A stretch of 64,000 nt of DNA from Nitrosomonas sp. (lineage in GTDB: Bacteria > Pseudomonadota > Gammaproteobacteria > Burkholderiales > Nitrosomonadaceae), in contig CP091135.1 of assembly GCA_021582655.1 (NCBI GenBank), positions 293,078-357,077 of the forward strand. The letters run 5' to 3'. The translations under genes and the position numbers were made by a program. The notes beneath the pieces are model-generated. The model was given only the letters and a program-made list of their open reading frames with translations. It was not told the DNA's origin and did not search any database. Shown here piece after piece: positions 1 through 64,000 of this stretch (within the stretch, counting starts at the first letter, position 1; the number at the start of each line of letters is the position of its first letter).

Positions 1-2
1 CT

Positions 3-389
3 CGCAACGTGCGCGATAATGCCTTATCCATTTGGATGGAAAATTTTAATGTCGATCAGGAGTACGCGACTGATTTCGAAGATTTGGCCTATTTTATTAC
101 CCAGTATAAACGCTTGATGGCGCACTGGCAGGCGGTATTGCCATTAAACATACTGGAAATGTGTTACGAAAAAACGGTAGCAGACCTGGATGGACAAGCG
201 AGACGGTTGATAAAATTTTTAGATGTGCCGTGGGATGAGCAATGCCTGGATTTTCATCAGATTGATCGAGCGGTTCAGACACCGAGCCGATGGCAGGTAC
301 GTCAGCCTATTTACACTCGCTCTGTGAATCGATGGGAGCGATACCGGGAATATCTTCCAACGCTGGAAACGGCTTTTGTTACTGAATGA
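3..389 (+). CDS. C-terminal part of a sulfotransferase-domain protein (TPR-sulfotransferase type), truncated by window edge
   Basis: RNVRDNALSIW, LMAHWQ, YE-x-V-x-D, VQTPSRWQVRQPIY-x-x-SV-x-RW motifs typical of this family; frame open to the window start. Confidence 0.8.
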   Translation, partial: RNVRDNALSIWMENFNVDQEYATDFEDLAYFITQYKRLMAHWQAVLPLNILEMCYEKTVADLDGQARRLIKFLDVPWDEQCLDFHQIDRAVQTPSRWQVRQPIYTRSVNRWERYREYLPTLETAFVTE

Positions 390-479
390 TTCTTGCAAAA
401 ATAATTGGTTGCCGTATTTATCCACTTAGGATATTTTTTAATCCAAATTTCTAATGCAAGGATTAAATACCGCATGGGA

Positions 480-531
480 TGTCAATGACGCAGCAAAAAG
501 GTACCAGCGTAGCGCGCGAAAAGTGTACCAG
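480..531. mobile_element. IS21-family terminal end remnant (no transposase)
   Basis: Begins TGTCAA and carries two sub-terminal repeats AAAAAGGTACCAG (495-507) and AAAAGTGTACCAG (519-531) 24 bp apart, the layout typical of IS21 ends. Confidence 0.55.
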
Positions 532-650
532 TCAGGTTAATCAAAAGAGGTATCTAACCCCCTGGTTTTGTGCTTCTGATTTTTTATTTCTTGTGTTTCA
601 GTCAAAGCGCAATGTGCCACTAAAATCTTTTAAGTTGGTTTGGCATTTTC

Positions 651-826
651 TGACCTGGTTTACTGAAACTGGACATTCCAGTTAAGAGAAAATAGCTTAA
701 CTGGAGGAAGAAATGGTAACGAGAAAGCAGTACACGAAGGAATTCAAATTAGATGCGATCAGTCTGGTACTGGATCAGGGCCATACGGCGACAGAAGCAT
801 CAACCACGGAAAACAAGAGTCTATAG
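651..826 (+). mobile_element. IS3-family left end plus truncated orfA
   Basis: TG-starting end TGACCTGGTTTACTGAAACTGGACA at 651; hairpin TCCAGTTAAG..CTTAACTGGA over a GGAGG RBS; ATG at 713 gives MVTRKQYTKEFKLDAISLVLDQGHTATEA (OrfA HTH start), stop at 826. Confidence 0.75.
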
Positions 827-900
827 AGCCTATAGAGCCGGTTAAAGCGGTCAATATTTCGCAACCGGTCATCACGACAGAAACCAAGTCAGATTTATCG

Positions 901-1506
901 ATGGTATCGGATCAAGTCGACTGGTCACAAGTCGCCGGTTGCGTCGCCAGCCAGACCAACTGCGTCTGCTACGGCCACAGCGCGCAACGCCTCAATATCG
1001 TGCCGGAAACCTGCACCGCAGCCATCGAATTCGGATGGATTATTACCGTTGATCACGTCTTAAGCATTGAAGAATGGCAAATTGACGACGAATGGATTGA
1101 GAGTGAAACAGTGAAAAAAGAATTTCAGTCTGAGAATACTCCTGCAAAAAGTACTACTCAGATACAAAAAGATGATGATGGAAAAATTCATTTGATACTA
1201 AGCAGAGCGACCGGACTGTCTCATTATTGGATATTTCATCAATCGGACCCGGATTATTTCCCTTCTATACCGCATGGGCATCACAGGCAGCGGAAACACC
1301 TAAAACTTGATTCCTATCTTGGGTGGTGTTACTACGGTGGACAGCAAGCTGGTCGAGAACCAAGAGCACAAATTATTGCGTTATGGAATGACTGCAAATT
1401 TCGAGAATTTGCGTTGAAAATTATTAATTGGTATCTCTGTAATTTTCCGGGCTATCATAAATGGCGCGTGCGAAATCCTCTTCGTTTACCTAAGCGCCGC
1501 CATTAA
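901..1506 (+). CDS. Chimeric ORF: Zot (inovirus pI)-like C-terminal Cys motif fused to an uncharacterised domain
   Basis: N-part VAGCVASQTNCVCYGHSAQRLNIVPETC..GW resembles Zot C-terminal tails; C-part has WIFHQSDPDYFPSIPHGH motif; no Zot ATPase domain upstream. Confidence 0.5.
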   Translation: MVSDQVDWSQVAGCVASQTNCVCYGHSAQRLNIVPETCTAAIEFGWIITVDHVLSIEEWQIDDEWIESETVKKEFQSENTPAKSTTQIQKDDDGKIHLILSRATGLSHYWIFHQSDPDYFPSIPHGHHRQRKHLKLDSYLGWCYYGGQQAGREPRAQIIALWNDCKFREFALKIINWYLCNFPGYHKWRVRNPLRLPKRRH

Positions 1507-1620
1507 TGGCTTTCTCAATCGCTTAAAAAATCCACAGCGTGTAAGAAGCCTCCTGTTAAGCACGTAGAGAGCTTTGCTAGAGCCTACATACCTCTAAGAT
1601 CGAGGAGCAACTGGCTAGGT

Positions 1621-2049
1621 TCAAGAAAAACTCCTCTGTAAAATCATTCCAAATTTACTTTCAAGAATTAACTGACGTCTATAAAAATCTGCCTTAACTT
1701 CAAGATCATCTATTTCCGCGTCACGTCTTTCTAATTCTTGTTTTAACAAAGAAATTTCATTTTTTAAGGCTGAAACTTGTTGAACATTCCAAAAGAAAGC
1801 TCTAATCTCATGTGGCGCAAACCCATTTCGCCATTCAGGAACAAAAATCAAGCCGTCCGTAAAACGATAGCCTTTCCACTCATTGCCTAGTACAGCGCTG
1901 GCATCTCCGGCAAGATACAACTTCAAAAGCCTAAGTGCTGGCTCCGGTATCTGCTTAGTGCCTTTTTTCCACTTCTTAATGACTTTCTGACTCTCGCCTG
2001 TGATTCTCTCGATTTCTTCGATACTCACACCAAATAGTAGATCGTTCAT
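1621..2049 (-). CDS. HTH + DUF3653-like phage regulatory protein (inovirus repressor type)
   Basis: N-terminal HTH (SIEEIERITGESQKVIKKWKKG..IP) then WKGYRFTDGLIFVPE..FAPHEIRAFFW and a coiled-coil tail. Confidence 0.7.
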   Translation of the reverse strand: MNDLLFGVSIEEIERITGESQKVIKKWKKGTKQIPEPALRLLKLYLAGDASAVLGNEWKGYRFTDGLIFVPEWRNGFAPHEIRAFFWNVQQVSALKNEISLLKQELERRDAEIDDLEVKADFYRRQLILESKFGMILQRSFS

Positions 2050-2119
2050 TTTTTCAGCCTAAGCGCAAAGACTCAATCATTGCAAAACTTAATTAATTTC
2101 TAATTTAATAAAAGAGACG

Positions 2120-2157
2120 CGACAAGCAATGTATTCAGAAGTTGTTATTGCTTGTCG
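2120..2157. promoter_or_regulatory. 11-bp inverted repeat upstream of the phage regulator (possible operator or hairpin)
   Basis: CGACAAGCAAT (2120-2130) / ATTGCTTGTCG (2147-2157), 16-nt spacer. Confidence 0.4.
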
Positions 2158-2299
2158 GATATGAGGGTAATTAAATACTGATGCGTTTTTCAAGCGACGT
2201 TCAATGGCTAATACTCGTGTCGCGACAGCTACCAAAAAACTTATTCATAAACTCTGTAAATTTATCGTATTCTTTTCTAAATCTGTTCCTGCGATTGTT

Positions 2300-2327
2300 A
2301 TTTAACATAATGCAAATTATTGGCAAT
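2300..2327 (-). other. dif-like XerC/XerD recombination site
   Basis: Minus strand reads ATTGCCAATAA-TTTGCA-TTATGTTAAAT: canonical XerD arm, 6-bp spacer, divergent XerC arm ending ATAA. Confidence 0.75.
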
Positions 2328-2366
2328 TAAATCGCAGGAAAGCAGGTCGCAGAAAAAGTGATTATG

Positions 2367-2498
2367 TCATTTTGCTTTTAAGTAATTTGCTAAACGTTTT
2401 TCGGCTGTAGCACGGCGATAATACTTAGGCTTAAGATTCTTTTTACGCTGATAGCGAATGAACCAGTAAATGTTTTAAAGTTTGGAGTAATCAGCCAT
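2367..2498 (-). pseudogene. Small basic phage-like gene with premature stop
   Basis: MADYSKL*NIYWFIRYQRKKNLKPKYYRRATAEKRLANYLKAK*; I recall similar small proteins in filamentous prophages (unverified). Confidence 0.35.
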
Positions 2499-2722
2499 AA
2501 GAAACTTGCGCGATGTCGAGTCCGGAGTTTAGCGGCAAGCGAATAGGAATATAAACCCGTTTAGCAATAAGGAGAAGCCAGGCACGAAGTCCCGTCAGTG
2601 TTAGGATTCGGGCACATGGTCTCTATGCGGCCATACCCTCACGCCGGTCGGCGGCACGACCCTTGGATTGTCAGCGGTTTAAAGTGGCGGGTTTTTTGTT
2701 CTGCAAAGGGAAAAGTCAGCTT

Positions 2723-3079
2723 TTAGAGCGTTTGCGGGCCATCCGTGATTAGTTTTCTGTTGGGTATCTGAATATCGCCACTGACACACCTCCAGAAGTT
2801 TGAATGCTTGTCGGCTGCGACCAGACCCGCTGGCCGGTGCGAGAGTTGGCCGGTTGGTTCAAAGTATTCGGTTACTTTGATGTTCAGCACTTTTTCATAC
2901 TTCCGGACAGTGCGCTTTGAATGCACGATGTACAGAAAGCGCCAGCCGAAGTAGTAGCCGGTGAACAATATTCCGATTGCCGAAGGCGATATGCTTCTCT
3001 CAGGCTGATAGGCGCTTTTTGAATGACTCCAGATTTTGCCGCAGCCTATTCCCTTTACAGCATTTTTACTAATCTTCAA
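2723..3079 (-). CDS. Hypothetical protein, N-terminus possibly disrupted
   Basis: Protein-like C-terminal two thirds (SAIG..FGWRFLYIVHSKRTVRKYE..SNFWRCVSG); doubtful start. Confidence 0.45.
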   Translation of the reverse strand: MKISKNAVKGIGCGKIWSHSKSAYQPERSISPSAIGILFTGYYFGWRFLYIVHSKRTVRKYEKVLNIKVTEYFEPTGQLSHRPAGLVAADKHSNFWRCVSGDIQIPNRKLITDGPQTL

Positions 3080-3137
3080 TTTTGAAGAATTTCAGATAAA
3101 ATTGCTTACAATCTAGCTACTGCTTCTATAATGCAAA

Positions 3138-3166
3138 AAGGCCAGTGTTTATTCAGCATTGGCCTT
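3138..3166 (-). terminator. Rho-independent terminator after 3191..3415
   Basis: AAGGCCAGTG / CATTGGCCTT stem with a T-run on the minus strand. Confidence 0.55.
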
Positions 3167-3190
3167 CTGGCTTTAAGCCCTCAGAAAACT

Positions 3191-3415
3191 TCAGGCGTAT
3201 ATTTTTTTCATTGGCAAACGGGTTTCATTTTTTGATGAACTACCAATTACCAAGTAACTTAAAAAGAATACTGTACCTAAAATAAGATCAACCTCCAGCC
3301 ACCCTGCAAGCGAACTCATATTTCCGAACAACAAAAATCCGATTGCTGGAACAATTCCAAATAATACGAGAACCATTCTTGTGGTAGTACTAATAACGTT
3401 ACGGGTTGCTTTCAT
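3191..3415 (-). CDS. Small two-TM membrane protein, unknown function
   Basis: 74 aa, two hydrophobic segments, AGGAG RBS upstream, terminator downstream. Confidence 0.6.
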   Translation of the reverse strand: MKATRNVISTTTRMVLVLFGIVPAIGFLLFGNMSSLAGWLEVDLILGTVFFLSYLVIGSSSKNETRLPMKKIYA

Positions 3416-3615
3416 TTCAGTCTCCTATTTGATAGTTTATCAATAAATCACAACTGATATGACGGTTATATTCACAAAAAGTTCACATATTTTTTACAAA
3501 AAAATCACATTTTTTATTAATACTTATAACTCATTGAGTATAAAAACTAACTAATATAAAGATAAAGAAAGTCTCACATCTCTTGTGTCATGAAATAGCT
3601 GACGTCTTCGATTGA

Positions 3616-3738
3616 CAATACCACGACAAGCTGAAAGCAGAATCTTGGCGAGTTAAAACTGAGGGATAAGCCAAACGTACTTGGGATGAAGCGGCTTATA
3701 AATGGCTGATTGAGACTCAGCATAAAAAGACTCATCAT
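3616..3738 (+). pseudogene. Phage integrase N-terminal fragment
   Basis: QYHDKLKAESWRVKTEG*AKRTWDEAAYKWLIETQHKKTHH matches the arm/core-binding region of tRNA-targeting tyrosine integrases; in-frame stop. Confidence 0.65.
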
Positions 3739-3856
3739 GTTGTGGTTCAATAAAGCCGGATATCTTGTTAAGGTACTTTATCCCAGTTCCGGTACGAATG
3801 AATGCGTATAATTTCCGAGCATCTGCATGCACAGCTAAAGAGATAAGCTAAATATA

Positions 3857-3988
3857 GGGGAGTTATTTTCTGTATTCACGTTGACCGATCACGGCGGCTA
3901 TGCGCTGGAATTACAGGTTTTCTTTATGCTGACAGGACTTGCGGTATTCTTTTTGGGAAGCGGCAGATTAGCTGTTAAACCTGACTAG
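3857..3988 (+). pseudogene. DoxX-family membrane protein C-terminal fragment
   Basis: GELFSVFTLTDHGGYALELQVFFMLTGLAVFFLGSGRLAVKPD*; no start codon or N-terminus. Confidence 0.55.
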
Positions 3989-4024
3989 CAGCTTTATCAA
4001 ACGAGTAAAATAGAAATCGCACGA

Positions 4025-4648
4025 ATGCAAAGCGTAATCACAATGGAAAAACAAACCGTCCTGTCTATATATGACGATATCGCCGAATGGTTTGATTCTG
4101 CACGCAACAAATCTTTGTTTGAGCGTTCATGTCTGGATTTTCTTCTGTTTCATCTTCCAGAAAACGCATCCGTTCTGGATTTGGGCTGCGGAACGGGAGA
4201 GCCTATCGCGCAATACCTGATAATCATGGGGTGCCGCATAACGGGCGTAGACGGCTCTCCCCATATGATTTCATTGTGCCGAAATCGCTTCCCGGATCAT
4301 GAATGGATATTGCAAGATATGCGGCAATTTCAAAGCCCGGAAACCTTCGATGCCATTATTGCATGGGACAGCTTTTTTCATCTCAACCGCGATGACCAGC
4401 GAGAAATGTTTACCGTGTTTACAAAATATTGCCGACCGCAAGGAATTTTGCTGTTCAGCAGCGGCTCGGAAAACGGGGAAGCATGGAGTCCAATGTTCGG
4501 ACATGATACGGCGCAGATGTTCCATGCCAGCCTTGATACGGATGAATACCGCGCCCTGTTAGAAAAACATGGATTTGTCATTCTTAAACATGTGCAATCC
4601 GATCCCGCTTGTGGAGGGCATACTTACTGGATAGCGCAGAAAATTTAA
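4025..4648 (+). CDS. Class I SAM-dependent methyltransferase
   Basis: VLDLGCGTG motif I, GVD, FDAIIAWDSFFHL. Confidence 0.9.
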   Translation: MQSVITMEKQTVLSIYDDIAEWFDSARNKSLFERSCLDFLLFHLPENASVLDLGCGTGEPIAQYLIIMGCRITGVDGSPHMISLCRNRFPDHEWILQDMRQFQSPETFDAIIAWDSFFHLNRDDQREMFTVFTKYCRPQGILLFSSGSENGEAWSPMFGHDTAQMFHASLDTDEYRALLEKHGFVILKHVQSDPACGGHTYWIAQKI

Positions 4649-5122
4649 GCAGCGCCAGTTTCATCATAAACTGCATTGGGTCGGTAAGAGCCGAATAATT
4701 CGTCTGCCGTTTCGTTTCTAGTTAACTCATTCATGCGTGATGTGGTCAATTCATAAGTCATGAAATCTGATGGATAAATTACCGAGAGATTTCGTGCTAT
4801 CTCAATCCAGGCATGGGTGAGTGTATATAACGCACAGTAAGATTTTCGGCAACGGGTGGAGGCTGTTTGACCTCCGGCAGGTTATCGATATAAGCCTGTA
4901 CCTCGGGCAGGCCGCTGTGCTGCTCGACTTCAACAAAATGTTTCGCAAAAAGCTCTCGGGATGCCTTAACCTCAACGAGGGCGGCATATCAGAGACGTAA
5001 CGCTGCTCGGCAGAGCGCTAAAAAGCCGCCTGCATGTTTAACGCCGGTTTGCGGTCAAAGCATCCTGCCAGAAACTCAAGGTATGTCCGCGTACGCTGAC
5101 GCGGACACTTGCGGGCGCTCAT
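4645..5122 (-). pseudogene. Frameshifted remnant of an unidentified gene
   Basis: Protein-like segments in successive frames (EVKASRELFAKHFVEVEQHSGLPEVQAYIDNLPEV; YCALYTLTHAWIEIARNL..YDETGAA*); 5' limit uncertain. Confidence 0.3.
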
Positions 5123-5230
5123 GCAGACAATTAGCCAACCACAAAGTCAGGCTTTGTTGCATTTAGTGGTAAAAATATGAAAGATATCCCATCAACCTTC
5201 TCACCAATTCGCAATCAGGGAGAAAATTTC

Positions 5231-5920
5231 ATGAGCAAGAAAATCCTTGTTGTTCTAACGAGTGTAGAAAAATATCCTGGCATGAATCGAGCCACGGGCT
5301 TGTGGCTCGGTGAAGCTGTTCACTTCGTGAAAAAAGTTGAGGCAGCGGGGTATGGAGTCGACTATGTCAGCCCTCAAGGTGGCTATACCCCCATTGATCC
5401 TCACAGTCTTACTATGGCTGAGCCTATTGACTGGGAGTGGTATCAAAAGAAAGATTTCATGAACCGTCTCGGCAAAACTTTGAAAGCAAGCGAAGTCAAT
5501 CCTGATGACTACGTTGCAATCTACTATGCGGGCGGTCATGGTGTGGTATGGGATTTTCCGGACAATGCCGCACTGCAATCCATTAGCCGTAAAATCTATG
5601 AGAATGGCGGGATCGTGTCTTCCGTCTGCCATGGTGCAGCCGGTCTGTTAAATATTAAGCTTTCAAACGGTAGCTTGCTTGTAAAAGGCAAGCACCTGAC
5701 CGGCTTCTCTAATGAGGAGGAAAAATTGGCTGAATTGGATAAATTCGTTCCTTTCTTAACTGAAACCGAATTAGTCGCGCGGGGTGCCATCTATAAAAAG
5801 GCTGAGGAGCCATGGACTTCTTTCGTTGTTAAGGATGAAAGGCTGATTACCGGACAAAATCCGGCCTCTGGCGGCGCCGTCGCAGACTTACTGATCGAGG
5901 CCCTTAAAGAGCAAGTTTGA
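5231..5920 (+). CDS. DJ-1/PfpI (Hsp31-like) type 1 glutamine amidotransferase-domain protein
   Basis: KKILVVLTS, TGLWLGE, GGHG, nucleophile SVCHG, LITGQNPAS; start taken at MSKK behind GGGAG. Confidence 0.9.
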   Translation: MSKKILVVLTSVEKYPGMNRATGLWLGEAVHFVKKVEAAGYGVDYVSPQGGYTPIDPHSLTMAEPIDWEWYQKKDFMNRLGKTLKASEVNPDDYVAIYYAGGHGVVWDFPDNAALQSISRKIYENGGIVSSVCHGAAGLLNIKLSNGSLLVKGKHLTGFSNEEEKLAELDKFVPFLTETELVARGAIYKKAEEPWTSFVVKDERLITGQNPASGGAVADLLIEALKEQV

Positions 5921-6118
5921 TATAACTCTTTTCCTGCGTTGGTCAGATAGATTTACAATCTGCTCAAACAAAGGTAAACCAATCTCACTCGTCAGTTTCT
6001 TGATTTGCATCGATACGGTCGGTTGCGTCAAGAATAATTCCTCGGCTGCACGGGTAAAGCTTTTCAAGCGAGCAATCGCTTCAAATACTTCAAGTTGCCG
6101 CAAAGCGCTGCGGCGCAT
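5888..6118 (-). pseudogene. cbbR: Truncated CbbR (LysR family), HTH only
   Basis: LRQLEVFEAIAR..SFTRAAEELFLTQPTVSMQIKKL..GLPLFEQ then unrelated tail; divergent from cbbL; effector domain missing. Confidence 0.85.
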
Positions 6119-6129
6119 GAGCTTCTCCT

Positions 6130-6170
6130 TTTATGTCTATAAATAGATAAAATCTATTTATAGACATAAA
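6130..6170. promoter_or_regulatory. Perfect 19-bp inverted repeat containing a LysR T-N11-A box in the cbbR-cbbL intergenic region
   Basis: TTTATGTCTATAAATAGAT-AAA-ATCTATTTATAGACATAAA; core ATAG-N7-CTAT at 6143-6157. Confidence 0.7.
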
Positions 6171-6268
6171 TCTATCACAACTATAGAAACAATTGATTGT
6201 TATTTATGGTTCAAAGATCCTACTATAACTTCACCCGCTGATGGCTACTTCCTGACTAAAGTTTATAG

Positions 6269-7774
<1,506 letters not shown>

Positions 7775-7797
7775 CCATTTTAGGAGAAACAATTATT

Positions 7798-8232
7798 ATG
7801 ATGACCAACTCAGGTAATTTACTCACACAGGGGCAATTTTCTTTCCTGCCCCCGTTGACCGACAAGCAAATTTCAGCACAACTCAAATATGCGCTGAAAA
7901 ATGGCTGGGCAATCGGAATAGAGTATACGGATGACCCTCATCCACGGAATACCTATTGGGAAATGTTTGGTAATCCAATGTTTGATTTGAAGGACCCTGC
8001 TGGAATTTTGATGGAAATTAATAGCTGTCGTAAAACTTTTCCAAATCACTATATCCGCGTGACTGCGTTTAATTCGACACGCGGAGTGGAAAGTCCAACA
8101 ATGTCATATATTGTCAACCGACCTAAGAAAGAGCCAGGTTTTGGTTTAGTACGTCACGAAGGTGCAGGACGGAGTATTAGTTATACCATCCATTCCTATG
8201 CAACCGACAAACCGGAAGCTGAACGCTACTAG
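7798..8232 (+). CDS. cbbS: RubisCO small subunit, red-type
   Basis: TQGQFSFLPPLT, EYTDDPHPRNTYWEM, C-terminal beta-hairpin extension. Confidence 0.97.
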   Translation: MMTNSGNLLTQGQFSFLPPLTDKQISAQLKYALKNGWAIGIEYTDDPHPRNTYWEMFGNPMFDLKDPAGILMEINSCRKTFPNHYIRVTAFNSTRGVESPTMSYIVNRPKKEPGFGLVRHEGAGRSISYTIHSYATDKPEAERY

Positions 8233-8242
8233 CAGCAAGATT

Positions 8243-8277
8243 TTTCTCTCTCTTCTTTAAAAAAGAAGAGAGAGAAA
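8243..8277. terminator. 16-bp perfect hairpin between cbbS and cbbX (terminator or mRNA stabiliser)
   Basis: TTTCTCTCTCTTCTTT-AAA-AAAGAAGAGAGAGAAA. Confidence 0.6.
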
Positions 8278-8397
8278 GATGGTTGATAACATAAGCAGTA
8301 GCTTAAGAAATTTATTTACATTAAAGAATAGTTCTAACAATCAAATTAATACAATAGATATATGTTGCCAAGTATCTACCTATAGAGATGATCGAAC

Positions 8398-9342
8398 ATG
8401 TCTACGCAGTCTAAAAACTTAACACCGACTAAAGATCCATCGATCGATTTGGATGCAGAGTTCCAAACATCTAATATTCAGGAAGTACTGGATAAACTAG
8501 ATCAAGAGTTGATTGGTTTAATTCCTGTGAAGACTCGCATTCGTGAAACCGCAGCACTGTTGCTTGTCGATCGTGTTCGTAAACAACTGGGATTATCTGC
8601 GGGCGCACCCAGTTTACATATGTGTTTTACTGGAAATCCTGGTACTGGAAAAACGACAGTAGCTCTGCGTATGGCGGAAATCTTACACCGCCTGGGCTAT
8701 GTACGTGAAGGGCATCTGGTTTCGGTAACCCGAGATGACTTGGTCGGTCAATACATTGGACATACCGCACCCAAAACAAAAGAAGTAATAAAAAAAGCGA
8801 TGGGGGGTGTTCTTTTTATTGATGAGGCTTATTATCTTTATAAACCAGAGAACGAACGTGATTATGGCGCAGAATCAATAGAAATTCTATTGCAAACGAT
8901 GGAAAATAACCGCGAAGACTTGGTTGTTATTCTTGCGGGGTATAAAGATCGCATGGATAAATTCTTCCATAGCAATCCCGGAATGCGCTCGCGTATAGCG
9001 CACCACATCGACTTTCCGGATTATGGAGCAGATGAGTTAGTTGCGATTGCAAAATTGATGTTAGCAAGTCAAAATTACTGCTTCAGTGAAGCTGGAGAAG
9101 AAGCTTTTGGAAAATACATCCGCTTGCGGATGAAATCAGAACATTTCGCCAATGCACGCTCGGTACGTAACGCTCTTGATCGTGCTCGGCTTCGGCAAGC
9201 AAATCGATTATTTTCTGGAACAAAGAAATCATTATCTAAAATTGATCTCATGACATTAGAGGCGGAAGATATTCTAGCAAGTCGTGTTTTCCTTGAGAAT
9301 ACGGTGGATAGCCTGCCCAATACCAAAAAAACAAATAAATAG
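8398..9342 (+). CDS. cbbX: CbbX red-type RubisCO activase (AAA+)
   Basis: GNPGTGKT Walker [15 protein letters not shown] pore loop, LFIDEAY Walker B, FANARS. Confidence 0.97.
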
Positions 9343-9368
9343 AAATTTAACACAACACCTGAGTAGCG

Positions 9369-9737
9369 ATGGAAACGCTGATTAAACCTTGGCGCATTTT
9401 CCCAAAAACGATAGAAGCAGCTTGTTATAACCGCGGGCGACTTGCGCTGCTGCGATTAGGCTATCCACTGCGAGTTACATTATTGAAGCATCGTGGATTA
9501 GAAGTCATCTTAGACAAGACTATGTGGTTATGTGTTGATAGCAATACAGATGATCAGCCTATTCTGGCATGGCGCGAGTTTCAAATCCGTGGACGACATA
9601 ATTTATACCAGCCTGTCTCTTGTGAATTGTGGTTATACCATAGTTGTGCAGGTCTTATCATGGGTTCAGCTCTGGATGATTTGGATCAGGCACTTGAAAA
9701 AATTATGCTACCTCCTCACTCCATCATTAACAACTGA
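9369..9737 (+). CDS. Hypothetical protein co-oriented behind cbbX
   Basis: Intact 122-aa ORF 26 bp after cbbX, followed by a hairpin. Confidence 0.7.
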   Translation: METLIKPWRIFPKTIEAACYNRGRLALLRLGYPLRVTLLKHRGLEVILDKTMWLCVDSNTDDQPILAWREFQIRGRHNLYQPVSCELWLYHSCAGLIMGSALDDLDQALEKIMLPPHSIINN

Positions 9738-9752
9738 TTTCTGAATAGAAAA

Positions 9753-9780
9753 AAGCCCAATGTATAACGACATTAGGCTT
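9753..9780. terminator. Hairpin terminator at the end of the cbb operon
   Basis: AAGCCCAATGT / ACATTAGGCTT with an A-run on the left. Confidence 0.5.
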
Positions 9781-10048
9781 CCTTTGAGCCTACTAAATTT
9801 AGGTATAAGTTTTTTGCATTGGTAAGCGTGTTTTATTTTTAACCGTACTGCCAATTACAATATAGCTCAGAAAAAATAATATACCTAAAATGAGATCAGC
9901 CTTTATCCGGTTTGCTTCGGACTGAAGTATTAAAAATGAAAACAAATCACCAAATAACATACGCCAGGCACAATATCAAATAAAACGAAAGTGAATTTTG
10001 CGGCTGTGTAAAAAATATTTTTTACTTGTTTTCATGTGAGTCTCTGGA

Positions 10049-10342
10049 TTGGAAGCTATGCTTATCCAGGAATTGCCGCAGCATTTAGCGGAGAATCTGG
10101 AATGGTCGCAAGTGGATATGCAAAGAAATGTTGCATGGATACGTGGTGATCAGGCCAAATCGGGAAAACCGATTCATGTAACTCTGAATGCGACGGCAAC
10201 AGCAGTATTGACTACGCAGATTGGCAAGCATCCAAGACCAGCAATTTGTGTTCAACATGCCCGAGTCTTGGATAACGTGCTAATGTCACAAATTTGGCAC
10301 AAACGAAGTAACAGTGATTCAGTTATGGTTCTAAGTTATTGA
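10049..10342 (+). pseudogene. Phage integrase C-terminal remnant with internal deletions
   Basis: ELPQHLA..LEWSQVDMQRNVAWIRGDQAKSGKPIHVTLN..QIGKHP..QHARVLD; no TGxR or HxxR/Y boxes; abuts tRNA-Thr 3' end. Confidence 0.75.
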
Positions 10343-10346
10343 TAAT

Positions 10347-10422
<76 letters not shown>

Positions 10423-10675
10423 AAGAAAACTAAGCTGGCTATTATAAGGGTTTAGGAAATTGCGGGCAAATTGTATACACTCGTCCCCTATTCGGTTAAG
10501 CACCGAGCTTTAACTTTGAATATGTTGAATCAGCAACAATTATAGCCAACAAAGACAAAACACACAGCATAGCTTCCGGGCAAAAATTGTATAATCCAGC
10601 ACATCAACCCTAATTGGGTAGAGAAATCCTGATTTAAAGCATGCTGTATCCCCATTTTAGAAAGGAATTTGCGCG

Positions 10676-11419
10676 ATGATTTTTTTTAAAAATAACGCCG
10701 TACGGTATTTTTTAATTGCATTTACTCTCGTTTCTTCCACAGCTTGGTCTTCAGACGGCAACAGCGAATTGATCAACGCGACAAGCAAAGGAAATTTTCC
10801 GTTAATCAAGAAAATTCTTGATTCTCAACCGATTGAGCCACAAGAGCTACAGACTGCCTTTTGGGTGGCAACGCAAAAAGGACGGACGGAGATAGTCGAG
10901 CGCTTTTTGCAAATCGGGGTTGATGTCAATTTCGTTACGGATGATCAATATACCCCTCTGATGCGCGCGGCACGTGACGGGCGTGAGCAATTAGTGGAAA
11001 TCTTACTTGCTGCCGGTGCGAATGTTAATGCAATGACGGAAGAAGGCACGGCATTAATGAACGCAGCGGAAAAAGACCGCCGCAAAGTAATTGCGCTATT
11101 ACTTGCCGCCAATGCGGATATCCACGCACAACGCAGTGACGGCAGTACCGCGCTTTCTCTAGCTGCGCAAGAAGGATATCCTATGACGATTCAGATGCTC
11201 ATCGACGCAGGCACGAACGTCAATCATCAAATGGACAATGGCGCGACCGCATTGATGGTTGCAGTACAGCATGGCAATTTCAATGCAACGTATGCACTCA
11301 TCGCCGCCAAGGCGGATCTCAATTTGAAAGCGGAAAACGGCATGACCGCTTTGGCATTTGCAAATCATTACCGCCACAAGGATATTGCCGATTTGCTGAA
11401 AAAATCCGGTGCGAAATAA
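10676..11419 (+). CDS. Secreted ankyrin-repeat protein
   Basis: Signal peptide plus repeated G-x-TALM-x-AA..LL-x-x-GA-x-VN units. Confidence 0.9.
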   Translation: MIFFKNNAVRYFLIAFTLVSSTAWSSDGNSELINATSKGNFPLIKKILDSQPIEPQELQTAFWVATQKGRTEIVERFLQIGVDVNFVTDDQYTPLMRAARDGREQLVEILLAAGANVNAMTEEGTALMNAAEKDRRKVIALLLAANADIHAQRSDGSTALSLAAQEGYPMTIQMLIDAGTNVNHQMDNGATALMVAVQHGNFNATYALIAAKADLNLKAENGMTALAFANHYRHKDIADLLKKSGAK

Positions 11420-11511
11420 CTGTCATCAATTCAAAAATATCAAACAGGCTGTTATAGTGCATTCCCATTGTCATTAACTTACTAGCAATTAGGAAATAGA
11501 GGAAAACATAA

Positions 11512-12186
11512 ATGAAAGTTCTCACGGTGCTATTACTGGTTACAACGGCTTCATTATTGACCGGTTGCGGTGAAGAACCCAAAAGCGGACAGTCTGAAAG
11601 CGGCATTACATTGTCCGCCCCGATGAATGAAATTACCAAATTAGGCGAGATTCCGTCGTTCATGAGCGAAGGCTTATCGGAAGAAGAAAAAGACGAGCTG
11701 AAGCGGCAAATTCTACCGGATGGAGTGGACGACGCCAGAACCGCCGAAGAAAAATTTAAATCCTTCCTGGAAAAAGCAAAAGCGGGCGATCCCGTTGCGC
11801 AAACCGGCCTTGGAGTTATGTACTATACCGGAGAAGCGGTTTCAAAAAATTTGGCAGGGCAAATTTTGGAAAATGATCCCGAAATGGCTGCGGGGTGGTT
11901 CTTCAGAGCTGCCGAGCAAGGCTATGCCGACGCGCAATTCAATTTAGGCTTATTGTATGCAAATGGCGAAGGTGTTCCGCAGGATATGCGACAAGCCGTC
12001 GAGTTGTTTAGGAAAGCGGCGGACCAAGGGCATGTAGATGCGCAAAACAATTTAGGTGCAATGTATTTCACCGGGGAAGGTGTGGATAGAAACGAAAAGA
12101 AAGCGATTGAATGGTTTGAGAAAGCAGCCGCTCAAGGAAATGAAGAGGCTCGTGCCAACTTGGATGCGATTAAGAATGCCCGCTGA
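11512..12186 (+). CDS. Sel1-repeat lipoprotein
   Basis: Lipobox LLTGC; AQFNLG..Y..GEGV..AAEQG repeats. Confidence 0.9.
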   Translation: MKVLTVLLLVTTASLLTGCGEEPKSGQSESGITLSAPMNEITKLGEIPSFMSEGLSEEEKDELKRQILPDGVDDARTAEEKFKSFLEKAKAGDPVAQTGLGVMYYTGEAVSKNLAGQILENDPEMAAGWFFRAAEQGYADAQFNLGLLYANGEGVPQDMRQAVELFRKAADQGHVDAQNNLGAMYFTGEGVDRNEKKAIEWFEKAAAQGNEEARANLDAIKNAR

Positions 12187-12277
12187 CAAACTTCAAGCCA
12201 TCGAAAATAACGTACTTTCCGGTTAGTTTTCTTTACAAGAAATCGATGGATCAGTATAATCCACCTTCCTTTTATCA

Positions 12278-12353
<76 letters not shown>

Positions 12354-12383
12354 CTGATTGTGCAGGGCTATACGACATTTAAT

Positions 12384-12459
12384 GTCCCCATCGTCTAGAG
12401 GCCTAGGACATCGCCCTTTCACGGCGGTAACAGGGGTTCGAATCCCCTTGGGGACGCCA
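12384..12459 (+). tRNA. tRNA-Glu (anticodon TTC)
   Basis: GTCCCCATCGTCTAGAGGCCTAGGACATCGCCCTTTCACGGCG..TTCGAATCC..GGGGACGCCA. Confidence 0.97.
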
Positions 12460-12524
12460 ACTGCGCTATTTTTGCAGTTTACTTACTACAAACAATCTCT
12501 CGTTGGCACCGGAGTAGCTTGTAG

Positions 12525-13469
12525 TTATCGCTTTATTTCGCTACACGAAGCACCGAAACGGAAGCAACTGTAACAGCGATGATGCTTCATACTAACGGGG
12601 ATTTGTAAGCTTTCGGTCAATGTTACCGCAAGCGCATAATCGGGATCGTCATCCACCAAGGTGCATGCATACACTCTGCACTCTTCACCGTTCTTCACCA
12701 CCATGCGGCTAAATGCGCACATGAATTGGCGCCGTGCCGATCCTGTTTGGTAATCGATCATGCAGCTTCGTGTAATCTGCGGTGTGGCCACTTTACTGTC
12801 GGGCGGATAAAATTCAGGGAACTCAATTCGAGGAATATTTTCCGGTAACCCCGCACGCCGAAAAACCGCTGCGTAACCGTCGGCTATTTGATTAACAGAT
12901 AAACCGGCAATCGACTGGCTGGCTACAGATATCCGGAAACCGCTGTCATGCAATGCGCGCAATCCTTGCAACGCCATGGCAAACATGCCCTCGCCCCGCT
13001 CCTTGTCATGCATCTCGGCGACAAAATGATCAAGGCTGACGCGAAAATGCAGTGTATTCGGTTGCTTGTGCAGCGATTCCAACTGCAGCAAGCGCTTTAA
13101 CAACGGCTCTGTCGCATTGGTCAGCACCATGCACGGGCGGTACTGCAATGCATAATCCAGTATCCGGATCAAATCCTTGTTAACAAATGGCTCACCGCCG
13201 GTAAATGAAAATTGCTTGACATGCAAGTGCAAAGCTTCATCGATAAATGGCTTGGCATCGTGAAAGCGCAACAAATTCAAACGATCATCGCCGGGCTTGG
13301 AACCTTCTAGGCAAAATGCGCAAGCCAGATTACACGCCGTTCCGGTATGAAACCATAGTTCCTCCAATGCATGCGATTGGATAAAGCCGCGCGGCTTATG
13401 ATCCGGTGTAACGTACCACAGCCTGGAGCGTGTCCGCTGTTTATCGGTAACCGGCAAAATTGCGTCCAT
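12525..13469 (-). CDS. Radical SAM protein
   Basis: CNLACAFC (CxxxCxxC), FTGGEP, extra C-terminal Cys (FMC, YAC, CYSC..SC); ATG 2 nt after the ArsM-like stop. Confidence 0.9.
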   Translation of the reverse strand: MDAILPVTDKQRTRSRLWYVTPDHKPRGFIQSHALEELWFHTGTACNLACAFCLEGSKPGDDRLNLLRFHDAKPFIDEALHLHVKQFSFTGGEPFVNKDLIRILDYALQYRPCMVLTNATEPLLKRLLQLESLHKQPNTLHFRVSLDHFVAEMHDKERGEGMFAMALQGLRALHDSGFRISVASQSIAGLSVNQIADGYAAVFRRAGLPENIPRIEFPEFYPPDSKVATPQITRSCMIDYQTGSARRQFMCAFSRMVVKNGEECRVYACTLVDDDPDYALAVTLTESLQIPVSMKHHRCYSCFRFGASCSEIKR

Positions 13470-13471
13470 GA

Positions 13472-14518
13472 TCAGCAGCACCCGCCTTTCTGTTCACCGG
13501 CCACGGCATTGGTAAACGGAATTCCCATGCCGCAGCCGGGAAAAATTCCAAAATGCTGATCAAAATTTCCATGAAATTCAAAGTGTTCTACAAAACGTGT
13601 ATTGTGCAGCATGCGCCAGGTATTGCCACATACCGGAAATTGCTTACCGGTTTCGATAAAGTGATGTTTATCCAGACGGAACGCATGGCGGTGATGCGGT
13701 ATGGTGCCGCGATATACCACCGCTTGCCCGTGATCTTCACAAGACAATTCCAACCCGGGCAATTTAAATAGCCGATACGTTGCTGAAAAAAACCGAATGT
13801 TGCCGACTTTATCGGCAAGCTCGGCATTATCAATGTTAATCGAACGATCATCGACCAGGCGCGGATCGGTAAAGCCGTGTTTGCGCGCCAACGGCAGAAA
13901 ATCGTTCCAATACAACGCACCGCTTAAACATTCTCCATACAGCACCGGGTCTTGCGTTAATGCCGCGGGAATACGCCGGTCGCTGTATACATCGGAAAAA
14001 TACAATTCACCGCCCGGTTTCAACACACGGAATGCTTCGCGCAGCACCGCCGTTTTATCCGGAGCCAGATTGATAACGCAATTCGACACAATCAAGTCGA
14101 TACTTTCATCAGCCAGATCCAGCTCGTACAGACGCTCGATATTGCCGTGTAAGAACCGCACATTGCCGCGTTTAAAGCCGAAAGTCCGCTGATGGTATTG
14201 TTCATGTCGGCGCGCGACCACCAATTGCTCTGCGGTCATATCAACGCCGATGACTTCACCCTTTTCGCCGACCAATTGCGCCAGTACATATACGTCGCGC
14301 CCCGCGCCGCAGCCCAAATCGAGAATCGTTAAACCTGCCAATAACTCGGGCAATACTAAGCCGCAACCGTAATAACGGGCCAGCACTTCCGTATGTACCC
14401 GTGCCAATAGCGGCCTGATGTGGTGCGGCAATGCAGTATCGCTGCAACATGCATTGGTTTGCAGATCGTGCGTGCCCTGTAATGTTTTTCCGTAGTATTT
14501 TTGAACGACTTCCTGCAT
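13472..14518 (-). CDS. arsM: Arsenite methyltransferase-like protein (ArsM/AS3MT family, long form)
   Basis: TNACC, YYGCG, LDLGCGAGRD, SNCVINL, GECLSGAL conserved Cys motifs; C-terminal GGCC. Confidence 0.8.
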   Translation of the reverse strand: MQEVVQKYYGKTLQGTHDLQTNACCSDTALPHHIRPLLARVHTEVLARYYGCGLVLPELLAGLTILDLGCGAGRDVYVLAQLVGEKGEVIGVDMTAEQLVVARRHEQYHQRTFGFKRGNVRFLHGNIERLYELDLADESIDLIVSNCVINLAPDKTAVLREAFRVLKPGGELYFSDVYSDRRIPAALTQDPVLYGECLSGALYWNDFLPLARKHGFTDPRLVDDRSINIDNAELADKVGNIRFFSATYRLFKLPGLELSCEDHGQAVVYRGTIPHHRHAFRLDKHHFIETGKQFPVCGNTWRMLHNTRFVEHFEFHGNFDQHFGIFPGCGMGIPFTNAVAGEQKGGCC

Positions 14519-14566
14519 GGTGTTCCTTTCGATGGACCGAGTAGACCGATCGTGCCATTATGGCAT

Positions 14567-15259
14567 TCAAACGCGGCTTTTAGAATGATAATGCGCCGCC
14601 AATTGTTGCGGCGACGCACCGCAGATAAAGCGTAGCACCAGAATCCGGTTTTGCAGCGTGCGCCGCCACCAGCCGTCCCGCTGCCAGCGGTGTGCATCGA
14701 CTTGGATCGGCTCCGTCACCGGCACCAATCGACCGATACGCCTTATCGCCTGAATTAAAGGTACTTCCTCGAACAACGGCCAGGGTGCGTGACCGCCAAT
14801 TTCCCGATAAGCAGTGCGCAGCATGAATAAGCCTTGGTCACCGTACGGCACGCCGCCAAAACGGCAACGTATCGCAATGGCGTACTCCAAAAAACGTGCG
14901 ACCCTGCTACGCGGCCCGGCGAAACGAAAACGAAAATATCCTCCGATAGCGCCACCTGCAATAGCTAGCGTGATAGCCGTCAATGCATCGTTCGGAATTT
15001 GCGCATCGGCATGCACGAACCACAGCACGTCGCCTTTCGCATCTGCCGCACCAAGCCTCAACTGTTTGCCACGGCATGGTGCAGCGGCGATGCGGCGCGC
15101 CTGAAAGTGGCGACAGATCCCGGCGCACCGCAAGCTATCGGCAGCATCGACGACGATAATCTCCAACGGCGGGTGCGTCAGCTGCCGCAGCTGCGTCAAC
15201 AAACGCGCCAACCGACTGTCATCGCGATAACAAGGGATAACCACGCTAATGCTATGCAT
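14567..15259 (-). CDS. GT2 glycosyltransferase, TIGR04283 (arsenosugar-associated) type
   Basis: ISVVIP, RGKQLRLGA, FVHAD, PYGDQGLF. Confidence 0.8.
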   Translation of the reverse strand: MHSISVVIPCYRDDSRLARLLTQLRQLTHPPLEIIVVDAADSLRCAGICRHFQARRIAAAPCRGKQLRLGAADAKGDVLWFVHADAQIPNDALTAITLAIAGGAIGGYFRFRFAGPRSRVARFLEYAIAIRCRFGGVPYGDQGLFMLRTAYREIGGHAPWPLFEEVPLIQAIRRIGRLVPVTEPIQVDAHRWQRDGWWRRTLQNRILVLRFICGASPQQLAAHYHSKSRV

Positions 15260-15947
15260 CCGCCGTCCGAATTACCGCAAGGTTTGCAACCACCAGTGCG
15301 TACAACGCTTGGCGCGCCGGACGGAGGTCATGCCGCAACGTAACGGCCAATCCGCGCACATCACTCACTTCGTCAACATCATAACTGTCGCCGATTATGC
15401 ACACCGTGTAGCCAATCGATTTGCACGCCTGTATCAAGCCAATGCCCAATCGATTGCTACTCCACGGCAAGGTTGACAGATCCGGCCACGGATTACGGCC
15501 GGCCATCAATACCACACCGCCATCCCTGGCAGGAATCAGCACTACGTCCGCACGTTGTAGTTCAGCGAGTACGGTCAGATAATCAGTCACACCCAAACCG
15601 GGTGCATCGCTACCGATAAATATCAAAGGATTATTGTTGAGTGCGCGTAAGGTTTGATCGAGATGATTGAGACGTTGCCCCAGATTACCCTCAATTTGCG
15701 ACACGGCTTGTGCCGGGTATTGAAAAGCGGCCATTTCGATCAACTGCTGCGCCCAATGAAGATCGCCGGCGCATGCAGGCGCAATCACCACAGGACCGGG
15801 CCATGCACTTGCATCTTCTATTGCGCATGCCAGTAATGCGCGTGCAAATCTTAATGCCAGTACTCGACCTAATTTTGCTGCCAAACGTTGCTTCCCGATA
15901 CCCGGTCGGGGTCTTTTAACCACTAAAACCAATGTGGCGGTTGTCAC
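15252..15947 (-). CDS. GT-A fold transferase, TIGR04282/DUF2064 (arsenosugar-associated) type
   Basis: KRPRPGIGKQRL, QIEGNLGQRL, IGSDAP, PARDGG, PWSS, DVDEVSD; overlaps the next gene by 8 nt. Confidence 0.8.
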   Translation of the reverse strand: MTTATLVLVVKRPRPGIGKQRLAAKLGRVLALRFARALLACAIEDASAWPGPVVIAPACAGDLHWAQQLIEMAAFQYPAQAVSQIEGNLGQRLNHLDQTLRALNNNPLIFIGSDAPGLGVTDYLTVLAELQRADVVLIPARDGGVVLMAGRNPWPDLSTLPWSSNRLGIGLIQACKSIGYTVCIIGDSYDVDEVSDVRGLAVTLRHDLRPARQALYALVVANLAVIRTADA

Positions 15948-15997
15948 AAGTCAATGAAACATAAATATAAAATCACTTTCGATTACTGCGCCGGACT

Positions 15998-17215
15998 TCA
16001 TACCCCTTGGATTTTATTGATATCGAAATGCCATTTCGCGGGGTCTTCTATTTTCTCAATTGCATCCAATCCCTTGGACAAATCAACAATCTCTTTCTGA
16101 ATATATGCATTTATCCGCGTCGAATAGAAAACCTTGACAATCGGTGTAGTCAGGCTTTTTTTGGATTGCTCCAGCACCACGCCCAAACGACCGGATTTCA
16201 ACCTCACCAAACTGCTACTCGGATAAATACCGATGGATTTGACAAATGCTTGAAATACTCGCTCATCGAAATGGCCTTCGCGCCAAGAAGCCATTTTTTG
16301 TAGCGATTCCGCAGGCGACCAGGCTTTTTTATAGCAACGTTCGGAGCTGATAGCATCGTAGACATCACATACCGCACCCATGCGAGCAAACAGCGTCAAT
16401 GCATCTCCCGAAATTTTTTTCGGATAGCCTTTGCCGTCAACGCGCTCATGATGATGCAAGCAAACATCCAAGGCGATTTCGGGAACCTGGGAGTCGGCTT
16501 GAAGAATCTCCCATCCCCGCTGCGGGTGGCTTTTCATCACGGTAAATTCCTCATCGGTCAATTTATCAGGTTTATCCAGAATTTCGGACGGAATCGCCAT
16601 TTTCCCGATATCGTGCAGCATTCCCGCAATTCCGGCCTGTTTTAATACCGTGCCCTGCAATCCCAGCTGCTTACCCAATGCCACCATTAACACGCACACC
16701 GCCACAGAATGTAAGTAAGTGTATTCATTGGAATTTTTTAATCGGATCAAGCTCAGCATCGCACTAGGATTGCGTTCCATCGACGCACTGATCTCATCAA
16801 CCAATACCACGGCGTCCGAAACCTCCACCGCTTTGCCCAGGCGCACCTCGTTGAACATTGATACCACGGCTTCCTTGGTTTTGCTGTGCAGTTTCTTCGC
16901 AATTTCCAATTCTTTTTCCAGCGTCACGGACTCAACCGATCTTTTCACCGGCGGTGGCGACTCTACCTCCGGCATTCTGATTTCTTCCGTAACCGGTGCG
17001 AATTCAAGCTCGGGTACCGGCGCTATTGCCACATCCAAGCCTTTACCGGTATCGATCCATATTGCCTTGATATTACTGCTATGCAATTTTTCCAGATCTT
17101 TTTGTTTATCCAGTTTAAAAGATTTTCTCCAGAATGGATGCTCCAGCCAATCTCCCTGTATTTCGTGGATATACATGCCCAACCGGATATCGCTTACGTT
17201 TACTTTCTTGATCAT
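15998..17215 (-). CDS. HD-GYP c-di-GMP phosphodiesterase with N-terminal DUF3391
   Basis: LGMYI..WLEHPFW, HDIGK, HHERVDGKGYP, DVYDA. Confidence 0.92.
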   Translation of the reverse strand: MIKKVNVSDIRLGMYIHEIQGDWLEHPFWRKSFKLDKQKDLEKLHSSNIKAIWIDTGKGLDVAIAPVPELEFAPVTEEIRMPEVESPPPVKRSVESVTLEKELEIAKKLHSKTKEAVVSMFNEVRLGKAVEVSDAVVLVDEISASMERNPSAMLSLIRLKNSNEYTYLHSVAVCVLMVALGKQLGLQGTVLKQAGIAGMLHDIGKMAIPSEILDKPDKLTDEEFTVMKSHPQRGWEILQADSQVPEIALDVCLHHHERVDGKGYPKKISGDALTLFARMGAVCDVYDAISSERCYKKAWSPAESLQKMASWREGHFDERVFQAFVKSIGIYPSSSLVRLKSGRLGVVLEQSKKSLTTPIVKVFYSTRINAYIQKEIVDLSKGLDAIEKIEDPAKWHFDINKIQGV

Positions 17216-17532
17216 CGGATAAAAGAAAAAATCGAATTTATGATTCGTCGCTTAAAGATAATTAGTTTAAATTTTTACCGCCCTTATTCAAGGCTTGAAA
17301 AACCGAACAATAGCCAAGTTATTTGGTTAGTTGTAACGCTGATATTCAATGGAAGGGTGATTTATTATATTCGATCGGCCTTTATAATGCTCGCTGGCAG
17401 GTTGCCGCGATGTTAACAACAAAGTTCGGAATGCACATTCCCTATATAAGCCATGCTTTCTCCCCCGTTCTTGTTTGGCACCGACCGCCAGGAAAATTGG
17501 CAGCAAGAGCGGATCAATTAGCATTTTCTTCA

Positions 17533-20400
17533 TCACATCTGCCGATTCGGAACTTGACCGATCCAAGTCGCATCCGGTTTCCAGGAAGCGATCCAACTGA
17601 GGAATTGACTCGCCGGCATCGGTTTGGCGATACCGTAACCTTGCCCGTAAATACAGCCGAGTGAAAGCAATGCAGTACCGTGTGCAACCGTTTCAACGCC
17701 TTCTGCGATGACTCTGCGCCGAAAAGAATCGGCCAGACCGATAACACCCCGGACAATACTCATGTCGTCGGGATCAAACAGCATGTCGCGCACAAAGCTC
17801 TGGTCGATCTTCAAGTACTCGATCGGTAATCGACGTAAATAGGTAAGCGATGAATAACCGGTACCAAAATCATCCAGCGCGAAACTGACTCCCAGCGCAC
17901 AACAATCCCTCATGGTGCGTGATACTTTGACGATGTCATCGAGCGCACTGGTCTCCAGTACTTCGAGTTGCAATAATGCAGGTGTAACATCCGGATATTG
18001 CGCCAGCAAGCCGGCGAGCAGGTTGACAAAATTATCGTCTTGCAATTGATAAGCGCCGATGTTGACACTCAACAAGAACCGCAACCCGAGCCGCTGCCAT
18101 ACGGCGATTTGCGCCAGTACCGAGACGATAGTCCATTGGCCGATTTCCATCGCGACAGGTTGGTTTTCAATCAAAGGCAGGAAATCTCCTGGCAGCAACA
18201 GACCACGCTCGGGGTGATGCCAGCGGATCAGAGCTTCGGCACCGATTACCTCGCCGGTTTGCATATTGACTTTAGGCTGGTAATACATTTCAAACTCCCC
18301 GCGCTCGATAGCATTACGTGCATACATCAGCATCACATTTTTATTGCGCTGCCATTCGTCAAGGGCCACATCGAAAAGATGATAGCGGTTCTTGCCCGCC
18401 TGCTTGGCGGCATACATGGCTTGATCGGCATGGCGCAGCAATTGATCGACATCGACCTTATCCTTCGGATACACGGTAACCCCCATACTGGCCGAGACTT
18501 GCAATGTAAGCTCGCCTACCTTGATCGGACTGGCCGCTGCCGCGAGTAAGCGCTGCAAAATCAGCTCATAGTCACTCATATTTTCAAGATCGCCGAGCAC
18601 GGCGACAAATTCGTCGCCGCCAATGCGAGCCAATGTATCGCCTTTTCGCAATGATTCCTTCATCCGATCAGCCAAGGCGATCAGTAATTGATCCCCGGTC
18701 TCATGACCATGGCTGTCGTTCACCGTCTTAAAACCGTCGAGATCAAGATAGGCGATGGCCATCGATTGCTGTCGGTGGTTGCATTGAATCATCGCTTGCT
18801 GCAACCGATCGCTCAACAAATTACGATTAGGCAATCCGGTCAACCGATCATGATAAGCGGCGTACTCAAGTTGCTGACGATGTTCGTATTCAACCGTAAT
18901 ATCAGAGATGATGGCAACATAATTGCGGATCTTGTCGTCAGCATCCCGGACTGTGCTGATTGTCTGGTGGGTGGCGAACAGCTTGCCACTCTTATCCAGG
19001 TTCCACAGTTCACCGGACCAATAACCGGTATCATTAATTTTTTGCCAGATATCGTGATAGAGCGCTTGAGTTTGCTGCTCGGAATGCAGCATTTGCGGGG
19101 TTTTGCCGATAAGTTCCGCGCGCGTATACCCGGTGATACGGCAATACGCTTCATTGACATCAAGAATGACGGTATCCGGCGCGGTAATCGCGATGCCTTC
19201 ACGCGCGTGAGTAAACACATTGGCGGCGAGCCGAAGTGCCTCCTCATCCTGCTTGCGCCTGGTCACATCGACCATCAAGCCGCGCAGCCAACGCGGTTCA
19301 CCGTTTTCGGCAACGACAGTCACAATGTCGTGCAGCCAGACGGTACGTCCATCCCTGGCAATGAAGCGATATTCGAAATCATGCCACTCGAGGCGTTTCG
19401 TACAGGACGCGCAATAATCCGGCACCCAGGCTCGATCGTCAGGATGCAGGTGTTCGATCCAAAAGCCTGGCGCAAGCCAATCCTCGCACGGAAACCCAAA
19501 TAAGCGCTCGGCTTGTTCACTGACAAAAGTAAACGCAAAAGTACGCGCATCAGCTTCCCAAACAATACCTTCAACCGATTGAATCAGCGACGACAATCGC
19601 GACTTCGAGGCCTCCAGTTCAGCTTGGATGCGATGCCGTTCGGTTACTTCGCGCGACACTACGATAAAGCGCGATGCATCACCGGCATCAACCCCTTTGC
19701 GTGCGACCGACAATTCGAACCAGTGCTCGCCGCTGGGCAAATCGAGGCGAAACTGCCGTCCGTGAGAAAAACCCGTCCGATGTGCTTCATCTATCGCCGC
19801 CATCACCACTTGTGTCGCTTCAAACGGCAATACTTCCGCAACGGTTTTATTCAACAGTACGTGCGGCGGGGCCGCGAGCAGCTCGGTACGCGGTGAATGA
19901 TAATCGTAGTAACGCCCGTCCTTGCCAAGTTCGAAGAGTAGATCAGGGATCGCGTCCAATGTGCTGGCCAGGGCTTGCTGTGTTTCCAGCAAGAGATTTT
20001 CGATCCGTTTGCGGTGACTGACATCGTGAAAATTAACCACTACCTGCTCAAGCCGCCCATCACTCGCAAATTCGGGAAACGCGCTGATAAGTACCCAAGT
20101 CACCTCGGTTTTGTCAGTACGGTGTATGCCAAGCATCAGCTCCCGGATTGGTTGGTGCGTGGCGATTACATGATTGACCGGATTTTCCTCCGGTACCAAC
20201 CGCCTGCCCTTTTCGTCGACAAAATACCACGTCGGATCAACCGTTAACCTGCCGGCTATCGAATCCGCGGGTAGACCAAGCAACTCAGCGGCGCGGCGAT
20301 TGCTGAAACTGACGGTCATATCCGCATCATGCACGATAATCCCGGTATGCAGATTTTGCAGCAAACGTGCGTAGCGATTGTTCATACGGTTACTGACCAA
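17533..20400 (-). CDS. Multi-PAS GGDEF-EAL protein
   Basis: About four PAS domains, RKGD I-site plus GGDEF, EALIRW, LDDFGTG, KIDQSF. Confidence 0.95.
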   Translation of the reverse strand: MVSNRMNNRYARLLQNLHTGIIVHDADMTVSFSNRRAAELLGLPADSIAGRLTVDPTWYFVDEKGRRLVPEENPVNHVIATHQPIRELMLGIHRTDKTEVTWVLISAFPEFASDGRLEQVVVNFHDVSHRKRIENLLLETQQALASTLDAIPDLLFELGKDGRYYDYHSPRTELLAAPPHVLLNKTVAEVLPFEATQVVMAAIDEAHRTGFSHGRQFRLDLPSGEHWFELSVARKGVDAGDASRFIVVSREVTERHRIQAELEASKSRLSSLIQSVEGIVWEADARTFAFTFVSEQAERLFGFPCEDWLAPGFWIEHLHPDDRAWVPDYCASCTKRLEWHDFEYRFIARDGRTVWLHDIVTVVAENGEPRWLRGLMVDVTRRKQDEEALRLAANVFTHAREGIAITAPDTVILDVNEAYCRITGYTRAELIGKTPQMLHSEQQTQALYHDIWQKINDTGYWSGELWNLDKSGKLFATHQTISTVRDADDKIRNYVAIISDITVEYEHRQQLEYAAYHDRLTGLPNRNLLSDRLQQAMIQCNHRQQSMAIAYLDLDGFKTVNDSHGHETGDQLLIALADRMKESLRKGDTLARIGGDEFVAVLGDLENMSDYELILQRLLAAAASPIKVGELTLQVSASMGVTVYPKDKVDVDQLLRHADQAMYAAKQAGKNRYHLFDVALDEWQRNKNVMLMYARNAIERGEFEMYYQPKVNMQTGEVIGAEALIRWHHPERGLLLPGDFLPLIENQPVAMEIGQWTIVSVLAQIAVWQRLGLRFLLSVNIGAYQLQDDNFVNLLAGLLAQYPDVTPALLQLEVLETSALDDIVKVSRTMRDCCALGVSFALDDFGTGYSSLTYLRRLPIEYLKIDQSFVRDMLFDPDDMSIVRGVIGLADSFRRRVIAEGVETVAHGTALLSLGCIYGQGYGIAKPMPASQFLSWIASWKPDATWIGQVPNRQM

Positions 20401-20446
20401 CCTTTCCTTTACTGCTCATTGAAAAACAGATCCCGTTCGCGGCAAA

Positions 20447-21232
20447 CTATTCCAAGCAATCCGCCCTATTTTGTAAAGTGCGGCGCGCATAGTAGGCAAA
20501 TCCTACGGCGCTGCGCTGGCCGCGCAAAATCCAATCATGCGCTTCGCGCCCCAAATCCGGTTCGATCGGTTGGATTTTCCCGGCGGACATTGCCAATAAC
20601 TGCATCCGTGCTGCACGTTCGAACGCTAATGCCAGGATGCACGCCTCTTCAATGCTGGAAGCGGCGATCAGTAATCCGTGGTGCGCCAGTAGCAACGCAT
20701 GCTTATCGCCGATCGCCTGGGCGATCAATTCACCTTCCTCGTTACCAACCGGCACGCCTGGCCATTTCGGTAAAAATGCGACATCGTCGTACAGCACGCA
20801 ATTGTCCATGTGTGAAATTTCCAGCGGCACTTCGAGCATGCTCAGTGCGGCGGTGTGGATCGCATGAGTGTGAATGATACATTGCACATCCGGTCTGGCG
20901 CGGTACAGCCACGAATGAAAGCGATTGGCGGGATTGGCCATGCCATCACCTTGCAATACTTGCAAATCTTCGTTAACCAACAGTAAGTTACTGGCACGGA
21001 TCTCGTTAAAACCGAATCCTAACCGTTGCGTCAGATACGTACCCGGTTGCTGGCCGCGCGCGGTGATTTGTCCGGCCAATCCGGAATCGTGGCCGTTATC
21101 GAACAAAATCCGGCAAGTCAATGCAAGTTTTTGCGCCGGTGTATAATCTATCCCTTGCAAATGTTGGTCCATCTGCACAAACGATTGCTGAATCAATTGG
21201 CTTTTGTCTAAATTGAATGTATCAATGGTCAT
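20447..21232 (-). CDS. Class II aldolase/adducin family protein
   Basis: FH..Y-x-ARPDV-x-CIIHTH, LLAHHG metal-binding histidines. Confidence 0.88.
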   Translation of the reverse strand: MTIDTFNLDKSQLIQQSFVQMDQHLQGIDYTPAQKLALTCRILFDNGHDSGLAGQITARGQQPGTYLTQRLGFGFNEIRASNLLLVNEDLQVLQGDGMANPANRFHSWLYRARPDVQCIIHTHAIHTAALSMLEVPLEISHMDNCVLYDDVAFLPKWPGVPVGNEEGELIAQAIGDKHALLLAHHGLLIAASSIEEACILALAFERAARMQLLAMSAGKIQPIEPDLGREAHDWILRGQRSAVGFAYYARRTLQNRADCLE

Positions 21233-21249
21233 GATGTAATCCTTACCGA

Positions 21250-21657
21250 TTAAAATTCATCCTGATTGGCAATAAATCGCTCCATTTCCCGGCGGTCACG
21301 CTTGGTTGGGCGTCCCTTGGTATAAAGCGGCGGCTGCGGTTGCGCCTTCAACCGTGCGGCGACCAGCTCACGCTGCGTACGACTTTCATCGGTTTCCCGG
21401 TACAGCAGTTGTGCCTGCGATGCGGAACCACGTTTGTTCGACAAACCCATCACTTCGATATCGTATTGATAATTGCCGATGCGTATCGTCAGGTGATCAC
21501 CCGTTGCAACGATTTTTGCCGGTTTTATCCGCTGCCCGTTCAAGGTTACGCGCCCACGCTCGACCGCCTCGGCCGCCAATGAGCGGGTTTTAAAGAATCG
21601 TGTTGCGAACAACCATTTGTCGATACGAAATTTCTCTATAATTTCATCTGATTGCAT
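21250..21657 (-). CDS. hslR: Ribosome-associated heat shock protein Hsp15 (S4 domain)
   Basis: RIDKWL..RFFKTRSLA, GRPTKRDRR. Confidence 0.9.
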   Translation of the reverse strand: MQSDEIIEKFRIDKWLFATRFFKTRSLAAEAVERGRVTLNGQRIKPAKIVATGDHLTIRIGNYQYDIEVMGLSNKRGSASQAQLLYRETDESRTQRELVAARLKAQPQPPLYTKGRPTKRDRREMERFIANQDEF

Positions 21658-21929
21658 CGTATCATTTGCCGTATTGCATTAGATCCAATCGTTCAAGTGC
21701 TTGTCGAAACGAGTGTGTATTTTTCCGTCTCACTTGAATCAAGTGCATGATGATAGTTGGCGCAAATTTTGCGCATGATGATTGTTGAGACATTTGAAAC
21801 TTTATGCTCGACGAATGAATCGTCGTTGCCGAATGTGCATTAATCCGACTCAAATTGCAAGTAAAAGTAATAAAAACGCTATTGCCGGCGATGCGATTTT
21901 TCCGTGACGGCAAAGTGAATCGATGCATG

Positions 21930-23738
21930 CTATGACTGGTTTCGCAACATGACCATCAACTGCTCGCCGTATTTTTCCAGTTTGCGTGTCCCGACTCCCG
22001 CCACTTGGTGCAACGCCTCTTCGGTTTGCGGGGATAGCCGTACCAATTCCCGCAATGTGCTGTCATGAAAAATCACGTAAGCCGGCACACCGTGCTCCTT
22101 AGCGGTTTTAGCTCGCCAAGCGCGTAATTGCTCCCACAAAGCCAATTCATCGTCACTGAACGGCTTGGAATCAACCGACTGCCGCCTCTCGGAAAATGAT
22201 TTGGATTGGAGCTGTTCGCGCAACAGGACGGTTCGCTGCCCTTTCAGTACCGCACGACTGGCTTCAGTGAGATGCAACGCACCATAGCCTTCGCTATCGG
22301 TGGTCAACAACCCGAGTGCCACGATTTGGCGGAAAATCGCACGCCAGGCTTTTTCCGGCAGATCCTTACCGATACCGAAAGTGCTGAGCCGGGTATGGTG
22401 CCATTGCCGGACACGCGCGGTCGGGCTGCCGCGCAGCACGTCGATCAAATGCCCGGCACCGAAGGTTTGCCCGGTACGGTAAACGCAAGACAGCGCCTTT
22501 TGCACCTCCACCGTCGCATCGTGCAGTCGCGGCGGATTCAGGCAAATATCGCAGTTACCGCACGCTTCTATTGCTGTCGCTTCGCCGAAATAGCGCAAGA
22601 TGCGCATGCGTCGGCAAGTCATTGTTTCGCACAATGCCAGCATCGCCTCCAGTTTGCGCGCGGCTGTTTGCTTGAATCGGGCGTGCGCTTCGGATTCCTC
22701 GATCATCCGCCGCTGTTGAATCACATCGTTCAAACCATACACCATCCAAGCATCGGCGGCTTGTCCGTCGCGCCCGGCACGGCCGGTCTCCTGGTAATAC
22801 CCTTCGATGCTCTTCGGCAAATCCAAATGCGCAACAAAGCGCACATCGGGTTTATCGATCCCCATACCGAATGCAATCGTCGCCACCATGATCACACCGT
22901 CCTCACGCAGGAATTTCTCCTGATGATCGCTGCGCTCCCGCAAACTCATGCCGGCATGATAAGCCATCGCGCGCAGCCCTTGCCCCGCCAACCAGAACGC
23001 TGTTTCTTCCGCTTTTTTACGCGACAGGCAATAAACAATGCCCGCATCATTCGGGTGTTCCGCCCGGATGAAATGCAGCAATTGTGCACGACTGTTGGTT
23101 TTGTCGACGATACGGTAGCGGATGTTCGGACGATCGAAACTGGAGACGAATATTTCAGCAGTTTCCAATCCCAGTCGTTCGATGATTTCCTTACGCGTAT
23201 CCATATCCGCCGTGGCGGTCAGCGCTATGCGCGGTATGGTGGGAAACCGCTCGTGCAACACCGACAACTGAATATATTCCGGACGAAAATCGTGCCCCCA
23301 CTGCGACACGCAATGTGCTTCGTCGATCGCGAATAAAGCGATCCGGACGCGTGCGATCAGCGCTAAGAAGCGCGCCGTCAGCAAACGCTCCGGCGCTACA
23401 TAGAGTAAATCGTATTCACCCGCCAACAGTCGCTGTTCCACATGCGCGGCCTCGCGCGGCGACAACGACGAATTCAATACCGCTGCACGCACGTCGAGCT
23501 CAAGCAGCGCCGCCATTTGGTTTTGCATCAACGCGATCAACGGCGATACCACAATGGCTACACCATCACGCAACAACGCCGGAATTTGATAGCACAGTGA
23601 CTTGCCACCGCCGGTCGGCATCAGTACCAGGCAATCGCCACCGCCTGTGAGATGCTCGATCACCGCCGCCTGCTGTCCGCGGAAAGCCGGATAGCCAAAT
23701 ACTTCCTTAAGAATAGTGAGCGCTTCGGACATGCACAA
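21930..23738 (-). CDS. recQ: ATP-dependent DNA helicase RecQ
   Basis: [39 protein letters not shown] and HRDC domains. Confidence 0.97.
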
Positions 23739-23980
23739 TGCGGATTGGTTTTATGACAAAGTAGCAGACCGGCCGGGGCAATTTTGATCGATGGTAAAGA
23801 CTAGAGTCGTGATAGTACAGTAGAATGCACACCCTGGCACATACGAGTGCGTGCGCGAATACCGGGCATGATTGCGCGCTTTCGCAGGATTTCAAATTAT
23901 TCAGGATGTTGTGCTGGTATAATTTCCGCCAAAATCTTTATTGATACAATTTTTTGCGACGTGAGTCTGGAGAAAACAAT

Positions 23981-25390
23981 ATGATGGTAACTGATGTTTT
24001 GAAAATGATTCAAGACAATGAGGTCAAGTTTGTTGATTTACGCTTTACCGATACCAACGGAAAAGAACATCACGTAACCGTCCCTGCGCACACGTTCGAT
24101 GCCGACAAATTCGAAGACGGCCATCCGTTTGACGGCTCGTCGATCGGCGGCTGGAAAAGTATCCAGGCATCCGACATGTTGCTGATTCCCGACCCGGATA
24201 CCGCCAATATGGATCCATTCATGGATGAACCAACCTTATTGCTGACATGCGATGTGGTTGAACCCGCCGACGGTAAGGGCTATAACCGGGATCCTCGTTC
24301 GTTGGCCAAACGCGCTGAAATTTACTTGAAATCGACCGGTATCGGGGATGTTGCATATTTCGGTCCGGAGCCCGAATTTTTCATTTTCGATTCGGTACGC
24401 TGGCATACCGGCATGTCCGGCTGTTCGGTCAAAATCGAATCCGAAGAAGCCGCGTGGAGTTCGGCGGTCAAATACGAAAGCGGTAATGTCGGTCATCGTC
24501 CGGCGATCAAAGGCGGCTATTTTCCGGTACCACCGGTGGATTCGTTTCAGGATATCCGTTCCGCAATGTGTTTGACCTTGGAGGAAATGGGTGTCGGCGT
24601 CGAGGTGCATCATCACGAAGTCGCTACCGCCGGGCAGTGCGAGATCGGTACGTGCTACAACAGCCTGGTCAAACGCGCGGATTGGAATCAAATCCTCAAA
24701 TACGTGGTACATAACGTCGCGCATTCTTACGGCAAAACCGCCACTTTCATGCCTAAGCCGATCGTCGGCGACAACGGCTCCGGGATGCATGTGCATCAAT
24801 CGATCTGGAAAGACGGTAAAAATCTGTTTTCCGGCAACGGTTACGCCGGTTTGTCGGAGATTGCGCTGTACTACATCGGCGGAATCCTGAAACACGCCAA
24901 AGCGCTGAATGCGATCTGCAATCCCAGCACCAACTCGTATAAGCGGTTGGTCGCCGGTTTCGAAGCGCCGGTAAATCTGGCGTATTCCGCCAGCAACCGC
25001 TCGGCGGCCATACGCATTCCGCATACCAGCAGCCCTAAAGGCCGCCGCATCGAAGTTCGTTTCCCTGATCCGACCGCAAATCCTTATCTGGCGTTTACCG
25101 CATTGATGATGGCCGGTCTCGACGGCATTCAAAACAAAATTCACCCAGGCGATCCGATGGATAAGAATCTTTACGATCTGCCGCCGGAAGAAGCCGCCAA
25201 GGTACCCAATGCCTGCGCGTCACTGGACGAAGCGCTGGATTGCCTGGATAAGGACCGCGACTTCCTGACCCGCGGCGGCGTTTTTTCCAACGATATGATC
25301 GACGCGTATATTCAACTGAAAACGGATGAAGTCCTTTTGTTACGCATGACGACGCACCCCATTGAATTTGATATGTATTACAGTCTATAG
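23981..25390 (+). CDS. glnA: Glutamine synthetase type I
   Basis: FDGSSI, HHEVA, ATFMPKP..GSGMH, NLYDLP adenylylation site; ATG behind GGAG. Confidence 0.98.
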
Positions 25391-25565
25391 ATAGAATCCG
25401 CCGCGTATCGAAAAAAAACCGGCAATATCGCCTATCTCAACCGGAGGAGAATCGAACAAACTGCAATAAGCAGGAATTCCTGGTGTTTTTTCAGTTTTTC
25501 CTGCGACGCATCATTGGTATACTGAACAAATAGCGGCACCTTGAACAACACTCAACGATAACGAT

Positions 25566-26003
25566 ATGAAAATAAGATCATTCTTTATTCTATTGATGTT
25601 AATACTGGAGTGCGCGGCATTCCAGGCAATTGCCGGTACCGATATTTATAAGCACGTCGACAAAAACGGCAATATTACGTTCACTAACCGCAAGATTCCG
25701 AATGCGGAAAAGATCTCGCTGGCATCGTATGCCCCTAAATCTTCAACTAATAAAATACAACCTCAAGCCGCACGGACCAGTTTCAGTTCGCCGAACGAAC
25801 GTAGCGGCATGCGCCGTAAAATCCTGGAAAGCGAGCTGTTGACCGAACAGCAATTGTTCGCTGATACCCGGCTTTCTTTGGATCAAATCGCCGATGCGCC
25901 GCAATCGGAAAATACCCAACAGAGATCCGTGCAACTCAAAAATAAGCTATTCATGCATCAACGCAATATTGCTGCACTCAAAAAAGAATTGGCGCGATTT
26001 TAG
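25566..26003 (+). CDS. DUF4124 domain secreted protein
   Basis: Signal peptide plus IYKHVDKNGNITFTN and coiled coil. Confidence 0.8.
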   Translation: MKIRSFFILLMLILECAAFQAIAGTDIYKHVDKNGNITFTNRKIPNAEKISLASYAPKSSTNKIQPQAARTSFSSPNERSGMRRKILESELLTEQQLFADTRLSLDQIADAPQSENTQQRSVQLKNKLFMHQRNIAALKKELARF

Positions 26004-26040
26004 ATTTTGATTGATTTGTATGGCCGTGATGGGAGAATCT

Positions 26041-26496
26041 ATGAAACCGGGCTGCTTGCTGCTATTCGCGCTTACTGCTATGCCAATCGCCGTTCAAGGC
26101 GGTGTTTACAAGCATGTTGACGAACACGGCAATGTCACGTACTCCAACGTTCCTTCCGGCGATGCGAAGCGCATCGATTTGCCTTCATTGATCGTCGTTC
26201 CTTCGGTCGATTCCGGCGATATCGATGACCGCATGGTTAAGCGCAGGGAATCATTAAAGCTTGAAGAACAGCGCGGCAAGCTGCAAGATAAAATCGCCGA
26301 GGAGGAAAAACGCCTCAACGAAGTCAAAGACGTATACAAGGACGGCACTCCCGATCGCTTGGGCAGCGAACGCAACTATCAACGCTACCTTGATCGCGTC
26401 GAGCGGCTCAAGGAAGAAATCAAGGTACGTGAGAAAAACCTGAGTATCCTGCGGGAGGAACTGAATCGGCTGCCTGATAAAATACAAATCAGGTAA
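26041..26496 (+). CDS. DUF4124 domain secreted protein
   Basis: VYKHVDEHGNVTYSNVP, ERNYQRYLDRV coiled coil. Confidence 0.8.
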   Translation: MKPGCLLLFALTAMPIAVQGGVYKHVDEHGNVTYSNVPSGDAKRIDLPSLIVVPSVDSGDIDDRMVKRRESLKLEEQRGKLQDKIAEEEKRLNEVKDVYKDGTPDRLGSERNYQRYLDRVERLKEEIKVREKNLSILREELNRLPDKIQIR

Positions 26497-27262
26497 TTAC
26501 ATTCAATTCCGCCATTACCGGTGCATGATCCGAAGGTCGTTCCAGCTTGCGCGGCGCTTTGTCGATTTGGCACGATAGGCAGGATCGCGCCAGTTGCTCG
26601 CTCAACAATATATGATCGATGCGCAATCCTCGATTGAGGCGGAAAGCCATCATGCGATAATCCCACCAGGTATACGATTTTTCCGGCTGCGTGAACAGAC
26701 GAAAACTGTCGGATAAGCCGATGTTAAGCAAATCCGCAAAAACGTCGCGTTCCGGCTGACTGCAGAGCACACTGCCTTGCCATAATACCGGATCGTGGAC
26801 ATCACGGTCTTCCGGTGCAATGTTGAAATCCCCCATCACCGCCAGTTTCGGATAGCGCTCCAATTCCTGCTTCAACCAATGTACCAGCGCGGGTAACCAT
26901 GCCAGCTTATACTGATATTTCTCCGAACCGACTGCCTCACCGTTCGGTACATACACCGATATCACACGCACATCCCCATACGTGGCCGCTACGACCCGTT
27001 TTTGCTCATCAACCAACCCGGGTATCGCGGTGACTGTCTCAATACCTGGATATTTACTAAGTATTGCAACGCCGTTATAGGTTTTCTGACCGGTAAAAAT
27101 AGCTTGATAACCGGCCGCTGCGAGCTCCGTCACCGGAAAATTTTCATCGGTTAATTTGGTTTCCTGCACGCACAAGATTTCCGGTTGATGTTGTGCCAGC
27201 CAATCTATTACGTGCGGCAGCCGCACTTTCAGTGAATTAACGTTCCAGGTGGCCAATTTCAT
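26489..27262 (-). CDS. xth: Exodeoxyribonuclease III
   Basis: ATWNVNS, QETK, GDFNIAP, RIDH, SDHAP. Confidence 0.96.
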   Translation of the reverse strand: MKLATWNVNSLKVRLPHVIDWLAQHQPEILCVQETKLTDENFPVTELAAAGYQAIFTGQKTYNGVAILSKYPGIETVTAIPGLVDEQKRVVAATYGDVRVISVYVPNGEAVGSEKYQYKLAWLPALVHWLKQELERYPKLAVMGDFNIAPEDRDVHDPVLWQGSVLCSQPERDVFADLLNIGLSDSFRLFTQPEKSYTWWDYRMMAFRLNRGLRIDHILLSEQLARSCLSCQIDKAPRKLERPSDHAPVMAELNVIT

Positions 27263-28992
27263 GGTGAAGTTTCCTCGATGCGCTGATTGTTACCTTGGTG
27301 GACGACGATCTGAGTAAACGGAATCGTCCATTGTTGTTGATTGCAGACTTCTACGGCATAGCGCTGCAGTGCGCGCCGGATGGCGAAATAATCCCGCGCA
27401 GCACTGCCGTCAAAGCCGGCAATGATTTGATAATCGAGCGACGAGACATTCGCCTTGGCGAAATGCACATTCAAATCCGTCAATGCACTGCCGAACGGTT
27501 GTTGCAGCAACCCCTGGCGGATTCCGGCGCACAGGATTTCCGGAATTACTGTAGTCGCCAGCATTTGATGCCGGTAATCCACACCAAACTCGCTGAAGAC
27601 GGTAAATCCCTGCGAGTAATTTTTCGGATTGGCTGCCAGAAAATCGGCAATCGAATATGTTCGCGGCATTAATCCGTCAGCGGCCGAGATCACGATATTT
27701 TCCAAGGTAATACATTTCACCATGCCGAACGTATCGTCCGACAATTTGACAAAATCACCGATTCTGCAGGGAAACCAAGGTTGATCCGCTGAATACGGAC
27801 GGGAAATGTAATTGGCCAGTTCACCCAGAGTCAGTCGCAATTCCAAACCGGGCAGCATCGGATTCACCAGCTTGGAATAATAATTCAAGCTTTCCACCCG
27901 CATCGGTATGCCGTTATACACAATACATTCCCCTTCCCGAACCGAACCGGTATTGAGCAGCATTCTCAGCTCATTGACAAAACTGGGAATCGAGCTTTTC
28001 AACAGCCAGATGATACTCACCAGCAATAGCACGGTAATTCCGATCAATGCTTGGTCGTTACGCACGTTGAGTACATAAAATACCGCCGCGACCGCCAGTA
28101 CGCCCATCAGGAAATGATAGAACAGTGTGATGATGCGCTGGTAATAAGTTCTTTTTTCGTCATCCTGTTGACGACTGACCCACCCTAGCAGCTTCAACAA
28201 CAACAACATGGAAAAATATACTGCGATGAAAGCCGCAATCGCCATGAACAATGTCGCACCGCGTCCGGATGCAAATTGCGCGATATGCTCGCCGAGTGAA
28301 ATTTCCTTGGCTGACTGCGATTTAACCATTTCGTCGAGTTGTAATTGCGCCACTTCGAGCAAGTGATTGTTGTCTTGTAACTGATCCTGCCATTTCTTTT
28401 CGATACGCTCGAATTCGAGCAGCGCGGATTTTTCCAACCCGTACTTATTGATACCTGAAATATGCGCGAGTACTTCGTTGATGTTGCCGATTTGCTTGTT
28501 ATAAAAATCGATTTTCTTTTGCAAAAAATCCAACTTGCGTTTTTTTTCAGTCAATTGCCGTAATTCGCCGAGAATCGGCTGCACAATTTCCAGCAAATCC
28601 TTTTTCCAATCGAATCGCTGGCTTACACCGGTATCGTCGTTGCTTAATTCTAACCCCGCCGTCATGATCAGCTCAAATGACGATTCCTGCTCATGGATGG
28701 CATCGGCCAGTCGACTCAAGTCGTCCTGAATCTTGTTTTTTTCCTGATCGGTCTTAGCGCGTGCTAACGATTGCAGTTTCATCTCGATGATTTTTTCCTG
28801 CTGCTTGATACTGTCAATAATATCGTTCAGTTTGACAACCGCCAGTTCCTCCTGTAAATCCCGTCCGTCGGCGATCAAAGGAAATTCACCTGTCTTGGCC
28901 GTAGCATTTACGGCAAAAAATACGCTTACGGCGACTGACAGCACTCTCAGTACGATTAAAACAAAATGCCTGTTATTATTGCTTCGCTGCAA
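27259..28992 (-). CDS. Membrane protein with coiled-coil N-terminus and MscS-like C-terminus
   Basis: Signal-like N-terminus, coiled coil, three TM segments, FGVDY and IPFTQIVVH tail; TTG start at 28992 chosen behind AGGAG. Confidence 0.65.
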   Translation of the reverse strand: MQRSNNNRHFVLIVLRVLSVAVSVFFAVNATAKTGEFPLIADGRDLQEELAVVKLNDIIDSIKQQEKIIEMKLQSLARAKTDQEKNKIQDDLSRLADAIHEQESSFELIMTAGLELSNDDTGVSQRFDWKKDLLEIVQPILGELRQLTEKKRKLDFLQKKIDFYNKQIGNINEVLAHISGINKYGLEKSALLEFERIEKKWQDQLQDNNHLLEVAQLQLDEMVKSQSAKEISLGEHIAQFASGRGATLFMAIAAFIAVYFSMLLLLKLLGWVSRQQDDEKRTYYQRIITLFYHFLMGVLAVAAVFYVLNVRNDQALIGITVLLLVSIIWLLKSSIPSFVNELRMLLNTGSVREGECIVYNGIPMRVESLNYYSKLVNPMLPGLELRLTLGELANYISRPYSADQPWFPCRIGDFVKLSDDTFGMVKCITLENIVISAADGLMPRTYSIADFLAANPKNYSQGFTVFSEFGVDYRHQMLATTVIPEILCAGIRQGLLQQPFGSALTDLNVHFAKANVSSLDYQIIAGFDGSAARDYFAIRRALQRYAVEVCNQQQWTIPFTQIVVHQGNNQRIEETSP

Positions 28993-28997
28993 CTTCC

Positions 28998-30965
28998 TTA
29001 CTCCTGATGCTGATTCAATCGAGGTTGGATTAACGGCTGACGGCCGGCGGCAAAAAAATTCTCCACTTCGGTCAAGTCGCGCGTGCGCTTCATCGGTGGC
29101 AAGCTTTGCCAAATCTGCTTACCGTAAGCTTTGGTAATCAAGCGAGGATCACAAATCATCAATACGCCGTGATCCGTTTCGTCACGAATCAACCGCCCGG
29201 CCCCCTGCTTCAGACTGATTACCGCGCGCGGTAATTGATAGTCCATAAATGCATTGCGCCCTTCGTTGGTCATCTTTTCAATCCGGGCGGACAACACCGG
29301 ATCGTCCGGCGGCGCGAACGGCAGCTTGTCGATGATTACCAGAGACAAGGCCTCACCGCGCACATCAACACCTTCCCAGAACGACTGACTACCGATCAAT
29401 ATTGCGTTTCCAATGGTACGAAAGCTATCCAGCAAATAAGATCGCGATCCTTGTCCTTGCAACAACAATGGAAAATCAAAATCGTCCGCCACCTGCAATA
29501 ACTCGTACACACGTTGCATCGCACGCAAACTGGTGCACAGAAAAAAAGCGCGCCCCTTGCTTGCCCGCAATACCGGCAACGCTGCTGCTACCACGCGATC
29601 GGTATAGTCTTTTTGTTGCGGTTCGGGCAGGCCCTGCGGCACATAAAGCAAAGCTTGCGCGCCGTAATCGAAAGGACTGTCCCAGCTTGCCGTTTGCGCG
29701 CCGTCCAACCCCATTTCGTGATTGTAATGAGAAAAGTCTTTTTTGACCGACAATGTCGCCGAGGTGAAAATCCAAGCGCGTAGCGAGGCGGCAAGCTGCT
29801 TCTGAAAGATACCGGCAATCGACAAAGGGGTTGCATGCAGTTGCAACGCGTGATGAAAAACCTCGATCCAGCGCACGTAACCATCCATCTCGCCGTCGTC
29901 ATGCCAGCGCCGAATCAGCTGCAAGTGGTTATCCGCGCGGTGCCAGCAATGCTCCAGCCCTTCCGATCGTTCCGCCTGGCTTTCCAGTGCGCCGACCAGC
30001 GCATCCAATTGTTCCAGCAATTGATCCAATGCCGGTTTGAATCCGGGATAACGAAAGGCTTCGGACAATGCGATACGGGTATTTTCTTCCGCCACCGCTA
30101 AACGCAGATCGCGTGCCGCCTTGTCGGTCGCCGTGATGGCATCCTGCAGCGGCGTGAAATCCCGTGCCGCCTTCAGTGCCTCGATTTTAGCGTCGCGCGC
30201 CAGGTCGAGTAATTGCCCCGTGCTTACCGATTCCCCGAAAAACAAACTGGCGGTTTCCGGCAGCTGGTGCGCTTCGTCAAAAATCACCGTATTGCAGGCT
30301 GGCAGCAGTTCGGATAGGCCTTCATCGCGCAGCATCACATCGGCAAAAAACAAATGGTGATTCACCACCACGATGTCCGCACTCATCGCTTGCTTACGCG
30401 CTTCCATCACGAAGCACCGCTTGTAGCTGGGGCAATCGGAACCCAGACAATTGTCGCGCGTCGAAGTTACGAATTGCCAGATGGCCGCATGCTCAGGCAC
30501 TTCACTCAAACCGCTTTTGTCACCATCCTTGCTGTAGCCGGCGTAACGTTCGATCCATTGCAAATAGCGGATTTCCTCGCGATTGACGAAGGTAAGTTGG
30601 GTATCCTGCAAGCTTCTTTCCAAATGATAGTGGCAGACGTAATTGGCACGCCCTTTCAATAGCGCCACTGAAACCGGCAATTTCAACGCAGCCCGCGCCG
30701 CCGGGATATCCCGTTTGAACAATTGATCCTGCAAGGTTTTGGTACCGGTCGAAATGATGACTTTGCCGCCCGCCAGCAATGCCGGCACCAAATAAGCCAG
30801 GGTTTTCCCGGTTCCGGTACCCGCTTCGGCAACCAGAATACGGTGATTTTCAATGGTACTGGTGATGGCGCGCGCCATTTCCACTTGCTGCGAGCGCACA
30901 TGAAAGCCCGCAATATGGCGAGAGAGCACACCGCCGGGTGAGAAAATGGATTCGAGCTCTAACAT
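28998..30965 (-). CDS. DinG/YoaA-family ATP-dependent DNA helicase
   Basis: EAGTGTGKT, Fe-S cysteines, DEAH, KQGAGRLIR. Confidence 0.93.
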   Translation of the reverse strand: MLELESIFSPGGVLSRHIAGFHVRSQQVEMARAITSTIENHRILVAEAGTGTGKTLAYLVPALLAGGKVIISTGTKTLQDQLFKRDIPAARAALKLPVSVALLKGRANYVCHYHLERSLQDTQLTFVNREEIRYLQWIERYAGYSKDGDKSGLSEVPEHAAIWQFVTSTRDNCLGSDCPSYKRCFVMEARKQAMSADIVVVNHHLFFADVMLRDEGLSELLPACNTVIFDEAHQLPETASLFFGESVSTGQLLDLARDAKIEALKAARDFTPLQDAITATDKAARDLRLAVAEENTRIALSEAFRYPGFKPALDQLLEQLDALVGALESQAERSEGLEHCWHRADNHLQLIRRWHDDGEMDGYVRWIEVFHHALQLHATPLSIAGIFQKQLAASLRAWIFTSATLSVKKDFSHYNHEMGLDGAQTASWDSPFDYGAQALLYVPQGLPEPQQKDYTDRVVAAALPVLRASKGRAFFLCTSLRAMQRVYELLQVADDFDFPLLLQGQGSRSYLLDSFRTIGNAILIGSQSFWEGVDVRGEALSLVIIDKLPFAPPDDPVLSARIEKMTNEGRNAFMDYQLPRAVISLKQGAGRLIRDETDHGVLMICDPRLITKAYGKQIWQSLPPMKRTRDLTEVENFFAAGRQPLIQPRLNQHQE

Positions 30966-31025
30966 AAAACGCTTAAGGGTTAACGGTAATGATTGTGCCG
31001 CTGCAGTACTAACATCGATACGCGG

Positions 31026-31337
31026 TTATTTTTTCAATCTGCACAGTGAATAACCATCATCCCAACCCATGCGGTATTGCTCGTCTTTTTGATAACGATT
31101 CAGGTCTTTGAACGCCCATTTGGTGCTTTTTGCGGTTTCACAACCATCGATATAACCTTGCTGGGTACTCTCCGGGTAACCGGTTAAATTGTATTTCGGT
31201 TTGGCACTTTCCGGTAACGGCCCTGCAGGTCGGACCGGCTTCTTGCCGGGAATGGGCTGCTGTATCGGCAATCCGCCGCACCCGGCGGCCAACATCATGA
31301 TGACAATGAGAAAAAATGATAATCGATGGCGCATCAA
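31026..31337 (-). CDS. Small lipoprotein, unknown function
   Basis: Lipobox LAAGC; GYIDGC and GWDDG motifs. Confidence 0.75.
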   Translation of the reverse strand: MMRHRLSFFLIVIMMLAAGCGGLPIQQPIPGKKPVRPAGPLPESAKPKYNLTGYPESTQQGYIDGCETAKSTKWAFKDLNRYQKDEQYRMGWDDGYSLCRLKK

Positions 31338-31353
31338 GCGCGGCTCCTTGTCG

Positions 31354-32229
31354 CTACAATACGGATCTCAGCAGTTTACCCATTTCCGCCGGATTGCGCG
31401 TAATTTTGATGCCGCAAGACGCCATGACCTCGAGTTTTTCCTGTGCGGTGCCTGTGCCGCCGGAAATGATCGCACCGGCATGTCCCATGCGTTTTCCCGG
31501 CGGTGCGGTTACCCCGGCGATAAATCCGACCACCGGCTTACGCATATTGTCTTTGACCCAGTGCGCGCAATCCTCTTCGTCACTGCCGCCGATTTCACCG
31601 ACCATCAGCACCGCATCGGTTTCATCATCGTCGTTGAACAATTGCAGCACGTCGAGATGCTTCAAGCCGTTCACCGGGTCGCCGCCAATACCGATGCAGC
31701 TCGACTGTCCAAGACCCAGCGCCATCAATTGCGCCACTGCTTCGTATGTCAACGTGCCGGAACGCGATACCACGCCAATGCGGCCTTTTTTGTGGATGTA
31801 GCCCGGCATGATGCCGATTTTGAGCTCGTCCGGCGTGATAATGCCGGGACAATTTGGTCCGATCAACCGGGTTTTCTTGCCTTGCATTTTATAGCGGGTG
31901 CGGACCATATCGCGAACCGGAATCCCTTCGGTGATGCAAATTACCAAATCCAGCTCGGCTTCCACCGCCTCATCGATCGCTGCAGCGGCGAAAGGCGGCG
32001 GTACGTAAATGACTGATACATTGGCGCCGGTTTGTTGTTTTGCTTCCCTGACGGTGGCAAAAACCGGGATACCCTCGAAATCCTCGCCGGGCTTGCGCGG
32101 ATTGACACCGGCGACAAAACATTCCTTACCGTTGGCGTAATCACGACACATGCGAGTATGGAATTGGCCGGTTTTTCCGGTAATGCCTTGGGTAATAACG
32201 CGGCTGCGACGATCGATCAGAATGGACAT
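31354..32229 (-). CDS. sucD: Succinyl-CoA synthetase alpha subunit (or malate-CoA ligase paralog)
   Basis: [27 protein letters not shown]. Confidence 0.92.
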
Positions 32230-32242
32230 GGCATCACTCCTG

Positions 32243-33436
32243 TTAGGATAGGCGTTGGCCGGTAACGGCGGCATGAGATCGGGCCGCGTCGACTGCTCGC
32301 TGCGCAGCATCGGCCATATTCTCCGCCGAAATAACCGGCAAACCGGAATCGGCCAGAATCTTTTTTCCGAGTTCAACGTTGGTACCCTCCAACCGCACTA
32401 CCAGCGGCACGGCCAGCCGTACCTCGCGCGCTGCGGCCACCACACCTTGTGCGATCACGTCACATTTCATGATGCCACCGAAAATATTGACCAGAATCGT
32501 CTGCAGTTTGGGGTTGCACAACATCAGCTTGAATGCTTCGGTAACTTTCTCCGCGGTAGCGCCACCGCCGACATCGAGAAAATTGGCGGGATTGCCGCCG
32601 TATAGTTTAATGATATCCATCGTTGCCATCGCCAGCCCCGCACCGTTTACCAGACAACCGATATTGCCGTCGAGCGGAATATACGATAACTCGTGCTTCG
32701 ACGCCTCGATTTCGAGTGGGTCTTCCTCATCCAAGTCACGCAATGCAACGATATCGGGATGGCGGAACAGCGCGTTGTCGTCAAAGTTCATCTTGGCATC
32801 GAGCGCAATCACTTGATTTCCGCTGATCAGGCCCAGCGGATTGACTTCCAGCAGCGATGCATCGGTGCCGTCAAACGCCCGGTACAATCCTTGCAGTAAG
32901 GCTGCCGCTTGTGGCACACACACTGCCGGAATACCGATTTTTTGTGCGACTTCTTGCGCTTGTTGCTGTGTTAAGCCCGCGAGCGGATCAATGAACACCT
33001 TATGAATCTTGTCCGGCGCTTCGGCAGCGACTTGCTCGATATCCATACCGCCTTCGGAGCTCGCCATCAAACACACACGCTGCCGCTGCCGGTCAACCAC
33101 CATACCGACGTAGTATTCTTTGTCGATTCTGACCCCCTGTTCGATGAACAAGCGATGCACAATCCGCCCCTCCGTCCCGGTTTGATGTGTCACCAACCGC
33201 ATTCCCAATATTTCCCTTGCATGCTGTCGCACCTCATCCAACGACCGCGCCATCTTCACTCCGCCGCCCTTGCCGCGTCCGCCAGCATAAATCTGCGCTT
33301 TCACCGCCCAGACCTCACCACCTAATTGCTGCGCGGCAACCACCGCTTCGTCGACACTGAAGCAAGCAACCCCTTTCGGCGTCGCCACGCCGTATTGCTG
33401 CAACATCGCTTTGGCTTGGTATTCGTGGATTTTCAT
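32243..33436 (-). CDS. sucC: Succinyl-CoA synthetase beta subunit (or malate-CoA ligase paralog)
   Basis: [38 protein letters not shown]. Confidence 0.92.
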
Positions 33437-33766
33437 ATCGACACCCTCGTTAACGTGACTTCGAACGATAATACTAGCAGCATATCTTAAGCATTCAGCA
33501 GAAATTACTTGCCTTCAGACAACTTACAGTGATGCGACTTCATTCAACGGCACACTGTTGGTGAAGCGCTGATAACCGATTTATCGATCAAGCGCACCAC
33601 TTTCCCGGATCAGGGTTAACGAACAGCATACCGGTATTGACTGGGCTAAACAAAAGGCTCGCCGTATCGCGCGACAGTCAAGCAACGAATATGCGGCAAC
33701 CGGAAACCGCCGGCGCATATTCTCCGGCAACGGCATTGGGATAATGCCAATATCACATGCAATCGG

Positions 33767-33982
33767 TTACTTGCCGGTGTCGCAGTTACAACGGGTGATT
33801 ATTAAGCTGATGAGTGCACCCAGCGCAAAAAAGATTAACAGCGCGACACTGAAAGGAAGTTCGATGGATTGCGATGAATCCAGATAATACTGCAGCGTAA
33901 CCGGCTGCGAGTTTTTGGAAGCGAATACAGCCAGGATTGCAAAGATTGCGATGCTAAAAATCCAAGTGATCAGATTCATCAT
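33767..33982 (-). CDS. lapA: LapA-family (DUF1049) small membrane protein
   Basis: Two TM segments with FA-x-x-N-x-x-x-V-x-L-x-Y; position after ihfB. Confidence 0.7.
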   Translation of the reverse strand: MMNLITWIFSIAIFAILAVFASKNSQPVTLQYYLDSSQSIELPFSVALLIFFALGALISLIITRCNCDTGK

Positions 33983-34098
33983 AATCGGTTATTCCTTCAA
34001 GTTTAATAAATGACTCAATATCAATTCGGTTTCGCTTCCATTGATGCTGGTAACAAAATTCGAATCGAATGAATGACTAAGCCGCTTGTTCAATTAAA

Positions 34099-34126
34099 AA
34101 AGCACTTCCAGATTCGGAAGTGCTTT
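34099..34126 (-). terminator. Rho-independent terminator after ihfB
   Basis: AAAGCACTTCC / GGAAGTGCTTT stem with T-run on the minus strand. Confidence 0.75.
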
Positions 34127-34142
34127 GATGTGTATTGCGTGC

Positions 34143-34424
34143 TTACTTGTAATCAACGCGTTCCCGCATTTCCTTGCCTGCTTTGAAGTGCGGTACATAT
34201 TTCTCCGGCACTTTGACTTTTTCTCCGGATTTTGGATTACGGCCGACACGGGGTGGGCGATAATTCAGATCGAAGCTGCCAAAACCACGTATCTCGATCC
34301 GTTGCCCGCTTGACAGGCTTTTGGCCATGGCATCTATGATCATTTTGACGGAAAGTTCTGCGTCTTTGGTGACCAGTTGCGGAAAACGTGCGGCAAGCCT
34401 GGTGATTAATTCGGATTTCGTCAT
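34143..34424 (-). CDS. ihfB: Integration host factor beta subunit
   Basis: [36 protein letters not shown]. Confidence 0.97.
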
Positions 34425-34433
34425 GAAGATTCC

Positions 34434-36146
34434 TTATTGCTCAGTATTTTTACTATCCATTTTCGCTTTTAACAGCGCACCCAGGCTGGTAGTGCCGGCA
34501 TTGACAGGCGCTTTGATTTTTTGCATGGCGGCGGTTTCGTCGGATTTGTCTTTTGCCTTGATCGAAAGATTGATGGTGCGGTTCTTACGATCGATGTTAA
34601 TAATCATGGTTTCGACTTTATCGCCTTCTTTCAAGTGGCTGCGAATATCTTCCACACGATCGCGCGAAACCTCGGATGCACGCAAATAACCTTCGACATC
34701 ATCCGTCAGCGCAATCACAGCGCCTTTGGCGTCAATCGATTTGACGATGCCTTCAATGATGCTGTTTTTGTCATTATTGGCGACGAAATTGGTGAAAGGA
34801 TCGCCTTCCATTTGTTTGATACCGAGAGAGATGCGCTCGCGTTCGACATCAATAGATAAAATAATCGCTTCGACTTCATCACCCTTTTTATAATTGAGAA
34901 CAGCTTCCTCGCCCGGCTGATTCCAGGATAAATCGGATAAGTGCACCAGCCCGTCGATATTGCCGGGTAATCCGATAAATACGCCGAAATCGGTGATCGA
35001 TTTGATTTGCCCTTTCACTTTATCGTTTTTCTCATGCGTAGTAGCGAATTCTTCCCAAGGATTCGATTGGCATTGTTTCATACCTAATGAAATACGACGG
35101 CGTTCTTCGTCGATTTCGAGGATCATCACCTCGACTTCATCGCCAAGCTGAACCACTTTGGACGGATAAACATTCTTGTTGGTCCAATCCATTTCGGAAA
35201 CGTGCACCAACCCTTCGATACCCTGCTCGATCTCAATGAAAGCACCGTAATCGGTTAAATTGGTCACTTTGCCGAATAATCGGGTACGCGGCGGATAGCG
35301 ACGCGACAAACCGACCCAAGGATCTTCGCTCAGTTGTTTCATGCCGAGTGAAACGCGGTTTTTTTCCTGATCGAACTTCAATACTTTCGCAGTTACCTCA
35401 TCACCGATATTGACAACCTCGGAAGGATGTTTGACACGACGCCAAGCCAGATCGGTAATATGCAGCAAACCGTCGATACCGCCCAAATCCACGAACGCAC
35501 CGTAATCGGTAATATTCTTGACGATGCCATGAACAATGGCGCCTTCCTGCAAATTCGACAGTAGAGCTTCACGATCCGCACCTTGCGTTGCTTCGAGCAC
35601 CGCACGACGCGACACCACCACATTGTTACGCTTACGATCCAGTTTGATGACTTTGAATTCCATCTCCTTATTTTCATAAGGTGTCGTATCCTTGACAGGC
35701 CGGATATCGACCAGGGAACCCGGCAAGAATGCGCGAATACCATTGATCATCGCCGTCAAACCGCCTTTCACTTTGCCATTTACCATACCGGTGACGATCT
35801 TGCCGGTTTCCATAGCTTGTTCCAAATCATGCCATGCGGTTAAGCGCTTGGCTTTGTCGCGAGACAAACGTGTTTCACCGTAGCCGTCTTCCAGCGATTC
35901 AATGGCAACGCTCACGAAATCTCCAGGCTTGGCTTCTATCTCGCCACGGTCATTTTTAAATTCTTCAACCGGAATAAAACTTTCGGATTTGAGGCCGGCA
36001 TTAACAATTACAACGTTATAGTCAACACGAACAACCTCGGCAGTGATGACTTCACCGACACGCATTTCCTGACGTGAGAGACTTTCTTCGAACAGTGAAG
36101 CAAAACTTTCGGGAGTATTTTGTGAGGCAGAGGAAGCATTAGTCAT
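34434..36146 (-). CDS. rpsA: 30S ribosomal protein S1
   Basis: [10 protein letters not shown] start, repeated S1 domains (DYGAF..GL-x-H-x-S). Confidence 0.98.
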
Positions 36147-36266
36147 TATAAAAGTACCTGATAAATCATCTCCACCGCATTGGTTTCCGGCAGAAATCGG
36201 GTTAGTTAATAAAATGCCTGAATTCGCACTCCCTTTACCGACAAGGGATCGAATAATGGTCAAGCG

Positions 36267-36941
36267 CTAATTTCTTGCGTTTACCGCATTATACCAGGAG
36301 AGCACAGCATCTTGTGCCTGGGAAACGGTCAGTGACGTAGTATCCAGCAAGCGAGCATCCGCACCTCGCTGCAACGGTGCGATACTGCGCTTGCTATCGC
36401 GTTCGTCACGCTGCTGGATATCCTGCAAGAGAACAGCGATATTAGCATCGATTCCTTTCTCTTTCAACTGGTTATGTCGCCTTTGTGCACGCACTTCGGC
36501 ACTGGCCGTCAAAAAAATCTTGAGTACGGCATCCGGAAAAATAACCGAACCCATATCGCGGCCGTCGGTAACCAATCCGGGCAATCGCCGGAAGGCGCGC
36601 TGACGCTCGGTCAACGCCGTACGAATTGGCAGGTGTGCCGCCAGTTGCGAAGCCAAGATACCGCAGTGTTCGGTACGGATCAAATCGGTTACAGCCGTGC
36701 CGTCGAGATAAATTTGTCCATTGATGAAAGCGATATCCAGGTTCTTGGCCATCGCCGACAGTTGATCGAGGCTTCCGGTGTCGGTTCCGGATTGCATGAC
36801 TTTTAATGCCACCAGGCGATAGAGCGCACCACTATCCAAATAATGAAAACCGAGTTTGTCGGCAACCGATTGGGCAACCGTACCTTTGCCGGAAGCCGAA
36901 GGGCCATCAATGGCGATGACCGGTATCTGGAATGTATCCAT
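36267..36941 (-). CDS. cmk: Cytidylate kinase
   Basis: IAIDGPSASGKGT, LDSGALYR, DGRDMG. Confidence 0.96.
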   Translation of the reverse strand: MDTFQIPVIAIDGPSASGKGTVAQSVADKLGFHYLDSGALYRLVALKVMQSGTDTGSLDQLSAMAKNLDIAFINGQIYLDGTAVTDLIRTEHCGILASQLAAHLPIRTALTERQRAFRRLPGLVTDGRDMGSVIFPDAVLKIFLTASAEVRAQRRHNQLKEKGIDANIAVLLQDIQQRDERDSKRSIAPLQRGADARLLDTTSLTVSQAQDAVLSWYNAVNARN

Positions 36942-36979
36942 GAATGATATGCGGTAATTGGTCTAGGAAAAAATCATTA

Positions 36980-38281
36980 TCAGGCGGGATAGGTGATTCG
37001 ACTAAATTTCTCAAAATAATCAGGGAAGGTTTTGGCGACGCAATCGGGATCGTTGATATACACCGGAGCGGCAAAACTGATCAATGAAAAACACATCGCC
37101 ATGCGATGATCGTCGTAAGTATCGATTGCCACGCCGGGAATAAAACTTTGTTCGGGTGGTGTGATGCGCAAAAAATCCATACCTTCTTCGACACCGGCAC
37201 CCAGCTTACGCAATTCCACCGCCATCGCCGTCAACCGGTCGGTCTCCTTCAGACGCCAACTGGCGATGTTGCGCAGCGTGGTGGTTCCTTGCGCGAACAG
37301 TGCCGCGACTGCGAGCGTCATCGCCGCATCGGGGATCGCATTGCAATCCAAATCAATCGCCTGTAACGGCTTCCCCTTGTTGCAGGCTTCGATCCAGTTT
37401 TCTCCAAAGGTAATATCCGCTCCCATCATCGCCAATGCATCGGCAAAACGCACATCACCTTGGGTGCTATCGCGCCCCACGCCTTGAACCCGTACGGGTC
37501 CGCCTCCAATTGCACCGGCCGCCAGAAAATAAGACGCGGATGAAGCGTCGCCTTCGACAAAAATCCTCCCCGGACTGCGGTATCGCTGTTGCGGTGGAAT
37601 GATGAATCGATGCCAGTCATCGCGCACGACCTGCACACCGAAGCGCTGCATTTGCGCCAGTGTCAACTGGATATACGGTTGTGAAACGAGTGTACCGATC
37701 ACAGTAATGATCGATTCTGTTCCGGTCAACGGCAGCGCCATCAATAGTCCCGTCAGGAATTGACTAGAAACATCTCCCTTTACGGTTATCTGCTGAATGT
37801 GTTCGTGCGTATGAAGTATCGCCGGTTTGATTTCCAGTGGCGGAAAACCGGCGTTACCGAGATAAGTGATATCCGCACCCAACTGGCGCAGTGCATCCAC
37901 CAAGTCACCTATCGGTCTTTCGTGCATGCGCGGCACACCCGATAATCGGTAATGGCCTTGCATCACGGCCAACGCTGCGGTTAGCGGTCTAAAAGCGGTA
38001 CCGGCATTGCCAAGAAACAGTTCAGCTGTAGCCACGGGAAACTTACCGCCGCAACCGGTGACACGATAATCGTTGCCACCGCTGTATGCAATCGAAACAC
38101 CCAGTTTGTCCAGCGCTTCCAACATACGCGCCGTATCGTCGGAAGCAAGCAATTCATGAACCTGCGTGGTACCTTCGGCAAGCGCTGCAAGCAATAAAAT
38201 ACGATTGGAAATACTTTTCGATCCCGGCAACTGTATCGTTCCCCGGGCATTCCGAGCCAATGGAAGGTCAAGCCGCTTCAT
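36980..38281 (-). CDS. aroA: EPSP synthase
   Basis: [36 protein letters not shown]. Confidence 0.97.
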
Positions 38282-38341
38282 GGTGCGCCAAATGCAATGT
38301 AAACCTGGATAATAGCCGATTACCGCTGCTCAAGCGTAGCT

Positions 38342-38683
38342 TTATGAATGTGTGACGGTCACCGTACTGGAAAAAACATTGATCACAACGACACCCGCGA
38401 CAATCAGGGATAAGCCGATTACCGCCGGTGTATCCAGCGGTTGCTGCAGAAACAACCAACCGCTTAATGCAATCAAAACAATACCGATACCGGACCAAAT
38501 CGCATAGGCAATTCCGACCGGGATGATTTTCAGTGTCAGCGACAACAAATAAAAAGCCAGCAGATAACCAGCTACAACCGTCACCGATGGCCAAAATCGA
38601 GTAAATCCTTCCGTTGCCTTCAAACAGGAAGTGGCGACGACTTCGCTGACAATCGCAATCGCGAGTAAAAGCCAATGAGGCAT
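38342..38683 (-). CDS. SMR-family efflux protein (EmrE/Qac subtype)
   Basis: AIVSEVVATSCLK..GF, AYAIWSGIG, four TM segments. Confidence 0.88.
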   Translation of the reverse strand: MPHWLLLAIAIVSEVVATSCLKATEGFTRFWPSVTVVAGYLLAFYLLSLTLKIIPVGIAYAIWSGIGIVLIALSGWLFLQQPLDTPAVIGLSLIVAGVVVINVFSSTVTVTHS

Positions 38684-38900
38684 TTAATAATTCCATGTAA
38701 AAAATGGAGAAAATACGGGGGAAGGAAACCGATGTACCAAACCGACCGATACTGTCGGCCACGAATCCTTAAAATGAACCGGTTGTACCGAATGACATTC
38801 GTAACGATTATCTGGGAAGCGATTGCAATAATCAACGATCCCGTGTCTTATGAGCTTCGCATGTCAGTGGCAATCGTCAATAACGGCGCAGCGTCATCCA

Positions 38901-40013
38901 TCAATGCGCAATTAAAATACGCAGCATTCTGCGCAGCGGCTCTGCGGCCCCCCACAGCAATTGATCGCCAACGGTAAAAACGGATAGGTATTCACCGCCC
39001 ATTGCCAACTTGCGCAGCCGCCCGACGGGTATCGACAATGTGCCGGTTATTGCCGCCGGTGTCAGTTTAGCGGTTGTGGCTTCGCGTTCGTTGGGAACAA
39101 CCTGCACCCAATCGTTGGATTGAGAAATAACATCTTCAATTTCATCCAAGGGTACATCTTGCTTTAACTTGATGGTCAGTGCCTGGCTGTGGCAACGCAT
39201 CGCACCGACGCGCACGCAGATGCCGTCAACGGGGATCTGATGATCACCGCATCCGAGAATTTTGTTGGTCTCGGCTTGACCCTTCCATTCCTCGCGGCTT
39301 TGTCCGTTGGCGACTTCCTTATCAATCCAGGGAATCAGACTCCCTGCAAGCGGTACACCAAAATTCTCAGTCGGGAAGTTTCTGTCGCGCAAAGTACCGG
39401 CAACTTCGCGATCAATATCCAAAATATTCGACGCCGGATCGTCCAGTAAGTCTTTAGCCACACGGTGTGCCTCACCCATTTGCTGCAGCAGTTCGCGCAT
39501 ATTCTTCGCACCGGCCCCTGATGCCGCCTGGTAAGTCATGGCACTCATCCAATCGACCATGCCTTTCTCAAACAATCCGCCAACCGCCATCAGCATCAAA
39601 CTGACCGTACAATTTCCACCGATATAATTTTTAACACCGGTGTGCAATCCCTGCTCGATCACCGGCATATTGACCGGGTCTAGAATAATGATGGCGTCTT
39701 TTTCCATACGCAGCGCCGATGCGGCATCAATCCAATAGCCACTCCAACCGGACTGGCGTAATTGCTTGAAAATCTGCTGGGTATAATCCCCGCCTTGGCA
39801 GGAAACGATGATATCCATCGCTTTCAATTGATCAATATCGTATGCGTTTTTCAGCGGCGGAATATCTCTACCGATATTCGGACCGGCACCGCCTTGCTGG
39901 GAAGTTGTAAAAAAAACCGGATCGATCAAAGAAAAATCCTCTTCTTCCCGCATCCTTTGCATCAATACCGAACCCACCATGCCGCGCCAACCGACAAAAC
40001 CTACTTGTTTCAT
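38901..40013 (-). CDS. asd: Aspartate-semialdehyde dehydrogenase
   Basis: [34 protein letters not shown]. Confidence 0.97.
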
Positions 40014-40122
40014 TGCTTCTCTCTTGTTTGAATTAATTATTACGTTAAAAATAAAACATAAATCATAGCTTAAGATATTAATCTTAACCCAATAAATTCA
40101 CGCATTTTTTACCTGCATTTAA

Positions 40123-41196
40123 TTAACCTGCTGATAGCGATGCCAGTACCGCATCCCCCATCGCCTGCGTACCCACCAGCCGCATTCCGGGTTCGTTGAT
40201 ATCTTTGGTCCTGAATCCTTGTGCGAGTACTTTTTTAACCGCATGCTCAATGCGCTGCGCGGCTGATTCCTGATTAAAGGTGTAGCGCAGCATCATTGCA
40301 ACAGAAAGTATTGTCGCCAGTGGATTGGCCGCATCCTTACCGGCGATGTCCGGCGCTGAGCCATGAATTGGTTCATACAGGCCTTTATTGTTCTCATCCA
40401 GGGAGGCGGATGGCAGCATACCGATCGATCCCGTCAGCATTGACGCCTCATCGGACAGAATATCGCCGAACATATTTCCGGTAACGATAACATCGAATTG
40501 CTTGGGGTTGCGCACCAATTGCATTGCGGCATTGTCCACCAGCATGTGCGACAGCGTAACACGCGGATATTGTTGCGCCACTTCGATAACCACGTCGCGC
40601 CATAACTGCGTGCACTCCAGAACATTCATTTTGTCGACGGAACACAATTTCCCCTGACGTTTCGCAGCGGCTTGAAATGCGACATGCGCGATCCGGCGAA
40701 TTTCGGCTTCATTGTAGATCATGGTATTGAAACCGACCCGCTGACCGCTACGTAACTCAATACCGCGCGGCTCGCCGAAATAGATATCGCCGGTCAGTTC
40801 ACGTACGATCATGATATCGAGACCCGCGACCACGTCGTATTTCAAACTCGATGCATTGGCCAGCTCGGGATACAGCAAAGCGGGACGTAAATTAGCAAAC
40901 AAATTGAGCGCCTTGCGGATAGCCAGTAAGCCGCGTTCCGGCCGCTGATGACGGGGCAACGCATCATATTTGGGTCCGCCGACCGCACCGAGCAGCACTG
41001 CATCCGCCTGGCTTGCAAGCTTGTGCGTCGCTTCGGGGTAAGGCTCTCCGGTAGCATCCACCGCGCAGCCGCCGATTAAACCGTATTCCAATTCAACCGG
41101 AAGACCGTCGGTTTTTAACGCCTTCAATACCCTTACCGCTTGTGCCACGATTTCCGGTCCGATCCCGTCGCCGGATAAGACAGCAATTTTCATCAT
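40123..41196 (-). CDS. leuB: 3-isopropylmalate dehydrogenase
   Basis: [29 protein letters not shown]. Confidence 0.97.
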
Positions 41197-41213
41197 GTTT
41201 GTGTTTTCTTCAG

Positions 41214-41852
41214 TTAACGAAACAACCAGGGCTGCTCGGCACGCCGCTGCTGTTCGAATTGTTTGATTTTTTCGGCGTATTGCAACGTCAACCCGATTTC
41301 ATCCAAACCGTCCACCAAACAATGCTTACGGAACGGATCGATGTCGAATCGATACGTTGAGCCATTGGGAGTGATCACGGTTTGCTGCTGGAGATCTACA
41401 GTCAAACGATAGCCTTCGGTCGATTTTACCGCACCAAACAGACAATCCATGGCGGATACGTCCAGAATAATCGGCAACAAACCGATCTTAAAGCAGTTGT
41501 TAAAAAAGATATCCGCGAAGCTGGGCGCAATAATGACACGGAAACCATAGTCCTGTAACGCCCAGGGTGCGTGCTCCCGGCTCGATCCGCAACCGAAGTT
41601 GGCGCGTGCCAATAAAATTCTCGCACCCTGATAGCGCGTCTGATTGAGAACGAAATCAGTGTTCGGCTGACGTACCGCCGGGTCCATGCCGGGCTCCCCA
41701 TGATCCAAATAACGCCATTCGTCGAACAGATTTTTCCCGAAACCGGAGCGCTTGATGGACTTGAGGAATTGCTTCGGAATGATCGCATCGGTATCAACAT
41801 TGGCACGATCCATCGGCGCCACCAAACCGGTAAACGTTGTAAATTTTTCCAT
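41214..41852 (-). CDS. leuD: Isopropylmalate dehydratase small subunit
   Basis: [24 protein letters not shown]. Confidence 0.97.
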
Positions 41853-41867
41853 GAGATTACCTTTGTT

Positions 41868-43283
41868 TCATGCGTCGAGCTTGCGGACATCGACAAAATG
41901 GCCGGCAATTGCGGCAGCGGCTGCCATTGCCGGACTGACCAGGTGTGTTCTACCGCCCGGACCCTGCCTGCCTTCAAAATTGCGATTGGATGTCGACGCA
42001 CACCGCTCACCCGGCAATAGCCGGTCGTCATTCATCGCCAAGCACATCGAACAGCCGGGTTCGCGCCATTCGAAGCCGGCTGCTTGGAAAATCCGATCCA
42101 ATCCTTCCTGTTCGGCTTGTTTCTTAACCAGACCGGATCCCGGTACCACCAGTGCTTGCTTGATATTCGCCGCGACATGCTTGCCCTTGACCACTTGCGC
42201 GGCGGCACGCAAATCCTCGATACGCGAATTGGTGCACGAGCCGATGAAAACTTTATCAACCGGGATTCGAGTGATCGGCGTATTAGGTTCCAATCCCATG
42301 TAATTCAGTGCCTTCTGCATATCGGAGCGCTTAACCTCATCGGCTATGCGTGCAGGATCGGGCACATTGCCGTCTATGGTAACCACCATTTCGGGAGAAG
42401 TGCCCCACGTCACTTGTGGTTTGATTTGTGCGGCGTCAAAGGTCACGATACGGTCAAAAACGGCATCGTCATCGCTACGCAAAGTGCGCCAGTAAGCAAC
42501 GGCCTGTTCCCAGAGTTCGCCTTGTGGCGCAAATGGACGACCTTTAATGTATTCAATCGTGGTATCGTCAACGCCGATCATACCGGCCCGAGCTCCCGCC
42601 TCGATCGCCATATTACACAACGTCATGCGTCCTTCCATCGATAACGCGCGTATCACACTGCCGGAGAATTCAATGGCATATCCCGTACCGCCTGCCGTGC
42701 CGATTTCGCCGATAATAGTCAGCGCAATATCTTTTGCGGTAACCCCCAATCCTAATTTTCCTTCGACAGCTATCTGCATGGTTTTGGATTTCTTCATCAA
42801 CAAACATTGCGTCGCCAGCACGTGTTCGACTTCGGATGTACCGATACCGAAAGCCAGACATCCGAACGCACCGTGCGTACTGGTGTGCGAATCGCCGCAA
42901 ACCACCGTCATGCCGGGCAGTGTTGCACCCTGCTCCGGACCGATGACGTGCACGATGCCCTGACGCAAGTCATTCATCTTAAATTCGGTAATGCCATATT
43001 CGTCACAGTTCTGATCCAAAGTATCGACCTGTAAGCGCGAAATAGGATCGTGTATGCCGTGACTGCGGTCGGTCGTTGGGACATTATGATCGGCGACCGC
43101 AAGAATAGAATTCAACCGCCACAGCTTGCGCCCGGCCATTTTCAGGCTTTCGAACGCTTGCGGGCTGGTCACTTCGTGCACCAAATGGCGGTCGATATAG
43201 ATCAGCGCCATACTATCCGAATCGCTCGATTCGGTATGTACTACATGCTGACGCCACAGTTTGTCGTATAACGTTTGCTTCAT
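41868..43283 (-). CDS. leuC: Isopropylmalate dehydratase large subunit
   Basis: [42 protein letters not shown]. Confidence 0.97.
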
Positions 43284-43539
43284 ACAAATTTTAGAAAAAC
43301 GGATAAACGCGCGATTATCCCACAAAGTTTACCACTAACAAACCATGACTGATCGCCGCTACCTTACCGGCCATGCTTTTTATAATCAATCGGACTGGCG
43401 GAATCATTTGAATGCGTATAGCGATTGCAACGACAAGCCCGGATAAGGCATAAACACACGGACAAACGTGCAATAAAAGAAACAAAAACGAAAAAGACGC
43501 CGATAAGGAATTGATGATATGGTTAGAGTGATGGTTGAA

Positions 43540-44340
43540 TTACGCCCAAAGCCGCAGTAGCATCCGGATTCCCAAACTGTATAACAGGATGACAAAAATC
43601 GTTCTCAGTAATGCCGTTTTAGTGGAGTGCGTCATTCTGGCGCCGAATGGCGCGGTCAGCATGCTGGCGGCTACTAACCAGGCAACCGCTGGCAAATAGA
43701 CATAGCCCAAGCTGTAGTCAGGCAATTTTTCAGATTGTTGAAAACCGTTGACTATATAGCCGGTGGTTCCCGCCACAGCGATCGGAAAACCAATCGCCGC
43801 GGCAGTACCGATGGCATGCTGCAATTTAACTCTGCATAAGGCTAAAAACGGCACAGTCAGTAATCCGCCGCCGATCGCTACCAGACTCGAAGCAGCACCG
43901 ATAATACTTCCCGCCACCGTCATCCCGAATTTTCCCGGCATTTGCAGCATCGGGCTGGGACGAAATTGCAGCACCATTTGCGTAGCGGCATAAAAAATAA
44001 ATATGATAAAAATGATGCTCAGCACAGCGCTCGTCAATACGCTTGCCCACGCCGCTCCCAGGAATGTGCCAAGCAAAATTCCCGGCGTAATATTTTTGAC
44101 GATTGACCAATCAACCGCTTGATGCTGATGATGGATGCGCAAGCTGACCGCAGAAGTGAAAATAATGGTTGCCATCGTGGTACCGAGCGCCATGTGAATA
44201 ATGCGATCGGACGGAAAATCTTGCGCTGTAAACGCACTGATCAATACCGGCACGATAATCAAGCCACCGCCGATCCCCAATAACCCTGCAAAAAATCCGA
44301 CGAAAGCTCCGGCCAACAGGTAAACCAGCCACCATTCCAT
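43540..44340 (-). CDS. TauE/SafE (TSUP) family transporter
   Basis: GLLGIGGGLIIVP and IGGGLLTVP repeats, multiple TM segments. Confidence 0.88.
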   Translation of the reverse strand: MEWWLVYLLAGAFVGFFAGLLGIGGGLIIVPVLISAFTAQDFPSDRIIHMALGTTMATIIFTSAVSLRIHHQHQAVDWSIVKNITPGILLGTFLGAAWASVLTSAVLSIIFIIFIFYAATQMVLQFRPSPMLQMPGKFGMTVAGSIIGAASSLVAIGGGLLTVPFLALCRVKLQHAIGTAAAIGFPIAVAGTTGYIVNGFQQSEKLPDYSLGYVYLPAVAWLVAASMLTAPFGARMTHSTKTALLRTIFVILLYSLGIRMLLRLWA

Positions 44341-44353
44341 ATATAAGCCCTTA

Positions 44354-44809
44354 TTATAAAAGCATTAAGATGAATTGCCATTCCACCGGATCGACCGGCG
44401 TAATCGACAGCCGGTTACCGGTTTGCAATACGCGCATGCGTTCCAATTCACGGTGTTGGCGCAATTCCTTGATCGGAATCAACCGGATTCGCCGAAGCAG
44501 CATGATGTCTACATTGAACCAGCGTGGATTTCCGGGCGATGCTTTGGGATCGAAATATTTGCTTTGCGGATTGAATTGCGATGCATCCGGGTATGCGGGT
44601 GCGCTTACCGCCGCGATGCCTACAATGCCCGGATCTTTACAGCAGGAATGATAGAAAAACACCTGATCACCGACAGCCATCTGGTGGCGCATGAAATTAC
44701 GCGCCTGGTAGTTTCGCACTCCCTCCCATGCCACTGTCCGATCGGGTAGCGTTTCGAAATCATCAATTTTGAATTCATAGGGTTCGGACTTCATTAACCA
44801 ATAACGCAT
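44354..44809 (-). CDS. EVE domain protein
   Basis: YWLMKSEP, WEGVRNYQARN, FFYHS, RLSITPV. Confidence 0.93.
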   Translation of the reverse strand: MRYWLMKSEPYEFKIDDFETLPDRTVAWEGVRNYQARNFMRHQMAVGDQVFFYHSCCKDPGIVGIAAVSAPAYPDASQFNPQSKYFDPKASPGNPRWFNVDIMLLRRIRLIPIKELRQHRELERMRVLQTGNRLSITPVDPVEWQFILMLL

Positions 44810-44949
44810 ATTCAGGAATTCAGGAATTAAGAAAATAGCAAACAGGAACTCAATAGCTTAAACCGACCAATCATCAAATTGCGATAAAATTCTGCACACT
44901 GTGCAGAAGCTTCGGTAATATCTTGTCATTTGCCGTTCATTTTGACTAT

Positions 44950-45609
44950 ATGACTATGAATACTCCTTCGCTTTCAGATGTTGTCGTGGACACTTGGGTA
45001 CAAGGCGGTCCTGTTAATCCACCCGAACTAATCGGCTCGGTGGTTTTAATCGAGGTATTCCAAGTTAACTGCCCAGGTTGCTTTCTCTATTCACTGCCAA
45101 AATCCATCGAATTGTTTGAGCGATACCATCAGCAAGGATTGATCGTGATCGGATTAGCGACTGCATTTGAAGATTACGATAAGAATACCTTGGAAAACTT
45201 ACAAAAACTGATCGCCACTGGTGAGGTGGTCGGTGAAACGCTAAAAGCGCTAGCTCGCTATAACGTGCTGTCGCATGGTAAATTGCCTTGGAAAATACCG
45301 TATGCGGTCGGCATGGACCGCGTTACCACCGAAACCGAACCGGTTACCGACGAACGCATCCGCAATTATGCAAACACTTTTTTACCGGATTTTGAAAATC
45401 TTGGCGAAGCGCAGCAACAGTCGGTACTGCAACAAATCAAACATTACTTAACGCAAAAAGCCATGAAGGCGGAAACATTCGAGCGCTTTGCTTTGCAAGG
45501 CACCCCTTCATGCATATTGTTCGATCGCAAAGGCCAGCTTAAAGATGTTTCATTTGGTCAAATCGATTATAAGCAAGCGATGGTTGAACATTTTTTAGCT
45601 GAAAAGTGA
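44950..45609 (+). CDS. Thioredoxin-fold protein (redoxin-like)
   Basis: FQVNCPGC, TAFED, GTPS. Confidence 0.8.
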   Translation: MTMNTPSLSDVVVDTWVQGGPVNPPELIGSVVLIEVFQVNCPGCFLYSLPKSIELFERYHQQGLIVIGLATAFEDYDKNTLENLQKLIATGEVVGETLKALARYNVLSHGKLPWKIPYAVGMDRVTTETEPVTDERIRNYANTFLPDFENLGEAQQQSVLQQIKHYLTQKAMKAETFERFALQGTPSCILFDRKGQLKDVSFGQIDYKQAMVEHFLAEK

Positions 45610-45649
45610 CTGCATTTGCTTATTATCACCAAGCACCGTGACGTAACCT

Positions 45650-46330
45650 TCAGTCGATTAAAGTACTGGCAGGCTGAGCATTCAATGCTCCTCCCGTTAA
45701 CCATTTCTCGAATGATTGGTGATGATGCACATCATATTGCCAGCATTCAAATCCCATCGATCTTCCCATATCGATGTTCTCTGGATGATCGTCAATATAG
45801 ACAGTATTAACCGGATTTAATCGATACCGATCAATAGTATAACGATAAATAGCGATATCGGGTTTCAACATACCGACCTCAAACGACAATACTCGGTGCT
45901 CGAACAAGGAAAATTCAGGATAATGGATGAAAATCCACGGGCAATGAATCGCATTGATATTAGAAATCAATATCAAATTATATCGGCGTTTCGCCAGTTG
46001 ACGAACACATTCCCACATCGGTGCGTTATAAGTGAATATATGCCGCCAAGCGTGATAAAACTGCTCAAGCGTGGCATCACTTTGCAGCTTTTTCAATGCC
46101 CAAATCGCAAAAGCTTCAGGCGCCACAGAACCTGCTTCCAGTGCATCTTTCCGCTCCAATACGCACCGGATTCGTGCACTCGGATTTTGAACACCGCTCG
46201 GTATTAATTTTACCAATGAAGATTCAAAATCAAAATCAAGCAAAACACGCCCGATATCAAATAGAAAAGTTTTAGCAGGAATATGGGATAACTCTACGGC
46301 TTTAAGCGGCATGGAAGGTCTTGACATCAA
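45650..46330 (-). CDS. HAD-superfamily hydrolase (YihX-like)
   Basis: FDIGRV, SN, KPD, YIDD motifs. Confidence 0.85.
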   Translation of the reverse strand: MMSRPSMPLKAVELSHIPAKTFLFDIGRVLLDFDFESSLVKLIPSGVQNPSARIRCVLERKDALEAGSVAPEAFAIWALKKLQSDATLEQFYHAWRHIFTYNAPMWECVRQLAKRRYNLILISNINAIHCPWIFIHYPEFSLFEHRVLSFEVGMLKPDIAIYRYTIDRYRLNPVNTVYIDDHPENIDMGRSMGFECWQYDVHHHQSFEKWLTGGALNAQPASTLID

Positions 46331-46362
46331 CTTGTGACAATCACGTCAGATCAAAACTAAAA

Positions 46363-46387
46363 AGGACAAGAATTTCATTCTTGTCCT
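46363..46387 (-). terminator. Terminator downstream of 6S RNA
   Basis: AGGACAAGAAT / ATTCTTGTCCT stem with T-run on the minus strand. Confidence 0.7.
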
Positions 46388-46393
46388 CGAAAA

Positions 46394-46568
46394 GCTCCCC
46401 ACATATGCCGTCAGACCATCATCTTGAACCATAAGGTCCAAGGCGGCTGTTTCATGGATACATCAGGCACATCCGATGATGGCGTGCACAACAGTATCAC
46501 TTTAATCCACAGCCAATATCTAACAATTGGTTCAAAGAATATCAGTCTTAACAAACACCGTAGGGATT
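46394..46568 (-). ncRNA. ssrS: 6S RNA (ends approximate)
   Basis: Directly after zapA; minus strand TCCCTACGGTGTTTGT..TTGAACC..GGTTCAAG..GACGGCATATGTGGGGA with complementary ends. Confidence 0.85.
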
Positions 46569-46591
46569 AACCTGCTTACACTAATTGCTAA

Positions 46592-46903
46592 TCACATCGA
46601 TTGGCTACCTTTATTCGCCATCGCTTCATCGATCTTTCTTTTTAACGCAACTATTCTACGCTTAATTTCATTCTTGTCAAAACTGCTACCATCACGCAAA
46701 ATCAACAACTCATGCGCAATACTTAATGCGGCAATCATAGTGACGCGATCTGAGTCGACAGTTTTTCCATCCGCTTTTATTGTTTGAATCTTTTCATCAA
46801 GATAAGTAGCTGCCAATTGAATTTCTTCGCGCTCGGCGGCGGGGCAAGTCAAACTGAACTCCCGCCCCGCAATGTGCACAATCAATCGCTGATTATTATT
46901 CAT
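46592..46903 (-). CDS. zapA: Cell division protein ZapA
   Basis: IAGREFSLTCP..AA..LD..MIAALSIAHELL; followed by 6S RNA. Confidence 0.9.
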   Translation of the reverse strand: MNNNQRLIVHIAGREFSLTCPAAEREEIQLAATYLDEKIQTIKADGKTVDSDRVTMIAALSIAHELLILRDGSSFDKNEIKRRIVALKRKIDEAMANKGSQSM

Positions 46904-47093
46904 TATTCGGTAATTCTAAAATGAGTGTTTCTAACCGGCTTGCAGCAATATTTATTTTTTCATGCAACGCCTCGCACTGTGCATGAGAAGTTGCAAGCTC
47001 TTCACGTAGTTGATTGTTTTCTAACCGAGAATCTTGATATAGCTCGATGAGTAACGATACATTATCTTCTAACGATTTTAATTCAGCCTTCAT
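46896..47093 (-). CDS. ZapB-like coiled-coil protein
   Basis: 65-aa heptad protein overlapping the zapA start. Confidence 0.75.
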   Translation of the reverse strand: MKAELKSLEDNVSLLIELYQDSRLENNQLREELATSHAQCEALHEKINIAASRLETLILELPNNE

Positions 47094-47203
47094 AGAGACA
47101 CCACTTTTCGGATAATTTTAAGGTTATGATTGGTAACCAAATATTAAATTCTGTCGTGTGCCCTGATGCGATATCGTTATATTTATTTAATAAACCGAAT
47201 AAC

Positions 47204-47443
47204 TTACAAGTTGCGATGCGTACCGTCACAAAAAGGAGCATTCTTTGTTTGCTTGCAAGTACATAGCCAATATTTTTTAGTTTCGGTCACGGTAAATTTT
47301 TTAGGTAAAAATTTTGTATTTTTGTGCGATCCGTCGCAAAAAGGTTGAGCCGCGCTACGCCCGCATGCACACCAAAAGTAATCCTTTCCTGCTTCCAGAT
47401 TTGCTTCGATGGGAATGAACGGTTGATTTACTGATTGATTCAT
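47204..47443 (-). CDS. CDGSH iron-sulfur domain protein (two domains)
   Basis: WCACGRS..PFCDGSH and LCTCKQT..PFCDGTH. Confidence 0.93.
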   Translation of the reverse strand: MNQSVNQPFIPIEANLEAGKDYFWCACGRSAAQPFCDGSHKNTKFLPKKFTVTETKKYWLCTCKQTKNAPFCDGTHRNL

Positions 47444-47681
47444 GATCTTGATCTCTTGTCACGATATTTGAGTATTTTTCTTTGTATATCTGCATCAGTT
47501 ACTTTCATTCGAAATATTTATGTTATTTATCAGATTAATAAGCCGATTTGGCAAGATTTTTTCCAAGAATGATAAGTAACATCATGTTAAATATAATTAA
47601 TAATTAGTTTATTGCGTTTATATTTGTACCTTTACGGTAACTTAATGATGCAACTTTAGAAATTTATTGCTGATTATTTAC

Positions 47682-48860
47682 TTAAACAAACAAGCGCAAT
47701 GCACTCGGGCTGCCGGCATTGATATGATTCTTTTTCATTAAGGCCTGTATTTCAATTAACTGCTGCTTGCTTCTTTGGATGCCGCTATCGCTCAGCGGCA
47801 CCCTGTTATCATCCACCATAATACCGCCTAGCGTATTCGAAAAAATCTTGGCTAAATGCGTCATTTGATCGAATACCCGATCACCATGCGCTACCCGTGG
47901 TACATCCAATAAAAATGTAACACCGTGCGTCGTCAGGGATTTCATATTTTCGAGCAAGAGTGGTGCCGATTCATAATTACTTAGAGTAAACAGAGCATTA
48001 TCGTTATCATCCCGATACTTAAACACGCCATCGGACTCAAGCCTGAATCCCGATGCCTCCGCCAATGCCCGGATTTTGGTGCCGACAAATGCACCTTCGT
48101 CTTTGCTGATGATATTAATGCCGATCATAACATCCACTTCTGCACAGAATTTATCCAACTTGACGGCTTTGTCATGCGTGGCCACAATATCCGGACACTC
48201 CGACGTGGCGTGTACTTGGGATACAAACTCCAGTACCGAATCCCTGAATTTTGATAAATTAACCTCGCTGATCGGTCCAGCTCGGTCGGCCAATTGCAAG
48301 CAGCCTTTCAAATGTGTGTATCCGTCGCTATCCACATTGGATTCGGTGGTGATTTCCTCCCAAGGTGCATTGCTATTTTGCTGACCAAGCCAAACTACGG
48401 GTTTACCGAAATCGAATTTTCTTTGCAACAATTTTGCGATAAAAGTATTTGCAATTACCGAATCCGCTCTGACATTGACAATGTAATTGGTATTGGTATC
48501 AAAATCGAGCAAAGGGGAGTGCGTGGGTGAATGGGCAGCTGCATACGCAGCAGTCGGATTGACAGCAACGTGTGATGGAGCGGTTGACGACGGCTTTTTT
48601 ACTTCTTGAGTCGGTGACTCCATTTGTGTGAAGGCATCGATCTGAGCAAATGCATCCGGTGATTCCGGCGCGGTTTTGGTAAATCGAGGCTCTACTCGCC
48701 GAAATGCTTCATCTTTTCCCAGCAAGACATCATCATGCTCCTGATCAAATGCAGCTTGCACTTTCCGGCGGTAGCGCTGTTGCTGTATCCAATTATAAAT
48801 AGCAACTCCCGCAATCACGATAACGCCGATAACAATCAAACTTAACTGCAAGTCACTCAT
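47682..48860 (-). CDS. zipA: ZipA-like protein (N-terminal TM, C-terminal FtsZ-binding domain)
   Basis: MSDLQL..YNW-x-Q anchor, LQLADRAGP, LLDVPRV, VDDNR, ALRLF; follows smc. Confidence 0.85.
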   Translation of the reverse strand: MSDLQLSLIVIGVIVIAGVAIYNWIQQQRYRRKVQAAFDQEHDDVLLGKDEAFRRVEPRFTKTAPESPDAFAQIDAFTQMESPTQEVKKPSSTAPSHVAVNPTAAYAAAHSPTHSPLLDFDTNTNYIVNVRADSVIANTFIAKLLQRKFDFGKPVVWLGQQNSNAPWEEITTESNVDSDGYTHLKGCLQLADRAGPISEVNLSKFRDSVLEFVSQVHATSECPDIVATHDKAVKLDKFCAEVDVMIGINIISKDEGAFVGTKIRALAEASGFRLESDGVFKYRDDNDNALFTLSNYESAPLLLENMKSLTTHGVTFLLDVPRVAHGDRVFDQMTHLAKIFSNTLGGIMVDDNRVPLSDSGIQRSKQQLIEIQALMKKNHINAGSPSALRLFV

Positions 48861-48953
48861 ACTGAAGATCTCCATAATTAGTTTTTGCAATTTCTGCAAA
48901 AAAGACACCAAGGTAATCGCTTGCTACCGTAGTACCTCTACTACATTCCTTAG

Positions 48954-49090
48954 GGAAGCACTGATAATCGATTCACGAACGCACCACCTCGTTGCTAGGG
49001 CAACTCGCTTCCTCACCAACCTTGTTGATAGGCTGCTATGTTCCGTGCATCTCGTGATTCATTCCGCCCACTGAATTAATCAGTGTCTCC
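48954..49090. mobile_element. 137-bp MITE with IS5-like ends
   Basis: TIRs GGAAGCACTGAT / ATCAGTGTCTCC (10/12), flanked by TTAG and CTAG; no ORF. Confidence 0.7.
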
Positions 49091-49095
49091 CTAGA

Positions 49096-52000
49096 CTAGA
49101 CAATTGGCTGCATTTCGCGCTTTCCCAGTTTGATCGCATCGGCAAGATCAACCGCCACAACCCTCGATATTCCCCGCTCCTGCATGGTAACGCCGACGAG
49201 TCGATGCGCCATTTCCATGGTTATTTTATTATGACTGATAAATAAAAATTGCGTATATTTAGCCAGTTCTTTAACAAGATCGCAAAAACGCACCGTATTG
49301 CTATCATCGAGAGGCGCATCCACTTCATCGAGTAAGCAAAACGGGGCCGGATTTAATCGGAACAATGAAAATACCAAAGCCAGCGCGGTCAATGCTTTTT
49401 CTCCGCCTGACAGCAAATGAATCGAACCGTTCTTTTTACCGGGAGGCTGAGCCGTCAGAATAAAACCGGTTTCGACGTTCTCGCTATCCTGATAAATAAG
49501 CTTTGCCTGCCCGCCGCTGAATATCACGGGAAAAATCTCACCCAGATGTGCATTAACTCGGGAAAATGTTTCCAGTAATCGTTTTTGCGTTTCGTCATCG
49601 ATCTGCCGGATCACATTTTCCAGTGTCGCAATCGCGCCTTTCAGATCATTGAGTTGAAGCTGCAAATTGGATTCCCGTGCCTGCATATTCTCGAGTTCTT
49701 CGATCGCTGCCAAATTGATCGATCCCAATGCAGTAATCGCCTTATTCAATTCGGTAATTTCGCTTTGCAGCACCGAATTACTTTTTTTACCTATTAGTGG
49801 CGATAATTGACTGAGATCCGCAGTGAGTGTGGCGATCATCTCGTCCAATTGATCGATATTCAGTTTGATTGCTTGCGCTTTAAGCCGGGTTTGACTGATC
49901 GCTTCCTGCAAGCCGCGCAATTTGTGCTCGGATTCCAGACGGTTTATTTCGATTTCTCGAAGGCACTGGGTCGTAGCGGTCAATTCCTCGCGAACTTGCC
50001 GTACCGTCGATTCAATAGTAGCGCGCTGCGCTGATGCAGTTTCCAGCGTTTCTTGGATCGGTGTGTCATCAAGCATGCTGATTTCCACCTGTAAATCATC
50101 ACGACTCCCGGTCAGTCGCAACGAATTCTCGTCAAGATGATGCATCGTGGCGGTTATTTCATAGATTTTACTTTCACACGTTTTCAAATGAAACGCCGTT
50201 TCCTGCAATTGTTTGGTCAGTAGTTGATTCTCCTGCTTCTGCTGTGCCAGCGATTGATTGGTTGCCTCCCAAGCTTGGCGCGCGTTCTGCTCTTCCTGCT
50301 TTAGGAAATCGATGAATGCCTTGTTCTTCACCAGACTCTCCGAAGCAATTCGCCGTGCCTCGGATTCATGCGCTGCAGATTGCTGGATCTCGTTGAGCTC
50401 GGAATCGATTTGTCGATTCCGATGAGCGGTCCTCTCGGTGCGCTGCGATAATTTCACCGTATCCAATTGCAGCTGATGTAACTGTGATTGCAATTGTCCG
50501 GTGCTTTCGGTGATGCATTGCACCTCGGTCTTTAACCGATCGCAATCCGATTGCGCCCGCACCAATTCTTCATGCTGGTTGCCGCTGATGACACTCATAC
50601 GATCGTATTCGGTCTGAATCGACGCCAATTCCTGCTGTCGCGACAAAACACCGTGTAATTGCGTATCCGGCGCATAAAAGGTGCAACTGTGACGCGTAAC
50701 AATGTGCCCTTCCGGCGTCACCAACATGTCGCCCAGACTTAACCCGGCTTTTTCAGCGAACGCTGTGCGAGTATCCGCTGCCACATACACATGATGTAAC
50801 CAATCCTCCAGCACAAGTCGAACATGTGTCTGATAACAGCTCAGAAATTCCAGCAATTTTGCTTGCGGATGCCGGACCGACTCGGTTTCTTCACGAAAAA
50901 TTATTTGCGGTACAACGTTTCCGGCATATATGGCCCACCGCCCGGGCGGTACCTCCGTCAGCATATCCAGGATTTGATCCAACTGGATAAGCTCCAAGCT
51001 GTTTAACCGTTCGCGCAATACCGCTTCCAAGGCAGTTTCCCAAACTGATGCAATTTGAATATGCTGCCATAAGCGCGGCAAAACATCCCATCGCCGGGTA
51101 TTGAGCCAGGACGACAATTTTTGATTATTCTCGAGTTTTTGCTGTAAGTTTTGTAAAACCGCCTGCCGCGCTTCCAGCTTGGCAATATCAAGCCGGGATT
51201 GGTGAAGTTTACGTTCAATTTCCTGTTCAAACTGCAAAGCTTTCTCTAATTGCTGCCCGATCATCCGTTTCTTTTCGATATCCTGCTCGAATACTGCTTC
51301 GATACGCCCTATTTCCTGTTGTAATTCGCTCAATTGTTCCGGATCAACCACAGCTAATGACCTGCGTTCGTCGAATAAACGCTGCTGCCGCTGTTCAAGC
51401 TGCTGGATATTTTTGGTGGCATGAAAAATATGATTATTTTCTAATTGATTATTCTGCTCCGCGATTAATAATTTTTGCCGGCATGCGGTCAGCGTATCTT
51501 GCCGCTGATGATATTCGGCTTCCAATACAGGCAATTTCAGATTAAACGCTTCTTGCGCCTGCCGAACAAGCTGGTAAGCCTGTTCCACCTTAATCCGTTC
51601 CTGTTCCCAACCAGCCAATTGCTCGCCGTGATTTGTTTTTAAATGCACATTTTTAAGCAACTGCTCGTCAATCTGCCTTAATTGCTCGACCAGCCGTTCT
51701 TTTGCGGTATGCATGTGATGGATTTGCTGCTCAATGCGCCCGATTTCCGCGTCGGTGCGATACAATTCCCCTTGTACTTGCAGCAACCGTTCATTAATCG
51801 AGTATTCGCGAGCTCTGATCGTTTCATACGCTTGTTCCGCATCGCGCTGAGTCGTGAAAATCGCTTGTTGCGCCCAATCCAATTCAACAAGCTCTTGTTT
51901 GATCTTGTTAAACTTCAGTTCCGCCTCGCTTTTGCGCTGATGCCACAATAACGCCTGCGAATATTGAAGTTGTTCTTGCAATGCAAGATACTGTTGCGCC

Positions 52001-52641
52001 GCCGCCGCTTGGGACGCCAAGCGACTTAATTGCGCGTTCAGCTCTTGAAGAATATCTTCCAGACGCATCATATTTTTGCGTGCATCCGTCAGTCGCATCG
52101 AGGTTTCCGACTTACGTTCCCGATATTGGGAAATGCCGGCGGCTTCTTCAAGAAAACTCCGTAACTCCAGCGGCTTTGCTTCGATGATCTGGGCGATCAC
52201 CCCTTGTTCGATGATGGCATAACCACGACTACCGGAACCGGTTCCAAGAAACAAATCGGTGATATCCCGGCGGCGAACTTGAAGATTATTGATGTAATAA
52301 CCGGATACACCGTCACGATGCAAAACACGCTTTATCGCAATCTCGCTGTAACCGGACCATTGACCGGGAGCTTTACCCGACTGGTTATCCAGCACAATTT
52401 CAACACTGGCACGTCCAATCGCTTTACGGTTATCAGAACCGGAAAATATCACGTCCTGCATTGATTCGCCCCGCAACGTGGAGGCTTTTGATTCTCCCAG
52501 GACCCATCGCACCGCATCGATGATATTCGATTTTCCACACCCGTTCGGCCCCACGATACCGACAAGATCGTAAGATACGGGTATCACGGTTGAGTCGACA
52601 AAAGATTTAAAGCCGGCCAGCTTAATATGAGTTAAGCGCAA
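49096..52641 (-). CDS. smc: Chromosome segregation protein SMC
   Basis: GFKSF, GPNGCGKSN, long coiled coils, LSGGEK, LDEVDAPLD; TTG start at 52641. Confidence 0.97.
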   Translation of the reverse strand: MRLTHIKLAGFKSFVDSTVIPVSYDLVGIVGPNGCGKSNIIDAVRWVLGESKASTLRGESMQDVIFSGSDNRKAIGRASVEIVLDNQSGKAPGQWSGYSEIAIKRVLHRDGVSGYYINNLQVRRRDITDLFLGTGSGSRGYAIIEQGVIAQIIEAKPLELRSFLEEAAGISQYRERKSETSMRLTDARKNMMRLEDILQELNAQLSRLASQAAAAQQYLALQEQLQYSQALLWHQRKSEAELKFNKIKQELVELDWAQQAIFTTQRDAEQAYETIRAREYSINERLLQVQGELYRTDAEIGRIEQQIHHMHTAKERLVEQLRQIDEQLLKNVHLKTNHGEQLAGWEQERIKVEQAYQLVRQAQEAFNLKLPVLEAEYHQRQDTLTACRQKLLIAEQNNQLENNHIFHATKNIQQLEQRQQRLFDERRSLAVVDPEQLSELQQEIGRIEAVFEQDIEKKRMIGQQLEKALQFEQEIERKLHQSRLDIAKLEARQAVLQNLQQKLENNQKLSSWLNTRRWDVLPRLWQHIQIASVWETALEAVLRERLNSLELIQLDQILDMLTEVPPGRWAIYAGNVVPQIIFREETESVRHPQAKLLEFLSCYQTHVRLVLEDWLHHVYVAADTRTAFAEKAGLSLGDMLVTPEGHIVTRHSCTFYAPDTQLHGVLSRQQELASIQTEYDRMSVISGNQHEELVRAQSDCDRLKTEVQCITESTGQLQSQLHQLQLDTVKLSQRTERTAHRNRQIDSELNEIQQSAAHESEARRIASESLVKNKAFIDFLKQEEQNARQAWEATNQSLAQQKQENQLLTKQLQETAFHLKTCESKIYEITATMHHLDENSLRLTGSRDDLQVEISMLDDTPIQETLETASAQRATIESTVRQVREELTATTQCLREIEINRLESEHKLRGLQEAISQTRLKAQAIKLNIDQLDEMIATLTADLSQLSPLIGKKSNSVLQSEITELNKAITALGSINLAAIEELENMQARESNLQLQLNDLKGAIATLENVIRQIDDETQKRLLETFSRVNAHLGEIFPVIFSGGQAKLIYQDSENVETGFILTAQPPGKKNGSIHLLSGGEKALTALALVFSLFRLNPAPFCLLDEVDAPLDDSNTVRFCDLVKELAKYTQFLFISHNKITMEMAHRLVGVTMQERGISRVVAVDLADAIKLGKREMQPIV

Positions 52642-52746
52642 TTTTTGATTAGCAAATAAGACAGTTATAATAGCAGCGCCGCGCGCATGCGTCATCAATG
52701 CGTCATCATACTGTAACTGTATCAACTTAACCAAGAACACGCAAAA

Positions 52747-53163
52747 ATGCCTACAAAACCGCAAAAAACACTGGAAACCTTCGATAATCCGAATAGTGAC
52801 CGGGATTATCATATTCATATGGAAATCCCAGAATTTACCTGTTTATGTCCCAAAACCGGCCAACCGGATTTTGCCACACTGATACTCGACTACATACCGG
52901 ATAAAAAATGCGTGGAATTGAAAAGCCTCAAACTCTATATGTGGTCATACCGGGACGAAGGGGCGTTTCATGAAGCAGTGACCAATAAAATTCTGGATGA
53001 CCTCGCTGCAGCCATGAAACCCCGTTATCTTCGGTTGATCGCCCGTTTTTATGTGCGTGGCGGCATTTTTACCACCGTTACCGCGGATTACCGGAAAAAA
53101 GGATGGAAACCAGGGCCGGTAGTCGCATTGCACGAATTCGACAGCCAATCAAGCTTCAAATAG
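52747..53163 (+). CDS. queF: preQ0 reductase QueF (unimodular type)
   Basis: [28 protein letters not shown]. Confidence 0.95.
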
Positions 53164-53270
53164 CGATTCGGCTTGATCTCAAACGGATTTTTATGATCAG
53201 CACCGGACAAAAAATGGTGTGGTTTGCCATTCAACCAACGTATTTATCCCTTCCGATAACAGAAAAACCT

Positions 53271-53723
53271 ATGATCACATCAGTCAAAACACCAACCTTT
53301 ATTCGCAATATTCTGTTGGTATTATCTTGCATATTTGCAATCAACAGCATTGGCGCCAGTGAAACCTCTTGTCATCCGACAACCGGTAGCCCTCAGTCTT
53401 GCTTGATCGAATTGCCGCAACAAGCAATTCAGCAACTGAAAATCGATGCCGGTTTCGGTTGGGGAATTTTTAGTGGTACGATTTTTAACGGAAACTACAA
53501 TTTCCATATTAAACAATTAGTAATCAGTATGACACCGGTTCATGACCATCATCACATGCATATGCATACACAAATGTCGCACGAACCCAAAATACATCGC
53601 ATCGATTTGGATTTGCCGCCGATATCAAAGGGCGCATTATCAATGGCATTGCCTAATGATGTCGTAGATGCACATGATTTCAAATGGGAAATTTTGCAAG
53701 TAACAGGGTATCAAACCCAGTGA
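53271..53723 (+). CDS. Secreted hypothetical protein with His/Met-rich loop
   Basis: Signal peptide, Cys pair, HDHHHMHMHTQMSHE. Confidence 0.7.
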   Translation: MITSVKTPTFIRNILLVLSCIFAINSIGASETSCHPTTGSPQSCLIELPQQAIQQLKIDAGFGWGIFSGTIFNGNYNFHIKQLVISMTPVHDHHHMHMHTQMSHEPKIHRIDLDLPPISKGALSMALPNDVVDAHDFKWEILQVTGYQTQ

Positions 53724-53833
53724 TGCCTGGCGCCGCGTAATTGCTCCCCTCTTCCCGAACACACAGTGTATGATCGGGCAACAAAGCAGACATTTTATAT
53801 TTCAATCTATTTTCATCGATAACAAAACGACTT

Positions 53834-55048
53834 ATGGATAGCGCATCCGACATCAAGATTCTGATCCTGGACGATGACACCTTCATGCTTAAGCTCCTGA
53901 CCAAAATGCTGGCCAAGTTGGGTTATACCGCCGTCATCACCTGTGACAACGGCTCAGATGCACTGAAAAAGCTCGACCAAGCCGATACCTCCCCGGATTT
54001 GATTTTACTGGATTTAAATATGCCGGACATGGATGGCATCGAATTCGTCCGTCATTTGGTCGAGCGCAATTATCTCGGCAAGTTGATTTTGGTCAGCGGT
54101 GAAGACGAGCGCATGCTCAGGACCGCGGAAAAATTGGTGCATGCGCATAAAATTCCGATGCTCGGCTATCTGCACAAACCGGTGGATTCCGGCAAGCTCG
54201 CCGAGATGCTGCATCATTGGGAAATCGATACGCTGGCAAATCCCGCGTCGGCTAGCAAAAAAATATACAGCGCGGATGATATCAAAGCAGCCATCAACAA
54301 CCGTGAATTGGTCAATTATTATCAACCCAAAGTCGCTGTAGCCACCGGAGAAGTCATCGGTGTGGAAACTTTAGTGCGGTGGCTGCATCCGCAAGACGGC
54401 TTGATCGCTCCCGACCGGTTTATCCATGTCGCCGAGAAAAACCACCTGATCGACGATCTAACCCGGCTGGTACTGGCACAAGCTGTAGCTCAAGCGGGAA
54501 AATGGCATCGCGAGGGACAAACGCTACGGGTATCGGTCAACGTAACCATGGATAATCTGGCTTCGCTGGATTTTCAAGATGAAGTCTTCAATCTGGTCAG
54601 TGAAAATAACTTGCCACCGCAAAAAATCGTCATTGAGATTACCGAAAGCCAGGTTATGGGACCGGATGCGCGCGTGCCGTTGGAAATTCTGACGCGCCTG
54701 CGGCTCAAGCGATTTCATTTGTCGATCGACGATTTCGGTACCGGGCACTCATCATTGGCGCAATTGCGCGACATTCCGTTTAACGAGCTCAAGATCGACC
54801 AAGGTTTCGTACACCGCGCTTGGGAGGACGATACGCTCCGTGCGATTTACGATGCCAGTCTGGCGATGGGCAAACAACTGGGAATGGACATCGTCGCGGA
54901 AGGTGTCGAAGACCGCAATGACTGGGAGTTGCTCCACGATACCGGATGCGATATGGCGCAAGGCAACTTCATTTCACCCCCCTTCCCTGCCGAAGATTTC
55001 TCCCGCTGGCTGTCGGAATGGAAAAACCGGTTTGAAGCCGGTTTATAA
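53834..55048 (+). CDS. REC-EAL response regulator phosphodiesterase
   Basis: ILDDD, LLDLNMP-x-MDG, ETLVRW (EAL variant), IDDFGTG, KID. Confidence 0.92.
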   Translation: MDSASDIKILILDDDTFMLKLLTKMLAKLGYTAVITCDNGSDALKKLDQADTSPDLILLDLNMPDMDGIEFVRHLVERNYLGKLILVSGEDERMLRTAEKLVHAHKIPMLGYLHKPVDSGKLAEMLHHWEIDTLANPASASKKIYSADDIKAAINNRELVNYYQPKVAVATGEVIGVETLVRWLHPQDGLIAPDRFIHVAEKNHLIDDLTRLVLAQAVAQAGKWHREGQTLRVSVNVTMDNLASLDFQDEVFNLVSENNLPPQKIVIEITESQVMGPDARVPLEILTRLRLKRFHLSIDDFGTGHSSLAQLRDIPFNELKIDQGFVHRAWEDDTLRAIYDASLAMGKQLGMDIVAEGVEDRNDWELLHDTGCDMAQGNFISPPFPAEDFSRWLSEWKNRFEAGL

Positions 55049-55075
55049 CTCCCTTGCGTCAATAGAAGCTGGAAA

Positions 55076-55531
55076 TCAAGTTCGGCATGCGCCTAGCGAC
55101 AAATGCGGCGCTGCTTCCCGTTGCCGCTGCAAATCGCGTACGATAGCGCGGATTTTATTCAACAGAATGGTCATGTGGTCATAAAATTGATCGCTGGCGA
55201 TGAGCTGATGCCATTCGTCACCGTCTGGATCGACTTCATCCAAAGTACGCCAGAAAAGATTGCAAAAGCGATCAAACGAAACCGGCCTTCCTTCCATAAG
55301 ATGTGCTTTCGTTTGCGGATCAATCCATTGCTTGCGCCGCTCAATCAATTCTTCCGCGCCGTCAATCACGACAACTGTAAGGTAATGGTACAAATCGGAG
55401 GTACTTAGCAAGCTTTCCAGCACCGAAGTTTTTTGCAAGGCGATTGCATTAGCAATCAAATCTTGCAGTGCGTCTGTCGAAATTTTAAGGCTGGCACCCG
55501 TTTTCAGTATATAAATTTTATCGAGGTACAT
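55076..55531 (-). CDS. Hypothetical protein
   Basis: Helical 151-aa ORF from MYLDKIY; co-oriented with upstream genes. Confidence 0.65.
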   Translation of the reverse strand: MYLDKIYILKTGASLKISTDALQDLIANAIALQKTSVLESLLSTSDLYHYLTVVVIDGAEELIERRKQWIDPQTKAHLMEGRPVSFDRFCNLFWRTLDEVDPDGDEWHQLIASDQFYDHMTILLNKIRAIVRDLQRQREAAPHLSLGACRT

Positions 55532-55631
55532 ATCAATAAACACCCAGTAACAAACCGAAATCGATGTGCGATTCGATTGAAAATCAAGTCTAAGGTTCAT
55601 TCTTCCTGGCATTGTTCCAGAAACAACCGCT

Positions 55632-56171
55632 TTATTCGTAGCGGATGAAATTTTCCGCCAACGCGTCGGCACCATGCTGGTTGATCAGCGAATCGATCTC
55701 TGCGAGCAGATCGTCGTCTTCGTCTTCATCAAGCACGCCCTCACCGACCAAGCTTGCAGTCAATCCCGAAATCATCGCTGCTCTGACTGCACCCAATGTT
55801 GGCGGATACTCGGCCTCCTGACCATTGATCACGGCATCGATCACCCGTGACAAGGGTTCGCTGGCAGCTTCTTGAACAAAATCAATTGCTAATGCGGTAT
55901 CACCGAATTCGTCGATCAGTGCATTCAATTCATCAAGTAGCGATTCGTTGACATCAAAGCGATGCAATTGCTCCGCCTCGGTAAATGCTTCCGTCAGTAT
56001 ACCGGCGACAAAATCGCGCATCGTGGCGAGCGTGATATCCTGCTCGAGTTCCGCGCGATTCAGTCGGCTGGCGATCAACGCGGATAAATTGGGGCTCACG
56101 CGGGTTGAGACATCAATTGAATTTCGAATCATGACAGACTCCTGTTTTGTTAACACATCCATTATCATCAT
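55632..56171 (-). CDS. Acidic hypothetical protein with two internal repeats
   Basis: Two ~77-aa units ending LLDELNALIDEFGDTALAIDF and LLAEIDSLINQHGADALAENF. Confidence 0.7.
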   Translation of the reverse strand: MMIMDVLTKQESVMIRNSIDVSTRVSPNLSALIASRLNRAELEQDITLATMRDFVAGILTEAFTEAEQLHRFDVNESLLDELNALIDEFGDTALAIDFVQEAASEPLSRVIDAVINGQEAEYPPTLGAVRAAMISGLTASLVGEGVLDEDEDDDLLAEIDSLINQHGADALAENFIRYE

Positions 56172-56174
56172 TTC

Positions 56175-56819
56175 TCAGTGTGCGGACGGCAGCTTGGCAC
56201 CCACCAGACAAGCAATCACTTCCTCATCGTCGATCTGTGGAAAATCCCGATAAAACTGTCCTACCGCATAGAAATCTTCCGGTGACGACAAACAAAAAAT
56301 TCGATCCGCTTTGCCGTGCAATTTTACGAGTGTTTCCGGCGGTGCCACCGGTACCGCGCAGATCAATTCGGCGGGTTTTCTGTTGCGCAAGGCATGCAGT
56401 GCGGCGATCATCGTCGATCCGGTCGCCAAACCGTCATCAATGACGATCACAATGCGCCCGGCGGGATCGACCGGCGGATGCGCCGGAGTATATTGCGCAC
56501 GCCGCCTCCGGATGGTATCCAATTGCTTATTTTTCTCATGCTCGAGATAGGCATCGTCCGCGCCTGACCGGCCGGCGTACTCAGTCAAATAAACCCAGCC
56601 GCTTTCATCGACCGAACCGATGGCGAACTCGGGATTATCGGGTGCACGCAATTTGCGCACCAGCACCACGTCCATTTCGCCATGCAATTGCTCCGCAATC
56701 ACTTTGGCCATCGGCACCGCACCACGCGGAATGGCCAGAATCAAAGGATTTTTACCGCGATAAGCGGCAAGTGCGTCGACCAGCTTGCAGGCAGCGTCCA
56801 TGCGATCTGCGAATATCAT
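56175..56819 (-). CDS. Type I phosphoribosyltransferase (Rv0571c/Rv2030c N-domain type)
   Basis: FADR-x-x-A, IPRGAVP, VRKL-x-AP..E-x-AIG, VIDDGLATGST, AVGQFY..F-x-Q. Confidence 0.9.
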   Translation of the reverse strand: MIFADRMDAACKLVDALAAYRGKNPLILAIPRGAVPMAKVIAEQLHGEMDVVLVRKLRAPDNPEFAIGSVDESGWVYLTEYAGRSGADDAYLEHEKNKQLDTIRRRRAQYTPAHPPVDPAGRIVIVIDDGLATGSTMIAALHALRNRKPAELICAVPVAPPETLVKLHGKADRIFCLSSPEDFYAVGQFYRDFPQIDDEEVIACLVGAKLPSAH

Positions 56820-56863
56820 GACTGATTCCTCCTTTATTTGCCGCTGCATCATCATACCCGGAA

Positions 56864-56877
56864 TTGATTTATCGCAA
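56864..56877. promoter_or_regulatory. FNR/FixK-type box in the divergent PRTase/archease promoter region
   Basis: TTGATTTATCGCAA fits TTG(A/C)-N6-(T/G)CAA; 8/10 match to TTGAT-N4-ATCAA. Confidence 0.55.
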
Positions 56878-56951
56878 CAATCGTACAGATAAATGCTTAT
56901 CCATGCGCGAAACGGCTACAATCAGCGTCCTGGTATTCTACACACTCGATT

Positions 56952-57359
56952 ATGAGCGCTTCGTACTTCGAACATGATGCCGACATCGGCATCATAGGCC
57001 TTGGCCTCACGCTAGAACAATCATTTGAAGCGGCCGCACACGCAGTCTTTGCCATCATGACCGATTTAAGCGCTGTACATCCCACCGATGGCGTCGGCAT
57101 TGATTTTATCGAACCGGATATTGAATTGGCGCTGGTCGTCTGGCTTAATCAAATCCTCGGAAAGGCGCGCGAATCCGGCATGGTGTTCAGTCACTTCTAT
57201 ATTCATCGCGATGGCGATCATTGGCGCGGAAAAATACTCGGGGAAAAATGGCGCGATGATCTGGAGCGCGGCGTCGAAGTGAAAGGAGCGACGCTGACCA
57301 TGCTATCGGTCAAACGAAGCGGCCCGATCTGGGAATCCCGGTGCGTGGTGGACGTATGA
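56952..57359 (+). CDS. Archease
   Basis: YFEHDADIGI, EVKGAT, C-terminal VVDV; ATGA overlap with rtcB. Confidence 0.92.
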   Translation: MSASYFEHDADIGIIGLGLTLEQSFEAAAHAVFAIMTDLSAVHPTDGVGIDFIEPDIELALVVWLNQILGKARESGMVFSHFYIHRDGDHWRGKILGEKWRDDLERGVEVKGATLTMLSVKRSGPIWESRCVVDV

Positions 57360-58783
57360 ACATTGAACGATTAACCGCATTACACCCTTATTTGTGGACG
57401 CTGTCCAAAGCGTCCGGCGAAAAACGCGCCGAGGTGCTGCTGTACGGCAACCGATCGTTGCTCGAAAGCATGGATGACAAAGTACTGGAACAAATTGCCC
57501 ATGTCGCTGCACTACCCGGTCTGATCGATGCTGCGATGACCATGCCGGATGCACATTGGGGCTATGGTTTTCCCATCGGCGGCGTGGCTGCATTCGATGC
57601 CGACTACGGCGGCATCATCTCCGCAGGCGGTGTCGGATTCGATATCTCTTGCGGCATCCGGTTCCTGCGCAGCGATCTTACCGTGCATGACGCGACACCT
57701 GCACTGAGCCGATTGGCCGACCGTCTGTTTGCCGCCATTCCGGCCGGTGTCGGTGAACAAGGCCATCTCCGGTTGAGTCTCAGGGAACTCGACCAAGTAT
57801 TGCTGGATGGCGCGCATTGGGCAGCCCGACAAGGCTACGGCAATACGATCGACCTCGACTATGTTGAAGAAAACGGTCGCGTGAGCGGCGCGATTCCCGA
57901 GTATGTTTCCGAACTCGCCAAGAAACGTCAGCTCGGTGAAATGGGCACCCTGGGTTCAGGCAATCATTATCTGGAAGTGCAAGCGGTCGAACGGATTTAC
58001 GATCAAGCCGCCGCGCGAGCATTCGGTCTTTATCAAGGCCAATTGGTCGTGTCGATTCACTGCGGCTCTCGCGGACTCGGACACCAAATCGGTACCGATT
58101 ATCTGATGATGTTGGCCAAAGCCGCCAATCGCCTGGGTATTCAGTTGCCCGACCGGGAATTGGCGTGCGCTCCGATCAAGTCTCCGGAAGGTCGTCAATA
58201 CCTCGGCGCGATGAACGCCGCGATCAACTGCGCATTGGCCAATCGGCAAATCCTGACACACTTGACCCGGGAAACGTTCGCTGAAGTTTATCCGCATACC
58301 GCGCTGGAAACCTTATTCGATATCTCACACAATACTTGCAAGGAAGAAATTCATTCGGTCAACGGCAAAGCGATGCGCTTGCACGTGCATCGCAAGGGAG
58401 CGACGCGTGCTTTTGCGCCGCAACACCCGCGGCTACCCGCCCGCTATCGCGAAGCCGGGCAACCGGTTATCATTGGCGGTAGCATGGGTACCGGTTCGTA
58501 TGTGCTTGCCGGCACCGCCGCCAATCAAGCCTTCGCATCATGCAGTCACGGTGCTGGGCGCGCCATCAGCCGCAACCAGGCATTGAAGCGTTGGCAAGGA
58601 CACACGCTGATCAACGAGCTGCAACAACAAGGCATTTTGATTCGTACCCGCTCCATGCGCGGCGCGGCGGAAGAAGCACCCGGCGCATACAAGGATGTCG
58701 ATCAAGTCGCTGAGGTTACCGAGCAAGCCGGGTTGGCTCGGCGGGTCGCTTTTCTGCGCCCCAAAGTTTGTATCAAAGGATAA
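57356..58783 (+). CDS. rtcB: RNA ligase RtcB
   Basis: MPDAH-x-GYGFPIG, DISCG, GSGNHY, HCGSRG, HN, HRKGAT, HGAGR, EEAPGAYK all intact. Confidence 0.95.
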   Translation: MNIERLTALHPYLWTLSKASGEKRAEVLLYGNRSLLESMDDKVLEQIAHVAALPGLIDAAMTMPDAHWGYGFPIGGVAAFDADYGGIISAGGVGFDISCGIRFLRSDLTVHDATPALSRLADRLFAAIPAGVGEQGHLRLSLRELDQVLLDGAHWAARQGYGNTIDLDYVEENGRVSGAIPEYVSELAKKRQLGEMGTLGSGNHYLEVQAVERIYDQAAARAFGLYQGQLVVSIHCGSRGLGHQIGTDYLMMLAKAANRLGIQLPDRELACAPIKSPEGRQYLGAMNAAINCALANRQILTHLTRETFAEVYPHTALETLFDISHNTCKEEIHSVNGKAMRLHVHRKGATRAFAPQHPRLPARYREAGQPVIIGGSMGTGSYVLAGTAANQAFASCSHGAGRAISRNQALKRWQGHTLINELQQQGILIRTRSMRGAAEEAPGAYKDVDQVAEVTEQAGLARRVAFLRPKVCIKG

Positions 58784-58799
58784 TTTTCAGGAGGCTAGC

Positions 58800-59144
58800 A
58801 TGACGCAAATCAATCTACAGATCACCATGCGGGATATTCCGCATTCCGATGCACTGGAAAACCATATTCGCGAAAAAGCGGAGAAGCTCGAAAGATTTCA
58901 TCCGCATCTGACAAGTTGCCGGGTTGTGATCGAACAGCCGCATAAACACCACCATCAAGGACGCAACTACGAAGTTCATGTCGATCTGACCGCACCGGGG
59001 AGCGAGTTGGTGGTTGACCGTGCAACGCATGAAGACATTTATGTTGCAGTGCGCGATGCTTTTGACGCGGCGGCACGGCAATTGGAAGACTACGCCCGCC
59101 GTCAGCGCGGCGACATCAAAACACACAGCGATAAACGGTCATAA
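58800..59144 (+). CDS. HPF/RaiA-family ribosome-associated protein
   Basis: QITMR..SDALE..EKLE, DIYVAVRDAFD..RQL; GGAGG RBS; 16 bp after rtcB. Confidence 0.9.
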   Translation: MTQINLQITMRDIPHSDALENHIREKAEKLERFHPHLTSCRVVIEQPHKHHHQGRNYEVHVDLTAPGSELVVDRATHEDIYVAVRDAFDAAARQLEDYARRQRGDIKTHSDKRS

Positions 59145-59213
59145 TGTATCGGCCATCATCGGCGGCAATGCAGATCGTTTTTCAACCGCCGGCCGCATAC
59201 CCACCCCGCTCTC

Positions 59214-60998
59214 ATGCCATGCACTAAATTACACCAGCCGATCGGCTGGATACTGGCCGGCTGGCTCATTGCCGGAGGTCTGCCGCCCGCCGATGCGGAA
59301 AACCTCGCTTGCGAGCCGGCGCGCGATGCCAATATCTGGATTTCCCGACCCTATCCCGAGGATGCTCGTGCTATCCGTATCCTGGCGGTTACCACTGATG
59401 CTCCGGCTACCGCACTCATCGTGATCGATCAACACGGCACACAAACACCGCTGCACACACGCCGCCGCGGCGGGCCACCTTGGAGCTTGATCGCGCAATG
59501 GCACACAACGAATGATGAGTCCTATCGGATGCTGCTGCAGCGTGACGGGCAAGTCATCGCCTGCCGCGAATTTTCCGCCAGTGCGGCCTTGACGCCGCTG
59601 CGGTTGCAGACCTGGGATCTTGCCAGCGAAGCATTTTATGCCGCGTGGATCGAAGAACTGTTCGGTGCACCACCGGAAGAAAGTTTCAGCTTCCCGTCTT
59701 TGGAGCCGTTACTGCGTAACCGTGATCGCAACTTCCTGCATAATTACTTAGGGAAAAACGAAGATCACCGCCTGCCGCTTACCCCCGATTGCGCCGATTT
59801 GCCCTATACGCTACGCGCCTATTTTGCCTGGAAAACCGGTCTGCCTTTTGCGTATCGCGCATGTAATCGCGGCAGCGCCAATGCTCCGCCGCAATGCGGA
59901 TCACCATCGGTGATAACGGAATTTGTTCGCGGCGCAAGCTCGCAAGCCGGCTTTAAAACACTAACCCGGCGCCTGGTCGATACCGTGCACTCCGGCTCGG
60001 CACGCACCGGGCATAACGACGAGGCCACCGATTACTATCCGATTCCGCTCAAACGCGAAACCTTATGGCCCGGCACGATTTTCGCCGATCCTTACGGCCA
60101 TATCCTGGTACTCGCCGGATGGGTGCCGCAAACCGCGGATCGACCTGGGATGTTACTTGCAGTCGATGCGCAACCGGATCAATCGGTCGCGCGCAAGCGA
60201 ATTTGGGAAGGTACCGCGTTATTTGCCAATACCGCCAATGCCGGGCCGGGCTTCAAGGCGTTTCGCCCGATAGTCGCATCCTCATCCGGGCAATGGCGCG
60301 GACTGTCGAATCGGGAGCTGAGCGTACAATCCGATTTTATGCCTTATTCATTGGAACAGGCACAACTGGCGCCGGATGGTTTTTATGCCGCGCTGACCCG
60401 GCTGACCAATCCGTACGGCCTGAATCCGCTGCAAGCCTACGAAGCGATGCTCACCGCATTGGTCGAGCAAATCGAAACCCGTGTCAATTCCGTCAACAAT
60501 GGTGAAGCGTATTTTCGCAAACATCCGCGCAATCCGATTGCAATGCCGGGCGGGGCGACGATTTTCCAAACCATCGGTCCGTGGGAAGATTACGCTACGC
60601 CGTCGCGCGACATGCGGCTATTGATCGCGATTAACGTATTGAACGATTTACCCGGTAAAATCCTGCGTCACCCGGATTTGTTCGTGCTGGATGATCGGCA
60701 TCCGCAACAGGCAAGCGACGAAATCGCTCGTCATCACGCCAAACGCACCCGGGAGCGCAGTATTCGTTACACACGTTCGGATGGTAGTGCTTGGGAATTG
60801 ACACTGGCTGAGATCCTGGCACGCAAATCAGCCTTCGAAACTGCATACAATCCCAACGATTGCGTAGAGTTCCGTTGGGGAGCGCTGCCCGATAGCGAAG
60901 AATATGCCTCCTGCAACCGCCGTGCGCCCGCCGAGCAGCGCGCCAAAATGGAGCAATACCGTGTTTGGTTCCGCGAAACGCGCCGACCGGTACCGTAA
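59214..60998 (+). CDS. Secreted hypothetical protein with putative papain/NlpC-P60-like Cys-His-Asp motifs
   Basis: Signal peptide; PDCADLPY-x-LRAYFAWK, DPYGHILV, DAQPD. Confidence 0.65.
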   Translation: MPCTKLHQPIGWILAGWLIAGGLPPADAENLACEPARDANIWISRPYPEDARAIRILAVTTDAPATALIVIDQHGTQTPLHTRRRGGPPWSLIAQWHTTNDESYRMLLQRDGQVIACREFSASAALTPLRLQTWDLASEAFYAAWIEELFGAPPEESFSFPSLEPLLRNRDRNFLHNYLGKNEDHRLPLTPDCADLPYTLRAYFAWKTGLPFAYRACNRGSANAPPQCGSPSVITEFVRGASSQAGFKTLTRRLVDTVHSGSARTGHNDEATDYYPIPLKRETLWPGTIFADPYGHILVLAGWVPQTADRPGMLLAVDAQPDQSVARKRIWEGTALFANTANAGPGFKAFRPIVASSSGQWRGLSNRELSVQSDFMPYSLEQAQLAPDGFYAALTRLTNPYGLNPLQAYEAMLTALVEQIETRVNSVNNGEAYFRKHPRNPIAMPGGATIFQTIGPWEDYATPSRDMRLLIAINVLNDLPGKILRHPDLFVLDDRHPQQASDEIARHHAKRTRERSIRYTRSDGSAWELTLAEILARKSAFETAYNPNDCVEFRWGALPDSEEYASCNRRAPAEQRAKMEQYRVWFRETRRPVP

Positions 60999-61249
60999 CG
61001 ATCGGGAAGCATTTACCCGCCAATCGATCGGACATATGGCAACGGGTGGTTGCTGATTCCAGTTGACCGTCTGTTCAAATGGAATACCGAGAATGACAAT
61101 GAATCCCGTCCCCGACACGCGTATGCGGCAATTCTTGCAATTTAAACAAATAACCCGGACACGCTCACATCATTCAGAAATGACTTCAGAAGATAATCCG
61201 TTAAACTAGGATAACAATGGAAACAAACAATGCTGGATTTTAAGAAACC

Positions 61250-62746
61250 ATGATGATGCCATTTGCTAAAGATAAGCTGGTTATTTTTTGCACGTTATTG
61301 TTCATCGTGGCATTGGGCCTGGTGAAAAGCGCAACCCCGCTGGGAGGCGATCAAGCGTTATTTGCAGTCATTGCGCAACAACTGGATGCCGGTAAAACGC
61401 TTTATCGGGATCTGTTTGATTATAAACAACCCGGCATTTACTTGTTTTATCTGCTGGCCGGTAAAACCCTGGGTTGGAGCGATATCGGCATTCACTTATT
61501 CGAATTAGGGTACTGGGTATTGTTTTCGTTGTTTTTGTTTGTTGTCATCGAAAAATATGCCCTATTCCGTCAGCGATATTTTAATGGCCTGTTACCCTTA
61601 TTCATCGTCGCAGTCTATTATCTTAATGCGAATCTTACACATCTGACTCAGCTGGAAGCGCTGATTAATTTTCCGTTACTGCTGATCGTCTGGCTATTGG
61701 ATAAGGCCTACAAAACCGAAAGGGATTTGTTCGTCATTTATTTGGTGACAGGCCTGCTTATCGGAGTGGTGGTGCTGTGCAAGCTGGTCTATAGCCCTAT
61801 CATTTTCTTTTTTCTGTTGATCCACTTTGCTTTTACACTGAAAAAACAGGATATAAAATATATTCTGGTTAAGCAAATACCGCCGCTTTGTTTGGGATTC
61901 ATACCGCCTGTCGCCGTTTTCCTGTCTTATATTTTCGCACATCAAATCGAACATCTGGTTGCGGATATTTATTTCAAGATACCGACTCATGTCATCGCCT
62001 TGGAAGATCAAGTCGACTCAAGCAGATTACGTGGATCAATACACTGGTTCGGAAAGAGGATGATGATTCCGGGAATCTTTGCCATCATCGGCGTTTTCCT
62101 GATCACAAAAAAAGAGTCCCATTTTTTCAGCCTGCTCGTATCCTGGGGGCTCATAGGATTTGTCGTGATATTGATGCAAAAAACATCCTGGTGGTCCTAT
62201 CATTTTCAATTGTTGTACGTTCCGGTCGGGATATTTGCCGCCATAGGACTGGATTTTATTATTCATCGCCTGCTGCTCAATTTTCAACCGAAAACGCCAT
62301 ACTTGAGAGGCTTCCTGCTGGTTACGATATTTCCGCTGGTTTTTTATCATCAATTGAATACCTTCTGGACCAATATCGCTTCGCAGGACCGCAAGAATTT
62401 ATATACCTACGACTATGCAAAGGATGATGCCGAAAGCATCGTCAAGATCATCAAGCCCGAAGACACCATTTTTATTTGCGGAAACCCGCGAATGTATCTG
62501 TTGACATCCCATTTACCGGAATTAAGCACCAACGGTTGGATATTGGAATATTATCTTGATTATCAGTGGGACGCATTTTATGACGAATTCAGAAATAAGC
62601 CCCCGACTTATCTGTTCATCCAGACCAATTACATCGGGCGCATGCAAATTAAGCAGCAAGAACTTTGGACGTTCATCAACCGTGAGTACATCGAGATTGA
62701 TACCGTTGAACGGGGAAAGTGGTATAAAAGGATTTCCCGGTCGTAA
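61250..62746 (+). CDS. GT-C fold membrane glycosyltransferase (ArnT/PMT-like)
   Basis: DQ..A..L..G-x-x-LYRDLFDYKQPG, many TM segments, HFQ, periplasmic tail. Confidence 0.8.
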   Translation: MMMPFAKDKLVIFCTLLFIVALGLVKSATPLGGDQALFAVIAQQLDAGKTLYRDLFDYKQPGIYLFYLLAGKTLGWSDIGIHLFELGYWVLFSLFLFVVIEKYALFRQRYFNGLLPLFIVAVYYLNANLTHLTQLEALINFPLLLIVWLLDKAYKTERDLFVIYLVTGLLIGVVVLCKLVYSPIIFFFLLIHFAFTLKKQDIKYILVKQIPPLCLGFIPPVAVFLSYIFAHQIEHLVADIYFKIPTHVIALEDQVDSSRLRGSIHWFGKRMMIPGIFAIIGVFLITKKESHFFSLLVSWGLIGFVVILMQKTSWWSYHFQLLYVPVGIFAAIGLDFIIHRLLLNFQPKTPYLRGFLLVTIFPLVFYHQLNTFWTNIASQDRKNLYTYDYAKDDAESIVKIIKPEDTIFICGNPRMYLLTSHLPELSTNGWILEYYLDYQWDAFYDEFRNKPPTYLFIQTNYIGRMQIKQQELWTFINREYIEIDTVERGKWYKRISRS

Positions 62747-62774
62747 CTCTGCTACAAGAAAAGGAAATCGCTAA

Positions 62775-62933
62775 GGAAATGCCGATTAATTGATTACACG
62801 GGCGAATGACTTGGTTGCGAGGATAGCGCACCGTTTCACCTATCTCATGGATATGTCTCCGTCTCGAATATTATGTTCCATGGTGCGTGCGCCTCGTACC
62901 TCATCTCACCCACCGAATTAAATCAACATTTCC
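62775..62933. mobile_element. 159-bp MITE related to the 48954-49090 element
   Basis: Ends GGAAATGCCGATT / AATCAACATTTCC, flanks CTAA and CTGA; internal blocks GTTGC..TCACC..ATGTTCC..CTCGT..TCAT..CCCAC-x-GAATTAA shared with the first copy. Confidence 0.6.
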
Positions 62934-63107
62934 CTGATAAGCTGTCGGCAGATACAACGAAAAATAGTTGCTGCCAGGTAGGAGCCGGCGCGAGGTACGG
63001 TTGTGCAGGATAAATGTTGTTACTAAGGCCGCAGCGAAACAGCGCGGGCTTGCTTTTCAACGAGCAATAAAACGCCACGAATTCGGTTGCGGCAAATTGC
63101 CCCGACC

Positions 63108-63773
63108 CTACCAAAACCCCCAGTTACCGGTCAGTACGATCCATACGCCCAAGATACCGTTGGTTACGGCGTGTGCGATGATCGGCGCCCATAGGGTGCC
63201 GCTGCGCATATATAGCAGCCCGTATACGATACCGGTGAGTAATCCGGCGAACCATAAACTGTGTGCCAGTGCGAACAATACCGAGACGATGAGCAGCGAA
63301 GTGATTCTCACCGCACTCGGATTCACCGCCTGAAACCGGTGATTTTCAAGCCAGCGCAGCAAAAAAGACCGCCAGAACAATTCTTCCATCAACGGCACCA
63401 CCAGTGCGGCTCCGGCCAAGCGGATCGCGACCAGCGGCCAGTCAATTTGCTGATCATTACGAGGATCGAAACCTACTGCGTCGCCCATCACCATCCAACC
63501 GGCGGTTAGATTGATCCAGGCGACAAACACCGCGATACCGGCAGCGATTGCAGTAATCCACGTTGTTACGCCTGTTCCCGACGGCCAGCGCAGTTCTGTG
63601 TAAGCACGCCGAAATAACCATAGCGCCGCCGCTACCGCGACGATTTTTACCGCGTACAGCAACCTGACGTCATCCGCGCTCCACCCGAATCGTAACAGCA
63701 TATCTTCAACCACCATGAAAAAAACATAGACGCCGAAAGGAGCGATATGGGGAACGGTCGTGCGGTCGAACAT
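63108..63773 (-). CDS. CAAX prenyl protease-related protein (CPBP, exosortase/PEP-CTERM-associated type)
   Basis: VVPLMEELFWRSFLLRW, FALAH, AHAVTN. Confidence 0.88.
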   Translation of the reverse strand: MFDRTTVPHIAPFGVYVFFMVVEDMLLRFGWSADDVRLLYAVKIVAVAAALWLFRRAYTELRWPSGTGVTTWITAIAAGIAVFVAWINLTAGWMVMGDAVGFDPRNDQQIDWPLVAIRLAGAALVVPLMEELFWRSFLLRWLENHRFQAVNPSAVRITSLLIVSVLFALAHSLWFAGLLTGIVYGLLYMRSGTLWAPIIAHAVTNGILGVWIVLTGNWGFW

Positions 63774-63859
63774 GGTGGCGGCCTCCAAGGCAAAGTTTTC
63801 GGGCAATATGCCGAAGAACGGGTCAAAATTTCCAACTTATCGTCAGTGGATGCTCGAAA

Positions 63860-64000
63860 TCATAGCGATAAAACCCGGCTTGGATTACCGCGAATTGAAC
63901 GGTAATGACGGCTTGTTTCCTTGATCCGTTTGGCAGTTGCTTCCTGATTCAATGAAAATAGATTACTGAGGATAATTCCACTTCCAAGCATGACGCGAAG
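63860..64000 (-). CDS. C-terminal end of a gene cut by the window edge
   Basis: Open frame from the edge: LRVMLGSGIILSNLF..SRVLSL*. Confidence 0.3.
   Translation of the reverse strand, partial: LRVMLGSGIILSNLFSLNQEATAKRIKETSRHYRSIRGNPSRVLSL

Follow-up and report, generated by a model that had tools for sequence, protein, structure and literature searches.

A divergent archease–rtcB–hpf locus in Nitrosomonas with a conserved FNR-type site, a candidate remnant of a low-oxygen persistence island

Do the archease, rtcB and hpf genes of a Nitrosomonas genome, together with three genes that diverge from them across a short gap, form a single low-oxygen cassette that repairs RNA and stores ribosomes, as an initial annotation proposed from an FNR/FixK-type box in the gap? 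In soils, sediments and low-oxygen wastewater reactors, ammonia oxidisers survive one spell of anoxia after another, and to our knowledge few targets of their FNR have been described. We analysed the locus within a stretch of 64,000 nucleotides, referred to here as the window, and in related genomes.

Six genes on two arms

All six reading frames are intact and under purifying selection (dN/dS 0.04-0.15 where computable, with dS of 0.9-2.4 between the window and its relatives), which ruled out a pseudogene or a chance cluster. Profile matches confirmed the four families named in the initial annotation. On the plus strand, archease (56952..57359; PF01951, 101.7 bits; PDB matches 1JW3 and 4N2P) overlaps rtcB (57356..58783) by ATGA. 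The encoded RtcB is an RNA ligase of the archaeal/Thermus type that matches PF01139 over its full length (547.7 bits; P. horikoshii, E 5e-149; T. thermophilus, E 8e-144), and its active-site motifs are intact, with D65, C99, N203-H204, H235, H325, H398 and K474 aligning with the metal-binding and guanylylation motifs of the P. horikoshii protein. Of 60 family loci, 58 have archease next to rtcB, and the remaining two are at contig ends.

The hpf gene (58800..59144, plus strand) starts 16 bp past the rtcB stop; this spacing and the ATGA overlap are as first described. Its 114-aa product (PF02482; TIGR00741 above cut-off) represents an N-terminal domain of HPFcold (HPF-CSD) type, HPFcold being its closest solved relative (PDB 9T0Z, E 4e-29, next match 8e-10; PMC13392368). 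Relatives carry the full HPF-CSD fusion, whereas the window protein ends before the cold-shock domain, so that shielding of the anti-Shine-Dalgarno sequence by this domain is not expected. Among 13 clade loci, HPF is full-length (~185 aa) in five and short in eight, and a search using a relative's cold-shock domain as query returned no match in the assembly, which is 83% complete. The idea that this hpf encodes the cell's only HPF was rejected, as rpoN is likewise missing from the assembly and two HPFs are present in 5/5 relatives.

The left arm is on the minus strand. It opens with a type I phosphoribosyltransferase (PRTase; 56175..56819) of the Thermus TT1426 type (PF00156, 86.8 bits; PDB 1WD5, E 1e-48 over residues 1-206), whose PRPP loop DDGxATG has D128, D129, G130, A132, T133 and G134 invariant in 36/36 rows. 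Its ATG at 56819, preceded by a ribosome binding site, leaves a divergent gap of 132 bp to archease, matching the ~130 bp given earlier. The next gene, U2 (55632..56132), encodes an acidic, all-helical protein of 166 aa (pI 4.05) with two tandem repeats of ~76 aa, from an unnamed family of 541 homologues (159 representatives at 50% identity). An AGGAG ribosome binding site and homologue lengths (166 aa in 118/120 among the homologues listed) make 56132 its most likely start, which most likely places U2 42 bp past the PRTase stop rather than the 3 bp proposed before. Last is U1 (55076..55531), a 151-aa protein with a most likely start at 55531 (MYLDK, common to homologues), a conserved acidic motif FWR-x-LDE-x-DPDGDEW and dN/dS of 0.09-0.15; it has 104 homologues, the named ones belonging to Nitrosomonas/Nitrosomonadaceae, and no Pfam or NCBIfam match.

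Neither small protein gave a fold assignment. Foldseek returned no match for U2 or U1 at E<=0.001, and a structure atlas yielded nothing usable for U2 and scores all <0.9 for U1. In wide fold searches the U2 repeat came closest to YmgB (2OXL_B; Z 6.0, rmsd 2.1, 56 residues; next Z 5.2) and U1 reached a best Z of 5.4, both within background; the models had pLDDT of 73 (U2) and 89 (U1). A profile search of U2 against the PDB gave a best E of 0.016. An RH1 domain in U2, for which 18/46 homologues had a weak Pfam match (best E 3e-5), was judged helical noise, and complex prediction for PRTase with U2 gave no answer (score 0.00). No Rfam family was found in 54500-59600, and promoter and terminator scans of the locus gave chance-level results only. 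In the single RNA run (share 0.05), 37/42 contigs were <90% identical, and the run therefore says nothing on expression.

Linkage of the genes across Nitrosomonadaceae

The linkage of the left arm to rtcB held in relatives, where PRTase adjoins archease-rtcB in 35 of 60 family loci. A single six-gene module did not, for just 6/60 loci have the full set of six and polX intervenes in the five besides the window. The comparison instead points to a larger Nitrosomonadaceae island, of which the locus is, judging by gene content, a pruned remnant and not a self-contained six-gene cassette. Island genes in relatives include polX, USP (39/60 family loci), HPF-CSD, pncA, pncB and BCAM0308, the last (NF040826 lxa_BCAM0308, 224.5 vs 100 bits) following hpf/pncB in 13/60 loci, and the intact island also carries CBS, zinc alcohol dehydrogenase and cation P-type ATPase family genes. 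Gene order is conserved over three genera of the family, and island parts have been lost independently of each other. None of the lxa family genes (BCAM0308, USP, alcohol dehydrogenase, cation ATPase) is at the window locus, and searches of the 83%-complete assembly turned up no BCAM0308, polX, pncA or pncB.

The two uncharacterised genes had been put forward as cassette partners, which their distribution does not support: U2 is present in 75/151 family genomes, many of them without an rtcB of the window type. U1 and U2 track PRTase and each other, not RtcB, and a role for either as an RtcB subunit was rejected, since both persist where rtcB is missing.

The FNR-type site and its possible reach

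The box TTGATTTATCGCAA (TTGAT-TTAT-CGCAA, 56864-56877), between the divergent PRTase and archease genes, has 8/10 bases of the FNR consensus TTGAT-N4-ATCAA. The left half, TTGAT, matches perfectly, and both mismatches are in the right half (CGCAA vs ATCAA), fixed in every copy. By itself the box is no more than chance would give, as TTGM-N6-KCAA has 10 matches in the window against 10.3 expected; its significance comes from conservation across relatives. TTGAT-N4-CGCAA lies 86-91 nt before archease in 12/16 genomes of the RtcB clade (99% support) and is also found in L031, L035 and L075, for 15 boxed loci overall. The halves are invariant among these while the spacer takes nine different forms, and outside the halves the window agrees with relatives at merely 36-62% of positions. 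The box is absent at the matching position from all 41 assessable family loci outside the RtcB clade and from 12/12 distant loci, and internal FNR sites were not found in family loci before hpf (0/32), USP (0/39), pncB (0/45) or BCAM0308 (0/13).

The genome encodes a cysteine-bearing FNR (NF008365, 253 vs 228 bits; C20/C23/C29; recognition helix ETVSR) and has a perfect TTGATTCAGATCAA site at its own fnr gene, and TTGAT-N4-CGCAA likely binds FNR, as far as its bases and conservation can tell. A published FNR-site table for an N. oligotropha-like MAG has 24 rows, none of them archease or RtcB, which bears on the box only if that MAG carries the locus (PMC8510549). The text of PMC6967387 has no hits for FNR, Usp or hibernation.

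We favour, at a probability of roughly 0.55, the reading that the locus is an FNR-linked, lxa/DosR-like low-oxygen persistence island, cut down from a larger one. As oxygen falls, the iron-sulfur sensor FNR would turn the genes up from TTGAT-N4-CGCAA. When ammonia oxidation stalls without oxygen, 70S ribosomes would be parked by HPF seated in the tRNA/mRNA cleft, and RtcB, turned by archease into a multiple-turnover ligase, would reseal rRNA and tRNA at breaks with 2',3'-cyclic-phosphate or 3'-phosphate ends, as known members of these families suggest; by the same analogy, PRTase may act in nucleotide salvage, beside pncA-pncB in the full island. U1 and U2 would be island passengers tied to PRTase rather than partners of RtcB. 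Spacing suggests that the site was originally a class II activator for a polX-PRTase-U2-U1 left arm and that it works on the rtcB arm too. The predicted -10 hexamer of the latter, TACAAT (56917..56922, plus strand; 39 nt past the box), lies 39-40 nt past the box in 15/15 boxed loci, and the 39-nt gap would put the box centre at about -58.5, ~3 nt off the class I FNR activator position of -61.5.

A left-arm TAnnnT at 23 nt from the box, the class II spacing, occurs in 6/15 boxed loci (not including the window), and several relatives have a box spacing more suited to the left arm than to the rtcB arm. FNR might then serve polX, PRTase, U2 and U1 only, with archease-rtcB-hpf on a constitutive or growth-phase sigma-70 promoter as general maintenance without oxygen control. 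We consider this rather unlikely, although TACAAT is also found in the box-less L125-L127, Nitrosospira has a plain TTGACA-17-TATAGC promoter in a box-less upstream region, and USP, HPF and PncA from a matching gene order were detected in aerated controls of N. multiformis (PMC5960693 supplements). Nine of the 15 loci keep the site with no left-arm -10 evident, its distance to TACAAT being 39-40 nt each time, and archease is the gene directly faced by the box in unrelated lineages. A relaxed box is found 30-110 nt before archease in 5/28 non-family loci and 5/25 order-level loci (L105 and L184 being one genome), against a background of 36/2164 own ORFs (1.7%), and the loci concerned are spread over no fewer than four other branches of the RtcB tree. 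In L040, L041, L045 and L108 a -10-like hexamer oriented toward archease follows the box at 22-23 nt, and L105 has the arrangement of the window, with TATACT after 39 nt. The starvation induction that had been predicted was not seen in N. multiformis, where no island protein changed after 24 h of ammonia starvation (PMC5960693).

That another factor occupies the site, or that FNR acts there as a repressor, with NO/nitrite or redox stress as the signal instead of low oxygen, seems to us improbable. The CG of the right half is fixed, as in the TTG-C/CGCAA halves of NnrR-type sites in Table S6 of PMC8510549, but the left half is that of FNR, and the assembly yielded just two Crp-family genes, FNR and one with a CRP-like REAVSR helix. 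A second, less conserved element, CAGAT-(T/A)AAT-(A/G)C (56886..56897, from an alignment of upstream regions), adjoins the box, which would suit another factor; it is retained in the box-less L126 and L127. Nitrifiers also produce NO. It is more improbable again that archease-RtcB mainly reverses damage by toxin or phage RNases amid loose stress genes without common control. RtcB systems have been discussed as counter-RNase repair (PMC6514570), and the patchy distribution of archease-RtcB (83/401 order-level and 18/401 phylum-level genomes) and the independent loss of island parts fit such a role; however, the shared gene order speaks against it, the clustered neighbours that were inspected include no recurrent nuclease or defence gene, and the conserved box and the lxa marker would be left unexplained.

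A bolder form of the favoured, FNR-linked reading is doubtful: in oligotrophic Nitrosomonas a single asymmetric site working in both directions might put RNA resealing and ribosome parking under direct FNR control, as a programme dedicated to surviving anoxia, with U2, whose family accompanies PRTase, HPF and FNR boxes in unrelated lineages, as an unrecognised component, possibly a YmgB/Hha-like or nucleic-acid-mimic regulator.

Known relatives of the island and its meaning for nitrifiers

The locus shares RtcB ligase chemistry with E. coli rtcBA, which is controlled by RtcR and sigma-54, but the RtcB type differs, and neither rtcA nor rtcR is at the locus or was found across the whole 83%-complete assembly, extending their reported absence from the window. 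In M. tuberculosis we take Rv2630 to be an archease, Rv2626c a CBS protein and Rv0571c/Rv2030c TT1426-type PRTases. The DosR regulon includes RtcB Rv2631, PRTase Rv0571c, HPF Rv0079 RafH and the nicotinamide-recycling Rv0573c (PMC5309233), a combination of RNA ligase and PRTase with a hibernation factor and NAD salvage that, with gene content alone compared, resembles the nitrifier island. The parallel drawn by the initial annotation is stronger than claimed, since USP, CBS and pncB are further members of the intact island. DosR, however, is a two-component regulator with dispersed blocks, whereas the nitrifier locus has one divergent promoter with an FNR-type site.

Another known relative is lxa of Burkholderia cenocepacia, an obligate-aerobe betaproteobacterium, a locus of 50 genes with measured induction that is induced by low oxygen, required for anoxic survival, overlaps DosR and has an FNR/Anr-like motif, TGA-N6-TCA (PMC3721108). 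It has BCAM0308, USP, zinc alcohol dehydrogenase and the cation P-type ATPase family in common with the full nitrifier island, and differs from the window's genome in the BCAM0308 marker; in the accessible part of that article, RtcB, archease and HPF are not among the table entries and "ribosom" has no hits in the text (PMC3721108). The archease-RtcB operons of P. horikoshii and T. thermophilus likewise have adjacent genes, the same RtcB type and intact motifs (PMC3973293, PMC4604427), but the nitrifier genes are followed by hpf and are set within a stress island. Hibernation factors have been linked with RtcB in Balon/RaiA/RtcB stress operons (PMC10901736); Balon is not among the nitrifier six, and archease, PRTase and FNR control are absent from the available portion of that account. 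A literature search found no FNR-linked RNA-repair/hibernation island in nitrifiers in print.

The locus brings forward two small protein families, U1 and U2, with no known function or fold. Should the site prove functional, FNR of ammonia oxidisers would gain concrete targets in RNA repair, ribosome hibernation and salvage, and the boxed oligotropha lineage and the unboxed Nitrosospira would offer a testable contrast. A functional site would also support one low-oxygen maintenance toolkit, under different sensors, in mycobacteria, Burkholderia and nitrifiers.

Gene content of the locus and of the family island

All six reading frames lie where the initial annotation placed them, with PRTase, U2 and U1 (the last two uncharacterised) on the reverse strand and archease, rtcB and hpf on the forward strand. 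Pfam and NCBIfam agreed with the proposed identities of PRTase, archease, RtcB and HPF, and neither matched U1 or U2. Ribosome-binding sites and homologue lengths put the left-arm starts at 56819 (PRTase), 56132 (U2) and 55531 (U1), which widens the PRTase-U2 gap, originally given as 3 bp, to 42 bp. Against three relatives, all six genes had dN/dS of 0.04-0.15, with synonymous sites close to saturation and values obtained for 15 of 18 comparisons, the other three giving none. The nearest named records are Nitrosomonas, and the assembly, G000, is a single contig, 83% complete. A receiver-EAL (PvrR-like) phosphodiesterase gene (53834-55048) is convergent with U1, as at the same position in the compared locus L031, and 59214-60998 encodes a 594-aa protein without a Pfam or NCBIfam match, probably exported, which L031 and L035 likewise carry downstream of the island.

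Archaeal/Thermus-type rtcB was found in 60 of 151 Nitrosomonadaceae genomes, the window counted, and up to 7 kb per side was compared for the 59 relatives. The full island order is U1<U2<PRTase<polX <> archease>rtcB>USP>HPF-CSD>pncA>pncB, where CSD is a cold-shock domain; BCAM0308, CBS and Lon follow pncB in the window's clade. Gene counts over the 60 loci, some of them cut by contig ends, were archease 58, pncA 45, pncB 45, USP 39, PRTase 35, HPF 33, polX-PHP 27, U2 19, BCAM0308 13 and U1 12. The six genes are present together in 6 of the 60 loci, the window being one, and in the other five polX stands between the arms; the window is therefore a pruned island copy. Neither polX, pncA nor pncB was found in its assembly. 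The island decays piecemeal, as seen in copies (polX fragments, PRTase, U2, U1) without adjoining archease-rtcB at L230, L233 and L236-L239.

Archease-rtcB has different partners in other lineages: L045 links it with PRTase and a PRPP-synthetase-like gene, L046 with BCAM0308 and an FtsH-like protease, and L217 with PRTase and HPF-CSD. The USP of L097, on a contig labelled Coxiellaceae, is 100% identical to that of the Nitrosomonas record L100, and this contig is probably misbinned.

Predicted products

The window RtcB belongs to the archaeal/Thermus type and retains every active-site motif, and excerpts of two studies describe archease as accelerating ligation and permitting turnover in such enzymes (PMC3973293; PMC4604427). 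RtcA and RtcR, noted as missing from the window, were not found in the 83%-complete assembly either. The nearest match of the window HPF is HPFcold. According to the accessible part of PMC13392368, the cold-shock domain of HPFcold masks the anti-Shine-Dalgarno sequence; the window protein is without this domain, likewise 8 of 13 clade loci. In the N. oligotropha group (L116, L118, L120-L122) hpf is shortened to ~101 codons and lacks a CSD; at some of these loci a short polX remnant survives within the promoter gap. Neither rpoN nor a housekeeping hpf was found in the whole G000 assembly, which is likely an assembly gap; two HPF genes occur in 5/5 relatives.

The PRTase matches TT1426 over its full length. 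U2 is an acidic helical two-repeat protein from a family without a name, and U1 has a confident fold prediction and a conserved acidic motif, and structure searches with either gave no convincing match. U2 is present in 75 of 151 family genomes (one, G075, flagged unpublished). Among 20 chosen U2 regions away from rtcB, U1 comes next in 12 and PRTase precedes in 7; beyond the family, 4 of 399 class-level genomes had U2, once with PRTase adjoining and once with HPF and PRTase nearby. On this distribution, U1 and U2 are members of the island rather than partners of RtcB. In several Nitrosomonas genomes (L227, L231, L244 and others) U2-U1 or U2 lies off the island, directly 3' of a gene that we take to be tyrS.

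The divergent promoter

Conservation of the FNR-type box TTGAT-N4-CGCAA (56864-56877), a point on which the initial annotation depended, was borne out mainly within one RtcB clade: the box, whose frequency within the window is at chance level, stands 88-91 nt before archease in 12 of 16 genomes of the window's RtcB clade (quick tree; SH-aLRT 99), the other four being without it, and occurs in three further records (L031, L035, L075). Fifteen copies carry nine different spacers, and in the 13 aligned without gaps the half-site columns are invariant (10/10) versus 4/54 flanking columns; because those 13 were picked for having the box, 12/16 is the fair conservation figure. No box lies 30-110 nt upstream in the 41 other assessable family loci (three contig-end rows left out), four of which have one at 170-294 nt. 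A relaxed box 30-110 nt before archease was found in 5/28 and 5/25 non-family loci, one genome being in both sets, and in 0/12 distant loci, with a background of 36/2164 among the genome's own, crudely called ORFs. In an RtcB tree built with FastTree, the boxed loci occupy four or more additional branches.

Other FNR-type sites were seen in front of rearranged island genes: 59 nt before a lone U2 (perfect; L228, G007), 132 nt before U2 in a different family (relaxed; L224, G547), and between hpf and polX (TTGATAAATGTCAA; L246, G006). A second conserved element, CAGAT-(T/A)AAT-(A/G)C (56886-56897), lies between the box and TACAAT, the predicted rightward -10; it is retained in the box-less L126 and L127 and is possibly a site for another regulator.

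Proposed control by oxygen and relation to known loci

The genome's FNR carries N-terminal cysteines, and the sole other Crp-family protein found in the assembly has a CRP-like helix. Perfect TTGAT-N4-ATCAA sites occur on the G000 contig C1 at 18408, 709675, 816744 and 1767247, and near 2381130 another stands upstream of fnr; some precede small genes that we presume to be Mut7-C-like and DksA/TraR-like. A further site, TTGATATTTTGCAA, sits before what we take to be a cytochrome c oxidase operon.

The likeliest mechanism, to which we assign a probability of about 0.55, would be FNR-linked low-oxygen control of the locus through the box. In unrelated lineages (L040, L041, L045, L108) the box is followed, at 22-23 nt on the archease side, by a -10-like hexamer, presumably a class II arrangement. 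The main alternative, less probable, would confine FNR control to the left arm: a leftward TAnnnT at the class II spacing of 23 nt is present in 6 of 15 boxed Nitrosomonas loci, but the window is without it, and on the rightward side TACAAT is held 39-40 nt from the box in 15/15, the 39-nt spacing recurring in L105. The box centre would then fall near -58.5 relative to the rightward promoter, a non-canonical position.

Several observations argue against low-oxygen control. The box is missing in Nitrosospira, where the promoter is a plain sigma-70 one. In the available portion of PMC5960693, N. multiformis USP, HPF and isochorismatase (consecutive tags A0904-A0906, whose order suggests that they are the island genes) were present in aerated control cultures, and 24 h without ammonia changed three unrelated proteins only. 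Archease-rtcB locus genes do not figure among predicted FNR targets of an N. oligotropha-like MAG in the accessible part of PMC8510549.

Literature searches, with subscription papers mostly outside their scope, found no report of FNR-linked archease-rtcB-hpf. Stress operons with hibernation factors adjoining RtcB appear in excerpts of published work (PMC10901736; PMC6514570), and the DosR regulon in M. tuberculosis is described as including RtcB, a PRTase, RafH and a nicotinamide-recycling gene (PMC5309233, in part). The lxa locus of Burkholderia cenocepacia is, in the portion available, low-oxygen induced, helps anoxic survival, has a TGA-N6-TCA motif and overlaps with DosR (PMC3721108); BCAM0308, one of its genes, is found in 13 of the 60 family loci but not in the window's assembly. 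The locus in Nitrosomonas is real and conserved, and by analogy it appears to be a variant low-oxygen persistence island of the kind known from lxa and DosR, rather than a new machine.
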